DNA of 63,147 nt, counting the filler, from Globobulimina sp. (Eukaryota): assembly GCA_003354225.1 (NCBI GenBank). It is 54 parts of 54 records of this genome, joined end to end, with 100 filler letters (N's around TTAATTAATTAA, not from the genome) between each part and the next. Parts side by side here need not be neighbours in the genome. Positions count along the whole stretch, not along the records: positions 35,153 to 36,223 come from PIVH01024302.1; 53 more parts are not named here. One strand, written 5' to 3'. The position numbers were made by a program, and so were the translations under genes. Shown in pieces: positions 1-63,147 of the stretch (position 1 is the stretch's first letter; each line of letters opens with the position of its first letter). Below the pieces are notes generated by a model that did not search any database, was not told the origin of the DNA, and saw only the letters and a list, made by a program, of their open reading frames with translations.

Positions 1-882
1 CGCTTCGCCTTGCCGATTTTCATACGCATACCTACTTTGCGCTTCATACAAAGTGGATGGATAATTTACTTCTGGGCATGTTGACATATCGAATGGCGGC
101 TTAACTTTAAATGGTTTGAACCTTACCGGTGGTAAATGCGTCCCTTCGACTCTGTTGTATATTGCGATCATTTTGTTGATTGCCTGTGCTTGTAAGACTG
201 ACATTTGGTCATGAATTCGCTTGCTCTTTCGCTTTTTCCGTACTCGCTTCCTCCTGGGTACCATACCTCTCGTTTCCAAGGACAAGTAGACCATTTCTTC
301 ACCTTGCGAAGCTGACGATTCTATTGAGGTCCCCTCAGATGCTGCCATAACATCTGTATCATACCGGTCCCCCCGGGGCTTTCCTGAATTTTGCTTACTG
401 GAGCGTAGCTTCTCTTGACAAGTCATACAAGTGCATGTCGGACACCAAGGGTCATCAACTACCTTCACTTGTTTCTGGAACCCTCGAGTTGGACTTCTAC
501 TGCGATTTCTCCTTCTTTGTTGCATCTTCCTATCTGTTGTGTCTTGTCGATACCTTTTTCGGCTTCTTGGGGCCCATAGGTCACGGCAATCTATACAGGA
601 ACACTGGTTCCCCCTACTGGCTGCAATACTATTGCGTATTTCCTCTGCATATCTGTCAGCCGACGTTTGTCGTCCCTTGACCCACCGAGTCTGGACTCTC
701 TTTTCCCGTCCAACCTTCTTTTCTTCAAGTCGAAGACATTCTCTGTATATTGGTAACCATACTGAGTCAAACGTTTCTGCATTCAGTATTTCTCCTGTTA
801 GTTTCGCATCCTCCTGTCTAATACTCCTAAACACAGCTGCATAAAAAAAATCTATATTTACTGACAATTCATTACAACCCAT
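1..882 (-). CDS. Hypothetical basic, Cys-containing protein, 3'-partial (294 codons; not in the ORF track)
   Basis: Manual translation from ATG at 882 (MGCNELSVNIDFFYAAVFRSIRQEDAKL...CSCIDC...CPTCTCMTC...RRKRVRKKRKSKR) has no stop before position 1. Confidence 0.6.
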   Translation of the reverse strand, partial: MGCNELSVNIDFFYAAVFRSIRQEDAKLTGEILNAETFDSVWLPIYRECLRLEEKKVGREKRVQTRWVKGRQTSADRYAEEIRNSIAASRGNQCSCIDCRDLWAPRSRKRYRQDTTDRKMQQRRRNRSRSPTRGFQKQVKVVDDPWCPTCTCMTCQEKLRSSKQNSGKPRGDRYDTDVMAASEGTSIESSASQGEEMVYLSLETRGMVPRRKRVRKKRKSKRIHDQMSVLQAQAINKMIAIYNRVEGTHLPPVRFKPFKVKPPFDMSTCPEVNYPSTLYEAQSRYAYENRQGEA

Positions 883-1072
883 AAAATTAAAATTTTCACT
901 GCAGTTCACATTCTGTGCAATCAAAATGTCACTCGATACATTAATACTGTTATTTGCTACATTAATACTGTCTGCATTTTGTACTGTATTAGCATTTATC
1001 AACTTTAAATCTGTACATTTGCTAAAAATTGACTGTACTACGACGACACGGTCACGACGACTGTTCTCGTCC

Positions 1073-1172
1073 NNNNNNNNNNNNNNNNNNNNNNNNNNNN
1101 NNNNNNNNNNNNNNNNTTAATTAATTAANNNNNNNNNNNNNNNNNNNNNNNNNNNNNNNNNNNNNNNNNNNN
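1073..1172. other. Artificial contig-joining linker (first of 53): 44 N + TTAATTAATTAA + 44 N
   Basis: An identical 100-bp block recurs every 1170-1172 bp and has stops in all six frames. Contig lengths plus 53 linkers sum exactly to 63147. Confidence 0.99.
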
Positions 1173-1364
1173 CATCATGGACGTTGCCACATTGGTTTTT
1201 GTTCAGTAATCACGATTGGTATACTAGGTTTATGGACGTTGACATATGAAAGTCTTGTTACTATGTTCAAATATGAATCTCAAAATATGTGGTTTTTCAC
1301 AACTGTGGTTTTTCACAACTGTGGGATCAATGTGTTATTTTAAAGCTTCCCTTCCTCAGGCACC

Positions 1365-1967
1365 ATGGGTTTGTCAAACTCACAACAAACCACATCCTCA
1401 TCTGCATCAAAGACGTCACAATTTTATGATACCATTCAAGATCTGTGTAATAATGGTCTCCTTCCTCCAATGAATCAGGCGTTTACATGGACGAAGTATT
1501 TACATAAAAGAAGCATTCTAAATCTACAAATACCTCATGAACGGCTTATTATAGAATGTGGTAAATATTTATTGTGTATTGAATTGTCAAATTTGGCTAA
1601 TGGTCCTAGTACAGGGAAATCAACATCGGGATTGGTGAACGCCGATTGGCGAATTGTTACAAGCATTGTTAATGAGTCAAAGGACAAAACCAGAAATAAA
1701 TGGGACAACTATGCCACATCAAATTTTGCATTGCAACATTTAGTCCATTTTGTCGATATCGTGGCTAATGACTTTGGTAATTACAATGTGGTTACAAATA
1801 ATTGTCAAACATTTGCAAGAAATCTTGCCAATGAATTAGGAAATGTCCAAGTTAACAAAATCAATGATGGAACTGCAGTGGTATTGGCTTCATCAGCGGT
1901 GGTTGTGTCCAGTATGCTCATCACTTTGGCAAATACATCAAAAGAGGACTGGGACGACTCAGACTAA
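1365..1967 (+). CDS. Permuted papain-like (PPPDE/LRAT-type NlpC/P60) peptidase-like protein
   Basis: YNVVTNNCQTFA matches the Y-x-L-x-x-N-N-C-x-x-F catalytic Cys motif, with an upstream His (HERLII). It has an N-terminal MG and a hydrophobic C-terminal stretch. Confidence 0.65.
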   Translation: MGLSNSQQTTSSSASKTSQFYDTIQDLCNNGLLPPMNQAFTWTKYLHKRSILNLQIPHERLIIECGKYLLCIELSNLANGPSTGKSTSGLVNADWRIVTSIVNESKDKTRNKWDNYATSNFALQHLVHFVDIVANDFGNYNVVTNNCQTFARNLANELGNVQVNKINDGTAVVLASSAVVVSSMLITLANTSKEDWDDSD

Positions 1968-2344
1968 CGAATGAATTCAATTGTTCAACTTTCAAAAAAG
2001 AAGTTTGTTTTTCAAGTTGTGTGATTTTATTTTGTAATATATAAGTAATAAACGCATGAACTATTTGTTTTTTGTGTTATTTGTGCATCTTTTCATGTAT
2101 AACTAAGAAAATGTATACAAACCTCCGCAATTTATGAGTTTGTTAACTTTGTTTTAATTAAAACTATTTTTAATAACAAGTGACGATTTTTACAAACAAT
2201 CAAATTAAACTCCATACATTTTGGTGACATTCAATCTGCATTGTNNNNNNNNNNNNNNNNNNNNNNNNNNNNNNNNNNNNNNNNNNNNTTAATTAATTAA
2301 NNNNNNNNNNNNNNNNNNNNNNNNNNNNNNNNNNNNNNNNNNNN

Positions 2345-2693
2345 AAATGTGAAAACTAAATGGGTTCCTGAAATAAAACGTAATTTATGTCTATATTTGT
2401 GTTTTGTGTTAAAAAAATAAGATATATATTTAGATCATTGTCCTGAGGCACCATTTTTATTAATTGGCACCAAATCAGATCTAAGAAATGATCAAGATAT
2501 TAGCAGCAAAGTGTCGCAAATCTTAACCCAAGGAGATGGTGAGAGTTTAGCCAAACAGGTGGGTTCAGTCCAATATTGTGAATGTTCTGCATTAACCCAG
2601 GAAGGATTAAAAAATGTATTTGATGCCGCCATCAGAGCTGCACTTAACAATGAACGTAAACCAAGCAAAAGGCACATGTGTCAAATATTATAA
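2345..2693 (+). CDS. RAC: Rac/Rho-family small GTPase, C-terminal half; intron 2380..2433
   Basis: Spliced product NVKTKWVPEIKH|HCPEAPFLLIGTKSDLR...ECSALTQEGLKNVFDAAIRA, ending in the CaaX motif CQIL. Confidence 0.9.
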
Positions 2694-2877
2694 TTTATAA
2701 ATAATGCAAAAATGTGCCATTGTATGTGCAAGGATATTTGTGTTGTTATATTAAAAAGTTTTTTTTGTTCTTAATTGTTGTTTCTTCGGATAATCGGAAC
2801 TTTGTACTTTTAACTCTAATCCAGCGCAATATTGTATGCAAGAGAGTAAAACTGGCATTTTTTTATTATTTTGTATC

Positions 2878-3014
2878 ATGGGTTCTTGTTACTGCAAAAA
2901 AAATTATAAAGGTTTATCTGAACGATTATTATCTTCTAATAAGCTGTCAATTTATACAGTAACATGGAATGTAAACACAAAACCACCAATGAAATCAGAA
3001 TCATTTGATTTTCT
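2878..3014 (+). CDS. First exon of an inositol polyphosphate 5-phosphatase-like protein
   Basis: IYTVTWNVNTKPP matches the 5-phosphatase TWNV motif. MGSCYC is an acylation-type N-terminus, and a GT donor follows at 3015. Confidence 0.6.
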
Positions 3015-3024
3015 GTTATACATA

Positions 3025-3264
3025 TTTTCATAATCATTGTCGTTCATGTTTTAGGATCCATAGACTTTTGGGATTTTGGGACTTTGCGATTCTTCTGTCC
3101 CGCTGCAGATAGAAACGTTTCTCAAGGTTTTGAGCAGGTTTTTCTGTCAATCAGAAACGGATTTGTTACCTTATAACGTTTTTGTCACCCAGCAATTCAT
3201 TTCTGTACAAACGCAGAGTTCTAAAAGTCCTGGAATTCCTAAAAAACGACAATGATTATGAAAA
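3025..3264. mobile_element. MITE-like inverted-repeat element
   Basis: Perfect 20-bp inverted repeat TTTTCATAATCATTGTCGTT / AACGACAATGATTATGAAAA, extending imperfectly about 25 bp inward. Confidence 0.6.
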
Positions 3265-3800
3265 GAAACTGAGCGACAATGATTTTGACAATTAGTATAA
3301 TTGTGATGGATGATGGATGGAATGTGCCTCTACAATGAAAACACAATCGATTCGACCATCTGGGGGATTTTGCCAAAGAGTTATTGCCCATGGTCAGCAT
3401 ACTTAGTTACAAAGTGNNNNNNNNNNNNNNNNNNNNNNNNNNNNNNNNNNNNNNNNNNNNTTAATTAATTAANNNNNNNNNNNNNNNNNNNNNNNNNNNN
3501 NNNNNNNNNNNNNNNNCTGACTTTGTTTCTGGATTTGCAAAGCGTTTCTCAGATAATTGAAATATCGACACCAGGGGGGGTTATCTTTGAATATATCGTT
3601 GAGGGCCATTCAAGTTGATTTTCAGGAGATTGTACAAACAAATAAAATTACGTATACAAAAAATTACAAAAAATAGAGATATGATTACACAAATAATAAT
3701 ATACATACATATGCAACAAAAAAAATTACATACATACTATGGTATGCAACAAAAAAAATACAAATTGTCAGTGTGCCAGTTTTTTACACTCTTGACACAC

Positions 3801-3858
3801 AAATAAAACAAATAAAAACAAATAAAAACAAATAAAAACAAGTAAAAACAAATAAAAA
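3801..3858. repeat. 10-bp tandem repeat (AAATAAAAAC)n
   Basis: About 5-6 copies are directly visible. Confidence 0.85.
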
Positions 3859-3883
3859 GATGTAGTTCATAATTTTGCTAATA

Positions 3884-4588
3884 TTATTTATATTGAACTA
3901 ATTTTTCAATATCATTATCCGAATCCAATTCACAATCCGTATCATCTTCATCATCAAACTCAATTGCTCCATTATTAATAAACCCATATTTTCTACCTTT
4001 TGACCGATTATTCCCACCCCGAATACATCCACAATATGCACAAATAAACACATTCAATCCAAAAATACTCACAATCGCTGCAAATATCCATAACGAATAT
4101 TCTTCCCATAACATATACACATCTTTCCCCTCACCAACACCATCACCAACACCATGCCCTGCATTAATATTCTCCACCGGTACCACTGCAGCATCACTAC
4201 CAACGGGATCACGCGTTGGGTCACTGGTTGGATCCGCCGTAGGCGAAGGACTTGGTTGCACCATACATATACTCTCAGTCAATCCCTGCACCACTTCCGC
4301 CTCATTTGTGCCATTATACACAAATATCCGTCCATCCACATCATACTCCACCATGCACGCCATATAAGTGGCGGGGTCAGCCATGCTCTCTGCTCCTAAT
4401 GTATTGGGTGCCAATGGCACATAATTCGCCATTTGTATATTAATGCCATCCCCGGGGTTATTATGTATTATCGCTTTCCGCGAATGTAAATACGCCTTAC
4501 ATGTATACGTACGATTGGCTACGCCGCAATTACTAAATACAGCCACTTCTTTATCATTCAGGTTATCGCTCCAATCGAATAAACTTTC
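3884..4588 (-). CDS. Type I membrane protein, 5'-partial (Pro/Thr stalk, TM helix, acidic tail)
   Basis: PSPSPTADPTSDPTRDP stalk, LWIFAAIVSIFGLNVFICAYC TM segment and DDEDDTD tail. Confidence 0.75.
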   Translation of the reverse strand, partial: ESLFDWSDNLNDKEVAVFSNCGVANRTYTCKAYLHSRKAIIHNNPGDGINIQMANYVPLAPNTLGAESMADPATYMACMVEYDVDGRIFVYNGTNEAEVVQGLTESICMVQPSPSPTADPTSDPTRDPVGSDAAVVPVENINAGHGVGDGVGEGKDVYMLWEEYSLWIFAAIVSIFGLNVFICAYCGCIRGGNNRSKGRKYGFINNGAIEFDDEDDTDCELDSDNDIEKLVQYK

Positions 4589-4948
4589 NNNNNNNNNNNN
4601 NNNNNNNNNNNNNNNNNNNNNNNNNNNNNNNNTTAATTAATTAANNNNNNNNNNNNNNNNNNNNNNNNNNNNNNNNNNNNNNNNNNNNATGATACAACAT
4701 AAAAAAATAAACAAATAATAAATCCAAATCCAGAATAACAATAATAAGTAAAAAATAATTATAATTTAACAAAAAACACAAAGAAATGCATTGAATGCAT
4801 GATTCAAAAAAAATGTCATAGTCTATTATCAACACACATTGAATGAGCAACAAAAAAATAATATTACAAATTTGCCAAATACGGGAAAGGTGACACACAA
4901 AAATTGTATTATATAATGTTCAAAGTAAAGCAGCATTATAATTATAAA

Positions 4949-5302
4949 TCAGATTGAATCGATGTCAGAGTCTTCTTCTTCGAAGATTGGTAATGAAGGC
5001 ACAATTCGCATCGAATTTCTTTTTGAAACGCGTTGTTTTTTAAATTGCGGTTTCTTAATAATAAAATCCTGAGAATTGAAATCATCGGCACATTCATCAT
5101 CGTCAGACTCACTAAACATCGCTGCCAAATTTCGTTTGACAATTTTCTTATTTTTCCGTTTAATCTGAATATTTTGTACAAAATATATAAATAAGAAACA
5201 AGAATCGAAAACAACACAAACCTTATTATTAGACAGCGATGTATTACGTGAATTATTACAATGATACCTTTCTGACTGATTATTTGATGATACCTTTCTC
5301 AT
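4949..5302 (-). CDS. Hypothetical low-complexity protein; possible in-frame intron 5165..5221
   Basis: ORF with acidic and basic tracts; GT..AG flanks an AT-rich 57-nt segment. Confidence 0.35.
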   Translation of the reverse strand: MRKVSSNNQSERYHCNNSRNTSLSNNKVCVVFDSCFLFIYFVQNIQIKRKNKKIVKRNLAAMFSESDDDECADDFNSQDFIIKKPQFKKQRVSKRNSMRIVPSLPIFEEEDSDIDSI

Positions 5303-5860
5303 TTACAATTTACAAATCGTTTTTGTTGAGAATATGGACAAAATATACAAATAATAAACAACAAATTAAAAACAGTACAAAGTACAAACCTGCTGGGCTA
5401 AATATAATGGATTCATTCCATCAATTTCAGATATTTTTCCATTTGTAATATATCTCCGTAATATATCTTTTTTTGGTTTGTTAATATATCGCGATATAAT
5501 ATCTCTTTGTTGAGTCTCATTCGTTCCATGCAATTGGGAATGATGTGCTGTATCACTGGTATTGTTATCGTATAAATAGCCGTTATTTTTATTTCTTAAT
5601 TTTTATTTCGTTTTGAGTAAATTTGTAGATACAAAATATGAAATAAATATAAAGTTACATAACTGATACGAGTACGAACACATATTATCACAATGGAGAG
5701 TTGGATCATTTTGCGCAGACTTTTAACGGTTAAATTAATGTTATTAAAGATGTGTAAACANNNNNNNNNNNNNNNNNNNNNNNNNNNNNNNNNNNNNNNN
5801 NNNNTTAATTAATTAANNNNNNNNNNNNNNNNNNNNNNNNNNNNNNNNNNNNNNNNNNNN

Positions 5861-6219
5861 AAAGCACTGCTAAACGCCTGAAGAACCACCAGGCCTGTGT
5901 GGCTGGTTTGGGCCTGCGAATGAGTTGGTTTTTTAGTTTGGCGTCGTTTGGGTTGTTAGCTGGACCGGTTTATGGCTATTTGGTGTGGAAACAATTCGGT
6001 TCAGTTAATTTTATCTCGCATAGTTCATCGTTGATATTGTTGACTGCATTGTTGTTGGCGTTTTGTATGATGAAGTATAAGACGCCAAAGAGATTGACCT
6101 TTTCCAAGGAGGAGTTTGATATCATGGCGCCGGATACGAATGGATTGAGGAAAACTAAGGATAGCGAGGTTAAGGGAGGTAATAATTTAAAACAAGGATT
6201 GTTAACTGATAGATTATGA
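5861..6219 (+). CDS. Multi-pass membrane protein, C-terminal fragment
   Basis: Two hydrophobic helices and a LLTDRL tail. Confidence 0.55.
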
Positions 6220-6369
6220 TTGACTATTTTTAGTTTTTTTTTTAATTTTGACGATAAATGTAGATATATTTTTGTTAGCGTTGATTAATAATTCAATCTG
6301 TTTTTTCATAAGCTAGTGGCTAGTGCGCATTGTTAAAGACTTAAGTGTGTCATATATTACATAATATAC

Positions 6370-6816
6370 ATGGCTTCGATCTCTACTGTTTGGTGGATGC
6401 ATTATTTGCATTTGTTTGAAGGAATTAGTATGTTCATTGTCGGACCGTTTTTCATGCTTAAACCAGATATAATTTTATGGTTATATGAAGTAGATGTGTC
6501 AGGATGTAATGCGGCTGTAACTGATGCAGTCCCATGGTTTGGTGCATTGGTTACTTTGATGGGATATCATCAATCATTTGAATACAAATATTTGACAAAA
6601 TCGTGGATTGAAGCATGTTTATTAGCCGATATATTATGGATTTATGCATTCATAACATTTATAAATGCACATGGAAAATGGAACATTTCGAGCATATTTT
6701 TATCATTGACCTGGACTGTTATATTTGCACCAATCAGAGCATATTGGTTATGGGGCGTTCCAAAGCGTTTTAGGCCAATTACTTCGGGCGCTCTTAAAGA
6801 CCATAAACAAATATAA
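6370..6816 (+). CDS. Small four-TM membrane protein of unknown function
   Basis: Complete 148-aa ORF with four hydrophobic segments. Confidence 0.7.
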   Translation: MASISTVWWMHYLHLFEGISMFIVGPFFMLKPDIILWLYEVDVSGCNAAVTDAVPWFGALVTLMGYHQSFEYKYLTKSWIEACLLADILWIYAFITFINAHGKWNISSIFLSLTWTVIFAPIRAYWLWGVPKRFRPITSGALKDHKQI

Positions 6817-7032
6817 TTCACGTAGAATAAGTGAAACAAAAAGCAAAGATCACTTATTTCATTTCATTTCTTTTGTTTTTTTGCGTGGAGTTTTTTCTAG
6901 GCCTTTACTCTGAGTAATGGGCTGTGTCAGTTNNNNNNNNNNNNNNNNNNNNNNNNNNNNNNNNNNNNNNNNNNNNTTAATTAATTAANNNNNNNNNNNN
7001 NNNNNNNNNNNNNNNNNNNNNNNNNNNNNNNN

Positions 7033-7525
7033 TCGTTTGTTTTTCTTCTTTTTTTTGCTTTTATTTTTAGTTTTAATTTTATTTTCGTTTTGGTTTTGCA
7101 TTCGATGACTGAATAAAGCGGTGAGTTGTGGCGTTATTTCACAATTTGGACATTTTATTTTTAATCTTTTAATTTGTCGTTGGATAAATGGCATTTTTCG
7201 AATTGATTCGCTGTTACAAATACATCGACACGATGGGCACATAAATTGATTGTTACTGTTTCTTTCTAAAATGAGTCGGGCAATGCAAATATTGCAATAT
7301 ATGTGTCCATTGATGCAACCAATGTCGACGGGATCTGTGGATATTTGCATTGTAAACAAATTTATAAATTATATGTGGATATTTGACTGAACCTGTTACA
7401 ATTTGTAAACAAATTCCACAATCAAACTCTTTTGCTGCATCTGGATCAATAAACGACGGCGATGATTCTGGCTTGTGACAATGAGGTGTTGTGTTAGGAA
7501 ATGTAGGTACACCGTAAAGTGCCAT
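7033..7525 (-). CDS. RING-finger (TRAF-like N-terminus) E3 ligase, 3'-partial; intron 7335..7392
   Basis: Spliced FDCGICLQIVT|DPVDIGCINGHIYCNICI...CPSCR...IKRLKIKCPN gives a C3HC4 RING. Confidence 0.85.
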
Positions 7526-7595
7526 GTTGAGTTTGTTTAGCGGGGATAATAAGTTTTTTTTAGGTCAGTTAATTTGATATTTTTAACATCATATA

Positions 7596-8104
7596 ATGGC
7601 TCAGTTTCTTGGCTTGTCAGAATCACATAAAGGTGGTGATTTTTTGCGGAATTTGGTAAATGATGTTGGTGATGATATGTCAACTTATTCTCAAAAAGCT
7701 CGATTGCTTATTCCGAATCAAAACGCCCGCAGGAAAATGATGAAGGCGATTTTTTATGATTTTGTGATTTATGAATCATTGTTAAAACCTTACAAACTTA
7801 TAAGCACAATTATGCATAAAACAGATAATAAAAATGAAATTATTGGATATGGATTGATGAGAAATCCGCAAATAAACTCAATGAATTCGATAAACGATGA
7901 TGAAAATGAATATTTTGTATTTATCAAATTATTACTAACCATTTTAAAATACACATTATTAACACCACTAAGGATTGGATACTCAAACTGTTTTGCAATA
8001 ATCTTAGTTTATTATAATCAATATTTATACAACAAAATTATGTTTAAAAACATTAAACAATCCATTAAGGAAATTGATGATAACAACAACAACAATGATT
8101 ATAA
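7596..8104 (+). CDS. Hypothetical protein, possibly a GNAT-fold N-terminal part
   Basis: ORF open to the contig end; EIIGYGLMRNP resembles a GNAT beta-strand, which is weak evidence. Confidence 0.45.
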
Positions 8105-8204
8105 NNNNNNNNNNNNNNNNNNNNNNNNNNNNNNNNNNNNNNNNNNNNTTAATTAATTAANNNNNNNNNNNNNNNNNNNNNNNNNNNNNNNNNNNNNNNN
8201 NNNN

Positions 8205-9276
8205 TTTCCCATTGTTCCAATAAAACAATTTTTGCAATATTGTTGTTATTTAACTTTTTTAGATGTTGAAGGTAATTCATAGTTCTTTTGTCGGCTTCCA
8301 TTTGCATTGGTAGTAATTTGGTTTCGCCATATATAACAGCTCTATGTGTATGCCTTGGCAGTTTCGATATTGATCGGATGAATTCACGTTGTTGGACTTC
8401 TATTCCAGAGAAGGTGTTTGTGGAGTATGTTATTGCAGATATTCCATGTAGGATTTTTGGTACTACATATACTTCCCATATTTTTGTTCCATATAATACT
8501 GATCTTGCAGTAGCTATAGCAGGTCTATAACATCTTGTTGTTTCTCTTTCGGTTCTTATTCTAAGATCGTTTCTATGTTTTTGGAACATACTGCCTCTAT
8601 GTTTGTTGATTGTAATTCCTAGATATTTAGCTTCACGTTGTTCATGAATTTTGATGATTTTTTCTTCATTTTCGGAAATATGCATTTTGCCAATAATCCA
8701 ATTTTTGGTTTCGTCTATATCGCGTTTTAATGGAATTACCATACTTTTAGGTCCCGAAAATTCTATTTTCCACTTTTGGGCATAGTTACCAACAATCTTT
8801 AGTAGTTTCTCCATTTTAGATTCTGATGCTGCAAATAGCAGCATGTCATCGGCGAAGAAGATCCCAGATAGATTTTTGTTTTCGTTATTTGGCCCGATTG
8901 TTATACCTAAGTTAGATTTTTCGATTTCTTTTCCAAGATCTGCTATGAATAGTGCCCATAATATGGGTGACATAGTACATCCTTGTCGTAGACCTACATT
9001 CATTGTTAGTCTTTCGGTATTTTGATTTTGAAATGAAATTATTGCTCCAGGATTGTGATAGCTGCTCTCGATGGCTCTTACCAGTTGTTCGGGGAATCCA
9101 TAATCTCGTAATTTTTTCCATAAACCCTCTCTCCAAACTCGATCATAAGCTTTGCATATATCGAGTAGAGCTATTATAGCTTGGTTAGATTGGGATCGTC
9201 CTAATTTAGCTTTGTTTATGGTATGATCGATAACTAATATACAGTCTTCGATGCGTTTGTTTGCTCGAAATCCATG
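8205..9276 (-). mobile_element. Non-LTR retrotransposon (LINE) reverse transcriptase, internal fragment
   Basis: HGFR, LDICKAYDRV, GLRQGCTMSPILW, FFADD and KYLGI motifs in one open frame across the contig. Confidence 0.95.
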
Positions 9277-9376
9277 NNNNNNNNNNNNNNNNNNNNNNNN
9301 NNNNNNNNNNNNNNNNNNNNTTAATTAATTAANNNNNNNNNNNNNNNNNNNNNNNNNNNNNNNNNNNNNNNNNNNN

Positions 9377-9665
9377 TATGGAAATCCATTGTATTGTCTG
9401 ATCCAGAAAAGCATGTTTTGGAATATATTTTCATGACCATGTGCTCTTCTGAACATATAGTTATACAAATAACTGGGGATTTGTTCCCTAGTAGTTCCTT
9501 GTAGATGTTTCATGGATTGTTTACATGCTTTCCATGTGGCTTCTATGCTTTGTGTGTGAATCGTAGGATCATTGGGATTCACAAAATTAATTCTAGACAT
9601 AAGTACCTACAATGTCACATATATATGTGTGATTGCTAATCACTAACTGATGGATAACTGTGTCA
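9377..9665 (-). mobile_element. Merlin (IS1595/IS1016-like) DDE transposase C-terminal remnant; intron 9593..9647
   Basis: Spliced DTVIHQ|INFVNPNDPTIHTQSIEATWK...YLYNYMFRR matches the TVNHS-NFV-P...HTQ-IES-W...YL-EF-WR signature. Confidence 0.8.
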
Positions 9666-9809
9666 ATGAATAAGAGTATGAATGTTATCTCGCGCTCCGC
9701 GACAGCTACACAACGTAACAGAGTAATTAACAAAACGAAGAATACAGACAATTGATTAGAATTGATTAAAAACTGCATATCTGGTTGTTTCAGGTCATTT
9801 TGTTAAACG

Positions 9810-10242
9810 GACGCCCAAAATGGAATAGGTAAATCTATGACCGGACCGTTAATTTAAAAGGCCCTTCAGATTGTAGATTAAGGCAGGCGCTGATTATTTC
9901 TGGCGCTCATTTTACGAAAAAGACGGACCGGACTGGACGCCCAAACTGGAACAGTATAACTAAATATAGACGCCCAAACTGGAATAATAAAAATCGCTTC
10001 AGACGCCTAAAGTAGAATAGAAAAGCACACAGTCACCCAAACTGGAGTAGCGAAAACTAATTCGGACGCCTAAACTGTAATAGTTCGACCTTTCAGACGC
10101 CCATACTGGATTAGTCGAAATTTATAGACGCCCAAAGTAGATTAGTATTTAATTTTGAGACGCCCAAACTGTATTAGAACGAGTAAAAGACGGACCTAGA
10201 GACGCCCAAAGTTTCCGGAGACGCCCAAAGTTATTAAGGACC
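9810..10242. repeat. Array of 11 copies of GACGCCCAAACTGGAATAG-like motif with variable spacers
   Basis: Copies start at 9810, 9936, 9969, 10002, 10032, 10065, 10096, 10127, 10159, 10201 and 10220. Confidence 0.9.
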
Positions 10243-10548
10243 GTTCTTCGTTACTAGTGCCAATAGGCTTTTTAGAAATTGCGGCTGCAGAATATCAATA
10301 AACTCAACAGGACCTAATTACATGCAAAAAATGCAAGATTTGACGACGATGGAAAGGGTTTATGGCTCGACAAACATTGATGACTAAATTGTGCCATAAC
10401 TAACATAACATGTCACCTGTGCCACATTACATCGTGCGCGTGTTAAGANNNNNNNNNNNNNNNNNNNNNNNNNNNNNNNNNNNNNNNNNNNNTTAATTAA
10501 TTAANNNNNNNNNNNNNNNNNNNNNNNNNNNNNNNNNNNNNNNNNNNN

Positions 10549-11455
10549 TTTCCATATCCACATTATCCAATTTATATTTTAATAAATTAATAACAACCTC
10601 GCAAAATACACAACCAAATTCTTCAATATTTTTTAATTCCTTTATTTGTATCCACGGTGCAATTTTATCAACAAATACCATATCATCATACTCAATATCT
10701 GATAAATCCATCAAGCAACGCCCATAAACACCATCAAAATGCCTGAATTTTAAAATATTTTTCATAACAAACTTTGCAATGTTATCATCATCATCATCAT
10801 CTTCATCTAAATCTCTATCCATTCCAGCTAAACATATTTTAATTTGTGCAACAATATAACGTGCACCGTCCTGTAAATATCTTTCATGAGATAACAATGT
10901 ACATCCACGATATTGGACATCACATAAAAATGAGGCAGCAACCATCGCGACATAGCAATCTTTCTCCCATCTGGCATCCAAATAACCCACAATTTTATCA
11001 CATAATAATTCATGTTTCTTGGCTGCAACCATAATAAAACCACCATAACCATCACTCACTTCGTACCTATCACCTAATTTTTTATTTAAATATAATTTAT
11101 TACATATTGCAATATGCTCCAACCGAAATTCCAATTCAACCAAATCCATATCGAGTGTCTTATCGTCATCCTCTTTATACTCACCACCACCAATATCGAT
11201 ATCCATATCCATTTCATTCTTTTGTTTATCCTCATCCACAACATATTTACCACCGGCTTCACGAATCATTGAATAATTATACGCGATCTTTAAATTATTA
11301 TACTCCCATAAAGCAGTACTCATTCGCGATTCTGAACCTGTACACAAAAACAACATAAAAATTGTATGCATGTACATATAACTTAACGAGATAATGTTTT
11401 CAACGCAATCTTTATTGGCAGCGAATATGTACAATATAACGATAAATTTATCCAT
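10549..11455 (-). CDS. Hypothetical acidic helical protein (partial)
   Basis: Long ORF with no recognised motif; its 5' part may be intronic. Confidence 0.55.
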
Positions 11456-11720
11456 GTTTCAGCATTAAATACAGTAGTGTTCCCGATAAGAGATACGCAT
11501 ATTAGTAGCTAATATATATGATTAGTGCTAATATATGCTAATATATAGCTAATATATTGATCATATATATATTACCCAGCGAAGATTTCCTTAGGAATTT
11601 TTTTTTTTTTTTTTTTTTTTNNNNNNNNNNNNNNNNNNNNNNNNNNNNNNNNNNNNNNNNNNNNTTAATTAATTAANNNNNNNNNNNNNNNNNNNNNNNN
11701 NNNNNNNNNNNNNNNNNNNN

Positions 11721-12611
11721 ATCGAAGTCAAAGTCATGAACATGTTTAAATTCATTTTTATATTTATCCATTTTATTCAAATCTTTGATGAGATTCCTGC
11801 CAGAAGCTAAAACACCAAATTTATGATAACCAAGAATCGATTCGGCGCACCATACACCAGCTTGCAATGCAGAGGCAAATCCCGCAGACAGCACATCCTG
11901 GCCACATAACCATAACCCTTTGATGGGCTGTTTTGGTTTTAATAATTGGCAGATTTCAAAGTCAAAATATCTCTCCGGGCAATGACACAAACCATACGAT
12001 TCCCCAACAGATGAACCTAAATAATACTTCGCTGACAATGCCGTACCAATATCAATTTGATCGATCGCATCTTTTGCCGCAGGGAAATATTTAAATAATA
12101 ATTCTTCAATCAATCGGTTTGCAATTTTCCTTTTCAAATCCTCATAATCATCGCCACGTTGGTCACTTTTCCCATTCTCCCATTTCTCAAAATGATATCC
12201 CGGTATTTCTGTAAGAATAATACACGTCGCTTTCCCTGGTCTTTCCGCTTCGAAACTGGGATTTTTCGCAGAGGGAAAGGATAAAAATCCCATTATCGGT
12301 GCATGCAACGGGTCTCTATGGAAGTTAGCAAGCAACTCATCATAATTAACCTCACTTTTATCCTCAAACTGCATATGCCACCGGTTATGAGCAGGGAAGC
12401 CCAACTCCTCCGCAGTGCCATTAAAGCCAATAAAAACATGAAAGTGTTGCGGAGACACTTCAATTGTATTCAATAACCGCTGTATTTGCAACTTTTTGTC
12501 CTGTGATAACACATTGTTTGGCAATGCGTCGACCGGTGCAAATTTACGATACGTAATCACAAATCCTGCGCTTGATTGACCAAAGCAGACAGTTTTTAGC
12601 TGGTTTATCAA
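11721..12611 (-). CDS. RETSAT: All-trans-retinol 13,14-reductase / phytoene desaturase-like FAD oxidoreductase, C-terminal part
   Basis: FLSFPSAKNPSFEAERPGKAT, GTALSAKYYLG, YGLCH and PIKGLWLCGQDVLSAGFASAL motifs. Confidence 0.85.
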
Positions 12612-12647
12612 AGAATGTCAGCATCTTATTATTTTCTCAAAAAAATC

Positions 12648-12792
12648 GGAAGGAAAATAGGTTAATTAATAAAATGTTAAAGGTAACATTTAACTTTTTG
12701 TTTTTCAGTTTGAAATTACTGTTTTTTACTGTAAACTCTTTGAATTTACAGTTTTTTACAGATTATTCAAAATAAAAACATTGAAAGTCAAA
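12648..12792. mobile_element. MITE family A, copy 1 (truncated by contig end)
   Basis: 12691..12792 is a near-exact reverse complement of 23239..23340, and both copies begin GGAAGGAAAATAGGTTAA. Confidence 0.75.
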
Positions 12793-14064
12793 NNNNNNNN
12801 NNNNNNNNNNNNNNNNNNNNNNNNNNNNNNNNNNNNTTAATTAATTAANNNNNNNNNNNNNNNNNNNNNNNNNNNNNNNNNNNNNNNNNNNNCTTCTCCT
12901 TAGCTTGAGCTGTCCCCAGCTCATCCAAAGCAAGTACCATACCAGGTTACCATATTATTTATGAAAGTGAAACAAGAAGTACGGCTCTAGCCAGAACAAA
13001 AAGATCTGTGTTTGGGCACAGACACACAAGGATCAGTCAGCACACTTGTAAAAGACAAGACAAAATGGGGCACACAAAACAAAAAAATGGGGCATACAGT
13101 ACATAGGGGTCACAGGGCACAGGTGTCCGGAACAATGGGACACAATAACATAAACATAGGGCACATAGATAGATAAGGACACTAGGTGTTTCCACCATGA
13201 GGCACCATAATGACAGAGCACATAGGCTAGAATGCCAGAAAATGCATAGAAGTAAGCATTAAACTTACCACAGTGCGTAGAGCAGTATGTGACACCGATG
13301 CCCGTAGCAACGTGTCTTGACATTTTCAAGCAGTGAAGGCAAGTTACTCAGGGTGCCAGGGCACAAACATAGATGTGCTACTGTATCACTGGCATAAGCG
13401 ATAGTTAACAGCTATGACAGAAAAAGTCGGGGCAATATGATAATCCCGATAAGCATAACATAGAAAAGAAAAAGAAAACACTTAAAAACATGTACACATA
13501 AAACAAAACAAAACACACATACCTAATAAACAACAACACCCAAAATTATGACAAGTTACCAAGGAAATATAACAAATTCGAAGCACAGACGGCTCATAGC
13601 CAGAAATTACATAATTAATATTTTTTGTTATTTTCCAGGAACTCTTTTTTCTAATTTTAATATTTTTTCTGTTTTTTTCCTTTTCTGTCATTTTAGAAGA
13701 ACAACCAAATTAACATAAAGAATTACAATTTTTAGGCGAAAATATACAAATACAATGTCGAAAATCGACTAAAAGTTAGAAACATATTGAAATAAATGAA
13801 TGAAGATTAATAATTCTTATAATATTAATTGTAAATGTGAATAATTATCAATAACACATACTGTGAGGTGTGTTATATGGTCTTCCCATTGGTAGGAAAC
13901 CACCAGATAAACACAAACGCTTGTTTTCGAAATCAAAAGTCTACTTAGGGATATTAAAATTTTTNNNNNNNNNNNNNNNNNNNNNNNNNNNNNNNNNNNN
14001 NNNNNNNNTTAATTAATTAANNNNNNNNNNNNNNNNNNNNNNNNNNNNNNNNNNNNNNNNNNNN

Positions 14065-14639
14065 TGATAGCCTAACGATTTTGCATACAATTTCTGCAAA
14101 TCTGGCCAATTATTATTAAAATAGCGGGCTGCAGAATGCACACAAAACTCTTGCAAGGTCAAAAAAATGGGTATCCAAAAAACCGGAGCTAATATATTCT
14201 TTTTTGTTTGGTCGTACCAACCTTTTCCAATCACAAAGTAATTACGAAAGGTGGACAATGATTTTTTGGTCTTGCTCAAATTTACACCATTCCATAATTG
14301 GAGAGCTAAGTATAATTTATTTAGACACGCATCAATAACATCTGATTCGCCAATTAAATCCTCACACTCTGAAACTTGTAAATTTAGGCGGGTTCCAAAT
14401 ATGCGACATTCCTCATTTATGATCTTTTGCAACGTGTTGATTCTTACCGTCATAAATTTAACCTCTCTTTCTTTTAATTTTTGTTTGGTGATTTTGATCC
14501 AAGTGACAAAATTGTCACCGGCTGTTGCTATCACATTATCAATATCTACATCGACGTCTGCATAACCATCCAACGCTCGACGTTGTTTACGTTTTTTCTT
14601 TACAACTTGATTAGTCATATTATTTGTTGCGACGTTCAT
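14065..14639 (-). CDS. Hypothetical protein, 3'-partial
   Basis: ATG-initiated open frame with an NLS-like KKKRKQRR. Confidence 0.5.
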
Positions 14640-14824
14640 ATTTGATGGCAGAATTGTTCAGAAGATTGAAGAGCAATAAAAGTAAAAGTAAAAGTGTTCG
14701 GTTGAAGTCGGAAAAACGATGAGTAGATCACTTGAAGTGGAAAAGATGAAGTCGGAAAAACTCGTGCACTTATTTCAAAAAAAAAAAGCACGGAACAAAT
14801 TCGAAACTCTTTGACAGTTCGACC

Positions 14825-15136
14825 ATGTTCAGGTGTTCAACACCAAATAGACTTTATTTGCAACACCGGTCATCATCATTGCAGTTCAATGCTAGATATC
14901 GCTCGTTTACCATGTTATATACTCCTCGGAAACCGCCTATTTATTATTTTAACAGAGCATTATTTGTAACATCCATCGCATCATTGTCATACATTACGTG
15001 CACTTATTTAAATTACAAATTAGTCTCCGCATCAAATTTACCATTCTCTCTATTTGCATTGATCAGACCATTGCTGTTTCAAATCGATGCAGAACAAGCA
15101 CACATTTATGCAGTTAAATTTGCTCAATTTCCGAAA
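14825..15136 (+). CDS. DHODH: Dihydroorotate dehydrogenase (quinone, class 2), N-terminus with mitochondrial presequence
   Basis: IRPLLFQIDAEQAH matches the class-2 quinone-binding helix, preceded by an Arg/Ser-rich leader and a TM segment. Confidence 0.8.
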
Positions 15137-15690
15137 NNNNNNNNNNNNNNNNNNNNNNNNNNNNNNNNNNNNNNNNNNNNTTAATTAATTAANNNNNNNN
15201 NNNNNNNNNNNNNNNNNNNNNNNNNNNNNNNNNNNNGATCTTTTTGAAAAGATTCAGCCGGGCTCAAAATCTGCTTTAAATCCTCATGAATTGCATGATT
15301 ATCATCAACAATCAGTATTCGTTTTTTTTCTTTACACATGGTATTATTCTCTATCAATAGGTATTGGGAAATCTTTAAACCAGGGTGTTATGTTCATCGG
15401 GTCTGAAACCAAAGGAAGTAATTCATTTTATATAGCAGATTATTTAAAATTGATCAAAAAAAAATTTATTTATTAAATTGTGAAAAAAAATGAATTACAT
15501 ATGAATTAGTTTTCTCATTTTCAAATTATCAAATAGAACAATCACTTTAAAAACAACTCCTATCTATCTTTTATTACATGGTATTTTTCATTTAAAAAGA
15601 ATTGGTACACCTTTTGCTTTAATAGTAATCAGGACTATTAATTGAACGAGCCATCTAAAAACAAAGGAGGGATATTCAATTCAATGGGAG

Positions 15691-15927
15691 GTGGATGTGA
15701 TACATGCGAAATCTTACTCAAAGCAGAAATACCCGGTTACTGACTATTTCAGAGTTATATTTATGGGGATTATAATCCTTCTTACAGCGATACTGGTAAA
15801 AATATTCGGCCTGATGCCAAATTACAGGGATACCGATACAGGCGTTGACAACAGGGAGCATTCTTATTCCGGTATTAGCAATGATAGGGACATGAATAAT
15901 GTTAGAAGTGTTTCGCTACGAAAATGA
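15691..15927 (+). CDS. Small single-TM hypothetical protein (bacterial contig)
   Basis: GGAGG-rich upstream sequence and one hydrophobic helix; the start is uncertain. Confidence 0.35.
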   Translation: MDVIHAKSYSKQKYPVTDYFRVIFMGIIILLTAILVKIFGLMPNYRDTDTGVDNREHSYSGISNDRDMNNVRSVSLRK

Positions 15928-15962
15928 ATGCGATGATTTCAGTTTTGAAATATTAAAAATAA

Positions 15963-16103
15963 GAAATCTCAAAACTCAAATAATAAATATCAATGATTCA
16001 AATTCCAATTTCCAAACAAGTGGTTTTGGGCCTTAATTGGAATTTGGATATTGAGATTTGAGATTTCCTTGTAATTTGTTTTTTGTGATTTGGGGTTTTG
16101 AAA
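15963..16103. repeat. Degenerate 7-bp periodic inverted repeat (AAATCTC-like arm, TTTGAGA-like arm)
   Basis: GAAATCTCAAAACTCAA pairs with TTGAGATTTGAGATTTC, and CAAATTCCAATT pairs with AATTGGAATTTG, in nested order between convergent ORFs. Confidence 0.7.
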
Positions 16104-16106
16104 TAA

Positions 16107-16308
16107 CTACAACCCGAATTCTTTTCCAAGAATTTCAATACTTGCCGACGGCTGCCCCAGTTTTAATTCAATTGCCTTTTCTCGCCTGTAATAGAAATGC
16201 AGATCATAATCAAGGTCAACACCCATTCCACCATGCAGCTGCTGGGCACTGAATGCAACCCGCTGACAGGCTTTGCCTGTAAACAGTTTTGCCATGGCGA
16301 GTTCCTTT
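16107..16308 (-). CDS. Acyl-CoA dehydrogenase, C-terminal fragment (bacterial type)
   Basis: AMAK...AQQLHGGMGVDLDYDLHFYYRR. Confidence 0.85.
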
Positions 16309-16408
16309 NNNNNNNNNNNNNNNNNNNNNNNNNNNNNNNNNNNNNNNNNNNNTTAATTAATTAANNNNNNNNNNNNNNNNNNNNNNNNNNNNNNNNNNNN
16401 NNNNNNNN

Positions 16409-17480
16409 AGCAAAAAATAATTACGCAAGGTTTGTAAATGATTATTTAATTTCAAATGAAACACCAAAACTGCCCATAATTTATGCGCGATTTCGCTTTT
16501 AATTTTATCTAAAACACATTCTAATTCATTTACATTAAATAAATTAAATTTTAATTTGTGTAGTTGGAGAGAGGTGGAAAACATTTCCTGTTCAGTTAAC
16601 ATTAAATTCATTCCGTTTGGAGAAAATGTCAAATTTGTGGTTGATGATGGATATGATTCGGATTCCATTTCTAAATCAGAACAATTATACTTACACTCAT
16701 TTGTTGGTGTATTTATTTTTGTATTTGTCGTTGTCTCTTTTTCATATTTAAATGCATTTAATATTCTGACAGCTTTCCCGATAAATAATATTTTATCAAT
16801 GATATGATGTGGAATATGTTTGATTGGTAACATATTATAATTGATTAAAAACTGATTGTTCCAAGACAGTAATTCATATTTTTGATTGGCATATTCGTAT
16901 TGCGTTTTTTGGTTTGAATAGGTTTCGTTTTCATTGATAAAGAATTCTGAATAGGAATCTGATAAAATTCCGTATGCTACAAATGATGTTATTTGATTGT
17001 ACCAAATATATAATATTTTGCGTAATAATTTGTTTAAATTATTCTTAATGAATAAGACACCGCCATTTAATATCACTAAATCTAATAATTTCGCTAAAAT
17101 CTTGCCACCAAATAAATGGTTTTGCAGTACTTCTTGACATAAATTATTGTTGATGCAGTCAAATAAGTTGATGTATTTCCTAAATGTTTTTTGTAACCGA
17201 CAAATTGAGATTGACTCTTCAGAGATTGCCGATATTCCGTAAGTGCGACGAAATAATATTATTTCATGTTTGTAGGTTTCCACTAATTCTCGGATTCCAT
17301 GACATAATGTTTTGACATACAATCCATTCAATACTTTTTTATTGAGATTAATATTTGGTTTTCTATATTCATAATGTTTAATAAATGCTTGTAATTCTTT
17401 GACATGAATACCTAAAATAAGAATATCTTCCAACATTTGCTGTTGGGATGGATTTATTGCTAAAATTTTGCATGCACCAT
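16409..17480 (-). CDS. TUBGCP4: Gamma-tubulin complex component 4 (Spc97/Spc98 family), internal fragment
   Basis: GLYVKTLCHG, YGILSDSYSEFFI, MLP..IP..IIDKILFIGKAVRIL and LNNHLQTLRNYFL. Confidence 0.85.
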
Positions 17481-17615
17481 NNNNNNNNNNNNNNNNNNNN
17501 NNNNNNNNNNNNNNNNNNNNNNNNTTAATTAATTAANNNNNNNNNNNNNNNNNNNNNNNNNNNNNNNNNNNNNNNNNNNNAGCCTGTGAACTGAGTTTTG
17601 TTTGTATGGATTATT

Positions 17616-17799
17616 GAAAGAAATGCATTAAAGTCAGAGGTTTGAGAGGTTGAGAGGTTCAAGAAGTTGAATTATTAATGAAACAAGAATCAAATTCTAC
17701 GATACTTTTATCCACCAACTTCCGAACATCCCAACCTCTCAACGCATAAACTTCAGAACCTCTCAACTTCTCAACCTCTGACTTAAATGCATTCCTTCC
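17616..17799. mobile_element. MITE family B (184 bp, about 50-bp imperfect TIRs, ATT on both flanks)
   Basis: GAAAGAAATGCATTAAAGTCAGAGGTTTGAGAGGTTGAGAGGTTC matches the reverse complement of the right end, GGAAGGAATGCATTTAAGTCAGAGGTTGAGAAGTTGAGAGGTTC. Confidence 0.75.
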
Positions 17800-18271
17800 A
17801 TTCTCGTGGAATTTGCTCAAAATTAGCAAACAGACTAATCTAAACATCACGAACAACATACTAAGAGCTTTGCTGCTCAGCTCATACCATAGTCAAAGTG
17901 AACCAGGTTTTCAGCTTGGTTACATATTCTTGTTATTTAGTATTCTTGATGCTAGCGTGCATTTTCAAATTGTTGGGTCGGTTTGAGTTGATCCAAGATG
18001 TGAAAAACATTTCTAATCAAGTCACTTTGATCATGGTTGCGTGCATTGTCAAGAATGTGACTTGTTTACTACTCACTATCCTTAACCAGTAAACATATCG
18101 GAAAATTAAAAATTGTTGGAAAATTATATGCGGCGGGCTGGCTAAAGAACATAATCTTGCAAAAAAGTTTAGTTTGGTCTTATTCTCAGTGAGATATATT
18201 AACACAATGATAAATAATTAATCCCACACAAAGAAACAAACAAATCAAAAAAAATAATATAGTTATATTAT

Positions 18272-18466
18272 TTAAGCCCAATGTCCTTTTTTAATCCAAA
18301 CAGCATCAATAACAGATTTATTTTCCGCTTCAATAAACTGCCATAATAAATGTGTTTCATTGGCAACAGTAACCTGCGTGACCCCAAATTTTGCATTATT
18401 ATAAACAGCTGTATATTTTTTTAATTTTATTGGTTTTATATTGTGGTCGTGCCCTTCAATGTTGCC
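18272..18466 (-). CDS. Purple acid phosphatase (ACP7-like), last exon
   Basis: GNIEGH...FGVTQVTVANETHLLWQFI...VIDAVWIKK matches the C-terminal domain. Confidence 0.75.
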   Translation of the reverse strand, partial: GNIEGHDHNIKPIKLKKYTAVYNNAKFGVTQVTVANETHLLWQFIEAENKSVIDAVWIKKGHWA

Positions 18467-18752
18467 CACACATCCCAACAATTTTTTTCACATTTATTTC
18501 ATTGCTTGTATTGGTTGGAGGTCGCCTCAGGATTTGCACCTGAATCTTCTGTATGCGTCAATACCATACAGTGCTCTGCTTGAACTAGGCGATAATTTTA
18601 ATTTTCATCAAATATCAATCTAATAATTCTAATAATCAATAAATTAAAGTATNNNNNNNNNNNNNNNNNNNNNNNNNNNNNNNNNNNNNNNNNNNNTTAA
18701 TTAATTAANNNNNNNNNNNNNNNNNNNNNNNNNNNNNNNNNNNNNNNNNNNN

Positions 18753-19706
18753 GATAACATTAACCATAATATTGCCTATCATTTCATATATCAATCATAT
18801 GCCATTAAAAAACACAAAAATGCAACAACTAAACATGTGGCGTTGAAATAAAAAAATTAAATCCCTCATATAACATATCGGGATCAGTACTGTATAACAC
18901 AGCCAATGACCATAAAAATCCAAAGGTCGATGCAAATAACATAGCCTCACAATGCGTTGCCTTGTACTTTTTAAAAATATTTTTTTTCTCAAAATTACTG
19001 GTAAAAGAATCAAATATAACTCCTCCAATCATAAATATATAGCCCCAAAAAGGATCGGTACCGGCTTTACTTGATTTGGTCGCGGCGTCGGCCGAGGAAA
19101 ATATTATTATTCCAATTACCAATATTATAACAGATATAATCTCCGTCACATTAAATATTTTACCAACGTAAAGATATTCGAGTATCATAGTTGGCACTGG
19201 TTTGGCTCCTAACACGTAGACAGTAGATACAATGCATGGGTTTGTATTTATTTTATTTTATAATTTGATTTTAAGCAAAACGGACCTTTAAATATGATAC
19301 GGGTTGGATAGGATATATATTTAAGACCAGAATTGGTACAAAACATGCCGCCAAAAGTGAATACGGATAATAAAATATAATTTGAAACGGGCGCTCTTGG
19401 CGATGTAATGCTCCCTTGTTTGCCGCCAGAAAGAGAGATTTCAAATAATGCACAACACGCAAAGGTTAAGGTTTCAATCACTGTCATAAATTTGGCATAA
19501 TGGAAGCCTTCAATACGAGTTACTTTCTCTTGTAAAAATGCAAACAAAACGGATGAGATAATATGACAAACTGCTAATGTTATGAATAACAATGCGGTGC
19601 TAGATCTAATATATGATGGTAACGAAAATCCAAATATTACCAGTTCATCATTTTTCTTCTGTTTTCTGGCTTTTTTAGTTGACTTCTTTTTCCTTTTGGC
19701 GGACAT
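18753..19706 (-). CDS. SLC35B3: UAA-family nucleotide-sugar/PAPS transporter (PAPST2-like); introns 19209..19285 and 18776..18834
   Basis: TNSGLKYISYPTRIIFK|GAKPVPTM and DSFTSNFEK...EAMLFASTFG; splicing restores the frame. Confidence 0.8.
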
Positions 19707-20617
19707 TGTTCGCGGTGTGAGTTGGCAGTTTGAAAATGAAAATAAAGATGAAAACAGTTTTTAGTATTCTTGCATTTTCCGTTTTTTTTTGTTTGACTAA
19801 AAATAAGGATGATCGAAGACAAAGNNNNNNNNNNNNNNNNNNNNNNNNNNNNNNNNNNNNNNNNNNNNTTAATTAATTAANNNNNNNNNNNNNNNNNNNN
19901 NNNNNNNNNNNNNNNNNNNNNNNNCATTATTTTGTTTGACAATATTGGTTTATTTTATTATTTATATTTGTTATACCAATGTTGGATCGATATTATTACA
20001 TTTGGTTATTGATTGTTTGTTAAATTTATTGAATCCTTTTTATTTTCATTCTTCTGCCCAATAAATAAATATGGTCAAAATATTGCTGGAATTTCAGAAA
20101 TTGGATAGTCACAAATGCATCGATCAATATTAATTGTGTGTTGTCGTGATGTGATGCGATAAATCTACTAAAGATAATATATCAACGTATTCCACTTTTT
20201 TAACCAATTTTTTGTATGCTCCCATCTGGTTAGATCGGACGCCTATGGATCAAAAACACAAACTGACGAAAGCATCTAATTATTTAGTAAAGTTTTTGAG
20301 ATGAAAGTCAGTTTTAAAACTGTTTGCATCCGATCATCTTCTTCAAAATAACAGTAATTTAGTGGTCTGATTCTATTCTTGCTGGCCGTTTGTGGAAATA
20401 GTTGCTGCGATTTCTGTACAAAAAGACATATTTTTTATTTGGACCAAAAAAAACATACAATCTTTCTTTTTTTAATTTTCACATCAAAAAAAAAGAAAAA
20501 ATAATCAAATATAAATAAGAGGATACAATCAAATATAAAATCCAAACCACAAAACAAAAAAGAAAGTCATCAACATTTAAAGATGGAAAGTGCTACAATA
20601 TGAATATGGCAAATATA

Positions 20618-20996
20618 TTAATTTCTTGATTTTGCCTCAAGTCGTTCATATTCATCGATTCTCATTAAAATAACCGGTTTGGCAGTTTCCTGTATTTCGC
20701 CCGCCAAATAAAACTCGTCCACGAGAGTTAATACTTTGTGAAAATTGAAAACCAAATCTAATTCACAGACATTCCCAAAAAAAGAATCCAATAATTCGAC
20801 AAATAAATGTATCGATTCTAAGTATGCTAATTCATTGTCATTGGTATCGATACATAAACTAAAAAACAATCCGGCGTAGCGTCGATAGACAATTTTATAA
20901 TTACTCCATTCAATGAAGTTTGTAAATTTTTGGTCCCGCGTTGTTACCATACGATGGATGTCCACTTCGATGGACCTTTTCTCGTCGGTCGGATAA
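20618..20996 (-). CDS. AP2S1: AP-2 complex sigma subunit, 5'-partial
   Basis: [57 protein letters not shown]. Confidence 0.93.
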
Positions 20997-21096
20997 NNNN
21001 NNNNNNNNNNNNNNNNNNNNNNNNNNNNNNNNNNNNNNNNTTAATTAATTAANNNNNNNNNNNNNNNNNNNNNNNNNNNNNNNNNNNNNNNNNNNN

Positions 21097-21531
21097 GCGA
21101 AGCGAAATAGAAATGTTCCACTGGATATGCGAAAGTATCAGGATATAAACTAAATAAGCTCAAAAATGTATTGGTTCCAGTTTTGGGAGGTCCTGATAAC
21201 AAAAAATGCCAATACAGTTTATAATGAATATACATAAATTCAGATTTATTTTTATAGCTAACACATATAGAAAAACATAACCTGATATAATGAGTGCTGG
21301 CACACCAATTTTAATGCTGTTATTATAAAAATGTTGCTCTTTAAAGGAGGAAACGTCAACATTGCGAATATCAATTGGAATGACAGAGGCAGTCGCCTGG
21401 TTTGCTATCACTTGAGTGGATTTTTCTAATGTATTCCATGGATCATCCACCAAATAAATAATTGTGTAGCAACCAAGAACAAATAATATTGATACAGTGC
21501 TTAAATATGTTCTGTTACATTTCAACGACAT
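21097..21531 (-). CDS. Golgi type II sulfotransferase, N-terminus; intron 21193..21281
   Basis: N-terminal TM segment, then the spliced PAPS-binding loop LIIS|GPPKTGT and EHFYF. Confidence 0.8.
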
Positions 21532-21600
21532 TATAGATTTTTTAAAAGCTACTGTAAAGTAACCATACTCTTTTTCATTTTCCCCGCTCCAATCAACACA

Positions 21601-22059
21601 ATGTCCACCAAAGGAGACAAAAAAGCATCGAATGGCAAAAAGAAGATTAAAAAAAAAAAGTCCTCGCATATAAAACAAAAATCTGACGCCAACCCACCAC
21701 GAAAAATAAAATCAAAACCCAAATCATTGGGAAAGTCCAAAGCAAACTCAGACGTTTTACCGAAAATCAAAAAGAAGAAAAAACAATCCCCACCAAAAAA
21801 CAACCACAAATCTGATGATAAATCAGATGGTAAAATCAAACGAAAAAAACGACGCAAATCGCGCAAAAGCAATGCATTTGAGCCAATTTGCACGGATTCT
21901 ACGCCGGATTCTGCAGTAATATCCAAACCAAAAGGTATACGAAAAAAACGTAAAAACTCTAAAAATATAGAAAATATCAAAAAACAATTGCAATTATCAT
22001 ACTCTTCCACACCGTCCACACCCTCATCGAGCAAAGCAGACCAAAGGGGTCGAACATGA
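21601..22059 (+). CDS. Lys-rich low-complexity protein (probably N-terminal part)
   Basis: 152-aa ORF, strongly Lys/Ser-biased. Confidence 0.55.
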   Translation: MSTKGDKKASNGKKKIKKKKSSHIKQKSDANPPRKIKSKPKSLGKSKANSDVLPKIKKKKKQSPPKNNHKSDDKSDGKIKRKKRRKSRKSNAFEPICTDSTPDSAVISKPKGIRKKRKNSKNIENIKKQLQLSYSSTPSTPSSSKADQRGRT

Positions 22060-22323
22060 AACTCAAGTGGAACCTAACTCTCAGAATCAGAACACTGCGC
22101 ACAGCGCCTCTGACCTTTTGGATGGTCTTGTGCGCGGGTCTCATCGCGGGCCAGGCGTCGGCCGCGGTNNNNNNNNNNNNNNNNNNNNNNNNNNNNNNNN
22201 NNNNNNNNNNNNTTAATTAATTAANNNNNNNNNNNNNNNNNNNNNNNNNNNNNNNNNNNNNNNNNNNNTGTGACATTTTTTGCGGAACAGAATTCTGGAG
22301 GTTTGTTACTTGTGAAGCAGTAG

Positions 22324-22896
22324 TGTGGAGCAAAAACACTGTCGCATGACATAATTGATTTTGATTTTGATGCGAGGTTTGTGTACAAAGCAGATTTTGA
22401 TGGTAATGGTATATGTTATGGTCTTGGCTCAAATTATGGGAAAACAGAATGGTCAAATCCGGCCAAAAAAGGGCTAATTCGCTTGAAATCAACTGGTTGG
22501 CACTTTGGAGCGATAGAAAACGTTGTTGGGAGATCTGATGTGAAATATAATTATACAAATTCAGTAAAACATGCATGGATTAGTATTGATTTTGGACCAA
22601 AATTAAAGATTAAACCATCGCATTATACATTGAAACATGATATCCATAATAATTATCGTCTCAGGACATGGAATTTTGAAGGAAGCAATGATGAGAATAA
22701 TTGGAAAGTGTTGAAAAAACATGAAAATGATACAAATTTAAATAAAAGATTCGCTACGCATACGTGGACAATTGATACTGATGAATATTTTCAAATGTTT
22801 AGGATATATATGGTTGGGAAAGATTCCCATGGCGATTGGGGTATATGTTGTTCTGGATTTGAAATATATGGACATTTACTTGCTAATAATCGTTAA
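22324..22896 (+). CDS. HECTD1-type SUN/discoidin (galactose-binding-like) domain, C-terminal exon
   Basis: DFDGNGICYGLG..WSNPA, AWISIDFG..PSHYTLKH, LRTWNFEGSND..W..L..HENDT.L and SGFEIYG. Confidence 0.8.
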   Translation, partial: CGAKTLSHDIIDFDFDARFVYKADFDGNGICYGLGSNYGKTEWSNPAKKGLIRLKSTGWHFGAIENVVGRSDVKYNYTNSVKHAWISIDFGPKLKIKPSHYTLKHDIHNNYRLRTWNFEGSNDENNWKVLKKHENDTNLNKRFATHTWTIDTDEYFQMFRIYMVGKDSHGDWGICCSGFEIYGHLLANNR

Positions 22897-23174
22897 ATAT
22901 ATGACATTATCCGCACATTCTTATGTTTTTGTATAAACTAACTAACTAACTAACTAACAATCAATCAATCAAATAATTTGTTTCAATTTATTTTGGAAAA
23001 TATTACATATGTTGTCAAAACGGGGCAGACTTCGTGAAAAAATGTCGCAAGGATGCAACCTGAAATTGACGCTACTGATGTGTTCGACAGGATCAGTACA
23101 AAACAAAAAAAAACCTTTCAAACAGCAAAAAAAATCAGTACTTATCGGAGACACATAATTGACTATGTCTAACT

Positions 23175-23340
23175 GGAAGGAAAATAGGTTAATAATAAAA
23201 TGTTAATGGTTCCCGATGAAACACCTTTAAGAATTCAATTTTGACTTTCAATGTTTTTATTTTGAATAATCTGTAAAAAACTGTAAATTCAAAGAGTTTA
23301 CAGTAAAAACAGTAATTTCAAACTGAAAAGCAAAAAGTTA
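23175..23340. mobile_element. MITE family A, copy 2 (entered from the opposite terminus, truncated)
   Basis: Same GGAAGGAAAATAGGTTAA terminus as at 12648, followed by the internal segment in reverse orientation. Confidence 0.75.
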
Positions 23341-23440
23341 NNNNNNNNNNNNNNNNNNNNNNNNNNNNNNNNNNNNNNNNNNNNTTAATTAATTAANNNN
23401 NNNNNNNNNNNNNNNNNNNNNNNNNNNNNNNNNNNNNNNN

Positions 23441-23820
23441 CATTTTTACAGGCCATATCGTCATCGTCTTTGCCTGTGTTTTGTTCAGCCATTCCATTGA
23501 TTGTTATTGAACAGATCACCGGGACAGCTTTTGGCTTTTCTGAGGCGATTAGATTTCTTATCACTGGTTTGTGTTATATTATCGTTGGACTTCTGACAGA
23601 GACAAATGATGGCAATCAAAAGTATATTGAGGCGGTATATTTTTTTTTGGGAGCAATTACAGTATCATCCATTATTTATATTATTTCAATGCATTTAGAT
23701 GTAACACAAAATAACTCTGTTTTGAGGAGGAAAATGCATCCGGAAATTGATAAAATATCGTCATCAGACGGTAAAAAGTCATTAATGACAAGAATGAGCA
23801 TTGTAAGTGCCTGTGAATAA
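23441..23820 (+). CDS. MFS transporter (MFSD1-like), C-terminal fragment
   Basis: SAIPLIV...GTAFG..IIVGLL followed by a final TM helix. Confidence 0.65.
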
Positions 23821-24024
23821 GTAATGTTACTTATTTATATATTGCACATGTACCTATACGTACATACATTTAATATTAGTATTATTAGAGTTTTAACTTT
23901 TGTATAGTGAGTAATCTGAAATTCTATTGCTAAATGAACCCTTCCATTTATTGTAGTTAGGATACATGGCCTTTTGTGTATACCCAAATGTCAAATAACA
24001 TACAAAGATATCATGCAAAATATG

Positions 24025-24143
24025 CTGAAATTCTAGCCCTTGGATATTCACGAAAAGTACTTTTCGTGAAATGTGCATAGAACTTGTGTAGGAGATATTC
24101 TTTTCGTGAAATTTTCGGGAATATCCAAGGGCTAGAATTTCAG
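24025..24143. mobile_element. MITE family C: 119 bp, 32-bp TIRs, 8-bp TSD AAAATATG
   Basis: CTGAAATTCTAGCCCTTGGATATTCACGAAAA / TTTTCGGGAATATCCAAGGGCTAGAATTTCAG (1 mismatch); AAAATATG at 24017..24024 and 24144..24151. Confidence 0.9.
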
Positions 24144-24175
24144 AAAATATGGATCATTACTAGAGTTTGCCACGC

Positions 24176-24236
24176 AATATACGTACATAGGAATATACGT
24201 ACATAGGAATATACGTACATAGGAATATACGTACAT
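24176..24236. repeat. 16-bp tandem repeat (AATATACGTACATAGG) x3.8
   Basis: Perfect copies are directly visible. Confidence 0.95.
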
Positions 24237-24282
24237 TATGACGCTATCATAATATTAAACACATATAAATACTGCTTCCTGA

Positions 24283-24512
24283 TACCATCGATTGATTTAT
24301 GGGATATGCTATATGCATATCTAAATTTTGCATATGTTGATCGCAAAGGGAAAGCGGTGTCAAGATTTTACTATCCAAACATGTACCAGCTTACTAAAAC
24401 TTAGTGAAAATGAAAACTCTTGGCTGTTATCTTGACACCGCTTTCCCTTTGCGATCAACATATGCAAAGTTTAGATATGCATATAGCATATCCCATAAAT
24501 CAATCGATGGTA
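24283..24512. repeat. Fold-back element: 84-bp inverted arms around a 62-bp spacer
   Basis: 24283..24366 matches the reverse complement of 24429..24512 with one mismatch; the right arm runs to the contig end. Confidence 0.9.
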
Positions 24513-24612
24513 NNNNNNNNNNNNNNNNNNNNNNNNNNNNNNNNNNNNNNNNNNNNTTAATTAATTAANNNNNNNNNNNNNNNNNNNNNNNNNNNNNNNN
24601 NNNNNNNNNNNN

Positions 24613-25272
24613 TTCCGCATATTGAATTGCTATTTGATCCACTGTATGATTGATAGTGCGGATTGCATCTTCATTGAAAGAATTTGGTTTAGGATTAGCA
24701 AATGGTGACGAATGAGGTTGCAATATCAATGACATTTTATTATTATTCCGATCATCTGAGTTTTGATAATAAATTAATTCATTTTCCAATGGGGATAAAT
24801 AATTTTCATAACAAATACCAACAAATATATTTCCAAAATCATCTGTTTCTACAATATGTTTATTACGATAACCACTAAAATAAAATGCTTCCAATGAACC
24901 TGGATTTTTACGGATTTTCGCGATTAAGTTTCCATTGGGATCCGTCAAAATAAATGTGTTATAAAAATGCAATCCTTCCACTTCTAAAAAGGATAAAGCA
25001 ATATAAACATGATGCTTTTTACTTTGTTGTGATAAAAATTGCAGTGTTGATCCATTTGCCAATGTTTCACCATAATCCCACAATTGAGTGCTGAATATAT
25101 ATTCATTCGGCATCAACTCAGGTAATAATATTATCTTTGCACCATTTTCTACTGCCTGTTCAATGAAAGACAAAATTGAAGCTAGGTTTTCTTTGGTAGT
25201 TTTATTTTGATCGTTATTAGTTTGAATACAAGCAACTCGTACTGTTTTGACATGCAACTTGTTGTTTTTCAT
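24613..25272 (-). CDS. Carbon-nitrogen hydrolase (nitrilase superfamily), 3'-partial
   Basis: Catalytic triad contexts LLPE, RK and GICYE, plus FYNT. Confidence 0.9.
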
Positions 25273-25555
25273 AGCTTGGAAGTTTTTGTTAGAACATGAT
25301 GCTGTTTTGATTGATCATACACAGATTACAAATCGTTGAATAAGCAAAAATACAAAAATAAACAATATGGAACATACTAGTATGTAAAATTATAAAAGAT
25401 TGGTGATTAGTATTTTTGTTCTTGTCCCATAAAAGATGTAACAAAAATGAAATAAATATTAATACTCTATGTTTGCAGTACATTCTAACACTTTCACCGG
25501 AATAGGATTGACTTTTGGATGAATTAAACATCAGTGACGCAATATCCCATCTCTG

Positions 25556-25663
25556 CACTGCAATCACAACTATTGAGCTAATTTATTGTGGTGAGCGATT
25601 TACTTCAAAAGTTGAAGTCCGATCACCACAATGAAAATTAGCTCAATAGTTGTGACTGCAGTG
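25556..25663. mobile_element. Palindromic MITE with CACTG...CAGTG termini and TG on both flanks (CMC/EnSpm-like)
   Basis: CACTGCAATCACAACTATTGAGCTAATTT pairs with AAATTAGCTCAATAGTTGTGACTGCAGTG; nearly the whole 108 bp folds. Confidence 0.75.
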
Positions 25664-25784
25664 TGTGTCTGCAGTGGATGGAGANNNNNNNNNNNNNNNN
25701 NNNNNNNNNNNNNNNNNNNNNNNNNNNNTTAATTAATTAANNNNNNNNNNNNNNNNNNNNNNNNNNNNNNNNNNNNNNNNNNNN

Positions 25785-26855
25785 GAATGTGTTGTATGGC
25801 AGTAATGGGGACGATGCGACACAGCGAGGTGGCGCCATATTTGCACATAAAACCTGTTTGCGCTCACTTATAAATAATACCTTTGTCAATAATAATGCGC
25901 AATATGGTGGGAGTGTGGCTGTAACTGCACCAGTTTCGGCAGGATCGGGGTGTATAAATAATGTGACACAAAACGTGTTTATTAATAATATCGGCCATGC
26001 TCAAACCGGCGGTATTTTAATAACGACGGCGTGGCTCGATCTGGAGAATAATTATAATATGCCAGTCAATAACGAGTTTAATATCACATTTTATGAGTAT
26101 TGGTTTGCAAATATAACGGATACACAGTGGATATTTGAAATTTATAACAATACGTTTGATGCAAATATTGGCGGCAATCATGGCGGCGCCATATTGATAT
26201 CGCCGGCGGATTTCATTGATGAAATTGTTGTAAACGCGAGCAATGAGACCATACCAGAAATAGCGTCATTTATCGGAGCAGCAAATCACTATGAAATCAA
26301 TATATTTGATAATGTATTTGTAGAGAATGAAATCAGTGATGATACGGAAGACAATTACCACGGCGGAGGCGCCATTGCGTGGCTATTGGATACTAATTCG
26401 AGTGCGACGCTCAATATTTATGATTGTACGTTTACTGGAAATCAAGGCAATTCTGGACAAGGCGGTGCGATATGGGTCAATTGTTATGATTGCAGCTTCC
26501 GACAACATTCGTTTTTATATTATTCCGCAGCGTATGATATATCGCGAGAAAATGCGTGCGAATATTGTTCGTATGAGACCTATTCGACAGATAATGTGGC
26601 GTTAAATATTTATAACTTAACATTTACGCAAAATAACGCTTCCGCGGGTGGTGCCATTGCGGTTTCATGCATTGGGAATCTACACATGTCAAACATTGCA
26701 TTTTCAGAGCACTATGCTGATTTTTACGGTGGCAGTATTTATATGCATCAATTATTAAATGTCGACATGGAACACATTATCATTACAAATACATTGACAG
26801 CGAGTGATAATTTAAATAATATCGATGCCAACAAAGCTGTCGATTCGAAAGGTGG
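25785..26855 (+). CDS. Polymorphic membrane protein (Pmp)-like beta-helix surface protein, internal fragment
   Basis: About seven FxxN...GGA(I/V) repeat pairs. Confidence 0.85.
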
Positions 26856-26955
26856 NNNNNNNNNNNNNNNNNNNNNNNNNNNNNNNNNNNNNNNNNNNNT
26901 TAATTAATTAANNNNNNNNNNNNNNNNNNNNNNNNNNNNNNNNNNNNNNNNNNNN

Positions 26956-27957
26956 TTTGTGCCGGAAGATACATTTCCTGTACACTGACCTTGTGAGTTT
27001 TGACCAAACGCCCAAACATTTGAACTGTCCGTACATAACGTATGATATCTACCGCATGCAATCTGTGTAATACTGCTCTCATTCCATTTCCCCGCAACCT
27101 CACAAGCTCGCAATACTTGCGTCTTCTTGCTAGGACTATATAAGCACAACACAGTCCAATCTACGTCATATTCACACAATTTGACTTAACTCAATCCCGC
27201 ATTGCCCATAATTATTATTTCCAAAACACCAAATCTGCCCGTTTTTAGTCAATACAGCTGTATGACTGCCACCACATTCAATTTGAATCATTTCCTTTTG
27301 CGTCAAAGACGTTATCTCCGTCGGTTTATACCGCGTTTTAGTATCACCAACACCTAACTGACCATGGTTGTTTTTTCCCCATCCGAAGATTCGATTGTAT
27401 CGAGTTCGCAATAAACAGTGCCGTTCGCCCACAGCAATCTCCATTACGGATTTATAATACACTGAGGGGATAACATTGGCCTCAAAGGAAGGCCAGCGTA
27501 CAAAATTAGCTCTGCCCAACAAACCGTCCACGTCCTTGTTGCCAAATGAATATAAGGTTCCATGTCGGGTTAAAGCTAAGGTCATGAATGAACCACAGGC
27601 AACTTGGCATATTGCAGCCTTTTCTAATTGTGGCGCTACGCGGTCTGCCTTGACAGTAAAATATTTGTGATCCACTCCGCATTGGCCATTTTCGTTGCTG
27701 CCAAACACATACAACCCGCCATATTGCAGTATGACGCCGGTATGTTTCTCACCGACAGACACAAATCGCACTGGTCTGTCTTCAAAGATTTGCAAATCTG
27801 TAGGCGTTTTTGTTTGAGAATGAGCACCATCGCCAACTGCACCATCCTCGTTGTCGCCGCATGCAGAGAGTCCAATGCAGTCGCTTTGCCACAATGTTGC
27901 ACCATTAAAATTGCCAGATATGTCATTGAAATTGAACTTTATCGTGTTTTCCGCCAC
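26956..27957 (-). CDS. RCC1-repeat protein, 3'-partial; intron 27136..27190
   Basis: Repeated ACG..HT..L...G..Y.FG.N..GQ.G units; the intron joins the two ORFs (QCGID|PSKK). Confidence 0.9.
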
Positions 27958-28126
27958 GAGACAGCTATGTTTGTTGACTGATAATTAATTGAGTCATGTT
28001 ACAGAGCATTGGTGTGAACGTACCATNNNNNNNNNNNNNNNNNNNNNNNNNNNNNNNNNNNNNNNNNNNNTTAATTAATTAANNNNNNNNNNNNNNNNNN
28101 NNNNNNNNNNNNNNNNNNNNNNNNNN

Positions 28127-29197
28127 TAATTGACTGACAATTAAGCTCGCATATTCTGCACTATTTAAGTGTATTTTGGCCATTCCAAATCGAAAACCTT
28201 TCTCATTTTCAGATATCTCAACGCCATCTACATAAAAATTACTACTATTACAAGCAATGCCATTTATATAATGTTTCTCAAACGCAACACGGTCCTCTAT
28301 AAACTGTGAAATATCGCTCTCCGTCACATCATATCTCAAATTGGTTAACAATAAAACTTTTGTCTTCCCCGCCAACTGTGGCCTTAATATATATTTTTTG
28401 GTTGGTTTGCCCCAAATAACTCTCAAAGGCCTTTCACTTAAAAGCTTACCATTCAATTTTTCCACCGCTGCATTTGTCTTCGCAAAACTGGCAAACTTAC
28501 AAAATGCATAACCAGTCGTAAATACATCCAAATGATGAAATAAATGAACATCAGCCACTTTAGAACCATTTCCAAGCTCTTTTTGTATAAATAATTTCAA
28601 AGCTTTCTCTTGAACGTCGCTGGAAATATTAAACACTGCAATTTGCTGAGTTTTGCCCTTAAACTCAATGCCATTTTGTGTATCCTTTATTTGTCGACTT
28701 CCGCCAACCATTAATTTAATACTTCGACCCAATAACATCGTATTATTCAATTTGTGTATAGCATGATTCACACATTTATAATGAATAAATTCTGCCTTTG
28801 CCTCTCCAGTGCTGTATCCACCGGCTGTTGTATGGATATTTACCTTTAATGGCTCGCCAGCAGTCGCTTTAAAAAAGCGTATAATATTTTTCTTACTCGT
28901 TTTCCAGTGCAAATTGCTCATTTTTATCACCTTAGAATTTCTATCCGCACTTTCATGCTTTGCTTTATATTTATTTGAGATGGGTTTAACAGACAATACA
29001 TTATCACCCAATGTTGCATTCAATAAATGTTGATATCCAATGGCACAAATAACTGCAGTTCGAAAAGAGAAAATGGATCTATTTGCCTTTGTATTATCGG
29101 TCAAATCAGGAAATAAATTAATATCAGCACAGTCGATACTGCATAACTCCGCCACATAATTCTTCAATTTGTCTTCATCATAATCTGAAGGGATATT
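28127..29197 (-). CDS. Multi-RRM RNA-binding protein, internal fragment
   Basis: RNP-like motifs IKMSNL/GEAKAEF, IAVFNI/GYAFCKF and LLLTNL/GMAKIHL. Confidence 0.85.
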
Positions 29198-29297
29198 NNN
29201 NNNNNNNNNNNNNNNNNNNNNNNNNNNNNNNNNNNNNNNNNTTAATTAATTAANNNNNNNNNNNNNNNNNNNNNNNNNNNNNNNNNNNNNNNNNNNN

Positions 29298-30065
29298 CGT
29301 TTTATATTGATCCAAACATAAAATATAATGAAATAAGAATATTAGCGGTCTGCAAAGTGAGGCATTCTCCTTTGATATAATTAGTTGTTGATTTATTTCA
29401 TTTGTATCATTAATATTTAATTTTTTGATAAAATGTTGAAATAACAATTTTGTGCTTAGCATAACGCCGATATAATTGCATAAATTTAATATGGATTTGC
29501 ATAATATCGCAGTTGAGATTAATACGCGAAATGTTTGTAACTGTGGATGGGACACCGAATAAAATGAGATTATCATTGCTTTGATATCGTTGGGAAAAAA
29601 TCTTTGTACGCATAATTTATAGACATTGACATTTGAATTATGAATAAAATGTGATATTATTAATTCCATTGTCAATAATCCGTGTTGTTGGGTCTTTGTG
29701 TTTGTGTTATAACGTCTGGTTCTTTGTGGTGAATGTTTTGATTTATTAAGACCTAATTTAATAATCGGTGCTAATGCACTGCCATTATAACGACTTAATC
29801 GTATAATTAATTTCGACATTTTGTCATTTAAATCGATTAATATGTCATAGGCACCAGAGTCTTGTGATAAATTACTGCTGTTATTATTGATATCAATCTC
29901 ATCGTCGCGTATTATAGCCACGTTGTCATTTATTTCTGTTTCTAATAATGGGCTATTGTCATCTGTTTGCGATGGTGGTGCCAATATTTGTTCAAAATCA
30001 TATTTTTGCTCATATGCACTGTAAATATCTGCTAAAAGAGGATCTTTTGAAGAGTTACAACCCAT
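29298..30065 (-). CDS. N-acylated (MGCNSS) hypothetical protein with the recurrent F-box-like motif
   Basis: ATG-initiated ORF open to the contig end; contains LIISHFIH...FPNDIKAMIISFY. Confidence 0.65.
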
Positions 30066-30468
30066 GTTGCTGGAAACAGAAAATGAATAAAATACAAAAT
30101 TGTACGCTAGTAAAAAGATTTTTACATCACTACTAACATTTAATACAAATCTAGAATAAACTATATATTATAAATAATCAAAATACACATTTCCATAAAT
30201 AGACCAGTCAATTTGTGAATATTTGCACATAACAACATCTTTTTAGAATGCATAGCTCAAATAACATCATTTTAGGGAAATACATTGTTTATAATTATAA
30301 AATTGATCCAATTAAAATTAACTTGACTTCAAAAATAAATTGAATAAATTGAAAAAAAAGGTATAAAGNNNNNNNNNNNNNNNNNNNNNNNNNNNNNNNN
30401 NNNNNNNNNNNNTTAATTAATTAANNNNNNNNNNNNNNNNNNNNNNNNNNNNNNNNNNNNNNNNNNNN

Positions 30469-31539
30469 AACAAAAAAACAATAGCGGCCCCAAACGTATT
30501 ACCCCCTAAAATTGAGGAAAAGAAAGAAGATAAAAGGGAATTTTCGTTCGGAGTGCGGTACAATTATTGGTCGCGAGATATGGAAGATTTGATTGGTATT
30601 AGCATCAACTGCGCAGATGCAAAATATAAGACGTTGGCAGAGGAGTTGATGGGTAATGGTTTGAGTGTGTTTGAATATGATGTGTTGTCGGAGAAGGCGG
30701 GGATTTATTTTCAGACTGAATACTGTCAGGATATCGAAGCCGGTGTCAATCCATTCGGTATTCGATTATTGGCGAAAATAACCAAACAGCATATCATGTC
30801 ATTGATGGTATATTGCAATTACAAGCAGCTCCGATGCGGTTTGTATGCGACTTATATACGACAGCCAGGCGAGAGCGATGCGGATATGATTGGGAGACAT
30901 TCTTTGTTCTATCATTTAGGCAGATTGTTGAGGGAAAGCATTGAGTGTTATGGTGTGGAGGCACATAGATCGGAGACCAAAGTATTTTATCACGGCATGG
31001 AGATGAATACGGAGATTATGAGCGACGATGGCATCAAATCGTTGTTTATTTATCCTCCATTTTCGACGACGAGTGCGATGGAGATCTGTTTGAATGAGGG
31101 ACCGGCGTTGATTATGGAACTGAAAGGTTATGTGAGTAAATATTTTGACTGTGCGTGGATCAGTGATCTATGCTTCGAAAAGGAACAAATATTTTGTGGC
31201 GGGACCCGCGCGTTGACGGTTAATAAGTGCATTGATTTGAAGTATGGGTACGATCATAAATTGTTTATAGATTCTATGAAATATATACCAAATATATTCA
31301 AGGTATGTCATGTTGCCATGATTTTGCAAGCTAAAGATGTTTTTTTTCAGTCCAGTCCAGTAAACTAAACATGATGGCAGCTTTGTTTTTTTTGTTGTCA
31401 CGACTTTAGACCAATGTCTCGGAATGGAAAATTAATAAAAATGACGACATGTTGCAAGAAACCAAAGAGATGATTCGTAATTTATTATATTACCAATTAA
31501 ACAAAGGAATAAGTGCAATGACTCAATATCCGGATAATT
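30469..31539 (+). CDS. Divergent ADP-ribosyltransferase-fold protein, family copy 1; intron 31303..31409
   Basis: FYHGM, FSTTS, LIMEL and FDCAWISDLCFEKEQIF in ART order; homologous to 50465..51446. Confidence 0.6.
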
Positions 31540-31639
31540 NNNNNNNNNNNNNNNNNNNNNNNNNNNNNNNNNNNNNNNNNNNNTTAATTAATTAANNNNN
31601 NNNNNNNNNNNNNNNNNNNNNNNNNNNNNNNNNNNNNNN

Positions 31640-32120
31640 CATCATCGACTTCATAAGTGTTGTATTCCTGGGCAAAATTGGGCATGACCCGTAGCCGATT
31701 TTCTGTTTCTGCTTTCTCGACTTGGGTTTCTGCACAAGTGTTGCTTATTTTGGAAAAATCGGGCATGACCCGTAGACAATTTGACGCTTTTTCCATTTGT
31801 CCATGACTCTGAGAACCGGCCGAAGTACCATATACTCCTGTGCCATCTCTTTCTTCTGTTGTTGCGTCTTTTCTAGACGAGTCTTTGGGAGTTGTTGATG
31901 CAGAGTCGTTCGACTCTGGGTCTTTTATCCTCTTCTGTGATGCAGAGCCTAATGACTCTGGGTCTTTTATCCATTCGATTGATGCAGAGCCTAAGGACTC
32001 TGGGTCTTTTATCCGTTTGTTTGATAACTTTTGACTTTTCTTGACTGTTCTTGATGTTTCTCCAATGAAATTCAACATACCATAGCTGCCACCAATGTTG
32101 TAGGATGAACGATTTGCCAT
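31640..32120 (-). CDS. Repeat-containing hypothetical protein (3 x IKDPESxxSAS, 2 x LRVMPxF)
   Basis: In-frame tandem repeats of about 42 bp at 31890..32015. Confidence 0.5.
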
Positions 32121-32810
32121 TGTTGTTGTAGACGAGGTTGACCAGGACTTTTGGATAAATAATATACAAATATAATAAACACAATAAAATAAGTCGTTTG
32201 CCTGGTATGGAGCCGATTCCCTAGTGTATGTAGTGTAACAAAAGGTAATAGAAAGGTTATTTACTACATAATAATAATAATAATAAGACAAGAGCAGCAC
32301 AAAAGGGAATCATAACAATCATAATCGTATCAGACTAAAAAGTAATAGTCAGCTGATAAGATGAGCAGCCTCCAAACTGGTTGCTGACATAGGCCAGTGC
32401 GTCTTGACAAGATAACGCTTTATGCAGCTACTGTGGAATTAGCCAGATAACAACAACACAATGATCCGTTGTGGTCTTTCTACAACATCCCTCCCCGCTA
32501 AGATGAAATCCAGGGGATTTGATCGATGATTACTGGATCATGGTGTTGATTTCAAGATGTTGATTTTCAGGTGTTGATTAATTACCACTTGTGTTAATTG
32601 AGCTTTTGGAACTAGATATGTACAGGAATAGCTGGGTTTATTTCCATATATAAACCTTGTCGAACCGCTTTTGTAAAGTATTTTCAGATGGGCATACTGC
32701 TATACCTTGTNNNNNNNNNNNNNNNNNNNNNNNNNNNNNNNNNNNNNNNNNNNNTTAATTAATTAANNNNNNNNNNNNNNNNNNNNNNNNNNNNNNNNNN
32801 NNNNNNNNNN

Positions 32811-33463
32811 AAAGTGCAATTGACTGTGCAGGAGTTGACCGATCAAATGTGGAGTTCGCGCAACTTTTTAGCCAATGTGAAGGCGGAAGATGGCAAATAT
32901 TTGACTGCTTCGTGCGGTTATCGCGGCCCCATCGCGACGCAGGAAGTGGACGACGAAGTGGCGAAGATCCAGCAAAAGATGGCGGATGACTTTGTGACGT
33001 GGATCCCAAACAATATCAAATCGTCCATCATCACCGTAGCACCAGAAGGCTGCACAATATCTGGGACGTTTGTGGCAAATACCACTGCCATTAAAGGTAT
33101 TTATTTAATTATTATAATATAATAAATATATACGCAAATTCGCACTAATAATTTCTATATAAATAATTTATATAAGGCGTATTTCAGAGAATCTCTGCGC
33201 AATTTGCCAAAATGTACAAAAGAAAGGCCTTTTTGCATTGGTATAAAGGCGAAGGAATGGACGAGATGGAGTTCCAAGAGGCGGACAAGAATGTTCGTGA
33301 TTTGATCACAGAGTATCAGGACAAACAGGACGCTGTCGTCGATTTGGAGGACGAGGACGACGATGAGGATGATGACGAGGATGAAGACGAGGACGAGGAT
33401 GGGGACGAGGATGCGGATGAGGATGGTGGTGATGAAGAAGAAGAGGATGAAGAAGATTTCTAA
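32811..33463 (+). CDS. TUBB2: Type-2 beta-tubulin (Foraminifera/Retaria), C-terminal part; intron 33097..33176
   Basis: [97 protein letters not shown], then a long acidic tail. Confidence 0.93.
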
Positions 33464-33675
33464 ATTTATTATTAAATACAATACAATTAAAGTGTATATT
33501 TTTTCTTTTTTATTTATTTTTGTGTCCATCTTATCTAACAGTATCTTCTTTGATTTCTTTTTAATGTCTTGGGAGTTATGCTTTTTTTTTAGTGGTTCAA
33601 ATCTAATTTTTAATTTTCAATTTTTCTGTCTGAATTACCGTCAGCACGTCAACAGCAAACGGCGTATCAAAACAT

Positions 33676-33847
33676 TTTTGGGTACCCCATGTTTTTCCTA
33701 TCAAAAAAACAATATCCTCTTCCACTGTTTTTCTCTGAAAAAACAAATAGACAAACAGTATATTTACTGTTTAACCACTACTTTTTATGTAAACACAGTG
33801 AGTTGAATATTGCTTTTTTTTATAGGCAAAACATGGGATACCCAAAA
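33676..33847. mobile_element. MITE-like element with about 40-bp imperfect TIRs
   Basis: TTTTGGGTACCCCATGTTTTTCCTAT matches the reverse complement of ATAGGCAAAACATGGGATACCCAAAA. Confidence 0.7.
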
Positions 33848-33981
33848 TAAAACAGATTTCTGGCACAGCATTCTGTGAAAANNNNNNNNNNNNNNNNNNN
33901 NNNNNNNNNNNNNNNNNNNNNNNNNTTAATTAATTAANNNNNNNNNNNNNNNNNNNNNNNNNNNNNNNNNNNNNNNNNNNN

Positions 33982-34623
33982 CAAATCAAATTGATACAAG
34001 AGAAATATATGCAAACACCATACCACATTGAGTTTGATTATCTGATGTTGATAGACCTTGATTTATTTACTTTGGATGCAAGAATGTTATTTAATGAGTT
34101 ATATTATTCCCCGACAGATATCATCTGTTCCAACGGCGTTGTTCATTTATTCGATTATATGTATGATATATTTGCAGCAGTCACCGAGGATGGCACTTGG
34201 ATGCACTCGCTTGCATTTGAGACAAAACAAAATAAAAAGCCCTTCAAAATGAGCTTCTTTCCATCACAGCGATACGAAAGAATGCGGAGTTGTTTTGGTG
34301 GCATTTCAATAATTAAATCAGTGCATAAGTTGCTGTCCACAGGTTGTAAATATCAAATTGTTACGTCAAGTGCCAGAACAATAAGTAATTTGGATGATGG
34401 CCAGTATGGATATATAATGAAGGAGCCGTCAAATGAACTGCAAGATTTGGCGGATCAGTATGAAATATGGATGAAATCAGATGAGCGGATTTGTGAACAT
34501 TTGTCATTTAATTATTGTTTAAGAGAACATGGTTACACAATAAGCATTGCCAAGAAAGCGATGGCGTATTATTCTCAAAAAAAAGTTATAATTCCCATGC
34601 AAAGCATGAGGCAGAAAAAGTGA
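33982..34623 (+). CDS. CAP59/GT69-like glycosyltransferase, C-terminal part
   Basis: DxD motif FDYLMLIDLDL, plus ICSNG, YDIFA, SCFGG and CEH. Confidence 0.7.
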   Translation, partial: QIKLIQEKYMQTPYHIEFDYLMLIDLDLFTLDARMLFNELYYSPTDIICSNGVVHLFDYMYDIFAAVTEDGTWMHSLAFETKQNKKPFKMSFFPSQRYERMRSCFGGISIIKSVHKLLSTGCKYQIVTSSARTISNLDDGQYGYIMKEPSNELQDLADQYEIWMKSDERICEHLSFNYCLREHGYTISIAKKAMAYYSQKKVIIPMQSMRQKK

Positions 34624-34655
34624 GTTGAATAAAATCTAATAATTTATCGCTTGAT

Positions 34656-35051
34656 TCATATGAGCTCATACTCATCTCCGCGCGCATAGCTTTCAACAAC
34701 AAATCTATACTTTTTGTCTCTTGCGATATGATAAGCAACACCCAAATCATTGTCGTTATGTTTGAATGATAAGGTATGCTCATTCATATCTAATATAGTT
34801 ATAATCATATCATTTTTATAAAAGTGATTGCCATAATTTTTCCATTCACTGTCATTTCTTGTTTGTCCGCTTGAATTATAGCCGTATCCATATTTTCTAT
34901 TACCAAATGTAGAAAGCGCTGCCGTCGCAACCTCAGAATTAATTATACCAATTTTGATAAAACCCTTTACTTCGTGTATATTAATTTTCCATTCATAGAT
35001 TCCAAATTCTAAATCTTGTGTTCCAAATGAACAGATATAACCTACAGCTAA
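34656..35051 (-). CDS. SPRY (B30.2) domain protein, C-terminal fragment (not in the ORF track)
   Basis: Manual translation: GIYEWKINI..IKIGII..YGY..G..YG..FYKNDMIITILDMNEHTLSFKHNDNDLGVAY..YRFVV, TGA at 34658..34656. Confidence 0.8.
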   Translation of the reverse strand, partial: LAVGYICSFGTQDLEFGIYEWKINIHEVKGFIKIGIINSEVATAALSTFGNRKYGYGYNSSGQTRNDSEWKNYGNHFYKNDMIITILDMNEHTLSFKHNDNDLGVAYHIARDKKYRFVVESYARGDEYELI

Positions 35052-35152
35052 TNNNNNNNNNNNNNNNNNNNNNNNNNNNNNNNNNNNNNNNNNNNNTTAA
35101 TTAATTAANNNNNNNNNNNNNNNNNNNNNNNNNNNNNNNNNNNNNNNNNNNN

Positions 35153-36223
35153 CGATTGAATGTATTTATGATGGACCTCAAAAACAAGCAAAATGGGGAA
35201 TTGTGGGATAGCTTACAAGAATATGGCATGTCTGATGATTATATCATGGTTTCTGACAATGCGCAGAATGAAGAGAATGAAGAGAAAAAGGAAAACCCTC
35301 AGCGGTATGATATAAATCATAAAATATATTAATATATAAATAATATAGGCGCAAAATCGCAAAATATATAATTGAAATACACTAAAAACAGCAATGTGAG
35401 ACAAGATAATACGATCCATCCACTAACGCCGGAATACAGTGAGCATACATTGCGCCGTTTGAATGCTGTGATTGGTAAAACCGGCGTGAATATGATCGAC
35501 CATTACAATGAAACGGTATATTTGGGTCAGATTCATATGAAAAACGCGATTTTGAATGATGAGTTTCAAAGTTGTGTACAACGCTTATTATTGGACATTG
35601 CCGCTGAGGACAAAGCATTTGAATATTATTATCGTGCCGGACCTATCAAGAAATTGGAACGCTGTTTGACTAAAATTGATACAAAGTACATCGATGCACA
35701 GTTTCCATCGTCTGGGCAAATATTGGACATTGCGCGTTGTACGGTGATATTTTGCGATATGGGCACAATGTTAAAAGGCTTAACAATGATTGAAGACAAA
35801 ATAAATAATGGCGACGGCTATTGCATTGAACGCATATTACGCAAAAAGAACTTATTTCGAGATTATTCCTTCGAGAATCCGGCATATTGCGATGTGAAGC
35901 TTAATGTGGAAGTGTTTCATCAGTCCGTTGAGAGCATATCGATTGTGGCCGAGATCCAAATTATGGTGCAATTTATGACTGAATTTAAGAAGGAAATATC
36001 ACACAAATTGTACCAAATTCAAAGACAAGAAGAACATTTTGAGAAAATGATGAAGATCGCAAAGAAGCTCACTGAATTTGAGCCGAATTTTACTGCGATT
36101 TTGGCGACGGGAAAAGTGATCGATTTATGCAAATATATGATTGAGCATATTATGGATACGCAGTTTGTGCTTAATTATCGGTTCGACAACAAAGCGAATA
36201 TATTCCATGGGATTTTCCGTTTC
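35153..36223 (+). CDS. RelA/SpoT synthetase-like nucleotidyltransferase domain protein, internal fragment; intron 35305..35391
   Basis: GPIKKLERCLTK, ILDIARCTV, RKKNLF, YCDVKLNV and VAEIQI motifs; the upstream exon splices in frame (CG|C). Confidence 0.75.
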
Positions 36224-36323
36224 NNNNNNNNNNNNNNNNNNNNNNNNNNNNNNNNNNNNNNNNNNNNTTAATTAATTAANNNNNNNNNNNNNNNNNNNNN
36301 NNNNNNNNNNNNNNNNNNNNNNN

Positions 36324-37394
36324 ATACGTACGTTGGGGTACGATTTGGTTCGTGTTTATGAACCGTACCACCATCCACCGGAAGATAATATTGATGCGCA
36401 GTTATTTGATAATATGCGTTGCGAACAATATCCAGTCCCAACGCCCAAACCATTCGATGTTACTCAGGCAAATATAAAAATTGATGCTGCGAAAGAGCCT
36501 ATATATAATTTATTAAATCAATATCAAAATATAGTTTCAAAAAATGAGTTTGAGGCAGGAATCATACCGGATGTTAAATTTCACATTGAATTCAAAGATA
36601 ATGTCGATACGACACCGATTAGATCCTCGCGATATCGTTACAGTCCAAAGCATTTTAAAGAGATGAAAAGACAGATAGATCACTTAAGAGATATTAAAAA
36701 AATTGAATATTCAAACTCCGAATGGCGTTCTCCATTGTTTCCAGTACCAAAAAAGACCGGAGATATACGGATTGTTTTTGATTATCGGCGTTTGAACGCA
36801 ATAACGAAAAACGACCGATTTCCATTGCCAAATATAACACAATTACTGCACACATTCCATGGTAAAAATATCATTACATCTTTAGATATGAAGGGCGGAT
36901 ATTGGCATATTCCGCTCGACGAAGAAACAAAACGATTAACGGCATTCTGGTTTAATGGGCATTTATATCATTGGAATTTTATGCCCTTTGGTTTGAAGCA
37001 GGCACCTAATTATTTTCAACGTATAATGACCAAAATATTCGGCCATTTAGATTTTGTCACCGTTTATATCGATGACATTGCGATTGCATCCAACTCCATT
37101 ACGCAGCATCTGGAGCACCTAAAGGTTGTCTTTGATCTTATAATAGCACATAATATAAAGCTGCGACTCGACAAATGTTATTGGGCAGCGTCGGAAACCC
37201 AATATTTAGGGTTTTTGGTTGATAAAATTGGAGTGCGAGTGACTGATAAATATAAAAATAAAGTGATAAATGTACCGCGCCCCCGGTCGAAGAAGCAATT
37301 GATGCGATTCTTGGGTCTCATTAATTATTTGCATCATTTCATACCAGATATGAATAAATATACAGCTCCGCTGCGTGAAATATTAAAAAAAGAC
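36324..37394 (+). mobile_element. Ty3/Gypsy LTR retrotransposon pol (RT domain)
   Basis: WRSPLFPVPKK..RIVFDYRRLN, LDMKGGYWHI, MPFGLKQAP, YIDDI, YLGF and RFLGLINY. Confidence 0.97.
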
Positions 37395-37581
37395 NNNNNN
37401 NNNNNNNNNNNNNNNNNNNNNNNNNNNNNNNNNNNNNNTTAATTAATTAANNNNNNNNNNNNNNNNNNNNNNNNNNNNNNNNNNNNNNNNNNNNCCTTGG
37501 GTGGATTGCCTATCAATTATGTAAATTTTATATAAAATATTTCAATATCTGTACGACGCAGCGGACCTTAATAATATCTGT

Positions 37582-38211
37582 ATGACGCAATGCAAAGTGT
37601 TCGATTTAGCAAATATTATCAAATGCATTGCTGACAACGAAGATATGGCAAATAATGTTTTTCCTGTATTACCGGAAAACGATCATAGCTGTGATGCAAT
37701 TTTTCGATATTTCGAGAAATATAATATTGATGGAAACAAATTGTTATCCATCAATAAGTATGATTTTTGTGCAGAGTTAATGGAGGAAAACGATTTAAAC
37801 AAAAAACAAATTGTCAGATTAATGGAGCAAATCAGATATTATCCGTTATGGAATGCGGAGATAAAATGCCTTGGAGACTGCAATATAAATAATATGATGT
37901 ACATAGCCTCTTCGTTTATTAACCATACTAATATGGCTCAGCAGTTTCCAGTTTTGGAGTTGGAACAATATAAATATCACATTAGTCAATACATTATTGA
38001 TCATGAAATTAATGGAAAATCATTTGATTTATTGGATTTTGACCAATTTGCTGGGAAGATATCGAAATATGTTGGCCGCCATCAACAAGGTGATCCCGAC
38101 AAATTACGTGCTTTTTACGCTCAAATCAAACAAATTGACGCTGAGTCAGGGTTATGGCAATGGCATCCGGATCAAAATACGATTACATGTACAGAAGTAT
38201 GTTTTTTTTAG
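37582..38211 (+). CDS. Protein with two degenerate SAM-like helical repeats
   Basis: YFEKYNIDGNKLLSINKYDF and YIIDHEINGKSFDLLDFDQF, each preceded by a similar NMA..FPVL segment. Confidence 0.55.
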   Translation: MTQCKVFDLANIIKCIADNEDMANNVFPVLPENDHSCDAIFRYFEKYNIDGNKLLSINKYDFCAELMEENDLNKKQIVRLMEQIRYYPLWNAEIKCLGDCNINNMMYIASSFINHTNMAQQFPVLELEQYKYHISQYIIDHEINGKSFDLLDFDQFAGKISKYVGRHQQGDPDKLRAFYAQIKQIDAESGLWQWHPDQNTITCTEVCFF

Positions 38212-39305
38212 ATTGTGAAACGTTTCTGTCACACAACCTGTTTTTTGTTTGTACCAAAGTAACAAAATAGTGTTTTTGCATTAATAATATATAGGAACAG
38301 GACCAAAACTGCGATGGAAACTGCGATTGGTCGCAGCGAACAGATTTTACCAATGTGTCCAGCATTGGCTACTTATTAGATAACGGTATCGTAGCTATTG
38401 CCGATATTATTGACAGGAAAGCAGCGTTCAAGAAAATAAAAATAAAATGTAAATATGACGGTTTTGAGAATTCTTATCTGAGTAAAGGCGTATTTATCAA
38501 TATACCGAATCCCAAAATTCGCGACAGTACAAAAGCTACCATGCAACTGTCGCATAGCAATTTATNNNNNNNNNNNNNNNNNNNNNNNNNNNNNNNNNNN
38601 NNNNNNNNNTTAATTAATTAANNNNNNNNNNNNNNNNNNNNNNNNNNNNNNNNNNNNNNNNNNNNTTTCATCATCCTGGGGACTCCTTCGGGTTCGAGAC
38701 AGGATGCATGGGTCAGGCTGGGCCGCCCGCGCGAGACGAGAATTACTACCAGCAGAATGTAAATAGGTCATGGCTACTGTTTTAATTTTAATCACCGAAA
38801 AGTTGCTGCGACCATATAGGAAGCTCTTTCCTCAGTGACTGCAAGATAGTAACAAGGTCATAACAGTTGTCAATCTATGAATATTTAAATGTCCCGCATA
38901 CCAGATGATGAATGTATTTACTCTTTCAGGCCCACACCCTGCAAAGATAATGATGGGACGCTCTAGAAAACAGGTTTTTTGCATAGTAAAGTAACCTTTT
39001 TTGGCAGAAAACGACTATTCCCGATTGCACAATATGACGCCATCCTCTTAAAAGGCAAGTAATAACATGTGATTTAATGGAAATTCAATAAAATATAGTA
39101 AACAATTATAAAACAATAGTAAAAAATATTAAAAATAATAAAAAATATTAAAAATTTAATAAAAATAAGGAAAAATTAATAAAATATTAAGGTACCTGTT
39201 ATTAATATGCGAATCGGCGCCCTTTCATAAACGACGCCCCACGGGACCCGCTCCCTTGCCAGCCCCAACCCCAGGTATATTCAATATTAAAAAAAACAAG
39301 CAAAA

Positions 39306-39378
39306 TAGTTCTGGTGAGAATTGAACTCACTTCTCCGAACGCACTAGTTCGATGCATTACCGGCAATGCTACAGAACT
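39306..39378 (-). tRNA. tRNA-like gene (73 nt) with an 8-nt anticodon loop CTAGTGCG; Thr(AGT)-like or pseudo-tRNA
   Basis: Acceptor AGTTCTG/CAGAACT+A, D-stem GCAT/ATGC with GG, anticodon stem TCGAA/TTCGG, T-arm GTGAG-TTCAATT-CTCAC, then TTTT. Confidence 0.7.
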
Positions 39379-39836
39379 ACAAAATATTGAAGTAACTGTT
39401 TCCTCATTTATACTCAAATTGTTCATATCAACACGCCCACACAGCAAAGGAAGGAAACAAACCAGCCATGTATATCGCGGTGTGATTATCCTTTGATGAG
39501 GAGGACTACAAGAGGATAGTAGTTAGTAAATAGACCACACCAACTCATTGTGGTTAAATGTAGTTTGTGACAAGTGAAGTCATAGTGTTGCTATCAGTAT
39601 AAAACCAGTTCTAGCCTAGTCTCTCTCTCTCTCTCTAGAAGACATACCATTTAGCTGCAGGTGGTCACATGGTGATGATGGAAATGTGTGTTTAGAATAA
39701 TTTTATTAGAATAATGAAAACGATAATAATAAGGATNNNNNNNNNNNNNNNNNNNNNNNNNNNNNNNNNNNNNNNNNNNNTTAATTAATTAANNNNNNNN
39801 NNNNNNNNNNNNNNNNNNNNNNNNNNNNNNNNNNNN

Positions 39837-40368
39837 CCCATAATTGAGACACTTTATAACGAATACCTTTAACTGCAGTGTTTTGCGAATGAATCGTACT
39901 TAAAATTTGTTTTATTTCCAGTGTGTTATATATTTTTAGTATTCGCTGTACGTCGTTAGCTGTTTCTATCTCTTTCTTCAAGTCGTTAATTGTTAATATA
40001 CCATTTTTAATCAAGTTATGCTGACATGGCTGTAAGCTCTTATTTGTGTGTAATAAAACATTGAACTCTTCTCGCATTCGTTTAAATTCCTCGATACGTT
40101 TCAGTAATAATTTTATATGGATTTGCTTTGTCATTCCCAGCTCATTTTCGATTACATCCTTATCAATGTATTCGACCATTGTAATATCGTTATATTCGTT
40201 GTTTACAAATGCTGATAAATATTGCTGTAATTTGACAATGTCACACAGCCATTTTGCGAATTTTTCTTGTTTCTTCTTTTCATATTTTATCTGTAAATCT
40301 TGGAATTCAAATTGATTTAAAGCGTTTTCAATAATATTTTCACATTCCTTGTCTTCATATTCCACCAT
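39837..40368 (-). CDS. SAM-domain protein fragment
   Basis: KWLCDIVKLQQYLSAFVNNEY...ELGMTKQIHIKLLLKRIEEF. Confidence 0.8.
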
Positions 40369-41007
40369 GAATTAAATTGAATTTTCAAAGGTGTTGTGTC
40401 AACACAGCAGTGTCATGAGGGTGCCATTGAACGTACCGTCAGTACTCAGGCTGGACTGAATATTATTAATATTGACATAACTCCAAGCCAGCCATGGTGT
40501 CGTTTGCAAACTTGTTCAACAAATCAGCTGATCGTTAATATAATAGCTGCGTCGAAATTATTTATGGAAATAAATGCAGTGATGTAGAGATTCAGTATAT
40601 TGCCATGATAACCATAATTGTTATATTTTATTTATGCTGATGCCGGCCTGAGGAAATAACAGTGATTTAATATTAACTGACTTTTGAGGCTGTGTTTGAT
40701 GATCATTTCTTTACAAATTGGAATGGTTTAATATATGTTAAATGTTCAACTGCGTCAAAATCCGCATCAGAAACTGTTAAAAATCCGCATCAAAAATAGT
40801 TCGCTTTTAAATAGATATACTCACTTATTTCCGCAAAATAACCATCGTTTAGCCAAAATACGACCAAAATAATACTATTTACAGTGGTCATGAATATTGG
40901 TTCCAAANNNNNNNNNNNNNNNNNNNNNNNNNNNNNNNNNNNNNNNNNNNNTTAATTAATTAANNNNNNNNNNNNNNNNNNNNNNNNNNNNNNNNNNNNN
41001 NNNNNNN

Positions 41008-42025
41008 TATTCATTAAATTCATATTATCGCTCACGTTCAAACTCTTTTTCTTTAAATGTTGCAAATAATTAAACGATCGCTTTGCTATTTTGCCACCAA
41101 ACACATTCAAGGCATTATTATATTCACTCCGTATTTTCTTTATTGCCGCTATCTGTTTCTGTGCACTTTGCAAAATGTTCTCTTTTAATATCTCATTGTT
41201 TGCCTCTTTTAAATCATTGCATAAAACAGCTATAAATTGCGTTAATTCCGCAGCAGAGTTTGCTGGGTTCCATAAAAAGGAGTCTTTGAAAGGTTTCCCT
41301 TTGATAACTTGATCGATTTCAATTGGAATTAAATTATTTGTATCTTTACCATTATTTGCAATATTTGCTTTATAATAAAAAGAAGAGTCATCATTCCAAT
41401 CAAACGTACGATTATTATTTCTCTCTTGCGCCATTTGCTTATTTTCCATTTTAAGTTTATTCCATTTCATATCCAAATTATCAAAGGAATGCTCACTCGA
41501 ATTTTTATTCCGTTTATATCCTTTGTAATGGTGTACAAATTGCAAATATTCTTTGTCCATAAAACCATTTTTAATAAAATTATCCAACCATTTTTGCATT
41601 TTTTCAGCGATTTGATCCGCTAAAATTGCCGTTAAATAATATCCCTTTTCTGTGACTTTCTGTAATTGCGATCGTTTGAATTTTATCTTAAATATTGGTG
41701 TTTTGGATGCTTTTTTTTGTGTTTTATCATTGTGATTGTTGTTATTTGTGTTGCTGTTGACGCCGACTTCGCGTTTCTGGTCAATGCCGCCTTGTAGCCA
41801 TTGAATAAAAATTTGTTTTGGAATATCACAAAATTGCGCCAATTTAGAAGCATTGAAATGATATAAAGTCATCGCCAAACCAATTTGTTCGCGAATGGCA
41901 TCCATTTTGCTTGGTTTCTTTAACTTTGTCGGTGATTTAATTATATATCCAATCGATGTTGGACCATAACCACCATTTGCATTCATTGCATTATTTAATT
42001 TCCGTTTTTTTATTGGTGGTGGCAT
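41008..42025 (-). CDS. SNF5: SNF5/SMARCB1-like chromatin remodelling subunit, 3'-partial
   Basis: LIPIEIDQVIKGKPFKDSFLWN...FIAVLCNDL matches SNF5 repeat 1; N-terminal NLS-like PPIKKRK. Confidence 0.75.
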
Positions 42026-42309
42026 GGCTGTGAATTCATTGCTATTCCAATATTTGTCCTTATTATGACTGTCTGATANNNNNNNNNNNNNNNNNNNNNN
42101 NNNNNNNNNNNNNNNNNNNNNNTTAATTAATTAANNNNNNNNNNNNNNNNNNNNNNNNNNNNNNNNNNNNNNNNNNNNGATCCAATGTAAATAATAATCG
42201 CTACAAATCATCCCATAGCAAAACATTTGTATGATCAAAATTAAAAAATATACAAACCAACTCTACCAACCACGAATCCAATCGATTACAATTTAAATAT
42301 ACGAATTCT

Positions 42310-43182
42310 GTGCATTCCAACATTATATCCAACATTTTACCCAACATCGCCCCCAACAATACATCCAATATCGTTTCGCCTCAGACTGTGAAGAAAAAAA
42401 CATATAAACAGATATTGATTGATCCACAAACTAAAAAACGGCAATTTCCACATTCAACACAACAACGAATTGCTCATAAAGCGATTTCAGAGCCTTTGCA
42501 TAATAATTCGCATAATAATTCGCAAATTAATCATAATGCAATCATAGACATTGGCGATGATTATAAAAACAACCATAATGATCTTAAAATTGACAGTGAC
42601 AGATTTGCGCGTAATACTATCCATAAAATCACACAAAATAACCGACAAAATCATGAATTTTTGCAAGATAAACCTGAGACAGCATTGGAATATGATATCT
42701 TTAAACATTCTCCAATTAATCCAAAAACTAATGATTACGCTAAATTTGACCCATTATATGCACATTGTGGCAATTTGATTAATAACGGAGACATATATTA
42801 TGCCGCCATGTTAGTGCAATATTATATGTATTTACATAAATACGAGGCTGGTTATGAACGGATTGAAGTATTTTGGCGCCAATTAAATAAAGATCCGTAT
42901 CAACAGATAATGAATATTACCGACATTAAACGACTTGGCATTCCATTTACAAATACCTTTATTGTTGATAATATTGGATACAATGTATGGCGCAAAGACT
43001 ACCCGGTTATGAACTGGAAACGCTTAATTTCGCCATCTGCCGTACAGCAATATACAACCGTTACAGCTTGGATTCTTTTCTCTACAGCTAATCAAAATAC
43101 ACGATTATACCTTGATTTTTGCAACTGTGTTTGCATTGGCGGCATTTGCAGGTGGAATTTTTGCATTAAACCAAATGGATAA
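42310..43182 (+). CDS. Hypothetical protein, possibly mobile-element derived, with an apparent frameshift near 43110
   Basis: Long intronless ORF; a second frame continues to the contig end. Confidence 0.45.
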   Translation: MHSNIISNILPNIAPNNTSNIVSPQTVKKKTYKQILIDPQTKKRQFPHSTQQRIAHKAISEPLHNNSHNNSQINHNAIIDIGDDYKNNHNDLKIDSDRFARNTIHKITQNNRQNHEFLQDKPETALEYDIFKHSPINPKTNDYAKFDPLYAHCGNLINNGDIYYAAMLVQYYMYLHKYEAGYERIEVFWRQLNKDPYQQIMNITDIKRLGIPFTNTFIVDNIGYNVWRKDYPVMNWKRLISPSAVQQYTTVTAWILFSTANQNTRLYLDFCNCVCIGGICRWNFCIKPNG

Positions 43183-43349
43183 AGATGGGCCACTAGAAAT
43201 ATCCGCAGCCTATGTCTATGCAGGTAGTGCAATTGGTGTAACTTTTGCTNNNNNNNNNNNNNNNNNNNNNNNNNNNNNNNNNNNNNNNNNNNNTTAATTA
43301 ATTAANNNNNNNNNNNNNNNNNNNNNNNNNNNNNNNNNNNNNNNNNNNN

Positions 43350-43690
43350 AATATGATAGTTTGGAGCAAATGTTGGACGAAATTGATGAAGATGGAGATG
43401 GGGAAATTTCTTTTGATGAGTTTTATAAAGCAATGTCTAGTGATTTAAATAAAAAAAACGAATCGCATTTGTTCAATACCATTATTAAAGATATTAATTT
43501 TATGCTCATTAATGAATTTGGAAAAGATCCTTTGTTTGAAAATGAAAAAGATTATGAAAAACATCATATTTTATCGAAAAAGGAATCGACAGATCATAAC
43601 CATCAATCTGTACCAATTGTAATTGGAATGGAATCAAGTTTAAAAAATACAGATAAACTATTAACTAAAGTTCCATCCGTAGAGAATTAA
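43350..43690 (+). CDS. EF-hand protein C-terminus (CDPK/calmodulin-like)
   Basis: Canonical loop DEDGDGEISFDE. Confidence 0.85.
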
Positions 43691-43937
43691 ATAATAAATT
43701 TTTTATTGTAAGTTTTGTGTGTTTGTAAAGTTTAGAACTATTTTTGAACATATTTTTGTTTATTGTTCAATATAAAATTCCCCCTCGTATATAAAATTCT
43801 CCCTCGTTTTTTTAGTCCGTTTCTGTGTGTATGATATATAAACGATATATCCCATTAGATTGTGGCGATAAGTTGTATACATTTTTTCAATTATACTAGA
43901 AACAGTTTGCAAATCCAGAAACGGTTCATGTACTAGG

Positions 43938-43989
43938 TTTGTTATAACTTTGTCTTGGGTTTGCAAATCCACCACAAAGTTATAACAAA
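43938..43989. repeat. 52-bp hairpin with a perfect 16-bp stem
   Basis: TTTGTTATAACTTTGT / ACAAAGTTATAACAAA around a TTTGCAAA-centred palindrome. Confidence 0.8.
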
Positions 43990-44636
43990 TGCATAATTGA
44001 ATTTTCGGTATATAAGGGGGTGGTTAAACAATCGAATTTAAGTTTTTTATTACTACACACAACAACTTAAACATCCTTTCTTTTTTACCAAATATCTCAC
44101 AATCTAAAGTCCGACTGCAATTATACAGAAATAGTAAGTTAATGTCCAACACACTGCAGATGACCAACCCATTTTTGTATTTGTCAAATTCATTTTATTA
44201 TTTATTCGTTTTATACACAGCCAACCCAAATGGTCAACATTCTAAATTGAATTGCAATATTTCGATCCACCCCATCTAAAAATGTATGCTATTTTATTAT
44301 GGTTTTTTACAAAGATATGATACCTTTACTACTCATCAACTGATATTTCTTCATTTGCTTTATCAGATATTATGACATGTAATTTGTCCAAATCTATTTT
44401 AAATTTTGCATTCATTTGATNNNNNNNNNNNNNNNNNNNNNNNNNNNNNNNNNNNNNNNNNNNNTTAATTAATTAANNNNNNNNNNNNNNNNNNNNNNNN
44501 NNNNNNNNNNNNNNNNNNNNGTTAATAGTTGCGTTGTTTTACGCTATTAATATTACTTAAAATTGATTTAGAATGATAATCTAAATCATATATAAACACA
44601 TAAATAAAAGTTATATAGTTACAGATTGGGCGAAGA

Positions 44637-45591
44637 TCAGAATTTCAACGCGTTAAATAATTCAATATACTTTTTCTGGATATTCGGCTTTGATTTGGCA
44701 GTCTCACACGTTTTGAAATGATGGCTCTGATCCGGATGGAATGCGCATTTGTGTTTGAATTTTGGCTCTGGCGACGGCTCACATTGCTTCCTTGGATTGG
44801 TACAGTCTGCAAAACACCAATAAAATAAACAAATATCACTCGGGTACGACGTGCCATATTCGGCCACGCAGTCAAACGCCGTCCCTCGTAATACGCGCAA
44901 TGGATCTTTTGGTTGATAATTTGAGTTATTTTGATTGCGATTATTGCCAAATTGTCGATTATTTGTCGGTCTTCTGTTTGTTGGACGGTTATAATTATTT
45001 TGATTACCATTATTGCCATTATTACGTCGGTCGGAATAATGTTTCTTATACGGATTATGGACTGTGACTGGATAGTTTGTGTTTGGTGGTTGTGAATTAT
45101 ACGATGGATATGATTGATTATTATGTTGTCGATCCAGATAAATGTTGATTTTCTTTCCTTTATTAAACTCCTCCATTGTAAAATTGTCAAATGTGCTCAT
45201 TAAAAATTGAACGACATTGGGTCTGGGCGACGTGTCAGCAAATGACGAGGTAAATGAATTTTTGTCCATTAACATACAGATTGGAGTGCCAGTGATGACG
45301 TACGACCTCAATATTGCTAAGACGGTGGACCAGAAAACCACTACAGTGCAATTTATCTTTTTTACGAAATATGCAATTTTCTTATTAAATAATTTGATGT
45401 TGATTTTGACCAATTGCACCCATTCAATTAAGATGCGAGTATACGGCGATGGCTCTGCGATGGCATTGATTGCTGATAACACAAAATCCATTGTGTCACT
45501 CCATGCGGTTAGGATAAAGAACATGGAATGCTTTGATTTGAATGAGGAATAAATTTCTTTGGTTCTTATATATTCCCAACCCCAACGTAAA
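44637..45591 (-). CDS. Gag-like protein with C-terminal Cys/His zinc-finger cluster (DIRS/Ngaro ORF1-like)
   Basis: Asn/Arg-rich linker followed by ICLFYWCFADC...C...FKHKCAFHPDQSHHFKTC; frame is open to the contig edge. Confidence 0.45.
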
Positions 45592-45691
45592 NNNNNNNNN
45601 NNNNNNNNNNNNNNNNNNNNNNNNNNNNNNNNNNNTTAATTAATTAANNNNNNNNNNNNNNNNNNNNNNNNNNNNNNNNNNNNNNNNNNNN

Positions 45692-46103
45692 TTGCACTTT
45701 GAAAGCTTGCTGGTACAGTTTATGATTGTTGATGATAACAAATGGAACACTAAATATATAAAACATTGTCAATTTTGAATCACCGAAACTTGGTGCAGTT
45801 GTAATCCAAAATTTGTTAGTATTTGGTTTGTATGACAATAAATAACCAACAAAAGGAAGTCCCTTTGCGTATATATTTGATTTAACCAACATAGAGTTAG
45901 CAGATAAAAAAAAAATAGTAATTGCATTTGCATACCAATGGACCTGGCGGATAATTCAATAGTTTGCGGTGTAATTTAAGGCACAATATACGTAAAATTA
46001 AAGCGCCTGTAATTGTTGCTGAATATACTATGATTTTTTGATAAACATTGAATTGTTGGAAGTATTTTTTCAGTTTGGATAAAAGCAAAACAACAGTTGA
46101 CAT
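45692..46103 (-). CDS. Cytochrome P450, N-terminus; intron 45863..45935
   Basis: TM anchor followed by YPPGPL|GLPFVGYL and VPFVIINN. Confidence 0.88.
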
Positions 46104-46245
46104 GCTAGTTTTTCTTAATTTATAAACGAGGGAAAACTGTAATTTCATGCAAGTTTGCCTGACATAAATAATTACATTTATGTGTATAAATACCCCAAAG
46201 AAGTAATTCAGTCAAATAAAAATAAGTCATTGTGTTGGATCACTT

Positions 46246-46762
46246 TTATGTTTGTATCATTCGGTCGAGTCTCGCTAAAATTATTTGTAATTTCGGTGAC
46301 AAATTTTCTAAATCCACTAATTGTTCTGCACAATGTTCATAACATTGTTTCAAATAATTTCGACGATTGAAGATTGATAATTTATTAAATTCATAGATAT
46401 CATTATCATTATCTTTCATCAGTAGCATTTCTAATATGTCATTCCACATTTTTCCATTTTGTAACTTTGTTAAACCATTTTCATTCCTATAATTTTCAAT
46501 ATATTTTATTACATCATTTCCATTTGTTACATTATTCAATATTTCCGATATAATATTTTCCTCATTTGTTTGTGTTAATAATTGTAAAATAATAACAAAA
46601 ATCGAGAAATGATCCACTTCATAGCACCATGCTTTATGATTAATAAATTTTTGAAACATACAAGATATATTATTATTATTCAAATTCTTTTCATCGATTA
46701 AACAGCCAAAATCATTCACATTCTCTTCAATTTCTATGCAATCATCGAGTTTTATACAATTG
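46246..46762 (-). CDS. BUB1-like kinase domain C-lobe (divergent)
   Basis: KAWCYEVDHFSI and MWNDILEMLL resemble BUB1 PW-YQ-D-FG and W---F--LLN. Confidence 0.5.
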
Positions 46763-46862
46763 NNNNNNNNNNNNNNNNNNNNNNNNNNNNNNNNNNNNNN
46801 NNNNNNTTAATTAATTAANNNNNNNNNNNNNNNNNNNNNNNNNNNNNNNNNNNNNNNNNNNN

Positions 46863-47933
46863 ACCAAACAATGCGGCTTTCCAGCAATGAAAAACAAAGT
46901 CGAATATTATCGACATATAATACCATCAATATTAGAAATATTATCATATCCATATATGGACAAAGTGCATTGTGATTTGCTTGAATGTATTTCGAACATA
47001 ATGGTAGTGAGTGCAGATAAGATCTATTTTATTGACCTGTTTTTAAAGCATAATATTTTGAATATATTAAAGCATCAATTTGCTCATCCTTGCTTTAATA
47101 AAAATTGTTTGCAGAAGTTGAGTAAAATATATCTTCATATTTGTGCAGGAAGTAAAGACAATTTATCTCAAAACTGGAGCATTCTGCAATATTTGCATAT
47201 GTTTCTGTTTTACGAGGATTGTCTAGAAACAGTGGTCGATAATATTATGAGAGGTTACTCGGGTCTGATAAATGAACATTTAAAAAGTAATCGAGATATC
47301 GATGCTATGCTTAGCGAAAAGTATCAATGTACTGAGTTAGAGCAGAAATACCAAGAAAAGTTGGAGCTGAATGTATTAATATTCGACGGATTTATTCATG
47401 ACTCAAAGATTGAATTTATTCCACCTGAGGTTGCTTGCATAATTTATACATATTATAATTGTTATAATTATAAAATAGAATCAAAAATGAGTTTATTGCA
47501 AAGATTGACGTATATATTAAATAAAGACAACGGATATCTTAGATATTATTAATATGTTCGATGATACCGGCACCACAATTAAAATTGAAATATGTCCAAC
47601 GAGAAATATACGCATTCCGCATCAAAATGTTAATCGCGAATTTATCCGGAAACTGGGCAAAATGTTTGAAGTTCGCACATCTTCCAAAAAAGATGGAATA
47701 CCACATATAAAATATAGCGAGTTGGGTATGATGTGTTCCATAATATCTTTTATGACAATGCTGAAATCAACAGATCCATTGTTATCTGAATCAGTTTTGT
47801 GTTTATTAAAATTTACCAAACAATGCGGCTTTCCAGCAATGAAAAACAAAGTCGAATATTATCGACATATAATACCATCAATATTAGAAATATTATCATA
47901 TCCATATATGGACAAAGTGCATTGTGATTTGCT
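46863..47933 (+). CDS. ARM/importin-alpha-like helical protein on a circular or tandem 952-bp unit
   Basis: 46863..46981 is identical to 47815..47933. The ORF from ATG 47554 wraps through the repeat to TAA 47550..47552 (316 aa). Confidence 0.65.
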
Positions 47934-48130
47934 NNNNNNNNNNNNNNNNNNNNNNNNNNNNNNNNNNNNNNNNNNNNTTAATTAATTAANNNNNNNNNNN
48001 NNNNNNNNNNNNNNNNNNNNNNNNNNNNNNNNNAACTTAACAGTATCACCAACAGTCACAACCAACGACATTTTAATTGATCTGGAAGTAAAACTAGAGT
48101 TTTGATAGAGTTTTGTTGCTTAATTATACC

Positions 48131-49104
48131 ATGGGAGCTTGTTCTACTAAATATCCACCAGAACACAAACCAAACAGCACCGTAAAATACCAATACACAT
48201 TTCACGAAGATATTGTAACAGACACAGAACAGAAACACATTGAAACAGATGATGAAAGCCCACAAATCGAAAACAAGAACAATACAAAAACAACCCATCC
48301 CACTCCGTTATCCATGTTACGTCCCGTATCCACAGTAAACATCGACAAAGTGGTCTATGTCCCGAAAGTGAGCAAATTACCCGGCCGCAAAGTATGCATT
48401 ATCGGAGCTGGTCCGGCGGGCATTCACATGGCCTCATTATTGATCAAAATGGGCTACAAATCGGAGCAAATAATCTTATTAGAAAAAACAAACCGATGTT
48501 GTGGCAAATCGATGACAATTCCTGATGCCAATAACAGTCAATATACAACTGCCGGATGTCCTGATCCAAGTGCTCCAAATCACTACGATGGCCATCATAT
48601 TGTGCACGAACTGGGCACTTGTTACTTACATCCAGAATATCATATTATTAGCTCTTTGATCAAAGAGTACGATCCCAGCAACATCGAGATCCCCTTCTGT
48701 TGCGGCGATGTGTTTGGCACAGAGTTGAATGCGAAAATAGAGCAAAAGGGCGCTGCCGCTGCGTTTGAACGGGTTATGTTTAACGATTGGGTGCTGACTG
48801 AAATCAAAGGCAAAGTGAAAGAGAAGGGGGTCCCGCTAATTCCAGACAAATATTTGCAGAAAATCCCGCATTTTATAGCGGGTGGCGCCGCATTCGAAAT
48901 TGCAGTGCAACAATACAGCAAAGTATGGGAGGAAATCTGTGGAAAACGAAAGCAAACTCGGGACAAAGTTCGGTGCTTTCCGAGGAAACCGAGTGCTGCA
49001 AACATGAAACGTTTAAATTGCACGTTTTTCGAGTTTCTGGTGGAGAATAAGTTGGAGACTTTGATTCCCGCATTGCTGTATTCGCAGTCCATGCAAGGTT
49101 ATGG
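48131..49104 (+). CDS. FAD-dependent oxidoreductase, polyunsaturated fatty acid isomerase (PAI)-like / amine oxidase fold
   Basis: VCIIGAGPAG, LEK..CGKS.T, HELGTCY and TFFEFL...QGYG; N-terminal MGACST. Confidence 0.75.
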
Positions 49105-49204
49105 NNNNNNNNNNNNNNNNNNNNNNNNNNNNNNNNNNNNNNNNNNNNTTAATTAATTAANNNNNNNNNNNNNNNNNNNNNNNNNNNNNNNNNNNNNNNN
49201 NNNN

Positions 49205-50275
49205 AAATGTGCACATATTTGGATAAATAATGCATGGCTTTGGAATATAAATCGTTGATTTTTTTAATTTGTTTCATTTCATTCTTCTCATTATTTTGTC
49301 CTTTTTGATCATAAATCTCTTTCTTTAAACTCGCCATATTCTCATAAGTTGAGCCCAATTCATAACACAAATCCTGTACCAAATCTTCATACGCATTCAC
49401 CGATAATTGCGCTTCAATCGCTTTTAATAAATTGATTCTCCGCTTATGTAATTTGCATTTAACCGACAAATCCTGCTCAAAAAAAGCTAAATATTTATAT
49501 ATCGTTGATATATGCTGTGATATCTTGGTATGATCCGTCACAAATCCGTCCAACACATAAAATTCGATCGCATTCATTAAATGATGCAAACCGGGGATGA
49601 ACAGCTCCTTTGCCTCCTTATAAGTAGATGCTAATTCCATTTCCGGCGGTTCTTTTAACTCAATATATTCAAACATAGTCAATGAATTATCAATCTTTAA
49701 CTGCTCATCCAATGCAATCAATGTCTCTGTATTTGCTAATGCTTTTTCATCCGAATCAGTGTCTGTCGCCTTATATTGACTGCCAATGCCATACGATTTC
49801 TTCAGTAACTGAGTATATAAAATCCCCCATGCTTTCTCAATATCAGCTTTCGTCCGTTTCTCATCCTCTTCATCATCGAATATATTGACATCCTCGTCGT
49901 CGTTGCTGTTGTCGTTGTATGATTTTATGGATTCTGATATCTTCCCAGCTGCTTCTATGCAATGTATGGACTGTCTGAATTTCTCCTTTGTTACATAGAA
50001 TGAAGCAATATTTAAGGCATTGACGAGCCATTCTTTTTTGTTTAATGTGTTTTTATCATATTTTAATTGCCTTTGTAGTGTTTTACGACAGTAATTTGCA
50101 GATTTTTCAGCGTTACCAACATTTTTATATAACTGAGCAAAATAAAATAAAGTGTGCGTATATTCTGATTCAAGTTTGTTTAAATGCTGTTTGTTGATTA
50201 AATGTAGGTTATTATTGCTATAACATTCTTTGTAGAGTTGTTCGGATTGATCTAAATATTTTTTACTTTTTTTTT
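49205..50275 (-). CDS. KIFBP: KIF-binding protein, internal fragment
   Basis: YTHTLFYFAQLY..SANYCRKTLQRQL, FYVLDGFVTDH, LAFFE..KCKLHKRR and IKKIN. Confidence 0.92.
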
Positions 50276-50464
50276 NNNNNNNNNNNNNNNNNNNNNNNNN
50301 NNNNNNNNNNNNNNNNNNNTTAATTAATTAANNNNNNNNNNNNNNNNNNNNNNNNNNNNNNNNNNNNNNNNNNNNCAGAATTCAAATCAAATATTTATAA
50401 AAATAAACTTATTCCAAATATTCAAACTATTTTTTTAATTCAAAATTATATTCGAACAATTCAT

Positions 50465-51446
50465 TTGTCTCAAAAATCATTCTCAACCGGTTTGGTATTT
50501 TATTATTGGCCTTTCACAGACGGACTAATTGAAGAAGAAGACGAAGAGTATCAATATCAGCGAAATAATGGATATTCAGTCAAAGATTTATTAGTGAGTC
50601 AATATTTTGTATCATTAAAACAAGAGATTTTACACTCTGGTTTTGTTTTTATTAAACAATGGAAGGAAAAGATTGCATTTAAAGCAAAACAATATTATAA
50701 AAGTCAAAAAGTTAAAAATATTAAAGCTAATATGTGGGCTCATTGGAATAATCATGGAATAAAAGAGGGTGATTTAATGAGTGAGTATCATTTGCAATGT
50801 TTAATAATTTATTGCGATTGGACTGATTTACAGAGTTATTTTAGTGGTACATTTAGGAAAAAAAATGAATTTGAATCAATACAAATATTAAAAAAAAGAA
50901 ATTGTAAATTTTATCATCTATCCAAAGGATTAAGTGAAGCGGTCACTGATTTTGGCATTAATGGTGGAGGTGAATGGGAAGGAGATAAATGGGAACCATA
51001 TATTAAAGGACATAGATCAGAGGGACCCTCATCATTTTATTGTGGTTTATCTTTGGTTTTAACTCTTTCCTCATTTGCCATATTTTTAAGTGGACCCTGT
51101 TCCACAACAAAAGTTGAGGAAATTGCAATTAACTTTGCTACACGCGATGGTATCATTATGCAATTAATTAATGATGAATCAAACGCCAAATTTCTAAATT
51201 ATTTTGATTGTAGCTGGATTTCAAATTTTTCAGATGAAAATGAGAGATTATTTATGTTTACAAGTACCAGATTAAAAATTGAGTCAATAATAATAATTGA
51301 GACAGCTAAAAATTATAAAGAGTTTTGCCATGCAGTTTATTTATTCGATCATATCATATCTGGCGTATATACATGCGACTATAGTAATAATATAAATGTT
51401 TTAGCATCAGATATTTTAATATTAAATGCCTTAATAAATAATAAAT
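50465..51446 (+). CDS. Divergent ADP-ribosyltransferase-fold protein, family copy 2
   Basis: FYCGL, PCSTT, AINFA..GIIMQL and FDCSWISNFSDENERLF. Confidence 0.6.
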
Positions 51447-51546
51447 NNNNNNNNNNNNNNNNNNNNNNNNNNNNNNNNNNNNNNNNNNNNTTAATTAATT
51501 AANNNNNNNNNNNNNNNNNNNNNNNNNNNNNNNNNNNNNNNNNNNN

Positions 51547-52617
51547 CAATTTCCAATATATTGTTTGAAAAACATCATTTCATAAAAAGCCAAAAATGTT
51601 TCCAAACAAAATTCATGTCGAATATGTGAAAGAAACTCATAAAATAAATTTTCATCCAAAAAAATATTTTTCAGCATTAAATGATTTTGAGTTTGTGTTG
51701 AGTGCAATTGCATTGATTGTAACACCCACTTTGTAGATATTAATTGAATTCCAAAAACTCCACAACAAATCAAAAAGTAACCAGTAAATGTAACAGCATC
51801 TTCTAACCATTTCAGTCTAATAAGTGTATAAAGTAACATAAATACCACAACCACACCAAATATAGCACCGATTGTCCTTAATATGTATTTAAATTCCTGC
51901 CGAAGCAATAAATGATCATTAAATGTTGGCGTGGCCCAACGAACAATACCAATTAAAACGGACGGAATTAGAGCTTCCAACGTTACAACCAATAGAAAAA
52001 CACTTGCACGTTTCTGATATGCTGCGCTTTTTCTATATTCATCTGTCATTGAATGGAAATCCCATGGAGTCCTACAGCACAATAAATGTATATGCAAACA
52101 CTGTACAAGTTGTGAAATTTGTTACATACCATAAGAAGAATGGGATCAATGTACTTAAGAACCACATAGAAGCAGCAAGCTTGGATATAAACGTTTTTTT
52201 GCCCAAAAAAGGTTTATATTTTACAAAAAAATTATCGTAATCCACCGCATGTAGATTTTGTTCAATATCTAAATATTTTTCATTCAACATATACCCCCAT
52301 TCATTTTGATGCACTGCCCGGTCATATTTGACATCGAAATAATAGAGCCATAATCTGGAAAGTAAGCAATAAACTATGCCGTATGCGGAGGAGATAAATG
52401 GATGGAACACATTGAAATTTATCATGCCAACTAATTCTAATGGCACTGCCATACCACATATTATTAACATCATTAAAAACCCGTTCTGAATGATTACAAT
52501 ATTGGCATATCTTTTGCTAATTTCATTGTGTTTTCTTAAAGAGAAATATTGCCAGGTATATAATATCCCGATGGGCAGAAAAATACAGTATGATATAATA
52601 GTAATAATTACAACATA
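51547..52617 (-). CDS. 7TM-RGS protein, internal fragment; intron 52072..52129
   Basis: Multiple TM helices followed by the RGS start FYEFLSHIRHEFCLETFLAFYE; the intron joins the two ORFs (FFLW|TPW). Confidence 0.8.
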
Positions 52618-52717
52618 NNNNNNNNNNNNNNNNNNNNNNNNNNNNNNNNNNNNNNNNNNNNTTAATTAATTAANNNNNNNNNNNNNNNNNNNNNNNNNNN
52701 NNNNNNNNNNNNNNNNN

Positions 52718-53787
52718 TGCTTTTCGACAGTATGCATAGTCGGTGACATGGTTGTTTGCATCAATTACCTGAACCATGTTGTAATTTTTCTCTATGGGCG
52801 GGATGGGTTTTACACTGGAATTATGTGAATTTGCTTCATCGGCATATATATATTGTTCAGTAAAAACATCACGTATATATTGTTTTAAAAGAAAATTGTC
52901 CTGCCTGTAGTGAAAATTGAGTTCAATACCATCCGGTCCGGAAACGTTTATCAGCCGAGTGGGTGCCTCACTGTATGGGGTTCCATAATTGTACGTGAAA
53001 TCCAGTGAAGGGCTGTAGTTGAATTTTATCTTACGCCCGACAGCATCTGTGATCTGAGTAACAACGCTGCCGATGCCGGTATTTTTATAATCAATGGTTA
53101 AGCGGTTTCCATAACGATCTTCAACATAATTGAGTGCTCCAGGTATAGGTGGCCCATAAAACAGGCTGGAAAGCAACGATGGCTCATGTTTGATACGAGA
53201 ATTGCCTGGCGCTTTAGTAGATGCATATCGTTCCGGATTTACTGGAACAGGAATGCGTGGGCGTACGGGTTTCTGATAACTATAAATCGTACCGTCAAGC
53301 GAGCGAAAAGTAAAACTGCCAGATGTTTCCTGCAATGTGCCGTGATACGTGCATTGGGATACCCATTTGTTTTTTATTCGTTTGAAATGAGTGCCATTGA
53401 CTCGAACGTAACGAGGAGACGGGTCATTTTCAGGAAGTTTATGAAAGGGAAGGATTTTACCCTGAAAAGCATCAATCCATGGCGGTAAATTAAACGGTTG
53501 TATTTTCGAAGGTGAAAACACATTGTGGCGAACCTCATCGCTATTAGGAAATTGTACATTTGACCCAACAAGGATTGGAAGAACGTGTGGAATAAAAACC
53601 ATATTACGTTGGTCAATTACAGGATTTTCTTGCGGCGGTCTAAATGTTCCATCTACATATTCTATAAAAACAACTACATCTCTAGCGTCTTTTAGATCGT
53701 CTACGTTAATAGTGCCGATTATTGTTCCTTTTTTTGTAGCTTGAACATCTGTTTTATCACTTCCAAGTACATATATATTGGACAACA
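52718..53787 (-). CDS. Bacterial cupredoxin-like N-part joined in frame to an RHS/YD-repeat region
   Basis: IDQRNMVFIPHVL..G..V.FPNSD..HNVFS, then VEDRYGNRLTIDY, ITDAVGRKIKFNY and VIDANNHVTDYAY. Confidence 0.75.
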
Positions 53788-53902
53788 NNNNNNNNNNNNN
53801 NNNNNNNNNNNNNNNNNNNNNNNNNNNNNNNTTAATTAATTAANNNNNNNNNNNNNNNNNNNNNNNNNNNNNNNNNNNNNNNNNNNNAAAGCAAAAACCC
53901 TA

Positions 53903-54812
53903 ATGACAATGGCTGTTTTGTTAAAAACAGAGGAGAAGAAAGAAGCACCAAGTACACCAAAGCAGGAGACATCAGCACGTACATTGCCATATGACGTTTA
54001 TGATAAAAAAGTGTACGCCGAAAAACGTCGATCTCGTTTTATTACATTTGGATACCTTCGCAACGAACAAACCACATTAAATGTAGAATTACCACATGAT
54101 TTATTAAACATAATGTTTACATTTTATTACAATGATAAAATCAAAGAATTACTGCGAGAATTACCTATAATCAAAGAAGCCAAATCCGGATTATTCATCG
54201 AGAAGTTAGCACTCTGTCACATAGTTTTAGATTTTAGTGTCGATGGTTTAGAAGCTACCTACCAATTAGCTAAAAAACAAAAAAACCAATTTCTTAAAAG
54301 AAATAACTGATTTCATTGCGGCCAAACCATGGATATCAAGCACCACATTACCAGCCATGATTGATATGATTGCGCAATTTATTTCGTTCCTTACCACATT
54401 GTACCTCGCCATATGTGAATGCATTGTCGTTTGTCAATGATGACGACGATGATGTACTTGCAATGGCTGTGCAAGCATATGAGAATCCGGCATGGAGCCA
54501 CTTGCAATTAGTATATGATATGACATGGCGAGTAATGAATACGCCTCAATTTACTGCTGAAATGATGCAGAAACACTTAAATCATTCGTTTTTGCTCAAT
54601 TTGGTTCAGCTGTTTGCATCTCAACATCAGCGCGAAAGACAATTTTTGATGATGATATTACATGTAATATATGGACGATGTTTGGAATTACGAGAGCAAA
54701 TACTAAAAATTATGAGCGATTATTTATATCAAGTTATCTATGCGAATAGCTGTAATATTTATGGTGTGGTTGAATTGTTGCAAATAATATCTGCCATCGT
54801 GCCTGGGCTAAA
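53903..54812 (+). pseudogene. PP2A regulatory subunit B' (B56)-like, with two frameshifts (about 54300 and 54370)
   Basis: LFIEKL.LC..V.DF, NLFRSLP, PAWSHLQLVY, LF.S...RER.FL..ILH.IYG and GV.ELL.I lie across three frames. Confidence 0.75.
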
Positions 54813-55237
54813 GGTAATGTTTTTTTATACATTTGAGTTATTTTATGCCAACGGAAATGTTCTTTTCTGTGATAAAATTAACTGTTTCAACATGTGAGAT
54901 AATACGCATATAGTTATAGTGAACCAGCTGTTTCTATAAACTCAAACAACATTGAAANNNNNNNNNNNNNNNNNNNNNNNNNNNNNNNNNNNNNNNNNNN
55001 NTTAATTAATTAANNNNNNNNNNNNNNNNNNNNNNNNNNNNNNNNNNNNNNNNNNNNAGACACAAAAAAAAAGAGTTTGTAAGGACATATTTAAAAAAAG
55101 ACATATTCAAATGTGACATATTAAAAACAATTTGCTGACAAACATGTACAAAACAACATTTTTTTAAAATAAAATATTAAAATAATGAGTGTACGTATGT
55201 TATTGTGATTGTATTGTTTTTTATTTGTATTTTTTGA

Positions 55238-55759
55238 TTATTGTTTATTGAAATCATTATAATTTTTGATTGATCCAAATTGTTGACGAAAAAAGAAATG
55301 ATTTTTCCACCTTGGATTCCTTGCATCAATATGTTTATTTTTAATTCTTTCTTGTCTTTCTTTATTTTCTTTTTCAACAATATCTTTGCCAAAAGATGAT
55401 AAATGGCCAATTTTATAATTCTTAATAAATGGCATCTCATGATTTCGATAATGAGCACGAAATAAATTATATAATGGTTCTAAATCTTGACCACCTGCAA
55501 ATAATAATTTATTATGTAAACCTTTATTTTTTAATATCATTTTAGAAATATCATAAACATCACCGCCAAATGTCACCCAACAATCATTACGTTTATTATG
55601 TTGATGTACTTCATCTAATTTAATATCACCTGCAACCTCTTCTAATTTTACTCGAGCTGGTGGATAATGTCCTGGCCAACAATCGGATCGTTCGGTTCTA
55701 ATCATTTTGTAAATGTTTCTTATTCTCAAATTATCCCAACAAGTATTGCAGATAATCAA
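55238..55759 (-). CDS. Cytochrome b5-like domain protein (sulfite-oxidase-type b5) lacking HPGG
   Basis: EVHQHN..DCWVTFGGDVYDIS..KNKGL..LLFAGGQDLEPLY..H..YKIGHL. Confidence 0.75.
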   Translation of the reverse strand: MIICNTCWDNLRIRNIYKMIRTERSDCWPGHYPPARVKLEEVAGDIKLDEVHQHNKRNDCWVTFGGDVYDISKMILKNKGLHNKLLFAGGQDLEPLYNLFRAHYRNHEMPFIKNYKIGHLSSFGKDIVEKENKERQERIKNKHIDARNPRWKNHFFFRQQFGSIKNYNDFNKQ

Positions 55760-56227
55760 GACAAAGAGAAAGAGCTAACTCTGGAAGCCTGGAAGTTTAA
55801 TTTTAGAGTTCACTGAAGTTTTCAGTCAAAATGTTAGCCTTGAGATTTTCGGCAAATATTATAATTCCTTTGTGGATCTCAGCGGATGCAATTATTGCAA
55901 TAAAGATAAATCAAATAACGTTTATTAAAAAGTGTGAAGTGTCGTTTATTAATTCATGTGAATGTATTGAAGTTATGCCACGAGCAGTGAGACATATTGA
56001 GACTGAGTGGCAGATCAATATGACAATTATCAAAACATTTGGCCCATTGTTTGAGTTTTCTTCTCATATCGAGACATCTTAATTGCAATACTTCCTCATT
56101 CGCAGTTCCTGCACAATACAAAATATCNNNNNNNNNNNNNNNNNNNNNNNNNNNNNNNNNNNNNNNNNNNNTTAATTAATTAANNNNNNNNNNNNNNNNN
56201 NNNNNNNNNNNNNNNNNNNNNNNNNNN

Positions 56228-57051
56228 CAATACGGCCATTGTCCAAAGCAATGTCCATTTATAAGTATGTTTATAATGCTGCAATATGCAAAAAAAAAGA
56301 AAAATCCGCAGCTATAAATATGGCAGCACTCACATTTAATTATCCCAACGAAGTGCAAAATTGTACGATATTAAATAATCAACACATTGTACAGATTAAT
56401 ATTGGTTCAAAATGTACATTATCTGTACGTGGCAAAGTGTATCAATTAAAGCAATTTCATTTCCATACTCCTGCGCAACATGCAATTGATAACAAACACT
56501 ATGAAATGGAGATGCATTTGGTTCATGTTAATGAAAAAAATGAAGTTGTTGTTTTAGGTATATTTATTTCAAAATGATTCAGTTTCAAACTGAAAAAAAT
56601 CAGTTTCAAACTGGATTAAAATTTTTTTCTCCATTTAAGTTCCAAACGGAAACTTAAATTTAGTTTGAAACTGAAAAAAAACAAAAAAATGATAGGTTTT
56701 ATATTTTCAACGCAATCGCAACAAAAGAGTGAAGGCAATGATTTTTTACACCAATTCTGGGATGAATTGCCATTAAATAAGACAGCGGATGGTATGGAAT
56801 TAAATAATGGGCTAAGTTTTGATTATTTATTTGAGAAATTAAGTAATAATTTTGTAAAAACAGTAAAAACAAAGGAGATTAATATTGATATGGAATTATT
56901 GGCGACACCGCCATATACACAGGGCGCACAATGGTTGGTTTCGAAAACCACACATTTTATTAGTAATAAACAATTAGAAAAATTAAATGGTTGTTGCAAT
57001 CATGATAATAATGCTAGACAGACGCAAAAATGCTTTGGTAGAACTGTTTAA
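56228..57051 (+). pseudogene. Alpha-carbonic anhydrase, degenerate; intron 56558..56695
   Basis: QFHFH and EMHLVH zinc ligands and NNAR are present, but the QSP region is frameshifted and the Y-Y-GSL segment is missing before TPP. Confidence 0.75.
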
Positions 57052-57408
57052 TTTCAAAATTTATCAATATGTACTTATATATCTTTCGTTTTTTATTAAT
57101 TTTAGTTTTTTTAGAGATTAAAATACAATAAATTAACCACAGAAATTAAACTTGTTATAAAGTTTTAAGATGTTTATTTTTTGAAATAGTTTTTTTAAGA
57201 AAGTTTTCAAAGTCACAATGACACAATTTTCCTCACACTGGCAAGGTACACACCTTTTCTTCACAGCACCACATACAAAAACATAGTCATATGTTTTNNN
57301 NNNNNNNNNNNNNNNNNNNNNNNNNNNNNNNNNNNNNNNNNTTAATTAATTAANNNNNNNNNNNNNNNNNNNNNNNNNNNNNNNNNNNNNNNNNNNNATT
57401 TTCGTTAA

Positions 57409-57626
57409 AGGCATTGTCCCAACTTGTAGAATTTGAAAGGTAGTTTCGCAGTTGTCCCAACATGCACACCGTCAGATTTGAAAGAAAGAGTGGATATTGT
57501 TATCCACAGTCTACAAGTTGCCATGTCTACAAGTCATGTACAGTCTACAACTCATGAACAGTCTACAAGTCATGCACAGTCTTGTACATGAAATGTTGTA
57601 GAATTCTACAAGTTGGGACAACGCCT
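57409..57626. mobile_element. MITE with about 25-bp TIRs and internal 18-bp repeats; TTAA/TTTA flanks (Kolobok-like)
   Basis: AGGCATTGTCCCAACTTGTAGAATT / AATTCTACAAGTTGGGACAACGCCT; CAGTCTACAAGTCATG-like repeats at 57507..57580. Confidence 0.8.
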
Positions 57627-57634
57627 TTTACAAA

Positions 57635-58467
57635 TTATTATTCGTGTTTCATTGGATCCAGGATACATTTCAAGAATTTCTTCATCTTTATCAAAATAAT
57701 TTGAATTAAATAATAATGGTTTCTTAATATATTTTGGCGGATTGGCATCACGAACATATAAACATTGATTATATTTATTATATCCCCATAAATAATATTT
57801 ATTATCCGCTGTTTTAACAATATTATGATGTACACCACATTTAATATCAATAATTGTTTCCTTTTTTAATGTTTCATTTGGTTGCGGTAAATATACAGTT
57901 TCATCTGAACCATTACCACATTGATACCACTGATTGTCTCCAAAACAATATATCTTATTTATTTATTAAAATATATTTGTAAAAATAAATAAACACAACA
58001 CAAAAAGATCAAAACTTTCTTATTTAATGATAGTAATATATTATGATAATAACCACAACATACAGTATTTTACCAATTTTAATATTGTTTTGAATAAAAT
58101 ATTGTATTCTTGTTGGTAAATATCTTGTTGGTAAATATCTGTCTACCATATCCACCATATCCCCACGACCAAACACCATAATTATCATCAAGTGCTAAGC
58201 TATGAGAATATCCACAAGATATATCCTTGGATTTTATTTTTGTTTGAATTTCTTGAATATTTGGGGATGATTCAATATCTTTACCTAATCCCAAACCACC
58301 TAAACCATTATCATAAGTTCATAACCAGCAACATATATTTTACCATTATCACTTAAAAATGTTGTATATCGCCTTGCTGTGGCTACTTTTTGAATTGATA
58401 ATGTTGTATTAATTGGTGTCCATTTATTATTATTTTCTTCATTTGTTTTTATACCAAATTGATTATA
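57635..58467 (-). pseudogene. RCC1-repeat protein, fragmented by introns and/or frameshifts
   Basis: ISCGYSHSLAL..VWSWGYG, CCGYYHN, CFGDNQWYQCG and IKCGVHH..WGYNKYNQC occur in different frames. Confidence 0.65.
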
Positions 58468-58568
58468 NNNNNNNNNNNNNNNNNNNNNNNNNNNNNNNNN
58501 NNNNNNNNNNNTTAATTAATTAANNNNNNNNNNNNNNNNNNNNNNNNNNNNNNNNNNNNNNNNNNNNG

Positions 58569-59510
58569 TTCATTATCGGTGTAGAAGGTGTAGGCCATCA
58601 CCTATGGGAAGATATATTTGACTCATTATCTCAATATACACCCAACATAGTAATTGACAAATACTACACTAGCAAACGAAAAGCACCAAGCAGTAACTTG
58701 CAGCCATGTTTGTTAACATGTTTTTCAGCAACGCTTTGGGCAGAGACTAAAGTAACATCCGTTTTAGAAAAATCTTTGTCAATCCACTGTCCCTCCTGTC
58801 TGAAACACATAAATAATTCGTGTCATTGCGTCTTGACGGAGATACAAAAGTATTCAGAGAACTTGCCAGATGGAAGTATATTATTTCTGAACCATGCGTT
58901 GAGTTACACTTTCTGGGATTTGAATGTAAGAAACCATCCAGATTTAAATGTATTTATTGACTATTTCCAAGGTGACACATACAATAACATGAGGAATATA
59001 TTTGATGTGAGATTGATTGTAATGAAGAGAGATTATATAAATTCTATGGTAAGTTCATGTGTTTCTAGATTTAATGGTTGTATTAAAAGGATACAGTTTC
59101 TGAGTAAAATGTTGAGTGTTATACAAGCGCAGTTGATTAGCATTGATACACAGTTTTGGATCATGTTGGATTATGATGATATTATGAAAAGGAAGCATAT
59201 GTATGTGGATATTGTGAGTGATTGGATTGGCGTTGATAAGCAATTTGTGAGTGATGCATTGGAGGATGCTGTTAAAGTTAAAAAAAAGAAGGAAGGAATT
59301 CATTTATATAAAGGTGTTGAAAGAAGTGGGTGGGATAAACTGAGATATGATGTGCAGGACATAAAGGATAGAGATGCGCATATAGCGATGAAAAGGGTGT
59401 TTTACCAGCAAGGAAAGAACCAATGGCCAGTGTTTAATAGCAGTTATTTTGTGGTGCAACCTGAGAACAGAGCATTTTTAGATTCGAAGTATCATCTTCA
59501 GAGAAAATAA
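58569..59510 (+). CDS. Sulfotransferase-like P-loop protein, 5'-partial
   Basis: FIIGVEGVGHH in frame upstream of the listed ORF, plus LIVMKRD...S and LDYDD. Confidence 0.65.
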   Translation, partial: FIIGVEGVGHHLWEDIFDSLSQYTPNIVIDKYYTSKRKAPSSNLQPCLLTCFSATLWAETKVTSVLEKSLSIHCPSCLKHINNSCHCVLTEIQKYSENLPDGSILFLNHALSYTFWDLNVRNHPDLNVFIDYFQGDTYNNMRNIFDVRLIVMKRDYINSMVSSCVSRFNGCIKRIQFLSKMLSVIQAQLISIDTQFWIMLDYDDIMKRKHMYVDIVSDWIGVDKQFVSDALEDAVKVKKKKEGIHLYKGVERSGWDKLRYDVQDIKDRDAHIAMKRVFYQQGKNQWPVFNSSYFVVQPENRAFLDSKYHLQRK

Positions 59511-59840
59511 TTAAAAACATTACACTTTCCAACATCCACTACTTTTCACTCTACCTCAACAACAACAAAAAAGCATGGCTACTTTAATGTGCAATGTTAA
59601 TTTGCTGAGATATCCGTTGAATGGTTGAAAGATTGATNNNNNNNNNNNNNNNNNNNNNNNNNNNNNNNNNNNNNNNNNNNNTTAATTAATTAANNNNNNN
59701 NNNNNNNNNNNNNNNNNNNNNNNNNNNNNNNNNNNNNCATGATTTTAAGTTTTTGATCTACATGTCGGGTCACGAAAATCAGCCCGTATAAGGTCGAAGC
59801 AAGGACTCTTCCGTTGTCAGAATAATAAGGCTAAAAAGAG

Positions 59841-60278
59841 GTGGAAATGGACACTCCAAACATAAGACGTCAAATGCAAAAAAATATTATCGAAAACTGT
59901 TTTACTAATAAAAATTCCGATTCATTGATTTCTGTTGCTACAAAAGTTTCAAAAATGAAAATTGTTAAAACTTTTTTTAATGGAATTAAATCTATTAACT
60001 TAGATGTTCTTTCCACGGATGATATTGAAAGTATGATTGGAAATAAATCGGAATGGATGTTTGATGAAGAAATAGTAATGAAAAACATTGAGCAAACATT
60101 TCCCGGGTGGAATAAAGATAGAGTGTATGAAGAAGTGGACAGACTTGAAGAAATGTATGAAAAAGAATGTGAAAAACGAATTGATGTGATAAGAAAAACA
60201 ATTATCAAGAATTGTAAAAGCATTATTAAAGAATTAGAAGAAGATATCCGTTTGATTAAAGAAAAATATTTTGAATAA
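59841..60278 (+). CDS. Hypothetical coiled-coil protein (bacterial contig)
   Basis: AGAGG upstream of the start; complete 145-aa ORF. Confidence 0.6.
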   Translation: MEMDTPNIRRQMQKNIIENCFTNKNSDSLISVATKVSKMKIVKTFFNGIKSINLDVLSTDDIESMIGNKSEWMFDEEIVMKNIEQTFPGWNKDRVYEEVDRLEEMYEKECEKRIDVIRKTIIKNCKSIIKELEEDIRLIKEKYFE

Positions 60279-60411
60279 ATATAGACTGGCACATATTGGT
60301 TTTCACTGTGTTATCGGTTGAAATTTTCGTCATGTCAAAAAGTTACAATCAAGGACAAAAATTGGGACAGCGAAAAATGAAAATTCAAACACAACTTTTG
60401 ATTTTTTTATT

Positions 60412-60705
60412 TTGGATATATTTGATAAAGTCTGCATCGCCGGATTAGCCCAGGATCATCAAGGGGAGATGTGCTGCCTGCTATCAAAAAGAACGCTTGT
60501 GCGTCGATTAAAACAGATGTGTACGTCTTATCAGGATATCCTCAATAATGTCCGCCATGAATTGGCCATTCATTACCTGGCCACCACCAGCTGGTCATCA
60601 GAAGAAATTGCACATATGCTGGGTTACGAAAGCGCCTCCAATTTCGGGAGAGCATTTAAGAAGTGGACAGGGACATCCCCTGGCGAATACAGGAAAAAGC
60701 GTTAA
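60412..60705 (+). pseudogene. AraC-family regulator, isolated C-terminal HTH
   Basis: RTLVRRLK..TSY..IL..VR.ELA..YL..EIAHMLGYESASNFGRAFKKWTGTSPGEYR; no ligand-binding domain upstream. Confidence 0.75.
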
Positions 60706-60907
60706 ATCAGCATTAAAATTCTCGAATTGAAAAGCACGGTATATTGTAATTTTTCTGTCAAATTACAATATACAGCAAAACAACTGTCATATATGATAAT
60801 TGCAACGNNNNNNNNNNNNNNNNNNNNNNNNNNNNNNNNNNNNNNNNNNNNTTAATTAATTAANNNNNNNNNNNNNNNNNNNNNNNNNNNNNNNNNNNNN
60901 NNNNNNN

Positions 60908-61246
60908 GGCTATGTTGACACATCAACACTTAGGTCAGCATTTGTAAATTCATTTTACTTGAGAAATTGGAGATATGAAGACGTAATAATCAAGTTTGAA
61001 TGGTTTGAAAGCAATAAATACTTTTTTGAGTTGCGCTTGCTTCCTGCCCTGTTACGCAAGAGGTTCTTTGATCGAAATAAAGACGTTCATGAAGATGGCT
61101 ATTTGAAAAAGATTATAATTGAATGTTCAGAGTGTCAGAAAAAGATAAAAGTTCCTGACAGTTCTAAGAAACTAAAGGTTATATGTCCTTCTTGTAGTTT
61201 TGCTTTCTTCATGAAGGATGGAAGGGTAATTTTGGATAACATCTGA
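60908..61246 (+). CDS. Integron cassette ORF, 5'-partial, with C-terminal zinc ribbon
   Basis: CSEC...CPSC; the stop lies 9 bp before the attC. Confidence 0.7.
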   Translation, partial: GYVDTSTLRSAFVNSFYLRNWRYEDVIIKFEWFESNKYFFELRLLPALLRKRFFDRNKDVHEDGYLKKIIIECSECQKKIKVPDSSKKLKVICPSCSFAFFMKDGRVILDNI

Positions 61247-61255
61247 CTAATGAAA

Positions 61256-61387
61256 ACATATCAAGGCATTGGATCGAATGCGAGACAGCAGGCCCCTTTT
61301 TTGCCAGATTCGAGTTTGAACTTTGCAAACTGGTTTGCGGCTAGATAACAGGCATCATGTCTCACATCGATCAATTTGTCGTTCGGT
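61256..61387 (+). mobile_element. attC: Integron attC recombination site (132 bp)
   Basis: R'' ACATATC, 5-bp spacer, L'' ATTGGATC ... L' GATCAAT, 5-bp spacer, R' GTTCGGT; the left arm carries extra unpaired bases. Confidence 0.8.
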
Positions 61388-61397
61388 GAATAAATAA

Positions 61398-61977
61398 ATG
61401 ACTGAAGGTAATCCTATAATCAATCTAGGTGACATATCAAAACCAGCGACTGTATTGATTGAGAAAATATCAGATGCAATAGGTGGATATTTTAAGCCAT
61501 ATCAGATTAAGCGCGTTACTAAGGCAGAGGCCGACGCTGAAATAGTACGTGCTCAAGCACAAATTGAAGTTTCAGACCTTCAAAGACGTGCTTTAACTCG
61601 GTTTATTGCAGAAGAAGCAAAGAAACAAGAAAACATTGAGTCGATTACAAAAAAAGCTATTCCACATATTGAGGACTCTTCCAATCCTCATGACATGGAT
61701 GACGATTGGATTACCAACTTTTTTGACAAGAGTCGAATAGTATCTGACAAGGAAATGCAGACACTTTGGGCTCAAGTGTTAGCAGGTGAAGCAAACTTGC
61801 CAGGCTCATTTTCTAAACGGACAGTGAATTATTTAGGGTCGCTTGATAAGGAGGACGCGAATATTTTCACAGCATTATGTGGTTTTAGTTGGTATTTTGG
61901 CGATCGAATACCTTTGATATATGATGTGCAAGGCTCTATATACAATGAAGTCGGCATCAATTTTACAAGCTTAACAC
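61398..61977 (+). CDS. DUF2806-domain protein (integron cassette), 3'-partial
   Basis: KKQENIESI..DDDWITNFF...VSD.EMQ.LWA.VLAGE...PGSFS.RT...L..LDK.DA..F. Confidence 0.8.
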
Positions 61978-62077
61978 NNNNNNNNNNNNNNNNNNNNNNN
62001 NNNNNNNNNNNNNNNNNNNNNTTAATTAATTAANNNNNNNNNNNNNNNNNNNNNNNNNNNNNNNNNNNNNNNNNNNN

Positions 62078-62395
62078 TAACGTCTGTAATATTGATTTTT
62101 TGTACTTGTTTGAACACAATATATTGATTGCGATACCTATTACTATTCGAATGCTATGATATCCCTCGGTTGATATGACTCGAGATGCAATTGCTTCACC
62201 TTCCAGGTCCCAGCAGGTTCCACCAGAGGGACAGTATGAACTGCTGCTTGTGGATATACCTTGTCCTATATCTACAATTGTCCAATCGGATTGTCCATCA
62301 AATTTAAATTCATAGAATCGCTCCTCAGATTGAGCGTTTATTAGACTGAGTAGAATTACTAATCTGATGTACAGTCGTTGGCACCAAGACGACAT
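62078..62395 (-). CDS. Secreted or surface protein, N-terminus
   Basis: Signal peptide MSSWCQRLYIRLVILLSLINA followed by a beta-rich domain with CPSGGTC. Confidence 0.6.
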
Positions 62396-62454
62396 TATGT
62401 GTTGGAAAATAAATATATTAAAGAGGTTTTTAACTAACATCACAGAGAAAGAGA

Positions 62455-63147
62455 ATGGTACTCTTAAACTGTAAGGTTCAGTGCATATGCGCAATGATTC
62501 CTGCATTTATTTACACATTCATCTACATTCCAGTTATTATGTATTACTCTTATAAATTCTACCTAGTAAGTAATCATATAGTAGTAATCAATCGCTTTCG
62601 CCTTCATTCTCAAAGTCAAAATATAAAAAGTTATATAGTCGGAGTAGAGCAGGGATTCCGTTATCCGATGTGTTGTGTAACAGAGAAGGATTTGAACTAT
62701 CTACAGAATGTTTGCTATGTTTGGTGGAATTGATTCAATATCAACAATTTATTAAGCACTTAAATAGTAACAGTCACAGCGCAGCATTCACAATGAAACC
62801 ACAGTCATTGTTTCAATATCTTGAGTTTCCAGATTGTATTCCAAAATAGTTGATTGTGTATGAATACAATGACGGAGTGGCACAGCTACAGTTAGTTGGT
62901 GATGCAAATTGTGATGGAAATGTTATATTGCATGTATTGAAAGTGAGAGCAAATAAATTATATGAAAAATACATTAAATCGTATTGTGAGTATCAGGTGA
63001 ATCTGTCGTATCGGATAAGGTCAAGTCTGAAGCGAGTTATGTTGAAAATGAGTGGAAATAATAGTGAGATTGATATGGAGTTTTTATTGTATGTATTTGA
63101 TGATGTTTGTGATAGTTTGTACAGTTTAATGAAAGACTCTTTTAGAC
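62455..63147 (+). pseudogene. 7TM-RGS pseudogene (TM1 joined to the RGS domain; deletions, frameshift, TAG at 62847)
   Basis: GFEL-STECLLCLVELIQY, IPK*LIV, KLYEKYI..YQVNLSY and FDDVCDSLYSLMKDSFR. Confidence 0.75.

What the first reader, a model, noticed from the sequence alone, without database searches (positions are those of the whole stretch)
35153..36223. Intron-containing RelA/SpoT-like alarmone synthetase domain in a foraminiferan-type gene
Seen: motifs in the order and spacing of RSH synthetases (PIKKLER, LDIAR, YCDVK, EIQI) inside a larger protein, with an 87-nt GT-AG intron that splices in frame, so the gene is eukaryotic and not a contaminant. Known: characterised eukaryotic (p)ppGpp synthetases are plastid-targeted, and bacterial small alarmone synthetases include (p)ppApp-making and tRNA-pyrophosphorylating toxins. 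Inference: the Y-x-S-x-H motif is replaced by YxDxK, so the product may not be ppGpp. This could be an uncharacterised nucleotide-signalling or immunity enzyme in a non-photosynthetic protist.
Basis: partly seen in the sequence, partly recalled or inferred. Interest (0 to 1): 0.75.

Follow-up and report, generated by a model that had tools for sequence, protein, structure and literature searches.

The report
Foraminiferal RelV-type alarmone synthetase gene
This spliced gene fragment of a foraminifer encodes an intact-looking copy of a bacterial 'alarmone'-making enzyme, one of dozens of copies joined to protein-binding repeats, and its closest tested relatives make the stress signal ppGpp, so these protists may run that signalling outside any chloroplast.

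Summary
The finding is one 1071-base contig holding the middle of a gene. The 87-nt GT-AG intron is the best of 9 stop-free splices against three Nonionella proteins (79% identical over exon 2 for the closest).

The predicted domain has the RelA/SpoT synthetase fold (top 11 structural hits). Twelve core residues are intact in 26 of 26 aligned paralogues. Related domains lie on at least 64 contigs of this genome, in two families fused to ankyrin, RCC1, WD40, SAM and other modules.

By motifs and profiles the domain belongs with the Apk1/Apk2/RelV 'exported alarmone synthetase' group, not with long RSHs; plastid RSHs were not sampled.

Losing YxSxH does not argue against ppGpp, because the ppGpp-only enzymes RelV/VpEAS and AaEAS also read Y-x-D, while ppApp makers read Y-x-G-x-N. 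Best guess: a cytosolic, repeat-regulated ATP:GDP/GTP pyrophosphokinase. No activity is shown.

This scan noted the family three times before on other pieces of this genome; my literature searches did not find it in print.

The parts
35153..35304 (+). Coding exon (5' end cut by the contig edge): last helix of the conserved helical region plus an acidic linker
   Evidence: 57% identical to P0002 over 49 aligned residues, starting at P0002 residue 418
35305..35391 (+). 87-nt GT-AG intron, 18% GC, with an in-frame stop
   Evidence: best of 9 stop-free splices against three homologues
35392..36223 (+). Coding exon (3' end cut by the contig edge); P0001 is 35393-36223, 277 aa
   Evidence: 79% identical to P0002 over its whole length
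35399..35407 (+). RQD motif opening a family-specific N-terminal extension of the synthetase domain; role unknown
   Evidence: at least 90% conserved in alignment A3 of 74 sequences
35489..36043 (+). RelA/SpoT synthetase-fold domain (about residues 33-217 of P0001)
   Evidence: model pLDDT 93; RelP Z 13.0, rmsd 3.3, 168 aligned; Tas1 Z 10.8, rmsd 3.6, 150 aligned, 21% identity
35642..35689 (+). syn1, P84-x-K86-x3-R90-x3-K94-x4-Y99: phosphate binding of the donor ATP; same pattern as Tas1
   Evidence: roles by analogy with FaRel2 K66/S70/K74 (PMC11782079)
35726..35737 (+). syn2, D112-x-x-R115: Mg-binding catalytic Asp and adenine-stacking Arg
   Evidence: 100% conserved in 145 aligned rows; DxxR shared with Apk1, Apk2 and RelV-type rows
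35840..35851 (+). R150-x-K152-N153, before the G-loop
   Evidence: 99-100% conserved; RelV-type KVKN
35885..35905 (+). syn3, Y165-x-D167-x-K169-x-N171: acceptor-base Tyr; Asp as in RelV-type enzymes; Lys special to family A
   Evidence: D167 and K169 in 146 of 146 rows
35951..35959 (+). syn4, E187-x-Q189: catalytic Glu
   Evidence: E187 100%, Q189 97%
35987..36025 (+). K199-x4-H204-x2-Y207-x3-R211 helix motif; its K, H and Y are shared with Apk1, Apk2 and RelV-type enzymes
36077..36223 (+). Start of the C-terminal region that continues into ankyrin repeats in the Nonionella homologues
   Evidence: a 78% identical ankyrin piece lies on contig C35792

Best explanation
The contig is the middle of a nuclear foraminiferal gene of about 850 aa: coiled coil, degenerate ankyrin-like unit, helical region, synthetase, ankyrin repeats. 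The domain is an active 3'-pyrophosphokinase of the Apk/RelV (exported alarmone synthetase) type. ATP binds the donor site (K86, R90, K94, R115, Q189), Mg is held by D112 and E187, and pyrophosphate is moved to the 3'-OH of a purine nucleotide stacked on Y165. The acceptor is most likely GDP/GTP, giving (p)ppGpp. The protein is cytosolic and is held off until its repeat domains bind a trigger, so the family works as a bank of sensor-synthetases for a nucleotide stress or defence signal. Shown here: gene structure, predicted fold, residue conservation, family size, domain partners. Inferred: activity (about 0.8), a guanine acceptor (about 0.55 if active), cytosolic location, autoinhibition and biological role.
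For: Fold. Residues: all 12 core residues in 26 of 26 aligned genome paralogues and in 136 of 143 fully aligned database rows. The departures from canonical RSH (Pro for Arg at 84, Arg for Ser at 90, DxxR) are those of Tas1/Apk1; the RelV-like row has Gly at 84 and the same Arg90 and DxxR. Affinity: hhalign of family A against the phage/Vibrio GYRD group 99.6%, Apk2-like 92%, Apk1 90%, canonical groups 9% or less. Using only the part downstream of syn2, which the selecting pattern did not touch: 99%, 93%, 16% and 8% or less. Tree: forams sit in the GYRD grade, the whole group is split from canonical RSH at 100/99, and forams plus long RSH is rejected (p=0.009). Guanine: Y-x-D in VpEAS and AaEAS, both (p)ppGpp-only; Y-x-G-x-N in the ppApp makers and in dual SaEAS. 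Cytosol: 6 of 86 long Met-starting homologues show any hydrophobic segment in a crude scan. Partners: ankyrin in 36 of 42 long family A proteins, RCC1 in 3, WD40 in 1, nothing in 5; SAM, UBA, WW, Kelch, Tudor, MATH, lectin and ubiquitin-Hint in family B.
Against: No activity, product, location or trigger was tested. The Y-x-D rule rests on two or three enzymes, and motif swaps in Apk2 killed activity without changing specificity (PMC12226406). AaEAS lacks the syn2 Arg and the syn4 Gln yet makes ppGpp, so motifs map loosely to product. Family A has an invariant K169, N171 and RQD, and lacks the His after ExQ, unlike RelV. The tree does not fix the root: forams plus all canonical RSH (p=0.354) and forams plus Apk1 (p=0.246) are not rejected, and GYRD plus forams has only 88/87 support. 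The GYRD and Apk1 sets were picked with a pattern drawn from the query's own syn1 motif. The best structural scores are with RelP/RelQ, not Tas1. No hydrolase motif was found in 204 stored proteins, and neither of the 2 HD_4 matches in the genome is clearly a eukaryotic Mesh1. This member is 78-81% identical to its Nonionella homologue from the pre-synthetase region onward, which fits a conserved signalling role better than an arms race.
Confidence: 0.45

Rival explanations
1. It is a Tas1/Apk-like (p)ppApp synthetase kept off by its repeats; once triggered it drains ATP and ADP and arrests or kills the cell or part of it, as an immune effector.
For: Tas1 is the only PDB sequence hit of the family profile (E=1.1, syn1-syn2) and has the highest identity among structural hits (21%). 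Apk1 and Apk2 both branch beside the foram/GYRD group, and forams plus Apk1 is not rejected. The expansion and domain shuffling resemble defence genes.
Against: The Apk signature G-x-N at syn3 is absent: D-x-K in 146 of 146 rows (signature). Downstream of syn2 the likeness to Apk1 falls to 16% probability.
Confidence: 0.2
2. It transfers pyrophosphate to another acceptor, such as a tRNA or other RNA 3' end or an unusual nucleotide; K169, N171 and the RQD extension would form that acceptor site.
For: Invariant family-specific residues around the acceptor side. FaRel2 uses an N-terminal extension to anchor tRNA (PMC11782079). The fold is shared with CapRel (Z 11.4) and FaRel (Z 6.5).
Against: My CapRel-like set keeps YxSxH and is far by profile (9% or less). 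None of the characterised enzymes in the EAS group that I read about modifies RNA.
Confidence: 0.15
3. It acts on prokaryote-type targets, such as kept diatom plastids, symbionts or prey, by delivering or making ppGpp there.
For: The nearest bacterial group includes exported enzymes. ppGpp regulates plastids (PMC10107265). Some foraminifera keep plastids (search listing of PMC11736642, and recalled).
Against: 80 of 86 long homologues show no hydrophobic leader or membrane segment, and the closest homologue P0003 starts with a charged coiled coil.
Confidence: 0.1
4. It is a nucleotide-binding pseudo-enzyme or scaffold.
For: Below all Pfam and NCBIfam cut-offs; lacks the canonical syn1 Arg and the syn3 His.
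Against: Catalytic Asp, Glu and the basic residues are kept across sequences only about 30% identical, and the same substitutions occur in active Tas1.
Confidence: 0.07
5. It is a bacterial or phage contaminant, or a chance reading frame.
For: Short contig; the nearest non-foram relatives are phage and bacterial.
Against: Spliceosomal-type intron. In 6 of 10 paralogue loci tested, a short AT-rich GT-AG intron raises the profile score by 23-105 bits. All 14 named family A homologues of 20 looked up are foraminiferal.
Confidence: 0.02

Closest known systems
RelV / VpEAS (Vibrio) and AaEAS (Amycolatopsis): (p)ppGpp-only members of the exported alarmone synthetase group (PMC12691689)
   Same: K-x3-R-x2/3-K syn1, K-N/D-R-F, Y-x-D at syn3. 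RelV/VpEAS also share D-x-x-R and E-x-Q. The group holding a RelV-like row (L173) is the best profile match.
   Different: Eukaryotic, spliced, about 850-1900 aa, no signal peptide. Family A has Lys at Tyr+4, no His after ExQ, an RQD extension, a helical region and repeat domains. Present in dozens of copies.
Tas1/Apk1 (PDB 6OX6) and Apk2 (MuF): (p)ppApp synthetase toxins
   Same: With Tas1: P-x-K-x3-R-x3-K-x3-(D)Y and D-x-x-R; Z 10.8. Same side of the deepest split in the tree.
   Different: Syn3 is D-x-K, not G-x-N. No PAAR or MuF delivery domain and no neighbouring immunity gene seen. Weak likeness to Apk1 beyond syn2.
Small alarmone synthetases RelP/RelQ (SAS1, SAS2; PDB 6EWZ, 5DEC, 6FGK)
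   Same: Best structural scores (Z 12.5-13.0, rmsd 3.1-3.3); catalytic Asp, Tyr, Glu and Gln align.
   Different: 14-17% identity; R-x-K-x3-S, D-x4-R, Y-x-S-x-H and E-x-Q-x-R are all changed; profile probability about 1-2%.
Long RSH (Rel, RelA, SpoT) and plastid RSH1-4
   Same: Synthetase fold (Z 8-12).
   Different: No HD, TGS or ACT domain seen in homologues; one clade with bacterial long RSH is rejected. Plastid sequences were not in my set.
'divRel' orphan synthetases of Dictyostelium, Aspergillus, Gibberella and two diatoms (PMC3153485)
   Same: Earlier reported synthetase-only RSH in eukaryotes outside plants.
   Different: Sporadic and not tied to a bacterial group; foraminifera are not mentioned in the passages seen. 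I could not compare sequences.

Membership tests
RSH synthetase superfamily | SYNTH fold (central sheet flanked by helices) | tested here: met
   predicted model only; ranks 1-11 of 48,161 chains are RSH synthetases; Foldseek E 1.6e-7
RSH synthetase superfamily | Catalytic Asp (syn2), acceptor Tyr (syn3), Glu-x-Gln (syn4), syn1 lysines | tested here: met
   D112, Y165, E187, Q189, K86 and K94 align with all nine groups and are 97-100% conserved
RSH synthetase superfamily | Pfam RelA_SpoT (PF04607) above its cut-off | tested here: not met
   no hit for P0001; 2 of 26 paralogues at best E 0.079; one family B locus at 23.1 bits, cut-off 27
RSH synthetase superfamily | Pyrophosphate transfer from ATP to a 3'-OH | not testable with these tools
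   needs biochemistry
Exported alarmone synthetase group (Apk1, Apk2, RelV, SaEAS, AaEAS) | Sequence affinity: D-x-x-R, K..H..Y helix, profile and tree grouping | tested here: met
   where the canonical branch attaches is unresolved (AU p=0.354)
Exported alarmone synthetase group (Apk1, Apk2, RelV, SaEAS, AaEAS) | Export: signal peptide or PAAR, MuF, LXG-type delivery domain | tested here: not met
   none shown among the top Pfam hits of 42 long homologues; 80 of 86 without a hydrophobic segment in a crude scan; the window gene's own 5' end is off this contig
Apk (p)ppApp synthetases | syn2 D-x-x-R | tested here: met
   D112-x-x-R115; the following residues are C-T, not Y-T or N-T
Apk (p)ppApp synthetases | syn3 G-x-N | tested here: not met
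   D-x-K in 146 of 146 rows
Apk (p)ppApp synthetases | Exclusive (p)ppApp synthesis | not testable with these tools
   needs biochemistry
RelV-type (p)ppGpp synthetases | syn3 Y-x-D and R/K-x-K-N | tested here: met
   using Y-x-D as a marker is my own correlation, not a published rule
RelV-type (p)ppGpp synthetases | E-x-Q-x-H, single domain with Sec leader | tested here: not met
   family A reads E-x-Q-x-L/M; family B has His in 15 of 18; multidomain
Long or plastid RSH | HD hydrolase domain before the synthetase | tested here: inconclusive
   no HD hit or motif in homologues; the fold search of the upstream helical region gave no assignment
Long or plastid RSH | Canonical motifs R-x-K-x3-S, D-x4-R, Y-x-S-x-H, E-x-Q-x-R | tested here: not met
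Long or plastid RSH | Grouping with plastid RSH1-4 in a tree | not tested
   no plastid sequences were fetched; only bacterial long RSH
tRNA-pyrophosphorylating toxSAS (FaRel2, PhRel, CapRel) | Small positive patch at the acceptor site, tRNA binding | not testable with these tools
   model coordinates not available; feature from PMC11782079

The most novel reading that the evidence does not exclude
Foraminifera took a phage or bacterial RelV/Apk-type toxin domain and expanded it into dozens of cytosolic sensor-synthetases, joined to ankyrin, RCC1, WD40, SAM, UBA, lectin and other modules. These form a plastid-independent (p)ppGpp, or new alarmone, second-messenger system: an alarmone counterpart of the cGAS-like receptor expansions of animals. 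Related unannotated clusters in other eukaryotes would make it a broader class that the Pfam profile misses.
Probability: 0.4. Interest if true: 0.85.

Novelty: new variant of a known kind. Interest (0 to 1): 0.66.

Why it matters
Characterised eukaryotic (p)ppGpp synthetases are plant and algal RSHs. For animals, ppGpp and its hydrolase are reported but no synthetase is known (PMC7666150 and PMC10107265, passages). A large, conserved, apparently cytosolic synthetase family in a heterotrophic protist gives concrete enzymes with which to test whether eukaryotes use alarmones outside plastids. It also shows that the Pfam model used for such surveys misses this branch. The Y-x-D versus Y-x-G-x-N pattern is a testable lead on what sets guanine or adenine specificity.

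Tried and rejected
Profile libraries. Pfam, NCBIfam and PHROGs gave no meaningful hit for P0001. phmmer of P0001 against PDB sequences gave only a chance hemocyanin match. The profile of the full-length alignment A2 was swamped by ankyrins. tblastn of one paralogue domain against the phage collection gave only E 7-9 noise.

First reading. My first reading, 'Tas1-like, so not ppGpp', was dropped after PMC12691689 showed ppGpp-only enzymes in the same group.

Upstream helical region. The idea that it is a decayed HD hydrolase could not be shown. Its model is confident (pLDDT 92), but there was no Foldseek match at E 0.001 or better, the best Z was 6.5, and no Atlas hit reached 0.9. This shows neither a new fold nor a difference.

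Expression. No RNA holder was listed, and no reads were laid on the junction.

Window context. No other family member lies in the window, and window neighbours carry no context.

Literature. 'foraminifera + ppGpp' gave 0 papers. 'RelA + SpoT + Reticulomyxa' (26 papers, 20 listed) and searches listed nothing on this family by title or abstract start. The supplements of PMC12691689 hold none of six eukaryote names tried. Subscription papers are not searched, bioRxiv supplements are closed, and one scanned supplement of PMC3153485 could not be read.

Full report
What the locus is. The window is a string of 54 contigs of about 1071 bases joined by N-linkers, and the finding is exactly one of them, G000:C24302. 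Gene neighbourhood therefore says nothing. The contig holds two coding exons around a GT..AG intron at 35305-35391 (87 nt, 18% GC against 38%, with an in-frame stop). Splicing gives 328 open codons with neither start nor stop. Eleven GT-AG pairs give a stop-free frame, 9 of them in this frame. Of those 9, the proposed one scores best against P0002, P0003 and P0004, which run continuously over the junction. These three are EukProt proteins of Nonionella stella; that the set is transcriptome-derived is recalled, not checked. Of 20 family A homologues looked up, 14 are named and all 14 are foraminiferal (Nonionella, Bolivina, Elphidium, Ammonia); 6 are unnamed metagenome records. In 6 of 10 paralogue loci tested, a 54-72 nt AT-rich GT-AG intron raises the profile score by 23-105 bits; 3 showed no gain and 1 no candidate. 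Three other short contigs match the N- and C-terminal parts of P0002 at 62-78% and are probably the rest of this gene.

Fold and active site. Pfam does not see the domain (2 of 26 paralogues reach E 0.079 for RelA_SpoT). An AlphaFold model of residues 1-228 from 120 sequences is confident (pLDDT 93, pTM 0.88). Foldseek puts RelP first (E 1.6e-7). VIA-align ranks 1-11 are all RSH synthetases, from RelP (Z 13.0, rmsd 3.3, 168 aligned) through SaEAS (12.0), CapRel (11.4) and Tas1 (10.8, with the highest identity, 21%) to SpoT (8.2), ahead of other nucleotidyltransferases at 7.2 or less. In the viral library the top hits are large phage proteins, two of the first five labelled RelA/SpoT and one of them from a Sinorhizobium phage. 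In an alignment of 146 of the 152 stored proteins (6 left out as too short or too weakly matching), K86, D112, R115, N153, D167, K169 and E187 are invariant, and R90, K94, Y99, R150, K152, Y165, N171, Q189, K199, H204, Y207 and R211 are at 97-99%. Twelve core residues are all present in 26 of 26 aligned genome paralogues (4 of the 30 loci fetched were left out because introns split the domain) and in 136 of 143 fully aligned database rows. These rows were selected for likeness to the query. By the residue roles given for FaRel2 (PMC11782079, passages), K86, R90 and K94 bind the donor phosphates, D112 holds Mg, R115, E187 and Q189 read the donor adenine, and Y165 stacks the acceptor base. That mapping is inferred from alignment.

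Family. P0001 matches 40 contigs of this genome (43 matches). A Pfam search turned up a second family (B), whose domain matches 36 contigs. The union is 64 contigs, a lower bound that may include alleles or split genes. The 50%-cluster library holds 485 hits at E 0.001 or better (150 listed). Family A is typically ankyrin, helical region, synthetase, repeats: ankyrin in 36 of 42 long proteins, RCC1 in 3, WD40 in 1, nothing in 5. Family B carries SAM, UBA, Kelch, WW, ZZ/C1, Tudor, MATH, lectin, ubiquitin-Hint or FKBP (16 selected proteins). A crude hydropathy scan flags 6 of 86 long Met-starting homologues; P0002 is among them, probably through an N-terminal extension that P0003 and the genome piece lack. 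The ESM Atlas places the domain near unannotated, mostly eukaryotic clusters (0.95-0.96) and a mainly viral cluster with RelA_SpoT on 24% of members (0.93). That is a lead that relatives exist beyond foraminifera.

Which RSH branch. The family profile's only PDB sequence hit is Tas1, weak (E 1.1) but on the syn1-syn2 motif. Pattern scans then fetched 62 bacterial and 69 viral loci. They split into true Tas1 homologues (L080, E 6e-212 to Tas1) and a group reading GYRD, mostly on phage contigs. The foram profile hits 62 of the 126 motif-bearing frames at E below 0.001, best 4e-14, and none of the other frames among 6987. I added Apk2-like and canonical sets. The labels 'CapRel-like' and 'RelP/Q-like' are mine, from recalled motifs; no plastid RSH, FaRel or PhRel was verified in the set. 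hhalign gives family A 99.6% to GYRD, 92% to Apk2-like, 90% to Apk1 and 9% or less to canonical groups; family B also scores 94% to the pooled canonical set. Because the GYRD and Apk1 sets were picked on syn1, I repeated this downstream of syn2 only: 99%, 93%, 16% and 8% or less. In a tree of 90 sampled rows and 154 columns (LG+G4), A and B join (99/93), lie among the GYRD rows (88/87), then join Apk1 (96/88) and Apk2, the whole split from canonical RSH at 100/99. Forams plus long RSH is rejected (AU p=0.009); forams plus all canonical RSH (p=0.354) and forams plus Apk1 (p=0.246) are not. So the type is clear, but the donor and the branching order are not.

What it makes. This group is the 'exported alarmone synthetase' set of PMC12691689 (I read parts 2, 4 and 5 of 11, passages, and pieces of supplements 2-6). 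There Apk1 and Apk2 make (p)ppApp, SaEAS makes both, and VpEAS/RelV and AaEAS make only (p)ppGpp. My Vibrio row L173 has the length of VpEAS and nearly its motifs. In the supplement, the V. parahaemolyticus RIMD 2210633 entry reads GYRDLN and the A. azurea entry GYRDLQ; that these entries are the assayed proteins is inferred from strain and species names. Tas1 reads GYSGVN, the Apk2-like set Y-x-G-x-N and SaEAS GYKGLN; PMC12226406 (parts 2-3 of 4) gives GxN as the Apk signature. The case is thin: two or three enzymes, motif swaps in Apk2 did not switch specificity, AaEAS departs at syn2 and syn4, and K169, N171 and RQD are family-specific.

How it most likely works. It is a cytosolic pyrophosphokinase that is switched on when its repeats bind a partner or stress cue, and it makes (p)ppGpp as a signal or, at high rate, drains GTP. 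Tight control is expected because unregulated members of this group are toxic in E. coli cytoplasm and a bacterial synthetase is lethal in flies (PMC7666150, passages). Autoinhibition is inferred, not shown. No matching hydrolase was found: none of 204 stored proteins has the HD motif. Of the 2 HD_4 matches in the assembly, one sits on a gene-dense 606-base contig that looks prokaryotic and the other is a fragment. The assembly is fragmented, so this is inconclusive. The high identity of this member to its Nonionella homologue (78-81% beyond exon 1) fits conserved signalling more than fast conflict.

Novelty. Orphan synthetases in Dictyostelium, fungi and diatoms were reported in 2011 (PMC3153485, passages and supplement rows), so an RSH synthetase outside plastids is not new in itself. 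Passages of PMC6881373, PMC10107265, PMC3482391, PMC10083569 and PMC3089054 do not mention this family, and the searches named under Tried and rejected found no description. This scan noted the same family on three other pieces of this genome. Added here are the checked intron, the placement with the Apk/RelV group, the second family and the guanine-leaning motif argument. Verdict: a real, new eukaryotic variant of a known enzyme kind; interest 0.66.

Noticed in passing
L031 (G000:C287) 1-2019, minus strand; loci L174-L185: A second foraminiferal family (B) of the same synthetase type, reading GYRDLLIN, often with a SAM domain and with highly shuffled partners (UBA, WW, Kelch, Tudor, MATH, lectin, ubiquitin-Hint, FKBP); 19 contigs at 50% identity or more in this genome.
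   Followed up: partly
L025, L026, L020, L027; P0116, P0119, P0123, P0153, P0155: A subfamily of A, with a WD40 propeller in L025, whose database members start with an N-myristoylation-like MG motif, suggesting membrane anchoring.
   Followed up: no
L014:1-540: A conserved all-helical region (FSDD..L.W, DW.WL..Y.L.S.IW) precedes the synthetase in family A; it models confidently but could not be assigned.
   Followed up: partly
L096-L164: Many phage contigs encode GYRD-type synthetase domains at the end of or inside large proteins, some with weak ParB-like or head-morphogenesis matches; their product is untested.
   Followed up: partly
L032 (G000:C42220) 230-604; L033 (G000:C8555) 2-334: Two HD_4 hydrolase matches; the first looks like prokaryotic or phage DNA in the assembly.
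   Followed up: partly
window 32811-33463: 3' part of an intron-containing beta-tubulin-like gene with a long acidic tail (read from the translation).
   Followed up: no
window 36324-37394: Open frame resembling an LTR-retrotransposon reverse transcriptase (YIDD motif).
   Followed up: no
window 29250-29918 and 31584-32309, minus strand: Frames with an MGCNSS-type start (first) and short tandem peptide repeats, RIKDPES (second); not examined.
   Followed up: no
BFVD hits A0A7D3R1N1 and A0A3G5A8M0: Giant-virus proteins (Fadolivirus, Hyperionvirus) match the model at E about 0.001, hinting at RSH-like domains in viruses of protists.
   Followed up: no
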